Assembly: GCF_011745625.1 (NCBI RefSeq)
Contig: NW_027191487.1
Location: 62,001-126,000 of the forward strand
Reading direction: 5' to 3'
DNA: 64,000 nucleotides
Source: Cladosporium halotolerans
Lineage: Eukaryota
Positions 1 to 64,000 of this stretch are shown piece by piece; the stretch's first letter is position 1; every line of letters begins with the position of its first letter. The notes under the pieces are model-generated. The model saw only the letters and a list, made by a program, of their open reading frames with translations, was not told where the DNA came from and ran no database searches. Made by a program: the position numbers and the translations under genes.

Positions 1-1340
1 GCTCACAGATACAGAGACCGGATTGCCGCATCTCGAATCGGCTCAAGCACGACTTCTGCAGGTCTTCTATCTCCTGATGACTTCCCGGATGAACAGGTCG
101 TGGTTCATCTTCGGCAATCTCCTACAGATTATCTCCGCTCTAGGCATGCACCGAAGAGACCGGAAGAACATCCTGTCTGCAAGCTCTTCACGGGACTACA
201 TTCATGGTCAATGCAGAAGGCGAACTTTCTGGAGTGCCTATATCCTTGACAAGTATGTTGGCGTCGTCATGGGAAGGCCTCGTCACTTCCACGACAAGGA
301 CATCGACCAAGAGTACCCTGACAGAGTGAACGATGACAACATGACTCCCAGTGGCAGGATGATGGGCGACAATGCAGACACTGATGACTGCCATCTCGAC
401 GGATTTATCTGGAACATCAAACTAGCCCGGCTTGTGGGTGAGATATCCGACGGACTCTACTCAATCGCCCCATCATCCGAGGCTTCGCGTGTTTCAGAGG
501 CTCGCGTACTAGCGGACAAGCTCAAGGAATGGCAAGACTCTCTACCACCACTGTTAAAGGCGACGCCAACGAACCTCGTCCGAGGGTTCCGTCGTCAAGG
601 CGTTGCCCTCAGATTAGCCTACAAGCATGCGGTGGTCCATCTCCACAGACCTTTCCTTCTGAGCCGATCGAATGGTGAGAAAGACTCCAGCTCAATCTCA
701 GAATTCCGCCAAGAGAGCGTGCGTCTCTGCATAAGTGCGGCTCGAGATGCGCTTCGGTCCATTGATGCCCTGGCGCAAGAGGGCCCGCTCTTTCACGCAT
801 TCTGGTGGACACACTACATCACCTTCTGTGCATTGACGGTCACATATGTCTGGAACATGCAACGGAACAGCGGCCTCGAAGGAATTGACCGCGAGTCGCT
901 GATGGCTTTAGCCGACCGCTGCCAAATACATCTCGCCAACGCCACAGCGACAAATTCTCCCAGCCGGCGATATAGTATTATCCTTGAGGAGCTAAGAGGT
1001 GATACAATCGCCCCTAGGCCAACTGATGCTCAGATGTCTACGCATGACAGCAACCCTGGCCTGAGTCAAGCTGCATACGCTTATAACACAAGCAGCGAGG
1101 TGGTAGCTGGGTCGCATTCGTTTCAAGCAGGGGCAATGAGTGGCACTGAGCTAACGGGAGCAATCTCTGACATGTTCTACGATCCGTTTATGGATTGGCA
1201 AACCTCTGATTGGCTGGATCTTGACGCTTCGGTAAGCGTGTATTTGACGATATCTTGACACTCGGCGTACTGACAATGTACAGGCCTACGGAGTAATTCC
1301 TGGATTGAGCCCTGACATGCAATTTTTCACGGAGAATTGA
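1..1340 (+). CDS. Fungal-specific transcription factor (Fungal_trans/middle homology region), 5'-truncated by the window edge; last intron 1232-1283
   Basis: Frame is open from the window edge (LTDTETGLPHLESAQARLLQVFYLL...ALGMHR...RRRTFWSAYILDKY...GRP), typical of the region downstream of Zn2Cys6 domains. Intron GTAAGC(1232)...CTGAC...CAG(1283) gives last exon AYGVIPGLSPDMQFFTEN*, TGA 1338-1340. Confidence 0.88.
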
Positions 1341-2027
1341 GATGGCGCCGGCAGTTCGACGACCAACAGAGCGACTTCTCGGACATTTGCTATCTCAGAA
1401 CCGGGAATGCACTCCTCTGAAAATGCAAGCGCGTCATGGCTTTCCGCGATCCGTTATCCTAATACGTTGTAAGATAAAGATGCTTCGACTGGTGTAGATC
1501 TTCAGAAATGATAATGTTCGTTTCCGAAAACGAGCTTGCGAAGAGGACAAAGATCATGTAAGGGAACTGCAAATGATAATCACTTTTTCCTGTAAGATGT
1601 TCGAAGGACGGTCAGTTTCGACGATGCCAGCTAAACTCGAACACCTATTAAAATAATTGTACAAAAGCACGATTTCCGATCGTTCGGAGCCAGAATCGTT
1701 CTATGATGAATTTCTTTGCTTCCGCGTCTTCGTCGAAATACCATACAGCAATTTGGTCAGGAGTGGTGCCGTCTTGATACGGATTCCTCTAGAGTGCGAC
1801 GAGGTGCCTCAGCCTCATGCATGGCGGGATGTTAAGCGAGATTCTTAGCCTTGGGTCCAGCCGCACGTCACCTTCTCCCAGAAAGTGGCCCTCTTTCGAG
1901 GTGGCGCGCAACATAAAGACTTATTTTGGTTGGACCAGCTCCAGACTGGAACTTCCATCCGTCAAAGACCGCCGCCAGCTGAGAAATCTCTCCATCGTTG
2001 ACCACTCTCTACCTGGATCTTGGCATC

Positions 2028-4782
2028 ATGAATGCAGCCCAAGTCTCCCGCATTGTGTCGGGAGCCACAAGTTCGGTCCCCATTACATGCGAGCCAGAGG
2101 CCCAACACCGCTCCAAAAGACCTAAGATATGCGAAGACGATGAGGCGGGTCGCTCGGGAAACACATACCAAGGAGCCACCGCGCAAGGCAAGTCGAACAA
2201 TGTGTTCGGCAACGTCACTACGATAACATGCATTCGCCATTAGGGTATCATGAGCGCAACACGGATTCGAACCAGATGGTGAAGGAAGCGCTCGCTTTTG
2301 ATGAGATGGATGACCGGTACGCCACTGTTCGAACAGCGCACACCGACACGTGTAGATGGTTCTTCGAAAAAGAGGCATACAAAATTTGGCGGGAGCCGTC
2401 GTGTTTCAGCTTGCACAACGGCTTCTTTTGGATCAAAGGGAAGCCGGGAGCCGGCAAATCAACACTCATGAAAGCTGCTCTGCAGTACGGGGTGACCAAC
2501 TTGGACGACATCGTTATCTCATTCTTCTTCAATGCAAGGGGCACAAAGCTACAGCAAACCACGGAAGGCATGTATCGGTCACTCATACACCAGATGCTGG
2601 ACAAAATCCCGTCTGCGGCGACGGCGATGCCCGTCCTGAAAGGCCCAAGAAGCAACCAAGAATGGCCCATAGAGCTGCTGAAGGAGGTGTTCCAGGCGTT
2701 GGTTACTAGCCTAAGTGGACATTCCGTCACTTGTTATGTGGATGCCCTGGATGAGTGTAATATCTCAGACGCAAGAGACATGATCGAATTCTTCGACTCG
2801 ATCGGGCAATTGATCTCGGAAAAAGAAGCCAACTTCCGAGTCCTTTTATCGAGCCGTCATTATCCGCACATTGATATCGCAGTATGCCAGGAAATGATTC
2901 TGGAAAGCCAAGAAGGTCACAAAACGGACATCTCTAAGTACAGACTGCGACCCATGAAGCCGAAGCAATCCGCCGAGATCCAGGCCGACATCGAAGATCG
3001 AGCCTCGGGCATCTTCTTGTGGGTGGTTTTGGTCATCAACATTTTGAAGGATGACATCGCGAGGGGACAGGTGCACCAGCTCAAAGTCCGTTTGAGAAGG
3101 GTTCCCGAGGATTTGAACAAGCTTTTCGAGCAAATACTGCGAAGAGGCTCACAAAATGACAAAATTCTTCGCTTAACGATCTTCTGGATCATGTACGCCA
3201 GTCGCCCGTTGAGTAGAGAGGAGCTATACTTTGCTGTCATGACAAGCTCAGCATGCAACGATGCCGTCGTACCTTGGAATAAAGACGAAATTGACCCCGA
3301 TGATATGCAAAAGTTCATCCTCGACTCCTCGAAGGGTTTGGCGGAGTGGACGAAAGGGAAAAAGCCCACTGTCCAGTTCATTCATGAGTCTGTGCGGGAA
3401 TATTTCAAAAATGGCGGACTGCAATCAATCGATCCCACATTTGGCCAGAACAAGGAGGCCACTATACACGAGGAGCTCAAAGTATGCTGCCAGACTTACG
3501 CGGACAGAGTCTCGGTGCTCATCGATTGTGCTGACTCTGACAACTTTCGAGAGGGCATCAATGAAGCTCACCCGTTCTTGAAGTATGCAACATACGGAAT
3601 GTTGTATCATGCAGACAATGCCCAATGTGAAGGCAAATGTCAGGGCGAATACCTTCGAGAGTTCCCCACTGATAGGTGGCAGATGATGAGCAATATGTGT
3701 GAGAAATTTGCAGCGCGTCGGTTGCACACATCGAACAAGCTGTACATTCTCGCGTTGAATAGCTTTTGCAACCTATTGGAGATTTTGCAGGATGTCCTGT
3801 CCGAGGAGACGTGGCACGACCTCCTGAACCTATCAGGCGAACAACATCGCTCCCCGCTCGGCGCCGCTGTTCATTCGGGAGACCATCAAGTCATCGAGTT
3901 CCTACTCAAGCATGGAGCCAGCCCTGATTCCAAGGGCAAAGACAACAAATCTTGCTTGTGGGTGTCAATCAGGAAAGGCGATTAGGCAATTTCAGGACAT
4001 TGGTCGACGCTGGCGCCAATGTCCGTCTCGAACCGAGATACTATGGAAGCAAGCTTGAAGCAGCTATCGCATCAGGTAATTGCACAGTCATGGAAGCGCT
4101 GTTAGCACATCCAACTTATGCAATGCCATGGCACAAGACTTTTTCTGATGCTTTGGATTCTTGGCCATGCCAGGAGAATCCCGAGGTGAAGAAAGTGCTT
4201 TTGTCCAGACTCTCTGCCATTGAGCAAATCTGGGATGCTCCTGCTCTGAAAGCTACTCCTGTTGAAGACACTCATGGCATCATGCCCTTGGCTTGCCGCC
4301 ATGGTCTATCGGGCCTTGTGAAGGCTATTCTCCAGCATCCAACCCCGTTTGAGGTTTTCTCCGGCAGGCCAGGATCTAGTCATCCACTCGTCGAAGCTCA
4401 AAAATGCAGACATTATCACCTTGTTGACCTCATGCTTCAATGGGGAGTCAAACAGTCCGCGCCCTACCTGTCGGGAAGGTCTATGCTCGAGTTGGCTTCC
4501 ATCGCGGGCAACAAGGAAATCGTCGACGCGCTTTTAGCCAAAGGGACGAATACTGAAGATAGTTTCGCATCACTTTCTGCTGCGGCTCAATATGGCCATG
4601 CCGACGTGGTACAAATGCTCTTGGAGCACGGGGACTACCCGAATCGCGTAGCAATGCCTCCTCACTATGACTTTACTATTGGCAATGACTCCAAAGATGA
4701 CGGTGAGAGGGTCCTCGACCTGCTTATCGAGCGTGGTCTCAACCTAAATACAGTCTTTTCGGGAAATGAACACGTAAGATAG
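2028..4782 (+). pseudogene. NLR-like NACHT-ankyrin protein with N-terminal HET-s-related amyloid motif; interrupted by at least two -1 frameshifts (~2216, ~3982), possibly a third (~4776)
   Basis: Walker A WIKGKPGAGKSTLMK, Walker B CYVDALDEC, ASGIFLWV, RPLSREEL, VQFIHESVREYF, then ankyrin repeats (SPLGAAVHSGDHQVIEFLLKHGASPD; SLSAAAQYGHADVVQMLLEHG). ORFs 1998-2243, 2228-3985 and 3952-4782 join if one base is added at each junction; no GT-AG intron explains the shifts. Confidence 0.8.
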
Positions 4783-5398
4783 AGAGGGCGGAAGTGCTTC
4801 TAAACCAGAGAAGCATCGACGTCAAAGCTAGGAGGCCTCGCTTCCAGATATCTTCACTTACTCTGACTCGGTGGAGTACCAGTCGAGAAAGCGCGATTGC
4901 TGAAAAGACACCGTGACAGTGGAGTGACGCCGCCCGATCCGGAATCCGGACCCATAGTCACAGGATTGGAGAGGGCCCGGGCCTGTGCATAGGCTTTCCT
5001 CTCATTCATGCTCGTGATATACAAAATCATCTCCACTGTCGGTTCAAAATTCTTCCCACGGTAGTCACCCCGGGGAGCATTTCACCTTACTCAGCAAGGT
5101 CGACGAGAACATCTGAGCGGTGACGTGCTTCCGCGGACACTTGATGTTTCAATAAGAATTGCACGGGACGAAATCGCATCAAAAGCACGATTCTTCACGT
5201 CAATGAGCAGTACCTGGCCTCGGCAACACGTTCTATGTCCATGACCACGAAGACATTCCCCACAAATCCCGCGGATGGTGAACGATTGTCACGGTCAACA
5301 TTCTCGGCACTGCCGAAGGTCGGGCAAAAAGCATTGGAGAGTCAGAGGGCAACGTTATATCGGATGGATCTGAGTTGGAGGGGGAATATATAGATAAT

Positions 5399-5445
<47 letters not shown>
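5399..5445. repeat. (GTA)n trinucleotide microsatellite, ~15 units, probably in the Rac 3' UTR region
   Basis: Perfect gtagtagta... run read directly at 5399-5445. Confidence 0.97.
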
Positions 5446-5447
<2 letters not shown>

Positions 5448-5592
5448 CAGTAGCAATAAGTGTAAGTAAGGGCGCCACATTCGCACTGCATTGCTTTGCA
5501 TTGAGAACAAAAAAGGGGATGTCGATCGGAGAGAGGGAGAGAGAGATGAATGATTTCGCTTTGTTTGAGAGAGACACGCGCGCGCAAGGGTA

Positions 5593-6367
5593 TTAAAGAA
5601 TGGCACATTTGCTCCTCTTGGGCTTGACGGGGGGCCGGGGGCTTATTACGGCTCTGGAGTTCAGTCATCGTTAGCCACGGTCCTTCTTCTTCTTTCTCTC
5701 TTTCAAATTGTACGTACTTGATCGCCTCGTCAAACACGCTCTTCAGATTCCTCTGCGTCAGGGCCGAGCACTCGAGGTACTTGACGGCCTTGATGTCCTT
5801 GGCGACCCCGACCGCCTGCTCGTACTGTATGGGCTGCATCTTGCGCTGGCGCAGCTGCTCCTTGACCTCGGGGTCGTCGCGGAGGTCGAGCTTTGTGCCG
5901 ACCAGGATGATGGGGACGCCGGGCGCGTGGTGCTCGATTTCAGGGTACCACTGTTGGCAGGAGGATTAGCAGGGTTCACTTATTCATTCCGCATTCTTTC
6001 ACATAAGCATGCCTCCTCTCCGCATGCTGTCATCTCCACCTCTTCTTCCTCAGGATGACCATACCTTGGCCTTAACGTTGTCAAAACTCGACGGCGAAAC
6101 AATACTGAAGCAGATCAAGAACACGTCCGTCTGCGGGTAGCTGAGCGGGCGCAAGCGGTCGTAATCCTCCTGACCGGCGGTATCCCAGAGACCCAAGCTG
6201 ATGGGCTTGTTGTCGACCATGACGCTGGCGGAGTAGTTGTCGAAGACGGTGGGGATGTACTCGCCGGGGAAAGCGTTGGTGGTGTAGGAGATGAGCAGGC
6301 AGGTCTTGCCGACGGCACCGTCGCCGGTGACGACGCATTTGAGCGACTGCGTGGCGGGGGCGGCCAT
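5593..6367 (-). CDS. RAC1: Rho-family small GTPase Rac; exons 6367-6065, 5950-5718, 5653-5593
   Basis: [63 protein letters not shown]; spliced C-terminus [10 protein letters not shown] (polybasic plus CaaL box). Introns GTATGG..CAG and GTACGT..CAG. Confidence 0.96.
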
Positions 6368-7866
6368 CGTTGTGGGTGGCGGTGGTGCGGCGCGGAGGGT
6401 GGGAGAGGGGTCCCTTGGCGGGACTGGGGAGGGAGGGAGGGAGGTCGGGCGGCGGTGTGCGGCGCTATGCTGCGCGATAAGGTCGCCGGGACGCGGGAGT
6501 GGACGGTGGAGAAGCCGCCTGAATTATTCGGGATGAGGTCGACGAGGTATGGCGTCGGCCGGTTCCCTTGCTCTTGCACGACAGGGCCTCAGACAGGTGA
6601 GGTCCGGCAGCGTGGGACGTGCTTCAGGGCTTCGATCTCCAAGGCAGAACGGGCGCCGAGGTCGAAGGGGAGCGTCGCTCGCCTGGTGCCGGAAAGGGTC
6701 CAGGAGGAGAACGACAGAAGGGTGACCCGGTAGGAATGGGTGACAACAGGCCTGGAGCACCGGTCGAGTCCAGTTGGCGCAGTGTCGTTGCGGGTGGGGG
6801 GAGGTGGTAGATGAGAGCGGAGGGGGTTCGGTCGGTTGAGTACCCTTGGTTCGGCGCGAGCCGTGGCTCGTGGGCGATCGGGCCGCCGACGGGAGGAAGG
6901 GAGGGAGGGAGTCGGTGCTTGCCGGCGAAGGATATCAAGACGAGAGGTGTCGGCGGTGGTATAGCAGCGGAGGAAGATGGGGAATTGCGAGTTTCACGGC
7001 AGGCGGTCTTGGTCGCTGCGAAGTGAGGTCGCATGGGTGGAAACACTCGCCACGCCACTGCAGATGCGCGCTGTGGGTGCTTTGGTGGCTGGCTAGTCCG
7101 AAAGCGGAGCCAGCTGGCCTGCTTTGACCGGCCCATTATTGCAGCCGCCAAGCAGGGCCTCAGCAAGATCCTGCGTGCATGTGAGCTCGCGAACGACGCG
7201 GCGCTTATACCGCCGGCATTATTCGTTGGTATAAGGCCAATCACCATGTGTAGCAACGACGATCTGCTATAATAGGTCTGTGATAGGCTTTAGGGGAGCT
7301 TGTCGGCAAGTCAACTTATGCATCTGGAAGCACGCGTTCCAAATCCGGCCGTGTCGGAAGACAATGCGAGATACCGCCCACACCGCGATTGTCATGCGAT
7401 TCTGAAATTGTCCATGTGCTGAGGTTGCATCTTCTCAGAGACAGTAATGCATACCGCATCGCGGATATAGCCTTGCACCGTCAAGGTGGCATCCGTCGCA
7501 TGTAACATCCTTGTGATGGTTCTCCCCGGTTGACATTCTGCAGTGAAAAGTCTCGTGAACATTCTGAGTAGTTCTGGTGTGCATCCGATACATGAACCAG
7601 CAAAGTCGTAGAATACCTATGCTCATGTTTGATACATGCAACAGCAAAAATGCATCGAATTCTAATCGACCACTAACCAAACAAAAGAGAAGAAACCCGA
7701 TCATGCCATCGTATCCAAGTAACAACACCAACCGTGAAGAAGGAAAAAAGGATACACCGCTAGAACGCGCATCAGACAAAAAGCAAAAATAAGCCATGCC
7801 CGTTGGACCTTTCAACGCCATTGAAACAAGAAGATAGTACGCTCGTCTTCCACTTCCTCTCAAACC

Positions 7867-10800
7867 TCAAACCTTCCTAGCCCCAAACAACCCCAGACTG
7901 ACCGCCGTGTCATTCTCGCCCATGACCGGTGTCGAATCCGGCACAATTTCCCAGTTCCTCAGCGGAAACGGCGTGAGCTTCACCTCAGCGGTCTGCTGGC
8001 GCGCCGCTGGCGATGGTGGGATCCTCGACGCAGCAGCTGAAGAACCCTGCTGCGGCTGCTGATGTGGCTGCGGGAGACGCTGCTGTTGCTGTCTCGCCAA
8101 GGCGCGCTGCTGCTGTGTCTGCGCTGGTTGCTGGACGCGGGAAGCGAGAGCTACAGTTGGGTAGGCTGATGTCGATGTTGCTGTGCCGTGGGAACCGAGG
8201 AGGAAGAGGACGCGGGGGTTTGTGAGTGGCGTGTGGCGAGCGAGGGCGGAGAGGGCTTCGTGGGTGAGGGAGTCGGCGTGTAGAGCGGCGACGTCGAGGA
8301 TGTGGTCGAGGAGGGGCTGGCGCATTTGCAAGCGAGGGTGGGAGAGGAGGGTGCAGAGGGCGATGAGGAGGTTGATGCGGGACTGCTTTGCCGCGTCGGT
8401 TGGTGGCGCGGTTTGGGCCGGTAGGGTGCAGAGGTGCAACAGGATGCTGAGTGTACGCGACATTGTTTGCAGCTTGTCTTGACAATCTGTCGCGGTGATG
8501 TTGACGTCACTCAGTTGCTTCTCCTGCAGCTTGAGCTTCTCTGTGAGCACTGCGAGGACGGCCGCATCGTCTTCGGACTTGACTGACGAGTACGTGACGT
8601 CCAGCACTTCGCAAAGCTGATCGTTGAGCTCGCCTCCTGCTTGGGCACGATTCTCCTGCAAAGCAGTGATCTCGGCGAGAATGCGTCCTCGCGCCCACGT
8701 ATGGATCTCCTTCAAGCTATCGGGCTTGGCCGCAGAAAGCAATTGAGGCCACACCTCAGACCTTTCCGCGACAGCTTTCAAAAGGGCGCTCTTGACAGCC
8801 TCATCTTTTCCAGCTCCCGCCGCAGCCTGGCCACTGCTGAACACTCTGAGCCATCCTATAGTAAAGGGAGCATTGAGCGCGTTCGCAGACTTGATAACTT
8901 CGCAAGCATCGATTTCCGCGACGGTAGAGGCCTGATCTTGAGACAGCAGGATCTTACAGATCCTCGCAGCAGCCTGTTGAGCAGCCTGCGAGTGCTGGTG
9001 GTCGCTGAAAGATTTCCCAAGCTTGCCCGGATGGCGAGTGATAATCCTCAGAATGAGATCGATGACCCCTTCAGCATCAAAAGCAAAGGCCGGATCATCA
9101 GCAACCTTGCGCAAAAGGCTGGCAACCTCTTCAGGCCGTTCATCACAGTAGCGCTGCTGCTGGAGTCGGAAAGCGTAAACCTCAGGCACCCCTAGACCGG
9201 ACGAGGGCGACGGCCCAGCCAGAAGCTGCAGCACGATTGCGGCTGACTTGAGCGGTGCCTGAGCTCCCAACGCAGCGACTTTGTCAAAGCTGAGGCATCG
9301 ACTCGCCGCAAGAGCCATGACACCGGAAAGAGCGGCATGGTCAGCTTGCCCCTTGTGCACAGTCGCCGCGACGTAATCCTTGGCCAGCTTCTCGAAACCC
9401 GCGCTATCGACGCTGCGAAGTTGGTTCAGCCATCTGTCGATTCCGCTCTCGGCTCCGGTGAGATCCGCGTCGGCCTTGCCCGATCGCTCAATGACTCGCA
9501 GGAAGACCCGCTGCATGGTCTGTTCGTCCATCGAATTTCCGCTGGCGAAGACGGCGTCAATTTCGGCAGTGCTGTCCAGATTGCCAGCCTGCATGCCGAC
9601 GAGGTTATCCGAGGCGGGGGAGCAGACGGCGGCGCTGTTTTGCTGCTCGTGAGCGGCCAAGTCGCTCTGGAGCAACTTTGCGATGTTGGCTTTCTCCGGG
9701 CATCGGTCGACCAGCGCCGTCAGTGCGAGCAAGAATTTGCGATCTAGATTCTGGCTCCTGAGAGCTTTATGTTGCTGTACCAGGAGATCGACCATGTGTC
9801 TAAACGATCCCAGAACAGCAAACTCAAGGGCGTGCATGTTTACTGTATCCGTAACAGAAGCGAGCAATCGTACATCCTCGGTCCGGACCGCATTCTCAAC
9901 AAGCGATGTAAGCGTAGATATATCACCGAGGCTTTCAAGGACGCTTCGTAAAGCTATGAAGGTCACGGGAGAGATGTTGGAATCTTGTCCCATATCCTTG
10001 ATCTTCGCGTGTGTCCAGCTCCGAAGCACCATTTTTGCAGATTCTGGAAGATTAAGAAGCGTCATCTGGATGTCGATAGACCGAGCATGAGTGCTCTCAA
10101 GCGCCAGCTCAATCTCCCTCTTTGCGTTCTCGATAGATTCATCATTTTCAACCTGTCCAAGGCGAGCCAGTAAGGTTGTTCTAAGATTCCGAAAGCGCTG
10201 CGGCATGTTTTCGACAGGAAGGGTAGCAAGCAATCCAGTGGCCAAGCTCGACTTGTCGGAGGTGAAGACCGCACCGCTGGCTATTATCCATTGCAGATAG
10301 GCACCAGTCGCGAAACAATCGTGTCGAGCGAGCTCACCAACCACAGCCCATACCTGTCGAGCCTCTGAAGGCAAAGCTGAGTTCGGAAATCGTAGGTACG
10401 CGAGAACAGCTTCGTCCGTATCGTAGCCAAGTTCGTGCAGGGTCGCAACGATCTTGGCAGCGATGTACACTCGTGCATGTCCGCGCCGGTAGAGCGTGCT
10501 GGACCAGTGCATGACGGCTCTGACAAGCTCGTTGTGGTTCGGAATGACTTCGAGGCATTTCGATGACAGCTTATGCATGTCTACTCCCAGACCCACACTG
10601 TCGAGCATCGTGTAAAGACCAAGTAGCGGACTGCGTGTTGAATCCGTAGTCCGTCCTATCGGACCTGCGAGAATCTCGTTTCGCCTGATGATATCCACCA
10701 CAGCGGGACGCACTCCAGTATTCTGAGTTGTCTCTTCTTGAACGAGCAGTCGTTTGTATTTCGCCCATGTGCTTGGCAGCACTAAGCAGCCTTTTGCGGT

Positions 10801-12213
10801 GGCAGCGAGTGCAGTGATCAATTGCTGTAATCTCTGTTTCAATGGTTCGAAAACCGTCTTCTTCCTCTCCGCGATAATGTGCAAATGCTCCAGTATAGCA
10901 ACAGCAAGTTTGCGCCCTGTACGCGCAAAGGCAGTCAAATCACGCCAGTAAATTTGCACCACAAGCATCCACAACGGTACTTTGTCCATAGAAGCCGAAG
11001 AGAAGGTCCGTACAAGCCAGTCCAGATACTCGTCTCGATCCAGTAAGCCCTCGCTGTAAAACGCAGAGGTAAGCTTGATGGCATAATCGATCTTTGCACG
11101 CCAGTTTGCTTGTCCGCAAGAATCCGCGACAGACTCAATGAACTGCTCGACCTGAACAGTCCAGTCTCGTATCCACTTGGCCTCGCCTTGTGCGGTGGAA
11201 GAACTACTCACGCCCTTCTTGCGGAAAGACCTGAGCTCGTTCGCTCCAACGCACTTGGCTAGCCAGACGGCGCGTTGCAGGGGAATGGATTTCGCAAGGC
11301 ATTGTTCCATGAGCAGCTTGCCGCGGATACCGTGAGGTATGGTCCTGCTTTGCCGGCGTAGAGGGATGTTTGTATTCGCCAAGTCTTTCAGCCAGGCCTC
11401 ACGCTTCGTATCTGTCACGGTGACTCGTGGAGGTGGCTTGAACGAGCTAGGAGCCGTACACTTGGCGAGGCTTTGCCGTTTGTCGAGTACTTGCGTGAAG
11501 AGGTGAGACAGCGTTGAAAGAGCAATGTTGTTCTTCTGGCTCAAGTTCGGCCAGATGCTTTGGCGAGCGCTGTTGCTTTCGTTCTGACCCGGTCCAGGCG
11601 GCTTGTCGGAGTATCCAGTCTTGATAACTTGTTCATTGAGAATGTCCTCCGGATGCAGGCCAGTCCAAGGGTTGAAGTCTGCGACCAGCTTCGGAGGGGG
11701 CAGCCGAGTCGCCATTGCTGGCGGATTGAGTCCCTTTGACTCTCGCGCTGGGTCGTTGGCCGGTCTCCTGGGAAGACTGCGCACCGGTGCCGTGAGTTTG
11801 CGGGGAGGGAAATCAAGAGATTCTCCGGGGACCTTGCTGTAGGCATCTCGCACGTCGTGACGCGCTGATTGAGCTTCTCCATGTTGTTCCGGGCTCTGCA
11901 CGAATGCAGCGTCCGCATCCAACCTCGCCTTTTTCCTCGGTCTAATTTCTTGCACATCTTCGTTCAACACAATGGTGTCCGAAGCACCTACCAACCCACT
12001 TCGATCCTGATTTTGCTGCCACACCTCAGCGTTCCACGCATCCGGGCCGTCAGCTGTCAAGTCGACGACATGACTTTGTCCCGAGGCTGATCGCACATTG
12101 CCCAAGCGCGGGACATTGTTCTGGCGATGTGTTGATTGCGGGTGGGAGCCGGGGGTGGAGCGCTGGGGTTGAGGTGGCCTTGTTGTATTGCCCAACGCTG
12201 ATGTATTCAACAT
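7867..12213 (-). CDS. MED12: Mediator CDK8-module subunit Med12 (Srb8), 1448 aa
   Basis: Med12 domain FKPPPRVTVTDTKREAWLKDLA...LRRQSRTIPHGIRGK...IPLQRAVWLAKCVGANE; fungal C-terminal motif PFPLRNWEIVPDSTPVMGENDTAVSLGLFGARKV. Confidence 0.93.
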   Translation of the reverse strand: MLNTSALGNTTRPPQPQRSTPGSHPQSTHRQNNVPRLGNVRSASGQSHVVDLTADGPDAWNAEVWQQNQDRSGLVGASDTIVLNEDVQEIRPRKKARLDADAAFVQSPEQHGEAQSARHDVRDAYSKVPGESLDFPPRKLTAPVRSLPRRPANDPARESKGLNPPAMATRLPPPKLVADFNPWTGLHPEDILNEQVIKTGYSDKPPGPGQNESNSARQSIWPNLSQKNNIALSTLSHLFTQVLDKRQSLAKCTAPSSFKPPPRVTVTDTKREAWLKDLANTNIPLRRQSRTIPHGIRGKLLMEQCLAKSIPLQRAVWLAKCVGANELRSFRKKGVSSSSTAQGEAKWIRDWTVQVEQFIESVADSCGQANWRAKIDYAIKLTSAFYSEGLLDRDEYLDWLVRTFSSASMDKVPLWMLVVQIYWRDLTAFARTGRKLAVAILEHLHIIAERKKTVFEPLKQRLQQLITALAATAKGCLVLPSTWAKYKRLLVQEETTQNTGVRPAVVDIIRRNEILAGPIGRTTDSTRSPLLGLYTMLDSVGLGVDMHKLSSKCLEVIPNHNELVRAVMHWSSTLYRRGHARVYIAAKIVATLHELGYDTDEAVLAYLRFPNSALPSEARQVWAVVGELARHDCFATGAYLQWIIASGAVFTSDKSSLATGLLATLPVENMPQRFRNLRTTLLARLGQVENDESIENAKREIELALESTHARSIDIQMTLLNLPESAKMVLRSWTHAKIKDMGQDSNISPVTFIALRSVLESLGDISTLTSLVENAVRTEDVRLLASVTDTVNMHALEFAVLGSFRHMVDLLVQQHKALRSQNLDRKFLLALTALVDRCPEKANIAKLLQSDLAAHEQQNSAAVCSPASDNLVGMQAGNLDSTAEIDAVFASGNSMDEQTMQRVFLRVIERSGKADADLTGAESGIDRWLNQLRSVDSAGFEKLAKDYVAATVHKGQADHAALSGVMALAASRCLSFDKVAALGAQAPLKSAAIVLQLLAGPSPSSGLGVPEVYAFRLQQQRYCDERPEEVASLLRKVADDPAFAFDAEGVIDLILRIITRHPGKLGKSFSDHQHSQAAQQAAARICKILLSQDQASTVAEIDACEVIKSANALNAPFTIGWLRVFSSGQAAAGAGKDEAVKSALLKAVAERSEVWPQLLSAAKPDSLKEIHTWARGRILAEITALQENRAQAGGELNDQLCEVLDVTYSSVKSEDDAAVLAVLTEKLKLQEKQLSDVNITATDCQDKLQTMSRTLSILLHLCTLPAQTAPPTDAAKQSRINLLIALCTLLSHPRLQMRQPLLDHILDVAALHADSLTHEALSALARHTPLTNPRVLFLLGSHGTATSTSAYPTVALASRVQQPAQTQQQRALARQQQQRLPQPHQQPQQGSSAAASRIPPSPAARQQTAEVKLTPFPLRNWEIVPDSTPVMGENDTAVSLGLFGARKV

Positions 12214-14366
12214 GACACTGTAGGTCGCCCATGCGCGCAGGTGGTGGACATTGCTCCGCGGGCTGACGAGTTGCGGGTACGCTTAACGAGCCATCTTAAT
12301 GGCAGTTCGGGCGAAGATGGCGAAGCGCATGACGTGCGCGGTGGTGTCGAGAATGCGTTGTCAGGTAGAGGAGGGTCGAGTCGGGGCAACGACGGTGCAG
12401 CACGAATAGCAGTAGTAGTACACAGAGGGCGGCGAGGCGGCGGGAGTAGGAAGCAGTGAGACAAAGCGCATAAACGGCGGCACACGGGAAGGTAAACCCG
12501 GGGACAGGGACAAGGCCGGCCGGGGAGGACAGCGCAGCGCACTCAGGCGGCGTGCACAGGAGGAGGCGCGAGTGGAGGATGGGCGGTAGATGGCGTACGG
12601 GTGCCTCGGGACGATGGCGCGGCAGGCCGTTGCTGGCGGAGGGCCGGCGGGTGCGCTGAGCGCTGAGTGCTCGAGATGTGCAGGTGTGTGAGCACGGGCG
12701 ACGCGGCGGCGAGGCGACGGCGATCCCAGCAGCAGCGCGCAGGCGATCGGGGGCAGAGCCGGGCGCGCGAGGAGAGCCAGGGCTGGCTGCGACAGCGCGA
12801 GGGCTGATGCACGTCGGCGCTGCTCGCCAGTGGCTTGACACGCTTGACACCTTATCGCCTCAACTTACCGCCCGCGCTCGGCGCCACTGCGACCAGCGAG
12901 GATCTGCCTTTTGTCCCCGTCACAAACACCATCGCCTGACCGCCTGCGCCTGCCCGCGTCAGCTTGATTGTCCTTGCGATACGTAACCCGCGCTGGCAGC
13001 GCTGGCCGGCAGACACCTGCCCGAGCTGGCCTGGACGCCTGGCCGGACGTCGACGGTGCTGACATCAACCGACGTCTCTGCCCATCGTGTAAGCAAAGCA
13101 AAGGCTTCCAAGCCCGCCAAGGTCTTCACCAGTCGCCGTGTGCGATATTCGGGCCATCTCGCGTTGTGGCCTGCGGCGTAAATCTTGTTGCAGCCCAGCC
13201 GAGATCGACGTCTTGTTGGGCGAGTGCAAACAATAGCTGTCCTTCACATATCTGATCAGAGCCACGTGCATAGACCACAGACCTGGGTTTCGTCCGCTAC
13301 AGCCCCATCGGGTCAGATAGATGGTCGCCCCAAAAGGTGTGTACAAAGGTAGCCATCCACATCCATCATGTCCGGCTCGGCATATCACTACTGCCATTAT
13401 GAGCATCCTTTGCCGCGCTATCGTGATCGTGGCTTGTTCAACCAGAGCGCGATCCCGGCGGAAAGAACTTCCGTCTCATTCACGTTTGCAATACCTAATA
13501 TCTGCCAGTCCCGCAAGTCCGATAAACCAAAACTGAAGCCCACCTGCCCGATTTACCCATCTCGGATCGCCAGGGTACGTATTCATAAAACCGAAGTACC
13601 TACCTAAGCGAACCGCGGCCGCCCTTTGCTCCCCGGACAAGCAGGCTGATCTTCGCCAATCTTCACCCTTGCTTTGCCCTGCTTGTGCATCCAGGTCCGC
13701 GGCCTCTGTTCCGGTGCACACGCTTTTCTGTGCATAGCCGCTGTCCAACGGGATGCTGTCGAGCGGTAATCATCATGTGTCTGTACTCATGTTTACTCTG
13801 TAGGTATTATTGAACAATTAAAACAGCAGATGGATATCCCTTTGCATGAGACATCCGCTGCTACAAACGTAATACTCAGTACATGTTCGTCTTCCACAAA
13901 ACGCCCCCGTGGCACACAGGCGTGCGATAGACAGCAGGTGGTGTCACACCGGCTGAAGCGTAAGCACGCGGTCGAATGCAAGATTCTCAACCGCACCAAA
14001 CCCTTTGCACATGCCATTCGAACCAGATACACAATGCGCAGATCCAGACTCTACATTTCGCGCCTGGACTGCAAACACATAGACACTCAAAGTATCCCGT
14101 AAACCCGTCGCGTCCAGGTCCCGCGGGCAAAAAGGCTAAAGCATCCCCGCTGCGCGGAGAGAGAGGGCTGCGCGCCCAGGCCCGCTGCAAGCGGGTCCAG
14201 CCTCGTTGGAACGACAGCTTGGCCTCCGGGGAGAGCGCATGCGAGACCTCACTACCACCGCGCCACGTGCCACATATCGCATATCCAAACCTTGCATTGT
14301 TCCACCTCATTGTTGAAGCAATATACGACATCAACCAGCACGTGATCTTGTATAAGACGTTCAAAG

Positions 14367-14970
14367 ATGGCATCCAAGAAAGATATGAGGAGGGAGGAGC
14401 TCAGTACGTCCCATTGCGACCCTTCATCCAGACCCTGCAAACCCATACAATCACAAAAAAAGCTAACTAATAAACCCCCCAGTCGTCCCCTACACCGAGC
14501 CTCCGACCGACAAAGACGCCAGCGACTTCCAAGGCACCATCTCGTCCACCCTCCCCATGGCCGCAGTACGTCCCGCCCTGCAAGGCCCCAAACCCCCCTT
14601 CCTATCTTCTCTCAAATCCAACTCAATGCTAACACCCACCTTCCCAGATCTTCACCCGTAACAAAATGATCGGCTGGACAGCCGTGATCTTCGCGATCCA
14701 AGGCTGGCTGGGCGAGACGCCCGCGCAAGCCGCCGCGGCCACCACCCCGGCCTACCTGCAAGTCGGCATGGCGGCCATGTCGCTCGGTGTTGTACGTTTC
14801 ACTTACTTTCCATTCCTTGTGGAATCGGAGGGGCTTTCCCCTGGCGGGTTGTGAGTGCGATTTGCTGACTTGATGTGCTACGACAGGCCTACATGCCCCT
14901 TTTCCTGCCTCCCAGCGTGGGCGGCGCGGGTTCGTCCTCGACGGGACCGGCAGCGCCGAGTGCTGCGTGA
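14367..14970 (+). CDS. Asterix/PAT10 (UPF0139)-like ER membrane chaperone subunit; exons 14367-14403, 14483-14565, 14648-14791, 14887-14970
   Basis: Three GTACGT...CAG introns with CTAAC/CTGAC branch sites give MASKKDMRREELIVPYTEPP...STLPMAAIFTRNKMIGWTAVIFAIQGWLGE...AYLQVGMAAMSLGVAYMPLFLPP...*, matching the DxRRxxxxxxY start and three short TM segments recalled for Asterix. Not visible as one ORF in the track. Confidence 0.82.
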
Positions 14971-15263
14971 TAGATACGGGCAGTATGGAATTCTTTCCTG
15001 GGAGTCATGCTGTAATTTCATAGCGTTGTACATGTTTGGGGTTATTAGGAAGGTTTGAAGATTTTATACAGATGGGTGGTTTTCTACGATTTCTCCCAAG
15101 AAGGCCATATCCCAACACCCCGAGGCTGTAGTTGAAGAGCCTCATGAGAGCCAATGGCTCCGGTCTGAAACGCCTGAATCTAGCTACAGTATGCCACAAA
15201 AGCCCAACCCCGTCCGCGCCATGCATGTTGAAAGAATCATTTAAAAGTAGTAGAGGAAAGGAT

Positions 15264-16502
15264 CTATGTGCTCTTCAAAGCAGCAAGCTGCGCCGCGCTC
15301 TCGGCAGCGAAGAGCTCGCTCTTCTTCGCCCTCTTCTTCAGCACGTTCTCAATGAACGCCTCGCCGGCCTTGTAACTGCTGCGAACCAGGGGTCCAGAAG
15401 CGCAGTACATGAAGCCCAAGTCGAGCGCGCGCTGGCGCCAGAGCTCGAACGTCGCGGGCGTGACGTACTCCTCGACCTTCATGTGGCGCTTGGTGGGCCG
15501 CATGTACTGGCCGAACGTGACGACGTCGACGCCGACGCTGCGCAGCTGCTTCAGCGTGTCCCACAGCTGCTCCTCCGTCTCGCCCAGGCCGAGCATGATG
15601 GAGGTTTTGGTGATGAGCTCCGGACGGGCTTCCTTGGCGGCGCGCAGGACGGAGAGGGACTGGGCGAAAGTGGCGCGGCGGTCGCGGACGTAGGGCGTGA
15701 GCTGGGGCGTGGTCTCGACGTTGTGCGCGTAGACGTCCAGGCCGGAGCGGGCTACCAGCGCGACTTGCTCGAGGTCGCCGGAGTAGTCTCCTGTGAGCGC
15801 TTCGACGAGGGTTGTCGGCGACTTCTGCTTGATCTTAATGATTGTCTCGGCGAAGTGGCGGGCGCCGCCGTCTACCAGGTCGTCGCGGTCAACGCTGGTC
15901 AGGACAACGTAGCCCAAACCCCATCGCGAAAGAGCCTCGGCGGTGTTCTCTGGCTCGTGCGGGTCGAGAGGCGGAGGCGCACGAGATGTCTTGACCGAGC
16001 AGAAGCGGCAGCCTCTTGTGCACGTATCTCCCATCAACATGATCGTCGCCGTCGCCGCGCTTTTGTCGCTACCACCCCAGCAGTCCGAAATGTTGGGGCA
16101 TTTTGCTTCCTCGCACACAGTGTGCAGACCCAATCCTCGCAAATCGTTCTTGATCTTCTTGAAGTTGTTGTTGCTAGGAATGGGCGTCTTCAACCATTCC
16201 GGCAACCGGGTGTGTTCTCGCTTGCGACCCTTGGGGCCGACTTGCACAGTCTTGAGCTCGAGTGCCTCCTCCGGCGAGATGGGCTCATCTGGCTTGCCCC
16301 CTACAAAGTCCGCGAACGAAGGCCCAGCATTGAGACGGTCGGAGAATTTGCTCGAAGGTCTGGGCTTTGTAGATGTTGGTGTGACGGTTGAGGGCTCGTT
16401 GACAGTGGTGGCGAAGCAGCGCTTCTGGGGAATGAGAGAGGGTCTGGTGTCAAAAAGCGCAGAAGCGACGAAGCGTCTTGTCGGGGGTCGGATGGCGGCC
16501 AT
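15264..16502 (-). CDS. LIP5: Mitochondrial lipoyl synthase (radical SAM)
   Basis: [12 protein letters not shown] (CX4CX5C), CTRGCRFC (CX3CX2C), RLPEWLK, AHNVET, GQYMRP, VRSSY; Arg-rich presequence from ATG 16502 ([10 protein letters not shown]). Confidence 0.96.
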
Positions 16503-16990
16503 GTTGTGTGTATGCGGTGTGTAGAATGAATGTGTCTGCGCGATGCTGCGCTGAAAGTCGCCTGACAGTTCCGATGATTTGGATAGGGCGCGCAAGGGTT
16601 CAAGTTTCAATGCGGGAAGCGCCGGCGATAACCGCTGCTCCGCCGCCACCGGCGATCTCGTAAGCCGGGAGATCACGACCAATGTGAGATATTCGACCCG
16701 GGCATCTTCTTCGCAGCCATGCTAAAGATCTCTTGCACACGGTCTGAGGCAAGATGGTATTGCAGTTGCAATAGCATTGATTTGTGCAGAGTATCGCTCA
16801 GTTGCCATCGTTATCCGCCCGTAATTGAGCAAGCATCTCAGCTCGAGACGTCCAGACATCAATTCGCCGCCAACCGCTGACGCCTTCCGCCCCACCCAAG
16901 CTTGCCCGCATCGCCACGCTGCTCGGCTGTGACTTGTCTCGTCATACATCCGATCCAGATCGTTGTTGCAGTCTCAAAAGCACGTGTGTC

Positions 16991-17592
16991 ATGACAGAAG
17001 CAACAGCAGCCGACAGCGGCGATGGAAACAGCTTCTCTGCTCGTCTGTTTGAGGGCGAGAAGTTTCTTTCAGAGGAAGATGTCTACGTTTCACTGACCTA
17101 CGACGAGCTCGATGCCAAAGCCATGATGGACCGAGTAAAAAGTCCCAAAGCGGGCGCTGTAGTTTTGTTCGCTGGTACGTGTGAATTTCCCTCGTCGGGT
17201 TGTCACGCCTCACTGACAGCACACAGTAAGCTAAACTGTAGGTCTCTGTAGGTTGTACCCGAGACTCCTTCGCTGGAGAAACAGTCACACATCTCGCATA
17301 TTCTTCATACCCGCCTCTTGCCCTCCGCACACTTCAGAAGATAGCTCGTTCCATACGCGAGAAGCACGAACTTGTAGCTATTGCGATTACCCATCGCCTG
17401 GGCAAGGTCGACATTGGGGAAGAGAGCATTTTGATTGCCGTCTCGTCGGCTCACCGGCAAGCTGCTTGGAAGGCAGGCGAGGAATGCTTGGAAGAGGTCA
17501 AGGAGAAAGTCGAAGTGTGGAAAGAGGAGTGGTTTGCTGATGGAGGTGTGTGGAGAGCGAATCGGGATGGGCAAGCCGGTGTCCGAGTGTGA
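16991..17592 (+). CDS. MOCS2B: Molybdopterin synthase catalytic subunit (MoaE/MOCS2B/CnxH); intron 17175-17251
   Basis: Spliced product SPKAGAVVLFAGCTRDSF...LAYSSYPPLA...HRLGKVDIGEESILIAVSSAHRQAAW...KEKVEVWKEE...WRAN carries the MoaE motifs. Intron GTACGT...TAG. Confidence 0.92.
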
Positions 17593-17717
17593 GCTGCACA
17601 GCTGGGCAGCTGCGTCGGCAGCCCCTGCCTCCCTGGACCTTCTTCAAATGGTAGAAAGTGTTCGTTGATATCGTTCATATTGTACAGAGCTTCATGCTTC
17701 ATGCTTCATGCCATGGG

Positions 17718-18359
17718 TCACTTGCGACCAACCAGCGCGTTTGCATCCGCCTTCGCCTGCTCCTTCTTCTCCATCTCCATCAGCTTGTCCACTATCTCAT
17801 CCTTGATATTCCCATAGCCGTCCTTTCGGCTCAGAATCTCAGCTACCCAGTTTTCAAGCTCTTGGTCCGCCTCTGATTCCCCTCCATAGACGTCAAATCC
17901 CACACCCCTCCGCACCTTCTCCCGCAAATCCTCGACGTCCGCAATATCGAAGTAGATAAAGCCTGCGCCTATCGCAGTCATGAATACAGAGACAGTATTC
18001 ATTGTCGCGAGTGCCAATGCTTGCGCCGCGTCTAAGCCTGCCTCAGGCTTTGGAATCGGTGTGTTCGAAGGCGTGAAAGTCGTGGGCGTTGGTAGGCGCT
18101 TGCGGATGAGTGCTCGGCGTGTCACCCACGCGCTCAGCATGGTAAACCCAAGTCCGCCGAAGAAGAGCGCATTTTGCCTCCGAGCTCGTCTCGCCGGGTC
18201 TATGCGCTCGAGTGCTGCTGATGTGACGGAGGGCTTGATCTGAGCTCGTCGCAGTTGCTCTTCCGTTTGAGCTGGTTTCTCGAGAGGAAGAGGAGGCGCT
18301 AGTGCCTGTCGGCGGGCACGCAGATCGCCTGGTGCGAGATACCGGTCCCAGAAAGACAT
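17718..18359 (-). CDS. AIM11: AIM11-like mitochondrial membrane protein
   Basis: From ATG 18359 (MSFWDRY): RRQNALFFGGLGFTMLSAWVTRRA...AAQALALATMN...FDIADVEDLR; two hydrophobic segments as recalled for the Aim11 family. Confidence 0.72.
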   Translation of the reverse strand: MSFWDRYLAPGDLRARRQALAPPLPLEKPAQTEEQLRRAQIKPSVTSAALERIDPARRARRQNALFFGGLGFTMLSAWVTRRALIRKRLPTPTTFTPSNTPIPKPEAGLDAAQALALATMNTVSVFMTAIGAGFIYFDIADVEDLREKVRRGVGFDVYGGESEADQELENWVAEILSRKDGYGNIKDEIVDKLMEMEKKEQAKADANALVGRK

Positions 18360-19080
18360 CTGAGTGAGTGTGGTGTAGCGTTCTGTTGGTGAAGATCGTC
18401 CGTCAATGTTTTGATTCCAGGGTCTCGAACGGATGGTGGTGGACCTGCCTCGGCTTGCTTCCGATTTGGGCTGCTCGCAGGGCTTCGGTTCCCCAGACTG
18501 CAGTCGCGCGGCGCTGGACGTCAGCTGTCGCTGTTGCTGCCCATCCGTGCTCTCGACATCAAACAACATCAACGACAAACGCTCTCCTCGCATTACGATA
18601 TTTGATCAGACCACTCGCGTGGAAACGCCTCTCATATTCTCATACCTTGTTCGGATCCCTCTTTCGTCTCGCACTCCTCAAACCTCAAGAGCTAGGAACG
18701 GATAGCGGACGAGGACACAAGCTGCTAGTCGCTGACAGATCTCGGGAGACGACTGCACTGCGATCGAGCCTAATTTTCCATTTCATTACCGCGGCTCTGT
18801 CTGTGAGCCTTGTTTCTGCCGTTTCTGTACACTTCGCTTATGTACGTATCGACCATGGAGATCTATGGATGTCGTCAGGAGATTGTTGGGTGGAAGCGCG
18901 ATGAAGATTCTCTTTTCTGTGTACTTATTCTGACATGATCGATTCAGACCTCGTATCACGTGGAGCAAAGTGTACATACCCAGGAACAGGGCGGTTACGG
19001 TAAAGCGGACCAGTCGCACACATTGACTTGACCGTTCCTTTAGTTAGCTTTCGCTAGCGCGTCGTCGCATCTCACACACC

Positions 19081-20298
19081 ATGTCTGGCGAGGACGATAC
19101 CTTCGACATCGACATCTACGGTGACGAAGAGGAGACACAGCAGCAAGACCAGCAGCAGCAAGGAGGAGACGACTTTGACTACACGTACGACGAAGCAAAA
19201 GAGCAGGCAAACAGCACAGAACAGAATGGACAACAAAGCGAGAACAACATCTCAAACGCCGGCGAAAGCACCAAAACGCCCCAGGAATCCAGCCAGTCAA
19301 CTCCCCAGACATCCATCAAACCCCAGCAAAGCCTCAAACGCAAAGCCGAAGACGAGCCCGAGGACTCATCCCAACACCGACCCAGCCAAACCCCTACAGC
19401 CCCTGACGGCCGCCCTCTAGACCCCGGCGCCCTCCCATCCCTCAAACTCTCCGAGCTCCACTGGTGGACGACCGAAGAGGACATCCGGGCCTTCTGCGCC
19501 GCGGCCAACACCGAGGACGAACTCCGCGAACTCGCCTTCGGCGAGCACAAAATCAACGGCAAAAGCCGAGGCGAAGCGTACCTAGAGTTTACCTCGGCCG
19601 CCGCAGCAACAGCGACGAAGCGCGAAGTCGAGCGCGCGAACGCCGACAGCGCGGCCAAAGAGCCCGGCGCGGGCCCCAAGGACAAGTTCCAGGCATGGTA
19701 CACGCCCATGGGCAACCCGTACCGCGGCAAAGACGGCGCGGTCGGCGACAAGAAGTTCGGCGGCCAGGCGGGCAAGTTCAACAACCAGGGCGGCGCGTAC
19801 AACAACAGCTACCAGAACCGTGGGAACTTCGGCGGTGGTGGTCGCGGTGGCTATAACCGCGGAGGGTACAACAACAACAACATGATGGGTCGTGGTGGCG
19901 GCGGCGTTGGTGGCCAGTGGGGCATGAACGGTGCGGCGGGCGGGTTCCAGAACCCCATGATGGCAGGCTATGGGAACATGGGAGGCTACGGCAACATGGC
20001 TGGCAACATGGGCTACAACAACATGATGGGCGGCCGCGGTGGAATGATGAACAACATGATGGGTGGAGGCCGCGGAGGGTTCAACGGCATGAACGCCATG
20101 GGCATGGGCAACATGGGCGGCATGGGAGGAATGGGCAATATGATGGGTGGCATGGGAGCAATGGGCGGCATGGGCATGAACAATGGCGGAAGAGGCGGGG
20201 GTATGATGGGTCGAGGAGGCTGGAATGGCGGTATGGGCATGGGGGGCCAGGGCATGCAAGGAGGTGGCGGTGGGAACAAAAAGCCGCGCATGGAGTGA
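19081..20298 (+). CDS. RRM protein resembling cleavage factor Im 68-kDa subunit (CPSF6/7-like), with RGG/Gly-Met-Asn low-complexity tail
   Basis: N-terminal DIDIYGD and RRM LSELHWWTTEEDI...FGEHKINGKSRGEAYLEF resemble CPSF6 (HIDIY; NLTWWTTDEDL...NGQSKGFA); ends in KKPRME (NLS-like). Confidence 0.75.
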   Translation: MSGEDDTFDIDIYGDEEETQQQDQQQQGGDDFDYTYDEAKEQANSTEQNGQQSENNISNAGESTKTPQESSQSTPQTSIKPQQSLKRKAEDEPEDSSQHRPSQTPTAPDGRPLDPGALPSLKLSELHWWTTEEDIRAFCAAANTEDELRELAFGEHKINGKSRGEAYLEFTSAAAATATKREVERANADSAAKEPGAGPKDKFQAWYTPMGNPYRGKDGAVGDKKFGGQAGKFNNQGGAYNNSYQNRGNFGGGGRGGYNRGGYNNNNMMGRGGGGVGGQWGMNGAAGGFQNPMMAGYGNMGGYGNMAGNMGYNNMMGGRGGMMNNMMGGGRGGFNGMNAMGMGNMGGMGGMGNMMGGMGAMGGMGMNNGGRGGGMMGRGGWNGGMGMGGQGMQGGGGGNKKPRME

Positions 20299-21130
20299 TG
20301 CTTCAACTCCATGTTGCTGCGCCGAGAAAGTTTGAACATTCGAAAATCATTCTGACCACCACACCAGATTAGCGGGTGGCATCGTCTAGCGCGGAGTTTG
20401 GGTTTCTCGGGGCATGGATTATGGCATGTGTTCTACGGGGAGGCAGGTTCTGGTAATGATGGCGTTTATGGAACTGGAGATACACTATGGAAATGCTCAA
20501 TTCATGGATTCCATCTTTTCTTCGTTATCAATGTATACAGTACGAGCTCCAGCCGGTATCTTGTTTACAACGCAGCGTCTACCTTCTGCTGATTCCATCG
20601 TTTCGTATCTGACCTACGTCGTGCGCTTATCACCACAGGCGCAGTCGTTACGAAGATGAGTCCATTCTTTCAGACAAGATTTCCGTTCGAAAGTATTGAA
20701 TAGCTCTCGTCTAATCTCGAAGGGAATAAATGGAATAAATAAATGTTGACTCGAGATTTCTCCATGTGCGACAACCCACTAGCGTCCGATTCGAATAAGC
20801 CAATCATCTGCCTACTTAGTCCTAGGTGAAGTGAAGTAGCGTGTCCGCGACTGCGCCTTCGATGTCGAACATAAAATGATTTAATAGATTTTGGGGACTC
20901 GACTTTCTCCATCATGCAGCCACCCGTTAGCTTCTCTCCTCCCGTGCCCAATCAGCTGCCGGGCTCGCCGTCCGTCGCGCAGGTGAAGTGAAGTGGCTGT
21001 TTTCGCTATTGCTCTCGCGCGCGCGAGCGCCCTCGGGGCAGCGAGAGCCCTCACAGCTAGAAGCTCGGCGAGAAGCGGTATCTCGTTGACATGCTGTCGG
21101 GCCCCGCTTGCCACAAAGGGTCAGATATCG

Positions 21131-21338
21131 ACGCGTGACAGCCGTGGAAAAGGCGTTGATGGTCAGAAGAGGTTGTTAGACCGCATTGCTTCCATGACAG
21201 ACCTTCGTGAGATCGACCTCAACACGAATGCGAAGAACTATCGTGGTCAATTTGTTACCATCGAGAACGCGGAGGCCCGAGCTCGTGAGATCTGGACGTC
21301 ATCAACACCAAATAGATTAGATAAGATCTCGGACGCGT
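21131..21338. promoter_or_regulatory. Two MCB (ACGCGT) boxes upstream of REV3
   Basis: ACGCGT at 21131-21136 and 21333-21338, 327 and 125 nt before the REV3 ATG; MBF-type element of fungal DNA replication/repair genes. Function is inferred. Confidence 0.45.
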
Positions 21339-21429
21339 AGAGTGCCAACATGTAACCAAACACCTTCACCCTTCAGTCGTCGTTCCAAGCTCTTCTCAGC
21401 AAGCGCTCTCTCCACATGTGTCCAAGATC

Positions 21430-21465
21430 ATGACATACGCTGCCTTGTATTTCGACCATGGCTAG
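21430..21465 (+). promoter_or_regulatory. Out-of-frame uORF overlapping the REV3 start codon
   Basis: aagatcATG ACA TAC GCT GCC TTG TAT TTC GAC CAT GGC TAG; its stop lies downstream of the REV3 ATG at 21458. Confidence 0.6.
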
Positions 21466-24400
21466 GAGCGCAGAAACGTTCCGCGTCAGGCTCAACTGCG
21501 TGGATCACTACCAGAATGCTCCAGGACCACTGGATCCGCCCCTCTGGGGGCCTTTGAGCGCGACTTCGAGTCAGCGAAGCAACCTACCGCAGGTGCCAGT
21601 GATACGCATATTTGGCGCGACTGAAACTGGGCAGAAAGTCTGCATGCACATCCACGGCGCATTTCCTTACCTATTCATCCCGTATACGGAGCCGCTCGAC
21701 AAGTACACCGTCGACGCGTACATCAACACCCTTCGCCATTCAATCGATCATGCGCTCGCGCTCTCCTACCGTCGTAACCCTTACGATAATCCGCGCAACT
21801 CCTCCTTTGTTGCACACATCAGCCTGGTCAAGGGCGTCCCGTTCTTTGGATACAATGTTGGATACAGCTACTATCTCAAGATCTACCTTCTAAACCCGCT
21901 GCACATGACACGGTTCTCGGACTTGCTGCAGCAGGGTGCGATCTTGAGGAAAGTGTTCCAGCCCTACGAAGCGCATCTGCAATACTTGCTACAATGGATG
22001 TGCGACTTCAACTTGTACGGCTGCGCGTACATCGAGTGCGACAAGCCGCGGTTCCGGGAGCCGGTACCGTTGTGGGAAGAGTTGGATGAGTTGACACATC
22101 TCTGGCATGATCGGTCGGTCAAGAAAGAGCAGATGCTGGACGAGTCGCAATTTCCTCGGCAGAGTCACTGCCAGCTTGAGCTTGACATACGGGTAGAAGA
22201 CATTCTCAACCGGGATGAGGTCCAGGCGAGGCCGTTGCATCACAGCTTCATCGAGCGACTCAGCTCGCTTGAGAACTTACCTCCTGAGGAAAAGCTTGTG
22301 CATTCGATGGCCGGGCTGTGGAAGGATGAAACACGCAGGCGCAAGCTACGGATGGGCTTGGTTGATCCCACTTCGTCTCCGTTCCCACCTGAGGTGCTTG
22401 TGAGCATGAGTGCAGATCCTAGAAATGACAGTAAAGGCGGCTGGATTCACGAGGACGAGTTTCGTGAGACGATTAATGAGTTGGTAGCCGAGGAACGTAA
22501 GGCGAGGGGTGGTGGCGATATCACGTTTGAGGCCTTCGAAGCAACAAAACAGGCAAACGATAGTGTGCCGACTGTTTTGGACAGCGTCACCGACCTCTTT
22601 CACGTCACCCTTGAGTCCAAATGGAACCGGAAGGAAGATGCAGATACGGGCAGGGGTACCAGTTTCGATCTTCCACAGGCCTCGAGACATGAAGACGATG
22701 CACTAGTAGATCTAGGAACAATAGAACAGCTCGCTGGCGAAGATGAATACGAGTCTGATGAAGAGACTGCGAAGACGAGAGCACTCACCCAGCGGCAAAA
22801 GCTTTCGGAAGCTGGCATTGATGGCGCAATGGGTGAAGCGAAAGTCCCTGGTCATCCACAAGACATAGAAGCCGCAGCCGAGCAAATGGACGAAATGGAT
22901 GTGCCTTCGGAGACTGTACAACATGCAAACGGCCATGGTCTCAAACGCCGAGCTCAGGCCAATGGAGAGAACCAGACCGAGTCCGGCCGAAAGGAGCTGG
23001 AGTCGAACAATGCACTTACAAAATCGAATGGTTTTCGCGTCCAAGATGCCAAAAGACAGAAGACGATGGGTGATGGCAAAGATGTTGTGGAACGACCGAA
23101 AGCAAATATTATCACGGAGCCCATGCCGCCACCGTCAGGTCAACCACCAAAATTATCGCAGCGGTCATCTTCTTCGCAGTCAGAGAAGCTGAGCTTTCCC
23201 TTGGTCAAAGACCCACATGATCCCGACACCCAGCTTCGACTGAGCCAACGTAATGGCGATCATTCCACAACACCTAGGACGACGACATCGCCCGTAAAAC
23301 AAAGGGCTAAAGAGTCGTCCAATACTTCCTTTAGCTCTATACACACAACATCTTCCGATGCCACAATCACCCCAGCAAGCCATTCCGGATCATTTTTGAG
23401 CTCAAAGGCAATATCGAGTTACGCCCAATCTTTCTGCCGTGAAGGTCACGGCCTCCACCTCATGTTGGGTCAAGCAGCCCCGAAGTTCGACGAGGTTGAA
23501 CGCACCGTCACTCCTTCTGTTGTATACCAGGATGCCTACTACAGCAATGAGATCGACGTGCCCGAACGTCCACGCGAATACGCCGGCCAAGAGTTCAGGC
23601 TCGAAAGCATAACCCTGCCTTTCCTTCCCGAGTTTGACAGGCATTGCACGCCCGTTCCCAGCAAATCATGGCCTTTCGAGAAATCAAAGCAGGAGCTAAT
23701 AGACCAGCGACGGTCACGTCAATGTTCTCTTAGAACCTGGGAGATCAAACGAGCTCCGCCTTCTTTTGACGAAGTCCAGAGATGGATGCAGTCAGAGCAG
23801 TTAGTTGAGAGAGACACGCTGGAAGATCTGGAAGTAGACGGACCTCCAGCAAAGCAGATCAAGCGGAAGAATCGACCAGCGCCAGAGCTGTCCCAGATTG
23901 ACGGCCCGACACAAAAGAACAAACACGGCTTCAAGTTCTCCCAGCGCAAAGCGAGCACTAGTGTGCAGCATCAGACTGGTTACATGTCCACGATGAGCCT
24001 CGAGGTTCATGTCAATACTCGCGCTGATTTCTCGCCTGATCCAGAGAAAGACGAGGTCAGCATGGTCGTTTGGTGTCTTGCGGACGAACAATTGGATCAG
24101 GAGGCAAAACTCGGCATTGTGGTGTTGAGCAATCCCAAAGACAGTTCGCTAGTTGACAGAATCCGCCGTATCGTGGGAGGTACCGTCCAGATCGACGAGG
24201 AAGACGATGAGCTTGACCTCTTCAACCGCATGGTCGACGTTGTTCGTTCTCACGATCCTGACATTCTGACCGGTTATGAAGTGCACAATAGCAGCTGGGG
24301 CTATCTGATCGAGCGCGCAAGGCTACAGTACGAGTTCAACCTGCCCGACGAATTCTCCCGCATGAAGTCGCAGTCCCATGGTCGCTTTGGCAAAGACGCC

Positions 24401-26533
24401 GATCGCTGGGGCTTCACCCACACATCGACCGTTCGTATTACTGGTCGGCACACCATCAACATTTGGAGGGCTATGAGGTCAGAACTCAATCTGCTGCAGT
24501 ACACCATGGAGAACGTTGTCTTCCACGTACTGCACAGACGAATCCCACATTACCCATTCGCCACCCTTACCAAATGGTTTCGCAGCGAAAAGCCTCGAGA
24601 CCTGGCTAAAGCACTCGACTACTTCATCACCCGGACCCAACTCGACCTGGAAATCCTCGATGCCAACGAACTTATTCCCAGAACATCCGAGCAAGCCCGC
24701 CTGTTGGGCGTCGATTTCTTTTCTGTCTTCAGCCGAGGCTCGCAGTTTAAAGTCGAATCACTCATGTTCCGCATCGCGAAACCAGAGTCTTTTGTCCTCG
24801 TCTCTCCATCACGGAAACAAGTAGGCGCACAGAACGCCCTTGAATGCTTACCGCTCGTCATGGAGCCCATGTCATCCTTCTACACCAGCCCGTTGCTCGT
24901 CTTGGACTTTCAGAGCTTGTACCCCAGTGTGATGATCGCTTACAACTACTGCTACTCTACATGCCTCGGCCGCATCACCAACTGGCGCGGCACAAACAAG
25001 ATGGGGTTCGCGGACTTCAAGCGCTCCCCCGGCCTTCTGGAGCTCGTCAAAGACAAAGTCAACATCTCGCCGAACGGCATGATGTACGTCAAGCCCGAGA
25101 TGCGCAAATCTCTGCTGGCGAAAATGCTCGGCGAGATCCTCGAGACGCGCGTGATGGTCAAGAGCGGGATGAAAGTCGACAAAGATGACAAGACGCTGCA
25201 GCAGCTGCTCAACAATCGACAACTAGCTCTCAAACTAATTGCCAATGTCACCTACGGCTACACGTCCGCCAGCTTCAGCGGCCGCATGCCGTGCTCGGAA
25301 ATTGCAGACTCGATCGTACAGACGGGCCGCGAGACGCTCGAGAAAGCCATCGCGCTGATCCACTCCGTCGAGCGCTGGGGCGCCGAAGTCGTTTACGGCG
25401 ACACGGACAGCCTGTTCGTATACCTCAAAGGCCGCTCGCGCGACGACGCTTTCAAGATCGGCGACGAGATCTCGCAAGCCGTGACAGATATGAACCCGCG
25501 ACCCGTCAAGCTCAAGTTCGAGAAAGTCTACCACCCGTGCGTGCTGCTCGCGAAGAAGCGCTATGTCGGCTTCAAGTACGAATCACCCAGCCAGAAGGAG
25601 CCCGAGTTCGACGCGAAAGGTATTGAAACAGTGCGTCGCGACGGCACGCCCGCAGAGCAGAAGATCGAAGAGAAGGCGCTCAAGCTGCTCTTCCGAACCT
25701 CCGATCTCAGCGAGGTGAAACGATACTTCCAAGCACAGTGCACAAAGATCATGACCGGCCGCTTCAGCGTGCAAGATTTCTGCTTTGCGAAGGAAGTCAA
25801 GCTGGGCACGTACTCTGACAAAGGACCGGCGCCGCCCGGGGCTCTCATTGCGACCAAACGCATGCTCAAAGACCCGCGCCTTGAGCCACAATATGGCGAG
25901 CGCGTGCCGTACGTCGTGATCGCTGGAGCGCCAGGCGCGCGGCTGTTCGAGCGCTGCGTCGAGCCGGAAAGGTTAATCAACGAAGAGCATGCAGAGTTGG
26001 ACGCTGAGTACTACATCTCGAAGAACTTGATTCCGCCTCTCGAGCGCATCTTCAATCTCGTCGGCGCGAATGTGCGGCAGTGGTACGACGAGATGCCGAA
26101 GGTGCAGCGCATCCGGCTTTTGGGAGGGCCGAGGGATGGCGAGGCTGGGCTTGGGAAGAAGAAGACTATGGAGAGCTACATGGGCTCGTCGTTGTGCGTG
26201 GTCTGCCGCGATCGACTGGAGGCCAACCCGCGCGATCCGGCGCCGCTACCACTTTGCCGTGTCTGTCGATTTGAGCGGCCGCAGGAGACTCTGCTTGCTT
26301 TACGGCGAAAGATTCGGAAGGCAGAGATGCGCAATCGTGATTTGGAAGACGTTTGCAGGAGCTGTGCTGGTTTGGCTTTTGGTGAGACAGTCAAGTGCGA
26401 CAGCAGAGATTGTCCGGTGTTTTACAGTCGGGTGAAGGGAAGGACGATGTTGGGTGTTGTGAGTAATGGCCTTGGGAGGGTGTTGGAGGGTTTGGAGGGT
26501 AAGATGGCGAAAACGGAGGACTTTGAGTGGTGA
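21458..26533 (+). CDS. REV3: DNA polymerase zeta catalytic subunit, 1691 aa, intronless
   Basis: PVIRIFG...HIHGAFPY N-terminus, PYEAHLQYLLQWMCDFNLYGC, SQIDGPTQK, B-family motifs LDFQSLYPS, KLIANVTYGY, YGDTDSLF, C-terminal Cys clusters (CVVC...CRVC; CRSC...CDSRDC). Confidence 0.97.
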   Translation: MARSAETFRVRLNCVDHYQNAPGPLDPPLWGPLSATSSQRSNLPQVPVIRIFGATETGQKVCMHIHGAFPYLFIPYTEPLDKYTVDAYINTLRHSIDHALALSYRRNPYDNPRNSSFVAHISLVKGVPFFGYNVGYSYYLKIYLLNPLHMTRFSDLLQQGAILRKVFQPYEAHLQYLLQWMCDFNLYGCAYIECDKPRFREPVPLWEELDELTHLWHDRSVKKEQMLDESQFPRQSHCQLELDIRVEDILNRDEVQARPLHHSFIERLSSLENLPPEEKLVHSMAGLWKDETRRRKLRMGLVDPTSSPFPPEVLVSMSADPRNDSKGGWIHEDEFRETINELVAEERKARGGGDITFEAFEATKQANDSVPTVLDSVTDLFHVTLESKWNRKEDADTGRGTSFDLPQASRHEDDALVDLGTIEQLAGEDEYESDEETAKTRALTQRQKLSEAGIDGAMGEAKVPGHPQDIEAAAEQMDEMDVPSETVQHANGHGLKRRAQANGENQTESGRKELESNNALTKSNGFRVQDAKRQKTMGDGKDVVERPKANIITEPMPPPSGQPPKLSQRSSSSQSEKLSFPLVKDPHDPDTQLRLSQRNGDHSTTPRTTTSPVKQRAKESSNTSFSSIHTTSSDATITPASHSGSFLSSKAISSYAQSFCREGHGLHLMLGQAAPKFDEVERTVTPSVVYQDAYYSNEIDVPERPREYAGQEFRLESITLPFLPEFDRHCTPVPSKSWPFEKSKQELIDQRRSRQCSLRTWEIKRAPPSFDEVQRWMQSEQLVERDTLEDLEVDGPPAKQIKRKNRPAPELSQIDGPTQKNKHGFKFSQRKASTSVQHQTGYMSTMSLEVHVNTRADFSPDPEKDEVSMVVWCLADEQLDQEAKLGIVVLSNPKDSSLVDRIRRIVGGTVQIDEEDDELDLFNRMVDVVRSHDPDILTGYEVHNSSWGYLIERARLQYEFNLPDEFSRMKSQSHGRFGKDADRWGFTHTSTVRITGRHTINIWRAMRSELNLLQYTMENVVFHVLHRRIPHYPFATLTKWFRSEKPRDLAKALDYFITRTQLDLEILDANELIPRTSEQARLLGVDFFSVFSRGSQFKVESLMFRIAKPESFVLVSPSRKQVGAQNALECLPLVMEPMSSFYTSPLLVLDFQSLYPSVMIAYNYCYSTCLGRITNWRGTNKMGFADFKRSPGLLELVKDKVNISPNGMMYVKPEMRKSLLAKMLGEILETRVMVKSGMKVDKDDKTLQQLLNNRQLALKLIANVTYGYTSASFSGRMPCSEIADSIVQTGRETLEKAIALIHSVERWGAEVVYGDTDSLFVYLKGRSRDDAFKIGDEISQAVTDMNPRPVKLKFEKVYHPCVLLAKKRYVGFKYESPSQKEPEFDAKGIETVRRDGTPAEQKIEEKALKLLFRTSDLSEVKRYFQAQCTKIMTGRFSVQDFCFAKEVKLGTYSDKGPAPPGALIATKRMLKDPRLEPQYGERVPYVVIAGAPGARLFERCVEPERLINEEHAELDAEYYISKNLIPPLERIFNLVGANVRQWYDEMPKVQRIRLLGGPRDGEAGLGKKKTMESYMGSSLCVVCRDRLEANPRDPAPLPLCRVCRFERPQETLLALRRKIRKAEMRNRDLEDVCRSCAGLAFGETVKCDSRDCPVFYSRVKGRTMLGVVSNGLGRVLEGLEGKMAKTEDFEW

Positions 26534-26689
26534 TAGATAATACTCAAATAGCGCTGGCCGCGCACAATATGATCCAATGTTCTTCTGACAATTTCTGTGT
26601 CTATGCCCATCTCATGATCTAATCATCCAACCAAACAACCTACTCGTCAACTCCGCAACACCTTCGCTAAAACCATCCCCTTCCAACCC

Positions 26690-27718
26690 TCACAAAAACT
26701 TCTCAACCTCCCCCCTCTCATACCCAAGCACATGCACAACATCCAACAAACTCTCGCCATTCAACCTCGCCGGCGCCGCCAACTGCACCTTCGGCTTCGC
26801 ATTGAACGCCACCCCCAACCCCGCCGCCCCCATCATAAGCAAATCATTACTCCCATCGCCGACCGCCACACACCTCTCGGCCGGAATCCCATTCTCCCCC
26901 GCCAACCTCAGCAACAACTCCCTCTTCTTCTCCGCGTGAATGATCGGCATCCCCTCCACCAACTCCCCCGTCAACACCCCCCTCCCCTCGTCCGCAACAA
27001 GGTGATTAGCAAACGCATAGTCCAGCCCCAGCGTCTCCTTGACCCACACAGCAAGCGGCGTGAACCCGCCGCTCAGCACCGCCGTCTTCCACCCCAGGCC
27101 CCTGAGCACCTTCACCAGCTCCGCCGCCCCCGGCGTGAAAGAGATAACGCCCTTCTTGAGATCCTCCCAGACGCCGACGGGCACGCCGCGCAGCAGGCCG
27201 ACGCGCGCGCGCAAGCTGGCTTCGAAATCCGCGTACGGCGCCTCGCCGCGCATCGCCGCCTCGGTGATGGCCGCGACCTGGTCGTAGCAGCCGACGGCGC
27301 GCGCCAGCTCGTCGATGACCTCCTGCTGGATGAGGGTGGAGTCCATGTCGAAGACGGCGAGGCCCGGCTGGGAGTGCGAGCGGTAGAGTTCGAGGGGCTG
27401 CAAGACGAGGTTCCAGGAGTTCTGGGCCTGTAGGGCGGCGAGAGCGGGGGAATGAGTGGCTGCTGTGCATTCTGGGAGGGAGGGAGAGGGGCCGGTGGTG
27501 GGGAGGGTGAGTTCGAGGACGCGGGCGGTGGTGGCGGAGGCGTCGAGGTAGCGGGTGGTTGTGGCTGTTGTTGGGGTGAGAGTGGGGAAGAGGGGTTGCA
27601 GGGCCGTGGTGAGGTTGCTGGTGATTGACTGCAGGGGGTCATCGTTTTGGATTTGGAGGGCGGTTTTGCAGAAGATTAGGGCGACAAGGCCGGTTTGAGG
27701 GGTGGTGGTCGATGCCAT
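26690..27718 (-). CDS. SER2: Phosphoserine phosphatase (HAD family, SerB-like)
   Basis: LAVFDMDSTLIQQEVIDE, ITEAAMRGE..DFEASLRARV, LSGGF, FAN, VGDGSNDLLM, AFNAKPKVQ. Confidence 0.93.
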   Translation of the reverse strand: MASTTTPQTGLVALIFCKTALQIQNDDPLQSITSNLTTALQPLFPTLTPTTATTTRYLDASATTARVLELTLPTTGPSPSLPECTAATHSPALAALQAQNSWNLVLQPLELYRSHSQPGLAVFDMDSTLIQQEVIDELARAVGCYDQVAAITEAAMRGEAPYADFEASLRARVGLLRGVPVGVWEDLKKGVISFTPGAAELVKVLRGLGWKTAVLSGGFTPLAVWVKETLGLDYAFANHLVADEGRGVLTGELVEGMPIIHAEKKRELLLRLAGENGIPAERCVAVGDGSNDLLMMGAAGLGVAFNAKPKVQLAAPARLNGESLLDVVHVLGYERGEVEKFL

Positions 27719-28069
27719 TGTTGGTGGCGTTGAGGGCCAGTCCGGTTGGGGCTTGTGATTCCTGAGGGCTAGCCTATAGATCTAGATTTTTTGTGACCGA
27801 GCACGACTTTAGATCCCAGTATGAACGTTGTTGCTTGTCAATCTCAAACTCGCTCAACTGGTGAGGTTGCTCATAACTTGAGATTCATCTTTTCCCCAAA
27901 ACTCCGAAAATTTCCCGAAGTCGGAAGTTCACTGACCGTACACATGTCGTTTACATGTAATCAGGCACATTTTCAACGATAGTTTTGAACAGACGAGCAG
28001 TTCTAGAGGAGCGCAGTAAACGAGAAAGTCAAATCTCAAATTTGATTCGCCTCATAGTCAACACTGAAA

Positions 28070-30494
28070 TTAACTTCCCCCCCGCTCCGCCCAAACCCCC
28101 CTCGCGCCCTCCCCCAACACAACCAGTTCTCCCAACCCCCTAACAAAAACCCCATCGAGCTTCAAAAGCGCCAAATTCAACAAATCGCAACTGCGGCTCT
28201 TAACCCTCAGCGCTGCGCGCCAGTTCTCTAGCAGATCCAGACACTCGCGGGCGTGCTGGAATTTGTCCGGCGAGGAAAGCGTGGTGGGGGCGGAGACGAA
28301 GAGGTGCAGGAGGAAAGAGGAGGCGAGGGTGAAGTTTGTGCGGGAATCTGTTGGCGTCGTTAGTAATCAGATGGTGATTTCTTGTTTCTATAGTTGAAGG
28401 ACGACGGGAGAACTTACAACTCGCCCAAAAGGCCTCCAACTCCCTCGCGCTCAGCCCGTCCACGAACTCCAGCACCTCGCGCCCAACAGCCAGGGCGCCA
28501 GCGCGCAGGGCCTGCACGGCCGTGGCCCCGTTGGCGTCTTCGACGCGCGGACGGAGCATGGCGCGGAAGAGCTCGATTTTCGCCGTGATGAACGCCAAGT
28601 GCAGACTCCCATTCCCGTCGAGCTGGTGCAGAGCAGAGTGCAGCGGAGGTTTGAGCGGGCGGGCAGAGTTTTCAGGGCTGGCGGGGAGGGACGGGGAGAG
28701 AGGGAGTTTGAGGCCGGGGGGCAGGTGGGCGTGCCATTCTGTGAGGCGGATGCGGAGGGGTTTGGCGACGTCGATGGTAGCCTCGAGGGAGTGTTGGAGC
28801 TGACGCGTGGCGCGGAGGGAGAAGAGGTCTGAGAGGATCTCGGAGACGATGAGGGTTAGTGAGCAGAGGTGGAGGAAGTGCGCGGTGCCGGAAAGGTTGT
28901 CGGAAACGAGGGCGCGGTCGGCTTCTTCGAAGTCGTAGTCGGTCAGTGGGGAGACGTCCCAGTCGTCGGGGCTGATGTGGCTACTGCGGCCAGAGTTCAG
29001 GGCAAGCCATTTGTCTTGAACAAAGGTTGCCCATGCGAGGCGGCGGCGGAGCTGCACTTCCCAGATCGGAAGGGGCCATTTGGACGGGTCACGGTTGATG
29101 CCGAGTGTCTGCGCGATTGCGACTGCGGAAGTCATCATGATCCACTTAAAAGGGGTGTCAGAAACGTGCTTGTTGGTGGGTCGCCGCTGAACTAGGAGAA
29201 GCATTGTTTGGAGAACAGCCAGAGAAGGCGTGTGCAATTCAGGTTGGCAGGCGAGCCAGGCGAGGCGGAATAGGGCATCAGCAGAAGGTGGCGTGTAAAC
29301 ATCGACGCACAGTCGTTCATCCCAGGCGCAGAATGGCAGAGCGTGTCCGTAGATGGCTGCGAGTATGCAGGTAGGTACACTGCTGGGTTCGCAGATGCCA
29401 TTCTCATCCAACTGCCAATGGCTTCGACTTAGTACAGGAAAGTAGGGTTGTACGAATTTGTAGAAAAGCACGATCAATCGTTTGCCGACGTCGTTGCCGA
29501 CCATGTCCTCGACTTCTCGACGATACTGCTCTAAGACTTCCCATCGTTCGGGAGGCTGCGCTTTGGACGTCATGGCATTGTGCTGGATGGCGAAATACGT
29601 GGGCAAATCCCCTTGAGCGTTGTCAAGACCACACATTTGGCGCACTCGGATGCGTTGGAAAGAAGCTTCATTGTGTCGGTCGAAATGATACCGCGACAAC
29701 AGGTATGGGTCAGACTCGCCGCTCAAGCCTACCATCTGTGCATTGGAGGAAGCTTGGTGATCCAGTGATGCCTCACCAGTAGTGCTCTCAAATGGCAGCT
29801 GCAGATGCAAGGGAAGCGTAACCGACTGCTGAGAAGGCGTCGTATCGAACGAACTTTGTGCTTTTGGTATAGGTGCAGGCATGTTCTCTAGAGCGGGATC
29901 TGTCGTGCTGTTGGACATGTGATTGAATGGTTCAAACTGCATGGACGGTTCTCGATACAGTGCTGGATCGTATGCGGCAAAGTCAACCGGCGGAGGTATG
30001 CTCATTTGTGGCATTGGGTATGGGGGTGGCATGTTCCCTTCCCAGCCCATGAGCTCCGGCTGCATGTCCAGTCCATCCGCCACTATGGGACCATTCGCGA
30101 ACGGGTGGTTGTCCTGCGGTTTCGCGTCGTGACCTCCATTCTGCTTTTGTCGCTGAGTCTCGGGACTGGTATCGTTTGGTCGTCGTCGCTTGGCGGGCGA
30201 CTCCACAAAAGTGCATTCCTTGTTGTACCTCGAGCACAACTCGCAAGGCGGCTGGTTGTCCAGGTGGCAGGCGGCCTTCTTGTAGCGACAGAAATCGCAA
30301 GGTCGCTTGTTCCGCGACTTGTACGCTCTCGCCCGATCGGTGTCGGGCTGCGGTCGGGCGTGCTGGGCGGGCGGCACAGGGATCGGCGTTGGCGCGTTCG
30401 GCAGGGTGGGAGGGATGTGATAGGGAGGGATGTGCTGGTGCTGCATGGGCGCGGAGCCGAAGGAGTGCATGTTGGGTATGTGAGGATTCTCCAT
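28070..30494 (-). CDS. Zn2Cys6 transcription factor of the Dal81/TamA-like group; intron 28417-28348
   Basis: YKSRNKRPCDFCRYKKAAC......PCELC......CTF cluster; VGLSGESDPYLL; LGINRDP..W...RRRLAWA....DKW. Intron GTAAGT...CTAAC...CAG gives FWASYSRTNF...WRAALRVKS..., TAA at 28072-28070. TF call is firm; subfamily is from recalled motifs. Confidence 0.88.
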
Positions 30495-30959
30495 GCTGGC
30501 GACGGCGATCGGCTGAGGTCTTGCGCGAACTGCAGGCCGACGTCGCGGGCCGGGAGGTTTTGGGTAGGTAGAGAGATAGAGGTGGTAGCCGAGTGCCGGG
30601 GTGTGTGGTCGGGCGTGTCAGCACCTGAGCACCTGAAGCTCCTCACGGGTGGTAAGCTGTTACGTGACGCGATCCTCCTGTCTCTCATCTATCGCAACCC
30701 CACTGCCATCGGATGCGGCTACCATTCTCGATCCTTGCGACGCGGGGAAAAAGCTGCCGAAGGAGGCCGAGTACGGGGTTTTGCCGGAGGATGGAGGGAA
30801 TCGGGGAGGAGAGGGGAGGGTGTTGCTGATCGCAGGGGAGTGTTGCCTGGCGGACTCAGGCGGGCGATTGATGACTGAGGCTCGAGAACAGCGAGACACA
30901 CGGCGTGCAGCTGATCTGATGCGATGTGATGGCGGGTGAGGGCCAATGCCGCCAATGGC

Positions 30960-31544
30960 TTATCGCGTATCGCCCGCACGACTCGCGTTGTTGTTTCTCC
31001 GCCCTCGCGCCCACGTGTCTGTGCCGCCAGGCTGGGCGTAGGTAAGTACTGGGGTGGAGACAAGACGGCGAAAGCAAAAGCCGAGGCCAATTCCCGCTTT
31101 TGCCTGAATGAAGACGAGATAATCTCGCATCTCGTCTTTGATACCACTCGGGAACACGAGCCAATCGTCGGACATGTGATTCTCTCTTATCGATAACCTT
31201 AGATGCCTGCACTTCCAGGGTTTGGTGAAGTAGTTCCGGCCAGCGAGTTTGCCGCGGCCAGACACCGGCGGACATGTTGGCCGATGGTTGACTTGAATAG
31301 CATCAGTTACACCTACTTCACTCCTAAGCTGATATTCTGATAGTTCTTATCGCCTCGAGGATCCACCCAAGTTAGGCTTCTCAATCACAGCACAGCTTTC
31401 CATCACAGTAGCACTCCCCGACTCACGCTTCGCCCCAACAGGCCTCGAATATTAGACCTTCAACATCAGACGGTCGTCACCAAGAACTTCAAACAACCTG
31501 ACAAAAGCCTGTCGACTCTGGCTACGCACGACTCATAGCGATAA
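30960..31544. promoter_or_regulatory. Cluster of HGATAR (AreA/NIT2-type GATA) sites in the bidirectional promoter between the TF and DCG1
   Basis: Sites at 30960(-), 31117(+), 31187(-)/31191(+) forming palindrome TTATCGATAA, 31338(+), 31347(-), 31539(+); one more at 30689(-). Confidence 0.6.
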
Positions 31545-31567
31545 AATCCTCACGGCTGATCCGAACA

Positions 31568-32350
31568 ATGACTTCCAACAACCCCCAAATCCGCATCCTC
31601 CTCGTAAACCCCAACTCCACCCCCTCCATGACAGCCACCTGCATCAACCAAATCACCCCCACCCTCCCACCCGACGTCGCTCTCCACCCCTTCACAGCCC
31701 CCCACCCCTCCCCAACAGCAATCGAATCGCAAACCGACGCCGTCCTCTCCTCCGCCGCCTCCTTCCGCGCCCTCCTGCCCCTCCTCCAAACCCACCAAGA
31801 AGCCAACCAGCCCATCTCCGCGATCCTCGTCGCCTGCTACTCCGACCACCCGCTCATCCGCATGCTGCGGGAGGAATTCTCCCTGCCCTGCGTCGGCATA
31901 ATGGAAGCGTCGCTCTTCTACGCCCGCACCCTCGGCGTTCGAATCGGAATCGTAGCAACGTCAGGCCGCTCGGCGATCGCGCACTGGGACTCCGTGAGAC
32001 GATACGGGTTTGGAGACTCCTGCGCTGGAATCCGCGCCGTCGAGCTGGGAGTGCTAGAGCTGGAATCGCTGCCTAGGGCGGACGTGCTAGCGCGGATGGG
32101 AGGGGTGGCGCGGAAGTTGGTAGAGGAGGACGGGGCGGATGTGTTGACTTTGGGGTGCGCGGGGATGGCGGATATGAAGGAGGCGGTTGAGGTGGCGGTG
32201 GAGGGGATGGGCGTGCAGGTTGTTGATGGGGTGGTGGCGGGGGTGCAGCATTTGGTTGGCGTCGTGAGGATGGGAGGGCGGACGGCGAAGAGGGGGGTTT
32301 GGAGGAGTAGTCGGGTGGCGAGGGAGAGGAGGGGGCAGGACTATGTTTGA
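31568..32350 (+). CDS. DCG1: Asp/Glu/hydantoin racemase family protein (DCG1/allantoin racemase-like)
   Basis: RILLVNPNSTPSMT, ILVACYSDHPL, GIMEAS, TLGCAGM (both catalytic Cys present), VVDGVVAG. Confidence 0.9.
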   Translation: MTSNNPQIRILLVNPNSTPSMTATCINQITPTLPPDVALHPFTAPHPSPTAIESQTDAVLSSAASFRALLPLLQTHQEANQPISAILVACYSDHPLIRMLREEFSLPCVGIMEASLFYARTLGVRIGIVATSGRSAIAHWDSVRRYGFGDSCAGIRAVELGVLELESLPRADVLARMGGVARKLVEEDGADVLTLGCAGMADMKEAVEVAVEGMGVQVVDGVVAGVQHLVGVVRMGGRTAKRGVWRSSRVARERRGQDYV

Positions 32351-32801
32351 GTGTGATTGGGTGCTCGCGATTCTCTTCTATCTGTCGATCTTTTTGTTAA
32401 CGGAAAGATCACAAAATTGTACATTTTGAGATTTCTTGAGATGTTCTTTATATGCGACTGGCTTGAGTGTTCCCTGAGGAAAAGGATCTAAGCGCTCCAG
32501 TCTAAATGGTTTTGCATACAGTATGCTGAAACCAGGTCGGACGCGGCGCCAACAAACGACCGACTTCCCGAAACGAGCGGAAGGATTCACCAACTCCGTT
32601 CTCGGAACGCCGATAAGCAGGGACTATAAAGCAGCGGAAGCACAGCACAGAAGATCTGAGTTTCTTGGACATTGGTCGAATCGGCATGAAACCCCACAAA
32701 GCACCAACCAATACCACCACTCTGCTCACCCTCCTACATCTTATTTGACAAGCCGCCATACCCGACGTACCTAAACAGCAACTCATCATATCAAGAGCAA
32801 A

Positions 32802-33657
32802 ATGACCACTCAAGCACACACTTCAACCCCAAACATCACCCTCTACACCAGTCAAACTCCCAACGGCATCAAAATCAGCATCACTCTCGCAGAACTCAGC
32901 CTCCTCTACACGGTCCGCAAAATAGACACCTCGACCAACGAGCAGAAATCGCCCTGGTTCACCGCCATCAACCCCAACGGCCGCATCCCAGCCCTGACCG
33001 ACACGCACTCCGACGGCGAGACGATCCGCGTCTTCGAAAGCGGCAGCATCATGCAGTACCTCGTCGACAAGTACGACACGGAGCACAGGATCAGCTATCC
33101 CCGCGGCAGCAGGGAGGCCATAGAAACGACGGTCCGGCTGCCCTGCATCTCCTACAAATTTCAGTAGATATTTTACTAACGACAGCTATCTTCGTAACCA
33201 ACAGAACTGGCTCTTCTTCCAAAACGCCGGCGTAGGCCCCATGCAAGGACAAGCGAACCACTTCACACGCTACGCGGGCGAAGACCTCCCGTACGCCAAG
33301 CAGCGGTACCAAGACGAAGTGCGCCGCTTGTACTCCGTGCTCGAGATGCACTTATCGGTGACTGGAAACCCCTACCTGGTTGGCGAGAAGTGCACGATTG
33401 CGGACATCGCGCATTGGGGCTGGGTGACGCTGAGTCGTTGGGCGGGCGTGGAGCTAAGCGAATTCCCGACGCTGAAGGCGTGGGAGGAGAGGATGTTTGA
33501 GAGGCCTGGCGTGCAGGAGGGCAGGCAGGTGCCGGGTGGAGGGCATCAAAGGGAGTTGTTGCAGGATGCGGAGAAGGTGAAGCAGTTTGAGGAGAGGGGG
33601 AGGGATTTTTATCGGAAGCAGGCTGAGGAGGGCTTGATGACGAAGCAGGGTGTTTAG
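32802..33657 (+). CDS. Glutathione S-transferase, Nu/YfcG/Ure2-like class; intron 33132-33204
   Basis: LYTSQTPNGIKI, NEQKSPWF..INPNGRIPAL, FESGSIM; after splicing NWLFFQNAGVGPMQGQANHF, YLVGEKCTIADI. TATAAA at 32625. Confidence 0.92.
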
Positions 33658-33701
33658 ATATGTTTGTCTATCATGGCTTTCAATAAACGCAGGCGTCCTA
33701 C

Positions 33702-34775
33702 TTACTGCTGCGCACCGTCTCTGATCTTTTGCAAGATCACATCAGCACCGAGACCCAACAATCTCTCCGCAAGCTCATGCCCAAGTCTCTCCGCCTCCTC
33801 CCTTATCTTAACCGGCACCCTCTCATCCGCCTCGACCATCTCCTTCCCATCCGGACTAACAACCGAAGCCCTCAACTCCAACACCTCCCCACTCCACGTC
33901 GTCTCCACGCCCACAGGCGCACTACACCCACCCTGCAGCGTCTTCAGCAAACTTCTCTCCGCCAAACACGCCAGCGTCGTAGGCTCATGAGCCAGCACGC
34001 CCAAGAACCCCACAATCCTCTCATCCCCCTTCCTGACCTCCAGCCCCAGCGCCCCCTGACCAGGAGCATACAACACGCCATCCTCCGCAGTCAAATACTG
34101 CGTGATTCTACCCCCAAGTCCAATCCTCTTCAGCCCCGCCGCAGCAAGGACAAGACAAGCGTACTCGCCGTCCTCAGCGTCCAACTTCCTCAGCCGCGTG
34201 TTTAAGTTCCCTCTCACATCAACGCACTTCAAGTGCGGGAAATGACGGAGCGTCTGCGCCTTGCGGCGAACAGAAGACGTACCGACCACGCAGCCTGCAG
34301 GCAAATCCTGGACGCGGGCGTAGGGAGAGTTGGCCTTCATGACGACGACGTCGCGCGGGTCTTCGCGCTCGCAGATGATGCCCAGCTGGCATGAGGGCGG
34401 GAGCACGGTTGGCATATCTATAACATAATCGATCTAGTCAGTGTATTCGCCCAAAGACAGTACGTTTTTCTCTGCGTGCCGGTGACTCATCGCTCCTAAC
34501 GAACCTTTCAAACAATGCACGACGACGTCTAACTTCCCGTCCATTAACAGGCTTTCCAGTTCTTCGGTCCAGATGCTCTTGGAGTCGAAAGCCGAGAAAG
34601 ACTTAACCTGGTTCTCGTCGGCCATGGTGCTGATAACGTGGGATTCATATTCGGTGTTCGGGTGGAAGGTTTTGAGCTGGGCGATGATGGAGTCGACTTG
34701 AGCGATGGCGAGCTGGGATTTGCGCGTGCCGATGTTGATTTTTGCGGGAGGGTTTGGAAGCTTGGAAGAAGTCAT
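33702..34775 (-). CDS. HEM3: Porphobilinogen deaminase (hydroxymethylbilane synthase); intron 34504-34418
   Basis: IGTRKSQLA, WTEELE, spliced VHCLKDMPT, REDPRD, VGTSSVRR, RGNLNTRLRKLD, APGQGALG, GGCSAPVG (cofactor Cys). Confidence 0.94.
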
Positions 34776-35333
34776 TGTGGCGGTTTGCGGGCAGTGAGTG
34801 GATTTTGAGTTATTGGAGGGAACGTTGATAGATTGAAGGCTTGACTCGTGGTGGCCCGGCGCGGTCTAGCCTGAAATATTCATGTGAAGGCACACAATTC
34901 CGAGGAAATGCTATGTGACCGTTCTTGATTCCCTGGCGAAGTTATAGTTCGTATAATATGATGGATGACCGGGGTTATAAAGTCCGCTAGAAGGATTCCA
35001 GCAATGGGTTGGTTCGTGCACCCAAACTCTCGAATTGCAGCATCGTATGATTTTTGATAAACCACGTTTCAGAGATCTAGATGTGTGGGATGCCTAATTT
35101 AAGCAAAGACTGACGACTCGATCGGGAATACAGATGTTGGCATCATTCGCTTCGCTATGCGTAAAACCAACGCTCAACTAACACCCAACTCTTCCTGCAA
35201 AATAATCCGAATCAAACGCTCTATATCCCAACTCCTCGCCTGTTCCGCTAAAGCACCAAGAATAATTATACGCTATACAAATGCACACTTCCCCAGAAAA
35301 CATGTATCAAAACGCGTCAATCGCTATGCAACC

Positions 35334-38300
35334 TCAAACTCTACCAGGCGTCCACTCCTGCCCGGGATAACTGACACCTCTCATGATCTCCGCCTCGCTA
35401 ACACCAGTATCGTCTCTCCTACCCGAATAGCTCGAAGCCGTGCGCTGGTGCTGCACAACGGGTCGGCCCTGAGAGTCCCGGCTGGTCTGCCGCTGGTGGC
35501 CGTAGTATCGCTGCTGCGGTGGGTAGTGCTGTTGCGGTCCGTACGTGTAGCCTTGTTCTTGCGGTGCGTAGTATGTTGGGTGGGCGGCTTGCTCAAAACC
35601 GTACGAGGAGGAGCGTTGTTGTGTGTTGAAATTCGGTCTTTGCGCTTGCGGCGGCGGGACGAAGTGGTAGGGGGTCATGTGGCTATACTGATCGTGGTAG
35701 TGCTGTTGTGACGAAGAGCGTACAGCTCCGCGTGCGGCGGCCGGTGGGCCCGTGTAATACTGCTGAGGTGACCGGGCCGGCTGTTGCATTTCCCAGGAGG
35801 ACGCGTCGTGGTTCCTGTACGAGCTATCTTGCCCTTGCGGTAGGCTGATGGACCAAGGCGTTTGCTGACCTTGGTGGTCCCGAGCGGGCGAGCGGGAGAT
35901 TTGCTGGTCGATCGAGCCAGTATATTGTTGCTGAGGCATTCTTTGGGTCTGGATGGGGGAGGCAGGAGGCGATACTCGCTGAGTCCTGGGCGGCTGCTGC
36001 CAATACTGAGGTTGGCCGTCTTGCTGTCCTGGTGACTGCGACATATTACCCAGCGGCTGAACGCCGACCGGTGACCTCAACACCGATGTTTGCGAGTAGC
36101 CAGAAGACTGTCGTGTGCTCAGATTAGGTCGGGCGGGTCCGGTCTGGCCATTATGGAGCAGTGGCTCCTGTGCAATTGGTCTTTGGGTCTGTTCCACTTG
36201 TCCATAACGAGGCAAATCACGAGTAGTGTCCGGCTCTTCGGAAGAAGGCAATACAGGACTGCTCACCTCCGGAATGTCGGGAACCGTGTCACGACGCCTG
36301 TGGTTTTCACTGTGCAACCTTCTAACCTGAGGTCTAGCCTGTCCCTGCATAGGCGATGCCGGCTGACTGGAAGGCAGCGGATACGCGGCCGGTGACTGAC
36401 CCTGCGGACTCGAGTAGTACTCGACAGGCTGGTTCTGGTAACCCGACTGATTACCCACCAAGCTATGTGTCCTCGAGCTTGAAGCAGAAGCTGGACACTG
36501 CTGTTGCAGCCCGACCGGCGGGCCCTGCTGGTAGTATCCAGAAGGCTGCTGCTGATTGTATGCTCCAGGTGGCATTTGCTGTTGATGGGGCGAGCTCACC
36601 GTCACAGGATCCGCATAGACAGGCTGCTGCCAGTGCTGCGGTGGGATATGTTGGCCCGCCTGCTGCCTCATCATAGCTTCGTAAGCCGCGTAGTTCCCGG
36701 GCCTCGGCGGAGCTGTGTAATATGGCTGGGGTTGTGATGGTTGTCGCGGCGGAGGAGCGGCCTTCGTCAGCTTCCTAGGCGCAGCATTCCCAGTTGACTG
36801 TGGTTGGGCCTCCACCTCTGGTGTTACCTCCAAGGCCTTGCTGGCTCGATCACCAGCCCGATCACTCTTAGCGCTACTGGATCGACGGAACAGCGATCCA
36901 AGACGAGAAAGGCGCTTATTCTTCGGCTCGACAGCAGATGAAGGAGCATGCTGCGGCTTCTTGAGTGTCTTCGACTTCGCCAGCGTACCTTCGTTGCCAT
37001 TAGTCGCAGCAATCTTCGCCATGCTGCCTCGAGAAGAGGGGCGGCTTGCTGTCATGGAATGCGTTGACGCGCGCCTGAAAGTGTCCATGATGCCGCTCTT
37101 GCGGCGCGATTGTTTCTGCGGCTGCTCCTGCTGCTCTGATCTCACGATGTCATCGGAGAACTCGGATACCTGCGGGTCGACAAGCCCATTGAAGTTCTCG
37201 TCGACTCTGCTGGGTGAAGGGATCATACTTGGCCCCGGCGCAGGGAGTAGATCAGGTCCGCGGAAGAAAGAAGAGCGTCGCGAGGACGGCTCGACTAGGG
37301 CAGCGGGCTGACCAGGCCCACGGAAGAAACCAGAGGATTGCCGCGAAGACGTGTCTCCAGGAAAGGGCTCTTCGTCGCCAGGCTGCGGAGAGCGGAGTCT
37401 ATCGTACTCCTTGGGTGGAAGTCCAATGGACGGCGTGCGCGATGGCGGTTCAGAGGGAATTCGCTGCTCTTGAGGGCCTTCCATCATGCCTGGCACCGAG
37501 TAGCCAGCAAAGTCGCCCGGCGTGGAGAACCTCTTCTGCTGTTGCTGAGGCATCCCCATCGCCTCTTGCCCTGGCGTTTCCGAAGTCAGACGCATATACG
37601 ACATTGGCCTCTGATCCATCGCCTGTCCAGACCCGTACGTGCGGTTCATGAACTGGTTCCCTTGCACAGCACCCGCAAGATCAAGCGGTCCTTCCTGCCC
37701 CGGCAAAGGTGAGACACTACGTCGTCCGTCATCAGCGACATCCGCACCCGCAGGGAAGCCAACAACAGACCTCCACTTCTCCTCAGATGCCAAGACATTG
37801 TCCAGACTACGCGGGTCGCCCAGGCTCGAAATCGAAGAACGTCGGCTCGCGGTCGCTTGGACAGGTGGAGCAGAAGCCGCGACAGTGCTCAGCAAATCCC
37901 ACTTCGCGGGCGTGGGAGGGCGCGAGATCTTGGGCTTGTCGTCGTCCACAGTGCTTTCCGGCCTGGCTCCCAAGGGCGGCTTCGCTGCCATCGTGCCATC
38001 GTCCGCAAGACTGAGCCTGCGAGGCGTGGCCACCGGAGTAAATTGGCGACGTCGTTGCTGGCTGGGCAGCTCGTCCAGGGCACTAAACTTCCTCTCGGGT
38101 TGCGGGCGGGTAGCAGCGGCCGAAGAGGGAGCAGCGAAAGAGGCGCTACGAGTCTGCACAGGTCTCGGCAAAGGCGCGGTATCCTCTTGGGACATTACTG
38201 GCGTCGGAGAGATAGTCGCCTCCCGTTCCGCGAGGTCATCTTTCGCTCCATCCCCCGAGACCGAAGGTGCAGGCTCAACCTCCTTCTCCTCAATCTGAGC

Positions 38301-39104
38301 AGAAGCCACAGGCACACCAGCAGCCCCCACACCACGATTCTTCCGACCCTCCCCTCCATCATCCCCCTCCCCCTCCTTCCCCCTAACCTCAACCACAACC
38401 TCCGGAACAACAACGCCACCAATCCAGCTCCCCTTCCTCGCGCCCCCACCTTCACTCTCACTCCCGCTCCTGACCGGCGATTCCAAGACCGACGGACTAG
38501 GCAGGACGCCGAGCCGATCCCCCTCGACCCTCCACCGCGCGTCGCCGACGTCAGCGTCCTCGTCCTCCCACGCCTCGCGCCTCCTCTCGCCGTCCTGCTG
38601 GAGAGGCGAAGCGAGACCAGCCGCGAAAGGCTCGGGCATGGAGCCGAGGTCCATTTGTGCGTGAGCGTGCGTAGGAGCAGGACCAGGAGGAGGGGCAGGG
38701 TCAGCAGCGGTGACAGGAGCGAGGTCGAGCGTGCTGTCGTCTTTGGGCATCAAGCCGCTGGCGGCGCGCGAGACCGGGCGCGAGGGCGCGGGGCTCTTGC
38801 TTTTGCTCGTGCTCTTGCCGGATCTTGAACGCGAGCGACTGACGCCGTCGCGAAGGCGGTCGAAGACAGAGCGAGGGCGTTCGATGGCTGCGCCGGCGGC
38901 AGCGGCGCGGTCGGAGCTCATGACTTCGTCGTGCTTTAACTCTGAATGAGGTGCCGTTGTAGGGGCAGGTGCAGGCAGGGCGTCTGGGTTTTCCATCTTG
39001 TTGTTGTTTTCGGCGGGCAGGGCAGAGACAGAAAGCGGAGAAGGGGCAGGAGCGGTGGTAGGAGCGGTGTTGGGGGCGAGAGAGGACGAAGAAGGAGCAG
39101 GAGC
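35334..39104 (-). CDS. Long P/S/Q-rich intrinsically disordered ORF (1220 aa from ATG 38996; frame open to a splice-acceptor-like TAG at 39107-39105); either a separate gene or the alternative last exon of the Fyv8-like gene
   Basis: 3.7-kb uninterrupted ORF with short conserved-looking islands (RPMSYMRL, KRLSRLGSLF, MRGVSYPGQEWTP). No catalytic domain recognised. Confidence 0.75.
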   Translation of the reverse strand, partial: APAPSSSSLAPNTAPTTAPAPSPLSVSALPAENNNKMENPDALPAPAPTTAPHSELKHDEVMSSDRAAAAGAAIERPRSVFDRLRDGVSRSRSRSGKSTSKSKSPAPSRPVSRAASGLMPKDDSTLDLAPVTAADPAPPPGPAPTHAHAQMDLGSMPEPFAAGLASPLQQDGERRREAWEDEDADVGDARWRVEGDRLGVLPSPSVLESPVRSGSESEGGGARKGSWIGGVVVPEVVVEVRGKEGEGDDGGEGRKNRGVGAAGVPVASAQIEEKEVEPAPSVSGDGAKDDLAEREATISPTPVMSQEDTAPLPRPVQTRSASFAAPSSAAATRPQPERKFSALDELPSQQRRRQFTPVATPRRLSLADDGTMAAKPPLGARPESTVDDDKPKISRPPTPAKWDLLSTVAASAPPVQATASRRSSISSLGDPRSLDNVLASEEKWRSVVGFPAGADVADDGRRSVSPLPGQEGPLDLAGAVQGNQFMNRTYGSGQAMDQRPMSYMRLTSETPGQEAMGMPQQQQKRFSTPGDFAGYSVPGMMEGPQEQRIPSEPPSRTPSIGLPPKEYDRLRSPQPGDEEPFPGDTSSRQSSGFFRGPGQPAALVEPSSRRSSFFRGPDLLPAPGPSMIPSPSRVDENFNGLVDPQVSEFSDDIVRSEQQEQPQKQSRRKSGIMDTFRRASTHSMTASRPSSRGSMAKIAATNGNEGTLAKSKTLKKPQHAPSSAVEPKNKRLSRLGSLFRRSSSAKSDRAGDRASKALEVTPEVEAQPQSTGNAAPRKLTKAAPPPRQPSQPQPYYTAPPRPGNYAAYEAMMRQQAGQHIPPQHWQQPVYADPVTVSSPHQQQMPPGAYNQQQPSGYYQQGPPVGLQQQCPASASSSRTHSLVGNQSGYQNQPVEYYSSPQGQSPAAYPLPSSQPASPMQGQARPQVRRLHSENHRRRDTVPDIPEVSSPVLPSSEEPDTTRDLPRYGQVEQTQRPIAQEPLLHNGQTGPARPNLSTRQSSGYSQTSVLRSPVGVQPLGNMSQSPGQQDGQPQYWQQPPRTQRVSPPASPIQTQRMPQQQYTGSIDQQISRSPARDHQGQQTPWSISLPQGQDSSYRNHDASSWEMQQPARSPQQYYTGPPAAARGAVRSSSQQHYHDQYSHMTPYHFVPPPQAQRPNFNTQQRSSSYGFEQAAHPTYYAPQEQGYTYGPQQHYPPQQRYYGHQRQTSRDSQGRPVVQHQRTASSYSGRRDDTGVSEAEIMRGVSYPGQEWTPGRV

Positions 39105-39617
39105 CTAGAGAGAAAACTTACATGAGCTTGCGTCCTGGTGAAAAACGGTGATGACATGACAGTGAAAAGTGAAGTGAGGAGAGGTAGAAGTGTTGAAGAG
39201 ACGTGATATCGTAAATCGGTCGAAGCAGCCCTCAGAAAGAAGAAGAACGTAAAGAAGACATTCCAGGCCTGTGCGTGCTCTGAGCTAGTAAACACACGCC
39301 GTCACCCTCTCAACCAGAGGGGACAGCCAGAATAGACGCAAGGAGATTAGCAGCAAAGAAAGCAGAAAGCAGGAGCAAAAGGCGAATACGAAAGGGTATC
39401 GCCGCGCCACGCCACAACATGCCGTCCGTCGCTCAAGCAGCGTTTCAGCAGCTCGTCTCAATCCTAGACGCAGAAAGAGAGAGACTCAGCATGCCGTCGT
39501 AATCCACTTTTTGAGCGCGAAAAGGCCAAAGCGCAAGAAAAGCAAAAAAAAAACAAGAGATCAACGAAACAGAAAACGTAGCAAGAATGCAATCAGGGGT
39601 TAGAAAGAAAAGGGGGG

Positions 39618-42600
39618 TCACTCTACCTTCTCGCTCCTCCCAAACCGACTCTTCCCCTTCGCAAACAAGCCCTTCGCACCGGCTCCAGCACCCTTCAGGA
39701 AATCCTTGCCCTTCGCCTGCATCTTCTCGACATCCACATGCCCACCTCCTCCAGAGCCTCCACCAGAACTACTCTCCGGCATTCCCGTCCCGGCAGCACT
39801 AGAAGCCCCCAGACTCGCCGCGCTGCCCTTCCTCTCACCACCACCCGCACCACCGCCGCCGATCTTCAGAATACTCGGGCTATGCTTGTGCCCGTGGCCT
39901 CTGATCGTGCCCCCAAGCCCGAGGCCCGAGATCGTGCCGCCGATTCCACTGCTCTGAATGACGGCAGGCCCCTCATACTTCTGGTTCGCGGCGTCCGCGT
40001 ACTCCGGGTTCGCAGCGAGCATGGTCGACAGCCAGCCATTGAGGCCGGTGTTCATATTGGCGAAGCGGCCGCGGGTGTGCTCGTAAGCTGCGATGCGGTC
40101 CGGGACGGATTTGATGGCGGCGAGGTCGCGGAATGGAGGGATGCGGTCTTTGTCTTTGTCTTTTTGAGAGGTGGTGGAAGGGTTAGGTTTGGTGGTGGCT
40201 GCGGTGTAGGAGGAGGGGATGGTGGGTGAGTCTTCTTTCAGGTCGGACGGGGGAGGGGGAGGAGCGAGGTTGGTGGGTGCGGTGTCGTCTTCGGTGATGG
40301 GAGTCGGGGCGACGTGGTCGAGACTGCGGGTGGGGTCTTCTGCGATGGGGCTAGACAGCTCGTGCAGGGTGTCGCTCTGGTTTCCGGTGGCCAGTGCAGT
40401 CGTGCCGACAGGCAAAGAAGCACTGAGTCGCTTCTCAGCGTCTGCAGGCTCGCTCAGCAAGAAGCCCGGCTCGGACTGCTTGCCAGCCTCAGCAGTGGTA
40501 GGCTCTGAATCCGCCGCCTGCACTTCAGTGTTGACGACGTGCAAGCCTCCATTGGAATGGGGCCTTCCGAAGCTCTCCCTATTCTCATCGCCCTTCGTCT
40601 CTCCAACGACAGCCATGTGGCCGTACAAATCATCGTCAGCCGAGCGGTTCTCCCATGAAAAGCGTTGCCCGAGCAAGCCCGGCCTCGACTGCGACGGCAG
40701 CCCGCTCCGCGCGTCCGAGTTCTTCGTCTCCGCGGCCGGCAGAGCAGACTCGCCGCTAGCAACCCTGCGCTCGTTCGTCGGAGCATCGAGCGCATCTTGC
40801 GTCCTAGCAACATCGTCCAAAGCGCCTTCGCGCTTGAGCTCAGCCATCTTACCCGGGCTCAACGAGCGAACGATATCCTTCCGCAGGCGATCGCTCTCGA
40901 AATCGCCAGCGCCGGTGTCGCTGGACATAGTGGGCAGCACCGTGGGCCTTTCGCTTTCAAACTCGCGAGGGGTGGTGCGCGGTGAATTCTTGCCGAAGCT
41001 CAGAGGCGCAGGAGCATCCGGGTTGTAGCCGGAGAAATAGTTGCTGACAGGTCTTCCCTCGCTCGGTGGAGCAGCAGCCACGCCAAGCCCAGCAGGCTCA
41101 GGAGTGCCCTTGGAGAGTGGTGTGGGAGGAATAGAGTTCGCCACGCTATTCGTGGCCTCCGAAGGCGCGTCACTATGCTCGCGGTTCAACAGAGGCGGAT
41201 TCATGTAGTCATCGATGTTGCCGGTCGGGCGGTGAGGCTGCATCTCAGGAATGTCGACCGGCGCAGGTTTGTCTTTCGAAGCGAAATCTTGCGTCTGGTG
41301 GCCATAGCCCATGTGGGACATGAGCGCGGTGCCCAGCGCCTCGCCGGCATCCTTCACAGCAGAGAGCGGATTGTCGTTCTCCCCGGACACTGCGCGATCA
41401 TTGCTGGGAAGCTTCGTCTTCTTTGTTGTGGGTGTAAGATCAACCTCTTCGCCCGGGCTGGCAACCTGGTCTGCTTTCGGGGTAGGATTTGCTGTAGGCG
41501 TGATATCTCTGGAGGTTTGATCGCGACCTCTGAAGGTATCAGGAGCCAGCACCGATGGCACTTCACTCGCCGGGGTCGCCGTAGCACTGACCCACTCGCC
41601 CGGCAGATGCGGGCGGAAACTCTCCTGCCTCTCTGGCTCAGGCCTGATGGTCGACGAGGCTGCTGCTCCATCCTGGTCAGCGTTATCGTACGACGGGAAC
41701 ATACTGGTCTCCGCGGGCGATTCCTGTGAAAGCATCGAGCCTCCAGTCGTTCTTTTCACGATACCAGGCGATGGGTCCTCCTCGCCTGCGAAGTTGCTCC
41801 ACGACGACTTCGATGAAGCAGCGCTATTCCTCCGAGAGTCCTCATCGATCTGGTGAAACTGGTCAACGATATTGCGGACCCTGCTGCGACTGTTACCCGC
41901 AGGACTGTTCCTTCCGCTGCCTGATGCAGCTGGATGGGGGAAAGGTCGTGCAAAGCCAGTTGGCGAAAGTGCCGTGGGCGAGAGTGCGGTAGGCGACATG
42001 GTTCTAGGCGACGCCGGACCGACCGGATGAGTGTCGAGGAACAATTGTCGCTCGTTCGCAGCTGCCTCGGCCACAGCAGACCTCTCCTCGGGTGAGTTGC
42101 TGACTTCCTTGGCGAGGTCGGACTCACGAAGGCTGTAATTTGTGCCGCTTCTACCTCTGCCAGTAGTCGGCAGAGGCTTCACAACTTCCGAAGCATCGCC
42201 GTTGGCAATCGTCGGGTCAGGCGTCTCTGAGGGAGTCTCGACAGGCTCAAGTGTAGCAGAGGGCGCTTCGGGTGCATCAGGTGAAACGTCAGGAGGCTCG
42301 GCAGTAGTGACCGTCTCCGCAGCCATAGGTCCACTGAACCGTCGTGTGTCCACGTCTGCGATACCTGGTGTGCGGGCGGGCGAGTTGTTCGGTGAAGGTG
42401 TTTCCATGCTTCTCCTATACCCGGGAGTGAAGCCAGCAACCTCTGAACTGACATTGCGGCTGTGATTCGGCGTGGGCTTGCGAAGAATACTCGGTCTTGA
42501 AGTCACAGTCTGAGTCGTTGCGCCCGACATTGGCCTTGAGCGGGCGATTTCCAAAGGCTCCTCCTCTGCAATGGATGGGACAACAGCATCTCGTTCTTGC

Positions 42601-43928
42601 TGCCTTTGCTGCGCGGTTGCCGCCGACGGCACGCGAGACATGATCGGGCTTATTGAGCGTGTAGAGTTCGTGTCAGTCCTCGACACGACGGAGTGTGTGT
42701 TCTCGCGCGAGATGGGAGAATCCGGAGTCGAGCCATCACCTTGGCCGTCAAAAGCCTTGTGCACAACCGAGCGGAATCCTGATGATGGCTGGTGGGATAG
42801 ACCACTAGGATCTTCTCCTGGCGCTCTCCCGAGTTGCTCTACCGGAGCGTTGGTCGTTCTTTCCGCCGCAATTTCTGCTGCCGGATCAGATGAGGCTTGA
42901 CTTTGCGTACTGGGCATGGTAGGGGTGATATCGCGTGAGCCCGAGGCAAGAGCGGAAGCCGCGGCACTGGCAGCAGCAGTAGAGGCGGCAAGGCCTGTTG
43001 CACTCAACCGTTCCTCCTCATCTCTAGGCATGAAGCTCCCAGTCCCTGAAACATCGCTGACCGGAGGAAGTTGTGTGCTGTTATTCTGAACATGCATAGC
43101 ACTTGGTTGCGACACAGTTGAGGGCTGAACGCCGGTCTGGATGGGATGCATGCCAAAGGCAGAGCCCCCAGTGATACTAGGCAGCTCAGGAGAGGTTGTG
43201 CTGTTCCCTGTCGGAGAGCCAGAGGGTAGGCTTTCCCGGCTTTTCTTGTGCGTGAGCGTGTTCTGAGCCGTGGAGGGTGACCCAATATCCTTCTGCACCG
43301 CATCCATGCTAGGCCGCCCAGACTCCGAAGACTGCCGTTCCTTTTCCTTCTCCTCTGCCATCCGCTTGTAGATGTCACTCGGCCGCACGAATGGCAGAGC
43401 CTTGTTTGTGCTAGGCGAAGTAGCGGCGGGAATGGGTCGAGCTTCAGCAGCGGGACTGTCAGAGCGAAGACTGCTATCTCTCGGTGGCCGCTCAGCGCTG
43501 CCTGGCGCCTGAGGGCTGCGCGGAGTGTTCAGCGGCTGCGGCACTTGGCCAGGATTGCTGAACTCTCGCATACGCCGACGAGCCTCGTCTGGAGAGTGCG
43601 GAGACTGGATGTCCTGCGCTATCCTGCCGCTGCCGCCGATAGGGCTCGTGTAATGTTCCTGCTGAGTGCCAGAGCTGAACTGCCTCCTCTCCGCGTCGAC
43701 GCCACGGTCGAAACTAGGCTGCCGGTGGAGCTGTCCATATTGGCCCTGCTGTTGATGCGCGGAAGTCGGCTCGTCATGTCCTCCGTAGTCGTCGTAGTCG
43801 TCGTAGCTACCCCATTCATCGCCATCGTAATTGTTGGTCTTTGCCTGTGTCCATTTTTGCGTCCTGTTCCGGCCTGGTATCGTTTTGAACGAGATGGGCT
43901 GCTGGGGGTTTTGACCGGGTTGTGACAT
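39618..43928 (-). CDS. Large disordered S/P/T-rich protein with Fyv8-like N-terminus (~1436 aa from ATG 43928)
   Basis: ISFKTIPGRNRTQKWTQAKTNNYDGDEWG resembles the N-terminal motif recalled for yeast Fyv8; islands FVRPSDIYKRM, GFRSVVHKAF, ESDRLRKDIVRSLSP, IPPFRDLAAIKS...NTGLNGWL. Coding status is firm; family is tentative. Confidence 0.8.
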   Translation of the reverse strand: MSQPGQNPQQPISFKTIPGRNRTQKWTQAKTNNYDGDEWGSYDDYDDYGGHDEPTSAHQQQGQYGQLHRQPSFDRGVDAERRQFSSGTQQEHYTSPIGGSGRIAQDIQSPHSPDEARRRMREFSNPGQVPQPLNTPRSPQAPGSAERPPRDSSLRSDSPAAEARPIPAATSPSTNKALPFVRPSDIYKRMAEEKEKERQSSESGRPSMDAVQKDIGSPSTAQNTLTHKKSRESLPSGSPTGNSTTSPELPSITGGSAFGMHPIQTGVQPSTVSQPSAMHVQNNSTQLPPVSDVSGTGSFMPRDEEERLSATGLAASTAAASAAASALASGSRDITPTMPSTQSQASSDPAAEIAAERTTNAPVEQLGRAPGEDPSGLSHQPSSGFRSVVHKAFDGQGDGSTPDSPISRENTHSVVSRTDTNSTRSISPIMSRVPSAATAQQRQQERDAVVPSIAEEEPLEIARSRPMSGATTQTVTSRPSILRKPTPNHSRNVSSEVAGFTPGYRRSMETPSPNNSPARTPGIADVDTRRFSGPMAAETVTTAEPPDVSPDAPEAPSATLEPVETPSETPDPTIANGDASEVVKPLPTTGRGRSGTNYSLRESDLAKEVSNSPEERSAVAEAAANERQLFLDTHPVGPASPRTMSPTALSPTALSPTGFARPFPHPAASGSGRNSPAGNSRSRVRNIVDQFHQIDEDSRRNSAASSKSSWSNFAGEEDPSPGIVKRTTGGSMLSQESPAETSMFPSYDNADQDGAAASSTIRPEPERQESFRPHLPGEWVSATATPASEVPSVLAPDTFRGRDQTSRDITPTANPTPKADQVASPGEEVDLTPTTKKTKLPSNDRAVSGENDNPLSAVKDAGEALGTALMSHMGYGHQTQDFASKDKPAPVDIPEMQPHRPTGNIDDYMNPPLLNREHSDAPSEATNSVANSIPPTPLSKGTPEPAGLGVAAAPPSEGRPVSNYFSGYNPDAPAPLSFGKNSPRTTPREFESERPTVLPTMSSDTGAGDFESDRLRKDIVRSLSPGKMAELKREGALDDVARTQDALDAPTNERRVASGESALPAAETKNSDARSGLPSQSRPGLLGQRFSWENRSADDDLYGHMAVVGETKGDENRESFGRPHSNGGLHVVNTEVQAADSEPTTAEAGKQSEPGFLLSEPADAEKRLSASLPVGTTALATGNQSDTLHELSSPIAEDPTRSLDHVAPTPITEDDTAPTNLAPPPPPSDLKEDSPTIPSSYTAATTKPNPSTTSQKDKDKDRIPPFRDLAAIKSVPDRIAAYEHTRGRFANMNTGLNGWLSTMLAANPEYADAANQKYEGPAVIQSSGIGGTISGLGLGGTIRGHGHKHSPSILKIGGGGAGGGERKGSAASLGASSAAGTGMPESSSGGGSGGGGHVDVEKMQAKGKDFLKGAGAGAKGLFAKGKSRFGRSEKVE

Positions 43929-45601
43929 GGTCGAAATGCGGATGCGGTCTTGCTGATCGTGTCGCCTATCGTCGTCCCATCGTACAGGGCTCGACCGCCC
44001 AATTGGAGACAGGTGGTTTCGATCCAATGAGAGTAATTCGCCGCGACGCGAAGCAACGCCCTCGTGTATTGTATTAGTTAGTATTACAGTATTAGGATGG
44101 ATAGCGAGTGGGCGTGTCGCAGAGGGAAGACAGCAAGGCCGGCGCCTGGCGCTGGGTGCAGGCGGGCGGGCGGTGACGCGCTGCGGTGCGGTGGTGTCGC
44201 TGCGAGGCACCGGATGATGTTCGCCGTCCAAGCTCTGGCAGGGATCAGGGAGGCGCGGGAGGGCAAGGCCGGTTCGGCTCAGCGAGAATAGATGGGCGGG
44301 CGCCAGTCACGGCGCCGATCGGGCTAGTTTGATGACGATGTCGCACCTGCAAACTCTGGGTGCTGCAGGGAAACGGGAGATTTTGTGCGCGGGATGGCAA
44401 CGAGGGTTGGTGTCGGGCAGCTTCAGGTATCATCAGGCAAGTTTGGCCTCACAGGTCGCTTACGTAGGCGTCGCAGCTGAGCCACGTCGGCGGTCTGCCA
44501 GCGGCCTCCACGCAGCCATAAGGTGCCTTTAGGTTATGCAGCACGCAACGCAGGCCTTCCTTGCTCGCAACACACGCGCCGCGTCAACGTCGAAGCAGCG
44601 GGGACTAGCAGTGCAGTGCTGCCTCGTGCCGTGTACCGCCCACGCCGCCATCCGCCATCCCTGCGCTGAGTCCTTGGGCGCGAGCATTAAACCGCCGTCG
44701 CACCCGTGCCCTGTGCTACTACCACCCGACGACTGATCGGCGCCCACGTTTGCTGCCGTCGTGTCGTGCGTCCGTTGAAAGATAGCCGTGGTTGAGTCTA
44801 CTTCATCTCAACGCCGCTATATGGATCGATGCCTATCGCAGGTGCTGAATGCAGTAGCGCTCGTGGCTAGGAAGTCTGAACATCATAGCTGAAGTCTGAA
44901 TTCAGCTGCACGGAAAGGGAATACTGAACGATCTTGCAGGAGTTCGTCGATGCATGTCTGAAGACACTCGATCGTTCTCACTATCTTGCGTTAAATATGG
45001 GTTCACAGGTGCGATCATCATGTGAGGCTCGTACGACCACTTCGAACAAAGATGCTGCGTGTCACACCCAAATGGTGCGCTTCGTACCTTACAGGCACCA
45101 GTTACAGCACGTCAAATGTCAATGCTGTCGCAGATGAATGTACGGCCGAGCGTCGCGGCTCCAAACAATTCTCCAATCGTCCCCTGTTGATATTAAGGTA
45201 AGATTGCGCCACAGCCGCAGCGCGGACAGTTGAAGGGTTAGGGTTGCCCACGCATTCGCAACCGCGCTGACGACAGCCCGCGCCAGCCCAGCCCAGACTT
45301 CGGGAGACTTCATCTGCTTGCCCTGCGACCATTTCCACTCTACAGCACTTCCAACCCTCTCCGGACCACCAAAACCCACTACACGACCCCGCGACACCAT
45401 TCCTGTCCGGACACCGCACCTTTACACCCACCGTCTCAACCCTCCGCACCCCGCCACACCCCACAAAGACCACCTGGCCGCTAGCCGCATCCCAATCCCA
45501 GACCCCAGCATCCACCCTTTTCCGGACACCAAGACACCAACACCCCACGAACGACCCTACCTCACCAACACCCCGCGCCTCGCGCGCCCATGTACCCCGC
45601 C

Positions 45602-46692
45602 ATGGCCTCCTCGATCCAAGACCGCACCCCCGAGTTCCGCTCCGTGCTCGCGCAGGCGCAAAAGACGCTCGCGCGCCAGCGCAAAGGCGGGCCCCAAGCG
45701 CAACCGCTCGTGCAAAACGGCACCGCGACGCCTCCCACAAGAAAGCAGCGCTCCGAGTTCGCGCGCAACGCCGCCGCCATCGGCCGCGGCATCTCCGCGA
45801 CAGTGGGCAAACTGCAGCGCCTGGGCGAGCTCGCGAAGCGCAAAACCCTCTTCGACGACCGGCCCGTCGAGATCGCCGAGCTCACCTACGTGATCAAGCA
45901 AGACCTCGCCGGGCTCAACCAGCAAATCGGCAACCTGCAGCAGATCCAGCGCGGCCAAACCGCCCCCGGCAGCAAAGTCGACCAAGAAGGCGAGCACAAC
46001 AAGAACGTCGTCATGCTCCTGCAAGGCAAACTGGCCGACGTAGGCGTGAACTTCAAAGAAGTCCTCGAAGTGCGCACGAAGAACATCCAAGCCTCGCGCT
46101 CCCGCCAAGACAACTTCGTCTCCTCCGTCTCGCAGCAGTCCGGCCCGCAATCGCACCTCGCGCCCTCCGGCGACCGCTCCGACTCCCCCCTCTACCAACC
46201 GCCCTCGCGCAGCCGCACGCCCAACGCGCATGCCGCGCAGCAAAATGACGTCCTCTCCCTCGACCCCTCCAGCGCCTCGCCGCTCTACAACTCCAGCCCC
46301 GCCTCGCAGCAGCAGCTGCAGATAATGGAAGAAGGCGCCAACAGCAGCAACAGCTACATTCAGCAGCGCGGGGAGGCGATCGACGCGATCGAGCGGACGA
46401 TCGCCGACCTGGGCGGCATCTTCGGGCAGCTGGCGCAGATGGTGTCCGAGCAGGCGGAGCAGATCCAGCGGATCGACGCCAACACGGACGACGTGGTGGA
46501 CAACGTGGAGGGGGCGCAGCGCGAGCTGATGAAGTACTGGAACCGCGTGCAGGGCAACCGGTGGCTGGTGGCGAAGATGTTCGGCGTGCTGATGATTTGT
46601 GAGTTTTTCCGCTGTGTGTTCTTGAGGAGAAAGGACGGCGAGCTGACGGTGATGATACAGTCTTCCTTATCTGGGTGCTCGTTGCGGGCTAG
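45602..46692 (+). CDS. SED5: cis-Golgi Qa-SNARE syntaxin 5; intron 46599-46660
   Basis: N-peptide IQDRTPEF, LAKRKTLFDDRPVEIAELTYVIKQD, SNARE motif IERTIADLGGIFGQLAQMVSEQAEQIQRID; spliced TM tail NRWLVAKMFGVLMIFFLIWVLVAG*. Confidence 0.96.
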
Positions 46693-47120
46693 AGGAAACC
46701 CGCTTTGCAGCCCTTGTCATGTTATACAACCCCTTCGTTCATCAATACCCAGCGAGCCCGGCGCTTCGTTCTACAGCCTTTATTACACCGATACACTTTT
46801 CTGTAATCTGTACAAAACTTATTCTTGGCCAAGAAAAACTACGCCTTTATGCATTTTCCTGAACCATCCATGCAATCGTGAAGATGGCACCTTTATTGCC
46901 TTTGAGCTTTGACACTTCCGTGCAATGAGACATGAGCGGGTATTGCATTGACCGATCATTTCATTCCTCGTATCCTTCGCCAACTATCATCCCAAGCTAC
47001 GGAATCCTCATCCGACCGTTGTCTGGAAAAGAAAAAAACAACCACTTCCGCGTCACTCGAACCACACGCCGCGTCAGCAACCCTGTTCCCCATCATCACC
47101 ACCACCCTCCTCCCTACCAC

Positions 47121-49883
47121 TCAATACCTCCCCACCCTCCCAAACGGCATAGCAACACCCCTATGCGGCGTCCCCACCGCCTCCATGGCTCCAAACCTCA
47201 TCTCCACGCCCCTCGGCAGCGGCTGATACCTGGGGTCCCTGCCGAGCCTCGCGGGCGGCGTTCCCCACTCGCTGTCGAAGAAAGAGTCGTTCCCGTTGAG
47301 CCCGCGGTCGATCGCCCATTCGGGGGCTTTGGTCCACTGGCAGAAGTAGTCGCGGCGCTTTTCCACGGGTCCTTGGGTGTAGGAGGCGAGGTTCTCGAGG
47401 ACGGGGACGAGGAGGCGGTTGGTGAGGATGTTGGATTGCGGGGTGGGGGAGTTGACGGGCTGGAGTTTGGAGTGTGAGGACGAGGGAGCGATTTGATGGT
47501 GGGTCGATGTCGTTGGTTTTGCTGGCTGCTGGGCTGAGGCCTGAGTGGGGCGTTTGGGAGACGTGATGTCGTTGCGGGCCATGATTTTGCGGTGGAAACT
47601 CTCCTGGCGGGCGAACTTTTTGCTCGACCAGAGCCATTCATCCAGTTCCTTGGAGTCCCATTGCTGGAGGCGCGTGTTGTTCGTTGTATTGGAGGAGTTG
47701 TCATGCTTGTCTGCACGACTGTGCTGCCAGTCGCGGTCTGGGCTACTTTGGCGGAGATCGTTGTCTTGATCGGTGTAGGACGAGTTGGACGGTAAAGTCA
47801 CAGAGGGCGCTAGGGTTGTTGGAAAAGGGCTCTCGCCAGTGAGGTTGAACCCTCCCAATCCCGGAACTGCATTTGAACCAAAGAGCGGGAAGCCGAAGTT
47901 GGTTGGGGTGTGACCAGAGGCGTCAGGCGTAGGTACAACTTCGTGCTTGACTGGCTCTGGGGCCACGGGCTCCTGGGCGGTAGTCTCCTTGGCTGCCCGA
48001 TCCTGGAATGGATCATACAGCACTGTACGGATGTTGGCTTGGCTCTTTGTCCGCTCCTTTGCTTGTTCGCCCATCTTGATTACATGCTCCCTCATCGCCG
48101 TGCGAGTCTCGAGTGGTGATGGCGGCTTCGACTGCGCGAAAGGTGCGATAGCCTCTGTAGGACTCGCCATTTCCGAGATGGCAGTCACTGGCTGAGCTAG
48201 CCCGCGGCTGACTGGTGGCTCCGCCAATCGAGCAGAGTGTCCTTGAGACAGGTTCTGGTAGCCCTGTTGTGCGTAGTCCTGCTGGATACGCAGGCGGGCA
48301 ACCTGATCGGCAAGGGTATTCTGGTCCGGCGGAGAAGCGAATGTAGTCGGAGCAAAGTCACGCCCACCGACATAGCCAGGAATCTGCATCCCATGCGAAG
48401 GCGCCTGGTAGTAATTCATTTGTTGCGGCCATACTGGATAGTATGGCTGGATTTGCGGCATTTGCGGTATGTTATAATTCACCCCTCCATAGTTACCATA
48501 GTATGGCGCGCCAACAAAGGGATCTTCTTGCTGACGCTCTCTAGGCGCTGGGATGAAGTTGAGAGCAGGATTGAAGCGCTGGCTGGGCTGCGGTTGCTGA
48601 TTCTGGACCTGCGGAAAGGAATTAAAGGCTTGTGTTGGCGGCACTGCAGCAACTTTGGGAGCGTTTCCAGTGGCAGCATGAGGCATTTGAGGTTCTTGAC
48701 GAGGCTTCATCGTGCTTGGACGTTCAGGCATCTCGACCTTTGATGTGATTCTCCGTGGGCCAGTAGGCGCTGTTGACGGAGGGCGTTTGTCAGGCAAGCA
48801 TGCCGAGATCTCCTTAACACCGAATGGGAACCCCATCACATCAGCTTCACGCTGCTTTGCGATGGCTCGAAAATAGGCCATAGTGTTCTGCTGCAAAGCT
48901 TGCCCTGCGGTCTCTCCCTTCAAGCGGCAGGCTGCGAGTTGCCCCTCGATCTTCTTTCGGATATTGGAGAACTGCCCGATATTCTCCCAACCATATCGCG
49001 AGGTAGACCACTGATGGGCAGATACATCGCCGTTCGGATGTTGAATAAACTGTAGTTGCCCGTTTGCATTACCGGGATTGGCGTCCATGAAGCCCGGGCC
49101 AGGCAGCTCGTTGCCAAAAACATCAGTGATTTCGCGCTTGCTAAAAGTTGCTTCGACTGTGGCGTGCTGAGTGTTGGACTTTTCTTCGTAAGCCGGGGCG
49201 GTCGCTCGGTGCTTCTTGCGACCAGTAAAGAGTTGGAAATCATCTGACTCGAGAAAGCTCGAGTCGCGACCTTCGGCCTCAGACGCGGTCGACTCAGGGT
49301 TGTGAGATGAAACGCGGGAGACAGGCCGTGAATTGGAACTCGCCTGGGATTGCGCGCGGAAGATGTTGACTCGCGACTCAGCAACTGGACCATCCTCTGC
49401 CTGGCTCTGCCTGGCTGATGATGGCTCAGTGCCAAAGTTGAATGGCTTCCAGGCCTTGCCTCTATTACGGCTAGATGGCTTCCACTTCTCGGCCATGTTT
49501 GGCAACGGCAGAGTTGGGTCGGCCATTTCGATGCGCAAGTTTTGACGGTGCAGTCTTAATTCTGACATAGTCTGTGGCCGCGGCGGACCAGCGTCGATGT
49601 CAGTATCTGGAGCTTCGTGAGATGGCTGAACCACTTTGGCACGTTTGATGTTTGGCTTGTAGACTTTGTGTGTTAGGTTCCCAAAGTCAGAGTCCTCCGA
49701 GCCGTTCAAGGCGTGCTTTTGTGACGGGAAACGGGCCGAGGTTGGCGATACTCTTCGCAGTCTTCGCCGGAGAGAAGTATCAGTGAGCTCCTCGTCTGGA
49801 AAAGTCGGAGTGCCGACGGGAAGGCGGCTCGACGGTAGGGATCCAACAACTTGTACTGGCGCCGGACGACGAGCCCGTGGCAT
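47121..49883 (-). CDS. Uncharacterised protein (~920 aa), disordered with two compact aromatic-rich islands
   Basis: 2.8-kb ORF, first ATG 49883. Islands NPGNANGQLQFIQHPNGDVSAHQWS...WENIGQFSNIRKKIEGQL and LENLASY...DYFCQWTKAPEWAIDRG..GNDSFFDSEWGTPPARLGRDPRY. Confidence 0.8.
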   Translation of the reverse strand: MPRARRPAPVQVVGSLPSSRLPVGTPTFPDEELTDTSLRRRLRRVSPTSARFPSQKHALNGSEDSDFGNLTHKVYKPNIKRAKVVQPSHEAPDTDIDAGPPRPQTMSELRLHRQNLRIEMADPTLPLPNMAEKWKPSSRNRGKAWKPFNFGTEPSSARQSQAEDGPVAESRVNIFRAQSQASSNSRPVSRVSSHNPESTASEAEGRDSSFLESDDFQLFTGRKKHRATAPAYEEKSNTQHATVEATFSKREITDVFGNELPGPGFMDANPGNANGQLQFIQHPNGDVSAHQWSTSRYGWENIGQFSNIRKKIEGQLAACRLKGETAGQALQQNTMAYFRAIAKQREADVMGFPFGVKEISACLPDKRPPSTAPTGPRRITSKVEMPERPSTMKPRQEPQMPHAATGNAPKVAAVPPTQAFNSFPQVQNQQPQPSQRFNPALNFIPAPRERQQEDPFVGAPYYGNYGGVNYNIPQMPQIQPYYPVWPQQMNYYQAPSHGMQIPGYVGGRDFAPTTFASPPDQNTLADQVARLRIQQDYAQQGYQNLSQGHSARLAEPPVSRGLAQPVTAISEMASPTEAIAPFAQSKPPSPLETRTAMREHVIKMGEQAKERTKSQANIRTVLYDPFQDRAAKETTAQEPVAPEPVKHEVVPTPDASGHTPTNFGFPLFGSNAVPGLGGFNLTGESPFPTTLAPSVTLPSNSSYTDQDNDLRQSSPDRDWQHSRADKHDNSSNTTNNTRLQQWDSKELDEWLWSSKKFARQESFHRKIMARNDITSPKRPTQASAQQPAKPTTSTHHQIAPSSSHSKLQPVNSPTPQSNILTNRLLVPVLENLASYTQGPVEKRRDYFCQWTKAPEWAIDRGLNGNDSFFDSEWGTPPARLGRDPRYQPLPRGVEMRFGAMEAVGTPHRGVAMPFGRVGRY

Positions 49884-51145
49884 GTGAGCGAAGGGTGGTT
49901 CTTGTGAGGGCGGCAATGACAGCGTTGCGAGAGGAGGCGCGAGATGAGAAGTCGTTTTGCGAGTCTTACAGCTGTGTGGTGCTGGTGCTGAGGCAGATCA
50001 GTTGCGCAGTGCTGCCAGGGTACGAGCTTTATGTGGGCGGTGGATGGAAGGAAGGAGCGCGCGGGAAGCAACGAGCGCAGCTTCCTCGCGCAAACAGACC
50101 TCGTAGCTTACAATTCACTTATCATCACAGGTGAATCGTAGCCTGAGGAAGCAATCTCACTTCCTTCACTGGCGAAAGCTGCATGTGACATTGCTGCTGT
50201 CCATGTCGCCGGAGCGCTCACGCAAGTTACCTACGTCGCGGAATCCTCATGCAGCCTGCGTTCTTCACTGTACTGCATTATCAATTATTCCAGTCATCAA
50301 AACCTCTGACATTGTCGTTAACTGGTCCGACATCTCGGCAAGAGGCGTCTGTCATGATCGTCCTTTCGCCATTAGTTCGTTCTGGCCTCATGTGCCCTGG
50401 AGGTTGGCCGTCATTCAAAAAGAGCATTGTTCTCACGCGTTGTCGCTCGCCCCAAAGTGCGCGGTCAAGAACTGACATCTTCAATGATGACGTCCCTGGT
50501 GTTGGGGCGCGACAGAAGCATCCCGTTGTCCAAAATCGCCATGTGTAATGCATTGATGGCAAAGGACTCATTTTCAAAGGAACCCCCGCGGCACAATATG
50601 CTGACAAAGAGAAGAAGTCTTGGCCGACAATGCGTACAGTGAGATTCTCATGCTAGACCAAGTGATGGAGTGAAACGTGATGCGCACGTGGTTGCGAATG
50701 AAGCGCAAGTCGTCGGCATTCTCCAAAACGTGGCATGGCATGCACGGGCCGTTTGTACAAGAAGAGCCAAGTCTTCAAGCCTCAACTCTGTTCCTGGGAC
50801 AAGCCCGAATGTCTCACCGAGTCGCGGTGATGCGTCACTGCGCCTGACAACAATGGTAGGGCAACAGCGAGGCCGAGACACGGCCGTTTAATAACGACGA
50901 TGAGCCTCCCCCTTGGTCGCTCTGCATGTCCAACTCCAGCTGAAGAACACCTCCAACACCCATCCGGTCATCGGCTTCCTCGGTTGCTTGCAGTGGCCGA
51001 GCGTGACGCCAACAAACGCCGACCTTAAGTGCGATCGACAGTCTCGCCTACAGCCCTCTTGCGTCCTTGATTTCCTTCTGGAATTTCTTCATCCTTCGAG
51101 ACAAACTCTAGAAATCGCACGTATTTTTGCCGTGCAGAAATCACC

Positions 51146-52366
51146 ATGTCGGGCTTTCGGTTTGCTATCATCTCGGCACTGAGTGCGGCTGCTTCGGCGA
51201 CCAACCTCTTCGTGTCGAGCTACTCGGGAGATGTAACAACACTCGCTCTCTCGGATTCCAATGGCACCTACAGCTTGAACGCCACCTCCTCTGACCCCAA
51301 CTGTGGTCCCAGCCCCGCGTGGCTTACTCTTGACGCTTCACGCGGTACCCTCTACTGCCTCAATGAAGGGCTTACCTCCCCGAACGGCTCCATGAGCACG
51401 TTCACCATCAACCGTAACGGCAGCCTGAAGCACGTCCAGAACTCCACGACCATCTCCGGCCCCGTCAGCGGAGTCATCTATGGTGACCCAGCCGGTGACC
51501 GCTCGATCGCTCTTGCGCACTACTCCGGCTCTTCGCTGTCAACCTACTCCCTCACATCCGGCGGTCGCTTCGAGGAAGACGAGTCCTTCACCTTCGAGCT
51601 CTCGCAGCCCGGCCCTGTCGCCGACCGCCAGGACGCACCTCACCCTCACGAAGCCATCCTCGACCCAACAGGACAGTACATCCTTGTCCCCGACCTCGGA
51701 GCAGACCTCATCCGCGTCTATGCTATCGACCAGAAGACCAACGCCATCTCCGAGAAGACTCCTCTCGAAGCGCCCGCCGGCTCTGGACCCCGCCACGCCA
51801 AGTTTCACAACCCTTACAAAACCGCAGACGAAGGCTCCACGACCTACCTGTACCTCGCCACCGAGCTCGCCAGCACCATCATCTCCTACTCGGTGTCCTA
51901 CCTCCCCAACGCCGGCGGCCTGGAGTTTACCCAGGTCCAGGAAGTCAACGCCCTAGGCCAGCTGTCGCACGCCCGCATCAACGCCCCGGCCGGCATCGCT
52001 CTCTCTCCGGACAACCGCTTCCTGCTCCTTTCCAACCGCAACTCGAGCATCTTCACCCTTCCCAACCCGGACTCCTCCAACAACACCGCCGTGCCCTCCG
52101 ACTCTATCACCACCTTCTCTCTCAGCGAGTCTGGCGAGCTCGGCTTCGTGCAGGCCTGGCCTACGCACGGCTTGTTCCCCAGGCATTTCAGTCTGAACAC
52201 TGCCGGTAACCTCGTCGCGGCGGCGAATCAGAACAGCGGTAACGTCGTCGTGCTGAGGCGCGATGTGGCAACTGGACTCATCGGGGATGTGGTTGCGGAA
52301 GCGGAGATCGAGGGACAGGTCACGAGTGTCATCTTTGGCGAGATCGGTGCTGTCAACGGTGCTTGA
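51146..52366 (+). CDS. Secreted lactonase-family 7-bladed beta-propeller (6-phosphogluconolactonase / carboxy-muconate cyclase-like)
   Basis: Signal peptide MSGFRFAIISALSAAASA; RQDAPHPHEAILDPTGQYILVPDLGAD, GSGPRH, SPDNRFLLLSNR, FPRHFSL, ANQNS; many N-X-S/T sites. Confidence 0.9.
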   Translation: MSGFRFAIISALSAAASATNLFVSSYSGDVTTLALSDSNGTYSLNATSSDPNCGPSPAWLTLDASRGTLYCLNEGLTSPNGSMSTFTINRNGSLKHVQNSTTISGPVSGVIYGDPAGDRSIALAHYSGSSLSTYSLTSGGRFEEDESFTFELSQPGPVADRQDAPHPHEAILDPTGQYILVPDLGADLIRVYAIDQKTNAISEKTPLEAPAGSGPRHAKFHNPYKTADEGSTTYLYLATELASTIISYSVSYLPNAGGLEFTQVQEVNALGQLSHARINAPAGIALSPDNRFLLLSNRNSSIFTLPNPDSSNNTAVPSDSITTFSLSESGELGFVQAWPTHGLFPRHFSLNTAGNLVAAANQNSGNVVVLRRDVATGLIGDVVAEAEIEGQVTSVIFGEIGAVNGA

Positions 52367-52552
52367 TCTGGGATTGGGGGACAGCAGGCAATATCATGCC
52401 CCGCAATCGCAATGTTTCGAAAGGAACGAAATTTTTGTACATAAAGCTTTGCGAATTACATATCCTACCACCGATTCATTATCGTCAATACTCTCACCAC
52501 ATCCACTCGTAGCCCTCGGCATGTCAAGATCCAAACCCTCGCAATGGACCAC

Positions 52553-55175
52553 TCAGCACATCCCCGCCGGACACCCAACAGTAGAACCATACGGGTCCGG
52601 CCCAGCAATGCCCGCAATCTGGAAAACGGCATTGATGACACCGCCAATACCCTCGCCGGCAATGAGCCCAGCGGCAACAGCGTAGCCTGCAAAAAGCCAA
52701 CGTCAGCAAGAACGACCTCGCAGTGCATCCCTCAACGGGGGACAAAGAAAACTCACCGTAAACGTCAAAACTCTTCGGGCTCCTCTTCGCCCAGAAGTAA
52801 GCCGGGATCGCACCGATGCACATCGCGGTGCCATAGTACGTCTGGATGAGCGTGAAAGCCAAGCCGATACACATGAAGTTCGGGTGGAACTTCCTGTACT
52901 TCGCCCAGGAGCCATTGTACCCATACTGCCTGAAGACCGTCATGGCGCCGCCGAAGAGGGCAAAAACGACGCTGAAGATGCCGCTCGAGGTCGGGACGGG
53001 GAAGACGGGTCCGTGACGGCGACGGCGACGGCGCGCCAGGCGGCGACGGAGGGGGCGCTGAAGGCGCAGGTTTCGGCCTCGGCGTCGAGGATGCAGGGGT
53101 AGGCTTTGGCGAAGAGGATGAAGAGGGCGGGCGCGAGGAAGCAGGCGATGATGGTGCCGAGGCCCTGGGCGAGCCACTGCTGGTCGGGAGGCGTGCGGAG
53201 GAGGAAGCCGACGCGGAAGTCGCCGACGAGGTCGGAGGCCTGGTTGGCGCCCATGTTGGCTATGGAGCCGCCGAGGAGGTTGAGGCGTTGCGCGTGGACG
53301 GTCGGCCAGTGTTCGCCTTTGGTGGCGCCGCCGAGAACGACTTGGGAGGCTTTGGAGGCGGCGGTGAGGGGCGTGACGTCCGTTACGCCGCAGCATTGGA
53401 TGGCGAGGAAGGAGAAGATGAAGGCTAGGAGGACGGAGAGGAGACTCATGCCGATGGGCATGTCGTACTGTACGCCCATGACTACACAGATGCAGATGAT
53501 GACGAGGACGAGCATAGGTGCCCACATCCAGGCCTTGACCATCTCCTCTGGTTTAGCGGGATCCTCAACGAGATCGTCTTCCTTCTGGTGAGCGCGCTTC
53601 TCGAGGTAGGGGTGGGCAACGCCGTTCTTCTTGCGGTAGATATCGTTCAGCTTGCTGCAGCATGCACGGTAAATTGCTTTGCAGATGAACCAGAAGACCT
53701 GCAATCGAGTTCAGTACTGTCTTTGAGGCTCAGAAGACTCTCCACTTACCTTGTACTGCAAGAAGAGCTCAGTGAAAGACACTACAATCATGAGCAAAAC
53801 ACCTGGCCAGAGCATCCAGAATCGAGGACTGGGCGTCACTTTGTTCGAAGCTGCCGCACCCAGAGAACCGAAGTTCATGTAATCGCTCCAGTCGGGGTCG
53901 TCAGGGACGACAGCCGTTCCGAATGCCATCTTGTTGTGCACAAGAGCAGGGCCAATGATAGCCCACGCAAGCACGGAGCCACCAAAGAAGGACAGGGCAG
54001 TATTCAGTCCCACTAGCATGCCGACGCCAATGAACGCAGGCGTCCACTCCACCATCCAGCCCCAGTTCTCAATGTGGATGGCCATGTTGTTGTGGTGGCC
54101 CCAGGAGTAGAACCAAGAAAAGAAATGCCAGTCCCACAAGATGCCAGGGGCATACTGCGAAACGACGCGCTGTACCAATGCTCCGACGAAAGAGATGGAC
54201 AGGGCCTTCATTTTCTGTTTCGCAATAGCTGCTCCAGTAGCTGCGGCGTGCATAGAACGGATGGTCATGGCAGTGGCCGAAGGTGTTGGGAACACGAGGT
54301 TGAGCTCCCTAGAGACGTAGATAATGAAGAACTTGCGCAGAGGAGTGGAAAACGCAAAGCCGAAGTAGCCACCGACAATTGTCAGGCAGATCAATCGGGC
54401 GAAGTCCTTCTGCGGATCATCACTCATAAGGTTGAGAGTGTACAAGGCTGGGATACCGGAAATGAAGACATTGCTTAGACCACCGGCTGCAGTCGCAGCA
54501 GTCTGGACGATGTTGTTCTCGCGAGGGCCTACATCGAGTCAGCAGTCGTCGATGGTGGAAGCGGGCTCATACTCACCAAAGCTTCCGCCGAAGATAGGGA
54601 AGTTTTCAGGAAGAGCCTTTGCCAAAGACTTGAGCACTGCGAAACCAATAATGGCACCAAAGAGCGAAGCTCCGAAAGTCCAACCGGTCTTGAGACCGAG
54701 ATAGATATTGGAAGATCCGACAAGACAGCCACAGATACTGCCTATGAGCATAGCTCGAATGGTGATCACTCGCTTTCGCTCCTCTGGAAGATCGTCGAAA
54801 GGTACGAATGGGTCATTGTGGCTTTCGTCCATCTCGTCCGGATCGCTGAACTCTCCAACTTCAGCAACCGGGCCTTTTTTCTGACCATCTTGCTGATCCA
54901 GAGAGGAATCAGAATGTCTGTCAACTTCGGTTGGCTTGCCGTGAAGGAAGACATTGTCCTTTTCGGTGAGAGGTGGAACATCAGGGTTGATGTTACCCTG
55001 GCAAGTTGGTCAGTGTTCATTACTCTTCTTCCTACCCTTGCCATCTCAAAGGCCATCTTTCCTCAAAGCCTCGGTCAACTGAATGAACGAAAAGACATCT
55101 AGATTGTGCAACGTGAGAAAGATTACGTACCATCAGATCGACCGGACGATCAATGACCTCCGTAACCTGGGCCAT
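52553..55175 (-). CDS. OPT-superfamily (YSL-clade) oligopeptide/metal-chelate transporter; exons 55175-55131, 54997-54577, 54528-53750, 53698-52757, 52686-52553; one -1 frameshift at ~53008
   Basis: TIRAMLIG, NIYLGLKTGWTFGASLFG, GPRENNIVQTAATA, PLRKFFI...LVFPTPSATA, GVTDVTP, DFRVGFLLRTPP..QWLAQ, APSVAAWRAVA, AAGLIAGEGIGG; four canonical introns. Confidence 0.88.
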
Positions 55176-57029
55176 CGTGACCAGACAGGGCAATGAAAAT
55201 GATACTCAAAAGAATGAAGAGCGCCGAGCAAAGTCGCTGGGGTCAAGCCCATACTTAAGCATTGCTGCCCCTCTTCACAAGCCTGATCACCACCCTACCT
55301 TTACCGCTATCAACGCCTTGTTATCGGCTCACGAATTGCTTTATCCTGCAATGTGGTGGCAAACGGTCTTGTCTGCAGGAGTGCGGCGGGCTATCTGTAT
55401 AATGGTAGGAGTGCCTGCCTATTATGGGTAAGCGTGTTGCAGGCCTGGTGTAGATCCACTCCGCACTGTCTGGTACGCATTGTGGTATCTAAGCCGATTG
55501 ATCATTTCTCAAAGACCCTCCATACCATATCTGAGCAGCATTCGTACACATTTGAGAGTTGTTACGGAGGGAATTTTGCATCGTGGAACTGTTTCAGTGC
55601 CCCTGCCATCGTGGAAGTGACAACGCGCGGACCAGTGGGTGCTTCGCGAAGCGCTTGCCGAGCGACGATAGCAATATCACAGGGCGACAGTCCAAATCAT
55701 CCGTAGCGCCGCACCATGCAGTCTCGACTTTGAAGCTCGCTTCGCGATTTCGAACGCCACATTCGCCAAACCAGGCCGATGGCAAAATCGTCAGGCCGAG
55801 AAAAGCGCCCCGCGCGGCATTGCTGGCAGTCATCCACGGCGATCATCGTAGCATGACAGTGCTCGCGTGAAGCCCTGAAGAGAGGGGTAATTCCCTTTGC
55901 TCAGCCCAGCAGGGCGAACAGTTGCGGGGACACAGAGACACTATCATCCTTCGTGTCGCACACGGGGCCCTGGCGTTTATGCGGACGGGCGGCGTTGGAG
56001 GATGTCAAGCCGAAAACGGAAGGTCCGGTATCCTGGCGATGGCGGCCTTCTGGCGGCTTGCTTGGGTGATAGCGGTCCCCTTGGTCCTCGTGGTCCTGAT
56101 CTCGGCAGAAGTGGGTCTGAGATTGCGAGGGGGCGGTGGAAACTCCTATCACTTGTCTGAAAGTTTGTGGCATTTAACAGCTTGCCATGCCCTCTCCGGA
56201 TAATACCACGGTCACCTGGTCTAAAGTTAATGGTATCACCTGGAACTCGCATTTAGAGGACGGGGAGGTTTCTGAAACTTAAGCAACATCATCCCTTGGA
56301 ACACTAGCCTCGTTACCGTACTATCATCCGTCCCGAAAAGTTCAAAGACAATTTTCCATTGGAAAGCCTAGTACTTGAGGAGCCACAAATTTCCAGACAA
56401 GTGGTGCGCCGTGTGAAGTCTTTGCCGGGCTAGAGCGTCCTTAGCCGATCCTCTCTGCTTTCGGGAGTGATTGCCAGCGGGTCTCAGCTTTCCACCCGTT
56501 ATCATGTGTCGCAAGTATCGGTCTTTTTGTCAGAGGAGATGTCGCAAAATAAATTGGCTTGTAGAAAGAGAAGGAAAGAGAAGGTGATGTTGTCTTGAAA
56601 TAGAGTGCTTACACAGGATTCAAGGCACGGCGATCCCCCGGAGCCGAAGGCAGCAGCTTTGGAACGACAAGGATCTCAGGTTGGCACCTCAAACTTGGAC
56701 ATTGTACTGTGCATCCTGCGAAATTGCTATTATTGGACTTCGGTTTTCCGGTAACTCGAGGTGAACAGACACCAGGACGACTACCGTGTCGGTATTTGCT
56801 CCCGGCACTGACGATTGTTGCGATGAGGATCGTCCCCTGGCACGTTCATGCACAATCACCCATCGCGTATCCGAGATTTAAGAGAAAAGGAGCGCTCCGG
56901 ATGAAAAGTCGATTCGAAATGTTTAGAAGTGAGGGAGATTACCTTATGACCTTGACATGGATTTTTAAGAGTGGAGAATATGATCTGGATACGCGGTGGA
57001 ATGCTGAGCCCAACCCGAGATAAACTCCC

Positions 57030-59680
57030 TCACGTGACTGGATTGACATCGTAAACTTCGAACATCCGACCTCTGAGGCGCCCACGACCTCCCAAAGCCA
57101 GCTGTCCGTTTCTGCCCTCTCTTTCGGTACCATCACCGATCCACCCAGGTAGCCTGTCTAAAACTTTGATCTTCCCGATTTGATCTGTCGGCCGAAACTG
57201 AATATCGTCGGAGGATATCGAAGCACCAATCCTGAGCATGGCAAAAGAATCGAGTTGATCGGTCCATCGCGGGTAGACAGCGGTGTAGGTGGCGAGGCCA
57301 AGAAGGACGGCAAGGAACAACACCATCAGAACAGATATTAGAATTACGCCAGTAGATGAGATCACCGGCACCACAGCATCGGCGCCATAATCGTAGGACA
57401 CCCTCCATGAACCTTCGCGCGACACAGAAGTGAGCCAGGCTTCGTTGGCCAGGAAAGCCGCGGAGGTGAACGCGTTCGTGATGCGCTCGCCCTCGTAGCC
57501 GCCATAGATGTCCCGGTAGAACAGCTTGACGAACGCAATGATCTGCCGCTGTAGCTGGTCGTGGTTATGAACGTCTCGTGTCATGCAACCGCCGTGGAGG
57601 ACGCCGCCACTTGGGCCAATATCTCTGTCTGTTGTGAGCAGATCGATGAATGGTGCTTTGCCAACGCACGCATAAGGATTCGGCTGTGCTTTGTACTCTT
57701 CCCACGTAAGATTCGGGTAGAGATACGCTTCTGGGCGCGTCCTCCGTTCTTCAATGAAAGATCCTGCACCAAAGAGAGCCAACGCAGTCGTGAGTAGGGG
57801 ACCTCGGTTGGGACTGGTACCGAGTGCTAAGGTCTCGTTTGTGATGAAAGCGACTTCTTCGTTTTCACCTCTGCGAAACCGGTCCTGTGTCAGGTCTCGG
57901 AAACTACGAGTGTTCCAACAATCAGCCGTGTTCTATGGCTATCTCTGCACGCGATCAACCTACGGACGTCTAGAGCTCTGCGTGCTGCAATTGGTTCCTA
58001 TGGTCCCACAACTCTCTGTCGGATCCAAATCCAATAACGGACCCGGCTGTTGGCCATTCATGTAATTCGGGAGCTAAAAGTAACCGGCTGTAGTACTCAC
58101 TGTTATCCTGAAATATTTACCGAGATCTTCGGGTGATTCGTCTCGATACTCGGGATGTGTTGCTAAGCTGCTCAGGTTGAGATAGAGGCTTTCAGAGAAG
58201 TCCTGACGATCCCTGGTCAAGCGCCATGGCGGTCGTGTCGAATCTGCTGGCATACAGGCTATGAAAGTCCAGTTGTCCCACAGAGTCGTGATCCAGATAT
58301 TTGGATTTATAGCTCCATATTTCACGTAGAACGCTCCCGGTTGGTTTTCACAGCCAGACGGAAATTCTGATTCAGTGATTACATTTCTTTGTGCCGTTGA
58401 GTTGATCCGGAGCAAGTACTGACAGATTAGGCCTGTGCCGTAGTCAGAAGGCAATTGGGCTAGGAACGGGTCCGGTAGTAGCGACATGTTCCCCAATGTC
58501 TTGCCTGGGAATCTCAGCGTGCAAGCTTTTGGTCGGTCTTCAATATGACGGAAAGGAAGAATCTGTGAGCTGCAATTGATCGACTGCCCCGATCACAGGC
58601 GACCCTGCGTGGCAACATTATTGGTTGCTGTGAGAGCAATTCGCGTTCTCAGAACGATCTCTTGACTATTTGTATTAGTTTTCTGCGTCGGCTCCGTAAA
58701 ATCAAGAATGTCGGCAAGGTCAGAAACATCATCCACAGAGGTGGGTCTTTTGACAATCGTGGTTGATAGATAAAATGATTGTAGTGGCGCAATGATACCG
58801 CCTACTCTGGTCAGCCTGTAACTTACGAAGTCAGTGATGTCAGCCTAGTAGCAACTTACCAAGTATGTTAAGGAATATGGCAAGAACAAGGAACTTTGTC
58901 GCATACTGCTTGAAGCCACCCGAAAGTAGTCGGAAGTAGACGGTTGGGTCAGTCCATCCTCGGTCGGCCAAAGTCATAGTTTGTCGCAGAGACATAGTTT
59001 GACGTCTCCTTCGCTGTGTGACCACCACGGCCGCTTTTGAGCAGATTGTCGAGATCAGCGGGATTGTCACGAGGGTAGTTGCTGATCGCACCGATTGCGC
59101 TGCTTGTAGATATCGATCGCTTCTGGTGAAGATTGAGTAAATAGAGCGCGAGCCGCCGTTGTAACTGCCGTTGTCGTCGAAACTGGCTCCTGCAGATACT
59201 GTGAGTAGAATGATGCTTCACGAAACGCAAACAGCGCCACTGACCGTAATGATTCATGCTGCTCATGATCGGCCGGTGTGCGATGATGCATAGCACAACC
59301 CAAGCAAAGACCATAAGCGTGGCATAGAGCGCAACTAACACGAGACTATACACCGAATGATCAAGTCGTGTTCTCTGTAGTGGCGGTCTGTCCATCTTTC
59401 TATCGCAGTCAATTTCTACGGAGTCGCTGGCAACCACTGGCACGATCTCGTGATTTTCGACGACATCATGCACTCGGGGAAGCTCCATCTCGTTTGAGAA
59501 TATCAAGGCCTCATTCTGCTGAATAGAATTTCTTGGTGTTTTGTGAGTGACACTGTCGCAATCGTCATCCACCGCGAATGCAGCCGCTCCTGATGAGTTG
59601 GAATTGCGGCGTTCATCATTACTTCTTCCAGAGTCATAGTTGCCCTGAAGCTCTCGTGGAATGAGATGGTTATTTTCCAT
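57030..59680 (-). pseudogene. Multi-pass fungal membrane protein of unknown function (~825 codons) with two in-frame nonsense codons; introns 59244-59190, 58859-58802, 57963-57904
   Basis: After removing three GT-AG introns the frame is continuous (YATLMVFAWVVLCI; LRQTMTLADRGWTDP; DPFLAQLP; TRDRQDFSESLYLN; GPLLTTALALFGAGSF; AFTSAAFLANEAW; WTDQLDSFAMLRIGA) except TGA 58595-58593 (QGRL*SG) and TAG 58076-58074 (GYF*LPNY). Confidence 0.75.
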
Positions 59681-60507
59681 AGTTGTAGACCGAAGAAACG
59701 TGATAAAAAAAGGGCGGCCACAAACCAGTCGAGCGGAACCGCCAGCTATGTATCAACACGGCACAGTTGGAGCGCCTTGACCGCAAGGAACGTGTGGCGC
59801 AGTGCATATCCTACAGCCATTTAGGCATATATGCACATGTCCTACTTTCGCGCAGCCAGTCGGTGGATCCCCTGCTTCGCTTCAAGATACGGATCAGTCA
59901 TTGGTTGATTTGTCGAGGGGCTGAGGCACCCGCATCTCCGGTGAAGAGATCCTTCTTCAGCCGCAGCCCTAGGCGTCTCGAGGTCATGAAAAAGTGGCAT
60001 TGTGACGATTCCCACGACTATTGCGCAGTCACACATATTGCTCTTTACTACCACTGCCGATGTCAAACCCGTGGTTCGGGCAGTGCGCGGATGTGACAGG
60101 CTATGTCTTGTCGCATGGCGCCTGTTCAACGGCATGAGTCTTGGCATCGTATAGTAATGAGGGGTTGCAGCATCGACTGATTGGAAGGATACTGCATAGT
60201 TTTGTGGTTGTATTTTGGAGAAGGTCTGTTTCTCAACAATGAGTGAGGTCGGGAGTTGAAAACGGGACCCAAGCATCCTCGGCAAACACCACGGTGAGAC
60301 CAGGAGTGGGGAAGCCGATCTGCGACCACGATCTCCAATCGCCTCTTCGAAGGGTCAGCAGTGTAATTCCCTAACCTCAATATTTTTCTGGGATACGACA
60401 TCGTCTTTTTAGAGGCTTTCAACGTTTCTTACAAAGAGCAGTTGTTTGCATAATTTTGCTTGTCCGTGATACTCGACAGCAGACTGAACTAGACGACGCC
60501 AGCCAAC

Positions 60508-62094
60508 ATGTCTTCTGAACTCAAGATCTCGGTCTCCGAGCTAGACAAGCACGCCACGCCAGATGATTGCTGGGTCATAGTCAACGGGAAGGTGTACGAT
60601 CTCACACGGTTCGCGCCTGAACATCCAGGTGGACCTGACAGTAGGATATCTCACTGCGACGACACCCATCCAAGAAGCTCACTAACCCTTTTCAAGTGAT
60701 CTATAAGTATGCTGGCAAAGACGGCAGCAAGACCTACAATGAATTCCACGCCGCCAGCCTGATCGAGAAAGAACTCGAGCCCTCAGAGAAGAAAGGCGAG
60801 TTCGACACCAGCACCATTACCGACACATGGCTGGAGGCACAGAAAGAAGAGACCATTTCCGAACCAGACCCCAACGAGAAGCCACCACTCTCGGCCATCA
60901 TCAACTTGGATGATTTTGAGAAAGCATTCGCGAAATCTGGCAGTCAGAAAGCTAACGCCTACGTCTCCGGTGCTTCGAATGACTTGCTGACCCTCAATGC
61001 CAACAAGACGTTCTGGCAGCGCTTATGGTTTCGCCCTCGAGTCATGCGCAATGTCAGTTCCGTCAACACGAACATGCGCATGCTCGGCGTCGATGTCAGT
61101 ATGCCTGTGTGGATCTGCCCTATGGGTATCGCGAAGACAGCGGGCCCGGAGGGTGAAGGGGCTCTGGGTCGTGGCGCGAAGAAGGCTGGAATCGTGCATT
61201 GCGTCTCCACGACTGCATCGATGGGCGTTGAGGAGATCCTGGAGTCTGGCGAGGGCAACCCCTTCTTTTTCCAGCTTTACGTTGACAAGCAGCGACATAA
61301 GACGGAGGCTGTGCTGAAGCAGCTCGAAGGTCTTCCTCAGGTGAAAGCTCTGTTTGTGACAGCGGACCTCGCTGTTGTTTCGAAGAGAGAAGCAGATGAG
61401 AGAATCAAAACGCAGGTCCAGGTCAGTGTTTACCAGAACGGACAGAAGTCAGCGGTGGACAAGAAGGGTGGTGGCTTGGCGAGAAGCACGGGCTCTTTCA
61501 TCGACTGGGCATTATCATGGGACGACATCCCATGGTTGAGGAAGCACACGAAGTTGCCAATCCTTGTCAAGGGTATCCAGTCGGCAGCGGACGCAAAGAC
61601 AGCGCTGGAGCTTGGCTGTGATGGTATTGTGGTATCTAACCACGGTGGACGAGCATTGGATAGTGCTCCAGCTACCATACTCACACTTCTGGAGATTAGG
61701 AGGGATTGCCCGGAAGTCTTCGACAGAATGGAAGTCTTGGTTGATGGGGGCGTCCGGAGAGGGTCGGATGTACTCAAAGCAGTCCTTCTGGGTGCGAAGG
61801 GCATTGGCGTCGGCCGGCCATTCCAATGCTCTGTCCTGTACGATACGGAGGGTGTGGAGCATTGTGCCGACAGTAAGTTTGACTTCGTGACATGCAGAGA
61901 TTCACATACTCACCTTTTATCTAGTCATTCGAGACGAATTGGAGACCGCAATGAGACTGTGCGGCATCACAGATCTCAACGCAGTACGTGGAGACATGTC
62001 GTGGCTGAACACAGCCGAGCTGGAGCAGTATCTTCCGCCTACATCAATTGTCAAGGGAGGTTTTCTGAGCGGATTGTTCAAGCCAAAGTTGTAG
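60508..62094 (+). CDS. Flavocytochrome b2-like FMN-dependent alpha-hydroxy acid dehydrogenase with N-terminal cytochrome b5 domain; introns 60641-60696, 61873-61924
   Basis: DCWVIVNGKVYDLT.FAPEHPGG...YAGKDG...EFH (both haem His); FRPRVMR, FFQLY, ILVKGI, VSNHGGR, DGGVRRGSD, VGRP; spliced C-terminus ...FKPKL*. Confidence 0.93.
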
Positions 62095-62392
62095 CGTTGA
62101 TATTAGCCATACAGAGATGACTCTGTATAAAATAGCCAGGTGTGGTTTGCGGGCCGAACATCGGTCACAATATGCCGTTAGAAGTCGTCTTGTTGGATTT
62201 TTACAAGCTCGATTTCAATTGCGTGCAATTAATAACATACTCCGTGGAAGGGGTGGGTGGAAGAGATGAATTCTGGAAAGCATGTGAAAATGTCCACACT
62301 CCGCTTCCCCAGACGCCAGGCAACGCCAGCACCCCACCTTCACAGCTCGCGCGCGCATCACCCTCAAACATCATGCGCCTCGACCACGCCCA

Positions 62393-63907
62393 ATGCCTCC
62401 CTTCGAGCCATCGTCCGCCTCCCAATCCTCGCGCACAAGCTCAATTCAGTCAGAACAACCATATTCGCGCGCGCCCTCATCGCGCCATCTCAGACCCGAA
62501 GATGCCTTCCCGAACACCTCCCCGCCCTACCAGCAACAGCGTTCTCGAAGTCCCCTAGGCCGCAGCGATACTGTGACCGCTGCGACCGCACATCTCGTCA
62601 ACAACGGCAATACAACCAATGCGACGCGCAAACACAGAGATAAGCGACGGGGTCGCAGCAGTAGCCGTCGGCGGCACCGACCGTGGAAGAAGCTCCTGTG
62701 GGTAAAGCAAAGCTACCCCGACAACTACACGGACGAGGAGACATTTTTGGACCATCTGCAGCGCAATCCGCGCCTGCAGCCGTATGAGTTTTGGACGCTG
62801 GTTGCGGATAGTACGATCATCGTCCAGCATGTATGCTCCGTGATCATCTTTGTGTGCTGCTTCACGGGCATCTTCCAGGAGCGGGTCAGTCCGAATGCCG
62901 TTGTAGGATGGGCAACGTTTGGGACAGTAGCGGGCTGGGTACTGAGAGACTACTGGCACACAAGAGAGGAAGTCGAGGATGGTGGAGTCGTTGGCAGAGG
63001 CGATGGGCTGGGAGAACTTGGGGAAGAGGATGTGGACGCTGGAACGCCGGCGTCGCTGGATGCTGGATTCCCGCCAAAAGAACCACCATTGCCTGCCAAT
63101 GGACTACATTCGCGGGTACACTCAAGGAACCCGAGCCTGACGTCTGTCAGTGGGTTGCAGCAAGCTCAGTCACCGCCATTGGCTGCTAGCGCAGACTTGC
63201 ATTCTCCTCCTGTGCCGTCGCCAACATTCATACCGCCCTACAATAGCCGAAAGTCAAGTTTGTCGCCTAGGATGGCCGAACGCCTCACAACAGCCAAATC
63301 TGCGATCCTCATCTACTTCTCTCTGCTCGGACTTTCACCAATCCTCAAATCGCTCACGAAGTCAACGAGCAGTGACAGTATCTGGGCGTTGAGCAGCTGG
63401 CTGATGTGCATCAACGTCTTCACATTCGACTATGGTGCTGGGCCGGAAGCAAAGTAAGTCATTCCCACATCAAGACAGCAAGGAGTACAACGCTGACCAT
63501 CCCATCTCAGATTCCCCGCCTCCCTTTCAACAAACGCGGCGCTCATGGCCAGCACTGTGCTGGCCTCCCGATTACCCTCAACAACCCACGTCTTCAGCCT
63601 GACGCTCTTCAGCATCGAGGTCTTCGGCCTCTTTCCCGTCTTTCGTCGACATCTCAAGCACCACTCCTGGCCCCTCCATCTAGCATTGACAATCTTCCTC
63701 ATCGTGCTAGCATCTGGCGGACTAGGCATGGTGATATCCGGCGGAGGGCTAGGTTACGCTGTCTTGGGCGTTGCGCTCGGTGGTGTTGTCACGCTGTTAG
63801 GCATGGGCGCTACGAGTTGGTGGTTGATCGGATTGCAGAGATATAAGAACGAGATTCACGGGCCTTGGGATCCGGCGAGGCCGGTCATCAGGCGACATTG
63901 GGACTAG
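62393..63907 (+). CDS. GPI2: GPI-GlcNAc transferase subunit Gpi2/PIG-C; intron 63454-63510
   Basis: WKKLLWVKQSYPDNYTD, LSPILKSLTKSTSSDSIWA, spliced SLSTNAALMASTVLASRL, FGLFP, LQRYKNEIHGPWD. Confidence 0.95.
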
Positions 63908-64000
63908 AGACAATTGAACACTTCCGCGCGCGCCCAATCTCCGTTCTTTCGTTCCCATACAAAGCGCTTTCCTGCATGATCTGGCCAAGAGTGAGGACCG

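Follow-up and report, generated by a model that had tools for sequence, protein, structure and literature searches.

A HET-s-related motif ahead of a frameshifted NACHT-ankyrin NLR in Cladosporium halotolerans

A short peptide that resembles a HET-s repeat and precedes a fungal NLR raises three questions: whether it belongs to the receptor, whether it is a motif of the amyloid-signalling kind, and what remains of the gene that carries it. These questions arise in a stretch of 64,000 nucleotides of Cladosporium halotolerans DNA, hereafter the window, where positions 2157-2219 translate into GNTYQGATAQGKSNNVFGNVT, 21 residues that lie upstream of a NACHT-ankyrin NLR and in a different reading frame from it. 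A preliminary description of this DNA had called the peptide HET-s-like and had quoted the same 21 residues, which translation returns. It had gone on to propose an amyloid-signalling receptor working with a HeLo effector.

Motif and NLR in one frame

The ORF that opens at ATG 2028 reads MNAAQ...GRSGNTYQGATAQGKSNNVFGNVTTITCIRH* and stops at 2241-2243. It overlaps an open frame at 2144-3985, which contains an NPHP3_N/NACHT domain (Pfam NPHP3_N, E 1e-32; about 2345-2857, with the Walker A sequence GKPGAGKS at 2438-2461) and one ankyrin repeat, and an open frame of ankyrin repeats spans 3928-4782. An NTPase that has a Walker A and precedes ankyrin repeats (NPHP3_N, Ank_3) is what defines a fungal NACHT-ankyrin NLR (STAND). 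Homologues of this NLR number in the thousands, those that we can name being from Cladosporium, Aspergillus and other ascomycetes.

When searched by tblastn, the N-terminus, the NACHT and the ankyrin parts of homologues fall in three successive frames of the window, all on the forward strand. The first, motif-bearing one (2028..2225) comprises NLR codons 1-66, from M1 to I66; residues 1-66 of the orthologue P0004 align there at 98.5% identity and the N-terminus is the same in both. The middle frame (2225..3982) holds, according to Pfam and homologues, a linker, the NACHT/NPHP3_N domain, a helical region and the first ankyrin repeat. The third (3982..4782), assigned by Pfam (Ank_3 7e-13, Ank_2 1.6e-11) and by tblastn homologues, is the ankyrin-repeat sensor region, with its stop at 4780-4782. 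Homologues give no cover past ~4850; a short 3' intron after 4773, or a C-terminal extension, is a candidate feature at this end.

Two kinds of sequence read the motif and the NACHT together. In P0004, which is 93% identical, both share the single frame MNAAQ...NVFGNVTTINMHSSSGYHE...EALAFDEMDD. In contigs X2 and X3, from two other isolates and two studies and with 41 substitutions relative to the window in 3001 nt, an extra A behind 2224 and an extra T behind 3981 yield one frame of 921 codons from 2028 to 4782, where the single motif copy occupies residues 43-63, before the NACHT. Judged from these sequences the peptide truly forms the N-terminal part of the NACHT-ankyrin NLR, and the in-frame fusion to the NACHT that one would ask of related genomes is found, by alignment and tblastn, in the orthologue and in both isolates. 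Since the frameshift falls at 2224/2225, the repaired junction is ...FGNVTTI-NMHS..., i.e. GNVTTINMHS in the orthologue as in X2 and X3; the repair to GNVHY suggested earlier was mistaken. The warning that gene callers would miss the motif was justified: the public call P0003 (585 aa) takes the ATG at 2228..2230 (forward strand) as its start and leaves the motif out. The case shows that a frameshift can hide an amyloid-type motif from annotation.

Likeness to HRAMs and the search for a partner

In published numbering (position rules from the text of Daskalov 2015), the motif runs from 2154 to 2216 on the forward strand and its positions 1-21 are S G N T Y Q G A T A Q G K S N N V F G N V. Checked against the 2RNM row in the supplementary table of Daskalov 2015, the identities to HET-s repeat 2 that had been pointed out hold at five positions, N3, G12, S14, G19 and N20. 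Translated in six frames, the window contains a single match to this five-residue pattern, at 2160, and block-shuffled windows contain on average 0.025 matches, with at least one match in 5 of 200 shuffles. As the pattern was picked post hoc, a family profile built without the window and the orthologue is the stronger test, and it scores the window peptide at 23.3 bits (E 4.1e-6) when the next of the 2061 six-frame pieces reaches 9.1 bits.

The motif is conserved among orthologues and homologues, as the preliminary description had expected of a real one. It is common on NACHT-ankyrin NLRs, being kept by 82 of the 119 closest relatives, and by 94 of 246 when a second homologue set is included. 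The Gly of (Y/F)G(N/D) is the sole invariant column across 28 motif segments; it is also invariant in 26 full-length proteins, in which Y47, A52 and G54 reach 90% conservation or more, comparable to NACHT core residues. The same Gly sits a median of 88 residues (range 76-101) ahead of Walker A. Across 109 family motifs, a census in which the count of G19 holds by construction, we find Y/F5 in 94, A/T10 in 88, G/D12 in 93, R15 in 85, Y/F18 in 81 and N/D20 in 99; position 16 is N in 44, A in 28 and V in 22. The family consensus is YENxTAQGNSRNVYGN, and in many homologues a conserved basic KRRRLD-like patch lies upstream of it.

How well does this match an HRAM? According to Daskalov 2015, HRAMs have an invariant G19, hydrophobic residues at 5, 8, 10, 16 and 18, R or K at 15 as a preference and not a rule, and G or D at arch position 12; NLR-side copies have few charges and many S and H residues. 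The window copy has the invariant Gly19 at the beta-arch (2208-2210) and four of the five hydrophobic positions (Y5, A8, A10 and F18, two of them only Ala), with a polar N16. It has Asn15 where Arg or Lys is preferred; Arg15 is present in 85 of the 109 family motifs, so that this feature holds for the family and not for the window copy. Only one of its 21 residues is charged (K13), and its relatives abound in H, S and N. It starts near residue 43, deeper than the published HRAMs on NLRs, which start mostly at residues 5-9 (Wojciechowski 2022). By eye, the family cores are nearly identical to two NLR-side (r0) motifs in the supplementary table of Daskalov 2015, ...VTAQGNSRVQIGNN and ...SGDARVHNGNS, and a repeat of a Baudoinia HeLo-related protein in that table, ...RYVENEATDYAKAVYGNQ, resembles the family consensus. 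In the same table, published r0 motifs with such a core adjoin HeLo-related genes.

Scoring against HET-s profiles is a check that the preliminary description had recommended: the Pfam HET-s models miss the window peptide, and it has zero Pfam matches at E<=1 or at E<=10. Among its relatives, PF11558 touches L022 (E 0.019, at the repeat-2 part of the model) and PF17108 touches L027 (E 0.0099), each in 1 of the 26 segments of alignment A4, and PF17108 touches 1 of the 28 segments of alignment A1 (E 0.014), all below cut-off; across all Pfam, the relatives' tested motif segments are touched only by these two HET-s families. A Pfam match is no strict criterion, since PF11558 matches no more than 38 of the 155 published HRAM proteins (counts from the text of Daskalov 2015). 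Among PDB sequences, the profiles A1 and A4 and two single motifs retrieved no HET-s chain at E<=10, and the sole matches were chance ones to receptor tyrosine phosphatases (E 0.19-1.5). Four hexapeptides of the motif type have 0 occurrences in the portion of the text of the Wojciechowski 2022 supplements that was searched. Complex prediction with four copies of a 30-residue window peptide, run with the alignment unused, scored 0.02, a value that counts neither for nor against the motif.

As a comparison of sequences, the family fits the published HRAM pattern, even if likeness among G/N/S-rich peptides can be convergent. We consider, with a probability of about 0.6, that the locus is a fungal NLR of the NACHT-ankyrin kind, with one HRAM copy of the NLR-side 'r0' type in its first ~65 residues. 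Amyloid motifs of fungal NLRs are an established and thinly annotated class, which gene callers clip and Pfam mostly misses. The locus is probably an HRAM-type NLR of this already known kind, pseudogenised in the window strain, and our findings leave current understanding unchanged.

A receptor of this type would be expected to have an effector with one or two matching repeats (HeLo, HeLo-like, sesA or PNP_UDP). The window, the flanks of 25 related loci and the databases were searched, and no such effector came to light. Within the 64-kb window, a profile search gave no second motif copy, and 29 long ORFs plus 50 more ORFs of the first ~21 kb contain no HeLo, HeLo-like, SesA, PNP_UDP or patatin domain. 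At the 25 motif-bearing related loci, the motif is present only at NLR N-termini, bar one weak match (12 bits, E 0.21) in a 23-residue piece of L075, and effector-type domains are absent from the 150 flank ORFs of at least 160 aa that were searched (2 further flank ORFs fell outside the domain search). Two motif-profile searches of databases returned NLRs and no effector with the motif, the first of them only NLRs or NLR fragments. In the text of Daskalov 2015, effector adjacency is itself 'common but not systematic' (98 of 155). What stands of the receptor first proposed is a conserved HRAM-like motif on an NLR, and the matching effector is the part that our searches of the window, the 25 loci and the databases did not bear out.

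Amyloid signalling to a HeLo effector thus stays an inference, drawn from the analogy with NWD2/HET-S. The ankyrin repeats would bind a ligand and so cause the NACHT domains to oligomerise, and oligomerisation would gather the flexible N-terminal motifs and allow them to stack into a beta-solenoid-like amyloid nucleus. The nucleus might then template the same fold in a partner protein with matching motifs, encoded at a site not adjacent to the NLR, and the templated partner would execute cell death or some other response.

One might instead regard the peptide as a short linear motif that is conserved for some purpose other than amyloid formation (regulation, localisation or NLR self-association, for instance), its likeness to HRAMs being a matter of G/N/S-rich convergence. 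Such a role would suit the fact that a motif-bearing partner was found nowhere in the window, the 25 related loci or the databases, the Pfam and PDB sequence searches that fall short of significance, the basic patch ahead of the motif in many homologues, and a position farther from the N-terminus than is typical of published HRAMs. We hold it to be possible, if rather unlikely, because convergence would have to reproduce the published HRAM positions across the family, including G or D at arch 12 and the invariant G19, as well as a core nearly identical to that of published r0 motifs adjoining HeLo-related genes, and because in the whole of Pfam only HET-s models touch family members.

State of the allele

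As sequenced, the allele in the window is broken in two places. The first frameshift (2224..2226, forward strand) is AA in the window vs AAA in the two other isolates, and is placed by contigs X2 and X3, by the tblastn frame change at 2225 and by the orthologue junction TTINMHS; it cuts the motif off from the NACHT frame. The second (3981..3983, forward strand), TT vs TTT in X2 and X3 and coincident with a frame change in homologues, makes a stop at 3983-3985 that detaches the ankyrin repeats. At 2941..2942 (forward strand) the window has furthermore lost 9 nt, or three codons, in frame relative to X2 and X3, and P0004 has three extra residues at this site. A piece of contig X8 across it, from another study and at a depth of only 2, has the shorter form. 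P0004 carries a separate frameshift of its own elsewhere in the gene, near window positions 3544-3669, and this break suggests that the gene is decaying in the lineage. With two 1-nt losses and a 9-nt loss, the allele of the window strain is in all likelihood a pseudogene, whose transcripts, if there are any, could encode no more than a motif-only peptide of 71 residues and a motif-less NACHT fragment starting at ATG 2228. We also considered an intron from GT 2214 to AG 2275 (62 nt) that might rescue the first frameshift, and rejected it: the donor is weak, splicing would remove conserved residues, and the other isolates have the extra A.

Could the gene be intact in the organism, both frameshifts being errors of sequencing or assembly in short runs of A and T? 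At each of the four sites where the window and X2 and X3 differ by 1 nt in length, it is the window that lacks the base, and the two that break the frame lie in AA and TT runs. Furthermore, the sole contig identical to the window at the frameshift sites, X1, may derive from the same sample, and X8 has no cover of 2224 or 3981. Yet the assembly looks sound, for long housekeeping ORFs of the window (1471, 1699, 1256, 1562 and 958 codons) are unbroken and X1, an independent contig build at depth 34, reads the same letters. A homopolymer error does not account for the 9 nt missing at 2941, where the X8 piece has the shorter form too, and the orthologue is broken by a different frameshift. We therefore think an intact gene unlikely and favour a pseudogene. 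The alleles form a series, with one frame in two isolates, independent breaks in the window strain and another break in a third sequence, and this series is a natural start for tests of the function of the motif.

Known systems and remaining readings

The canonical HRAM1 pair is NWD2/HET-S of Podospora anserina. The window NLR is like NWD2 in having one 21-residue motif ahead of the NACHT; besides the residues shared with HET-s repeat 2, the window motif has N3, A10, G12, G19 and N20 in common with the r0 motif of NWD2, and amyloid templating from NLR to effector would be the mode of action to expect. The differences are also clear. The repeats of NWD2 are WD40 and those of the window NLR are ankyrin; the window motif starts near residue 43 and not at the extreme N-terminus; it has Asn and not Arg at 15, and Asn at core position 16; the window has no HeLo gene adjacent to the NLR; and the Pfam HET-s models pass over the peptide.

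Other HRAM classes offer partial parallels. HRAM5 is linked to HELLF/FNT1. It resembles the family studied here in having a polar residue inside the core, which is Asn16 in the window and in 44 of the 109 family motifs; it differs in that this residue is Gln in HRAM5 (text of Daskalov 2015), and a HeLo-like partner was not found in the searches made here. HRAM3 is described in the text of the same paper as having H at position 3, and the more distant relatives of the window NLR carry His3, in keeping with this description, together with NARVH(M/L/N)GD cores. Unlike HRAM3 and NLR12, the motif of the window combines Asn3 with an NNVFGN core. According to Wojciechowski 2022, NLR12 occurs chiefly in Sordariomycetes and with PNP_UDP effectors, NLR-side copies exceed effector copies by a mean of 5.7:1, and partners are often non-adjacent, which agrees with the lack of effector neighbours here.

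One might speculate further that motifs of the NSRNVYGN type make up an 'orphan' branch of HRAMs, in which the Asn residues of core position 16 would form a ladder. This branch, widespread on NACHT-ankyrin NLRs and devoid of an adjacent HeLo partner, would serve an unlinked class of effectors or act only as a scaffold for NLR self-assembly; the free 71-codon motif ORF, if expressed, could then be a seed or a decoy for the remaining family. A branch without a neighbouring effector fits published hints of HRAM-like NLR motifs with unlinked partners or another role, but we regard this extension as doubtful.

The PP (RHIM-like), sigma and PUASM motifs are likewise short N-terminal amyloid-signalling modules on NACHT or NB-ARC NLRs, and all are rich in G, N and Q, so that the peptide might be thought to belong to one of them and not to the HRAMs. 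This is very improbable, as the window peptide has neither of the patterns that Wojciechowski 2022 describes for two of these families, G-hydrophobic-Q-hydrophobic-G for PP and FxGxGxQxxGxGxF for PUASM, and the weak Pfam matches of the family go to HET-s models only. Finally, that the peptide is an untranslated leader with a chance resemblance to HET-s, the gene beginning at ATG 2228 as in the public call, would accord with the weakness of five identities in 21 residues taken by themselves, but it is contradicted already by the orthologue and the two isolates that read the peptide in frame, by the 82 of 119 homologues that keep it, by the leave-out profile, and by the zero substitutions that separate the window from X2 and X3 between 2047 and 2375, although there are 41 in the 3001 nt compared.

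A frameshifted NLR gene with a motif-bearing N-terminus

The NLR gene lies in three forward-strand frames. A motif-bearing ORF runs from the ATG at 2028 to a stop at 2241-2243 and translates as MNAAQVSRIVSGATSSVPITCEPEAQHRSKRPKICEDDEAGRSGNTYQGATAQGKSNNVFGNVTTITCIRH; in Pfam, a second frame (2144-3985) carries an NPHP3_N/NACHT domain (E 1e-32) with the Walker A GKPGAGKS and one ankyrin repeat, and a third (3928-4782) further ankyrin repeats. The translation from 2028 reproduces exactly the codons 2157-2219 on which the preliminary description had based the motif. The public gene call for this DNA (P0003) takes ATG 2228 as its start and leaves the motif out. The orthologue P0004, 93% identical, has ...GNTYQGATAQGKSNNVFGNVTTINMHSSSGYHE...EALAFDEMDD... 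in one frame in the protein database, and tblastn places its residues 1-66 at 2028-2225 and its residues 67-522 at 2225-3592, one frame over. The N-terminal, NACHT and ankyrin parts of other homologues fall in three successive frames of the window by tblastn.

We compared 3001 nt with the contigs of two public runs (X2 and X3), which come from other isolates and two studies. Relative to the window they carry an additional T behind 1988, an A behind 2224, 9 nt behind 2941, a T behind 3981 and a T behind 4881. Restoring the A (2224) and the T (3981) turns 2028-4782 into a single frame of 921 codons. The junction therefore reads GNVTTI-NMHS, which replaces the erroneous GNVHY proposed earlier. 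Taken together, these comparisons show that the N-terminal peptide is part of the NLR. Over the same 3001 nt there are 41 substitutions; coding differences comprise 15 synonymous and 21 non-synonymous changes, the latter concentrated in the ankyrin repeats (4549-4719), and no substitution falls in the 329 nt of motif and linker (2047-2375).

One might attribute the frameshifts to assembly errors. The contig of a further run, X1, has a depth of 34 and no difference from the window, but X1 is possibly the source sample itself. ORFs elsewhere in the window extend unbroken over 1471 (Med12), 1699 (DNA polymerase zeta), 1256, 1562 and 958 codons, and the assembly is therefore not riddled with indels. 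Run X8, which belongs to another study, reaches neither of the frameshift sites; its contig piece spanning 2941, of low depth (2), has the 9-nt-shorter form. By tblastn, P0004 has a frameshift of its own near window positions 3544-3669, an independent lesion of the same gene in another sequence. Near its residues 507-522 the protein leaves the frame of the window, and it terminates early, with motif and NACHT still in frame. We regard the window allele as likely a real pseudogene.

Conservation of the motif and its likeness to HRAM

A profile of 28 motif segments (domain E<1e-3) finds the motif in 82 of the 119 closest homologues, in 94 of 246 proteins when a second homologue set is added, and in 78 of the 125 homologues with 70-199 residues ahead of Walker A. 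The Gly of (Y/F)G(N/D) is the sole invariant column of the 28-segment alignment. It is also invariant in 26 full-length proteins, where conservation of Y47, A52 and G54 is 90% or more, and it precedes Walker A by a median of 88 residues (76-101). A profile of 26 segments, from which the window and its orthologue were excluded, gives the window ORF 23.3 bits (E 4.1e-6 among 2061 six-frame pieces), and the next-best piece 9.1 bits. These results show the motif to be a conserved feature of the family. In many homologues the motif is also preceded, at a distance of about 15-25 residues, by a basic patch (KRRRLD-like); at the equivalent place, about 2112-2135, the window has SKRPKICEDDE.

Amyloid motifs related to HET-s (HRAM) are defined by a Gly that is invariant at position 19, by hydrophobicity at 5, 8, 10, 16 and 18, by Arg/Lys as the preferred residues at 15 and by either Gly or Asp at arch position 12; copies on the NLR side (r0) have little charge and are Ser/His-rich, and HRAM5 has Gln at 16 and HRAM3 His at 3 (Daskalov 2015, PMC4518210). 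In this numbering the window motif reads S1 G2 N3 T4 Y5 Q6 G7 A8 T9 A10 Q11 G12 K13 S14 N15 N16 V17 F18 G19 N20 V21. Among 109 family motifs, all with G19 by construction, Y/F5 occurs in 94, A/T10 in 88, G/D12 in 93, R15 in 85, Y/F18 in 81 and N/D20 in 99, and position 16 is N in 44, A in 28 and V in 22. In the supplementary table of the same study, HET-s repeat 2 is TTNSVETVVGKGESRVLIGNE and the r0 of NWD2 is MANQVRSIHAEGQARVHVGNS, and the five identities to repeat 2 claimed previously hold against it. Published r0 motifs including ...VTAQGNSRVQIGNN and ...SGDARVHNGNS, and a Baudoinia HeLo-related repeat (...RYVENEATDYAKAVYGNQ), as they appear there, come very near both the family consensus YENxTAQGNSRNVYGN and the cores of relatives, e.g. 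HDNARVHMGD.

Would standard models recognise such a relationship? No Pfam model, those for HET-s included, matches the N-terminal peptide at E<=1, and PDB searches with the motif returned no HET-s match. Among relatives, one of 26 segments matches PF11558 (L022, E 0.019, repeat-2 part of the model) and PF17108 is matched by one of 26 (L027, E 0.0099) and one of 28 (E 0.014), all below significance; scans of both segment sets yielded no other Pfam family. PF11558 matches just 38 of 155 HRAM proteins (Daskalov 2015, PMC4518210). We put the probability that the motif is related to HRAM at roughly three in four. The best PDB hits of the 28-segment profile, receptor-type tyrosine phosphatases (NRYxNIxAYDHSRV segment, E 0.19-1.5), were read as chance.

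Search for a partner effector

The 64-kb window contains no second motif copy, and no effector-type Pfam domain was found in 29 long ORFs across it or in 50 further ORFs of its first ~21 kb. The NLR is flanked by genes for a fungal transcription factor, a Rho-type GTPase, Med12 and other housekeeping functions. Just downstream, a (GTA)18 microsatellite (5399-5453) overlaps the low-coordinate end of the minus-strand piece 5342-5965 of the Rho/Ras-family GTPase gene; this piece and 6050-6523 both match Ras.

Of 80 related metagenome loci, 25 have the motif, always at the NLR N-terminus bar one weak match (a 23-residue piece on contig L075), and no HeLo, HeLo-like, SesA, PNP_UDP or patatin domain was found in their 150/152 flanking ORFs of at least 160 aa. 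L075 carries two motif-bearing NACHT-ankyrin NLR genes ~6 kb apart (copies at 10001-10084 and 16129-16197). The motif profile gave 51 matches among 5.8 billion proteins, of which 47 are NLRs and the other 4 fragments of NLR N-termini. Such searches rely on 5-residue words that query and target share, with E-values scaled to a very large database, and diverged effector repeats could therefore be missed. In one class of HRAM-like NLR motifs, the ratio of NLR-side to effector copies is 5.7:1, often with unlinked partners (Wojciechowski 2022, PMC9815663), which fits the results here.

The motif ahead of a NACHT-ankyrin NLR is confirmed, and its interpretation stands in part: it is probably an HRAM-type r0 motif, in a known kind of system, and the window copy is a frameshifted allele with no detectable partner. 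Family resemblance is the sole basis on which the motif may be supposed to template amyloid.

The motif in other architectures

A broader profile gave 70 matches, mostly NLRs, with a few other architectures; these carry NARVHMGD-type motifs, and the NSRNVYGN type of the window is on none of them. Tandem NARVH(M/L)GD-type copies precede ankyrin repeats in P0274 (three copies, two of them under a weak PF11558 match, E 0.059) and a kinase-like glycine loop in P0311 (two copies). The same type accompanies the ubiquitin-like domain ULD_2 in P0314, P0315 and P0318, and DUF6590 in P0320. In P0271, a copy reading ENARAHYGD lies ahead of a Walker A (GIGGIG) that has no Pfam match and looks NB-ARC-type, not NACHT.
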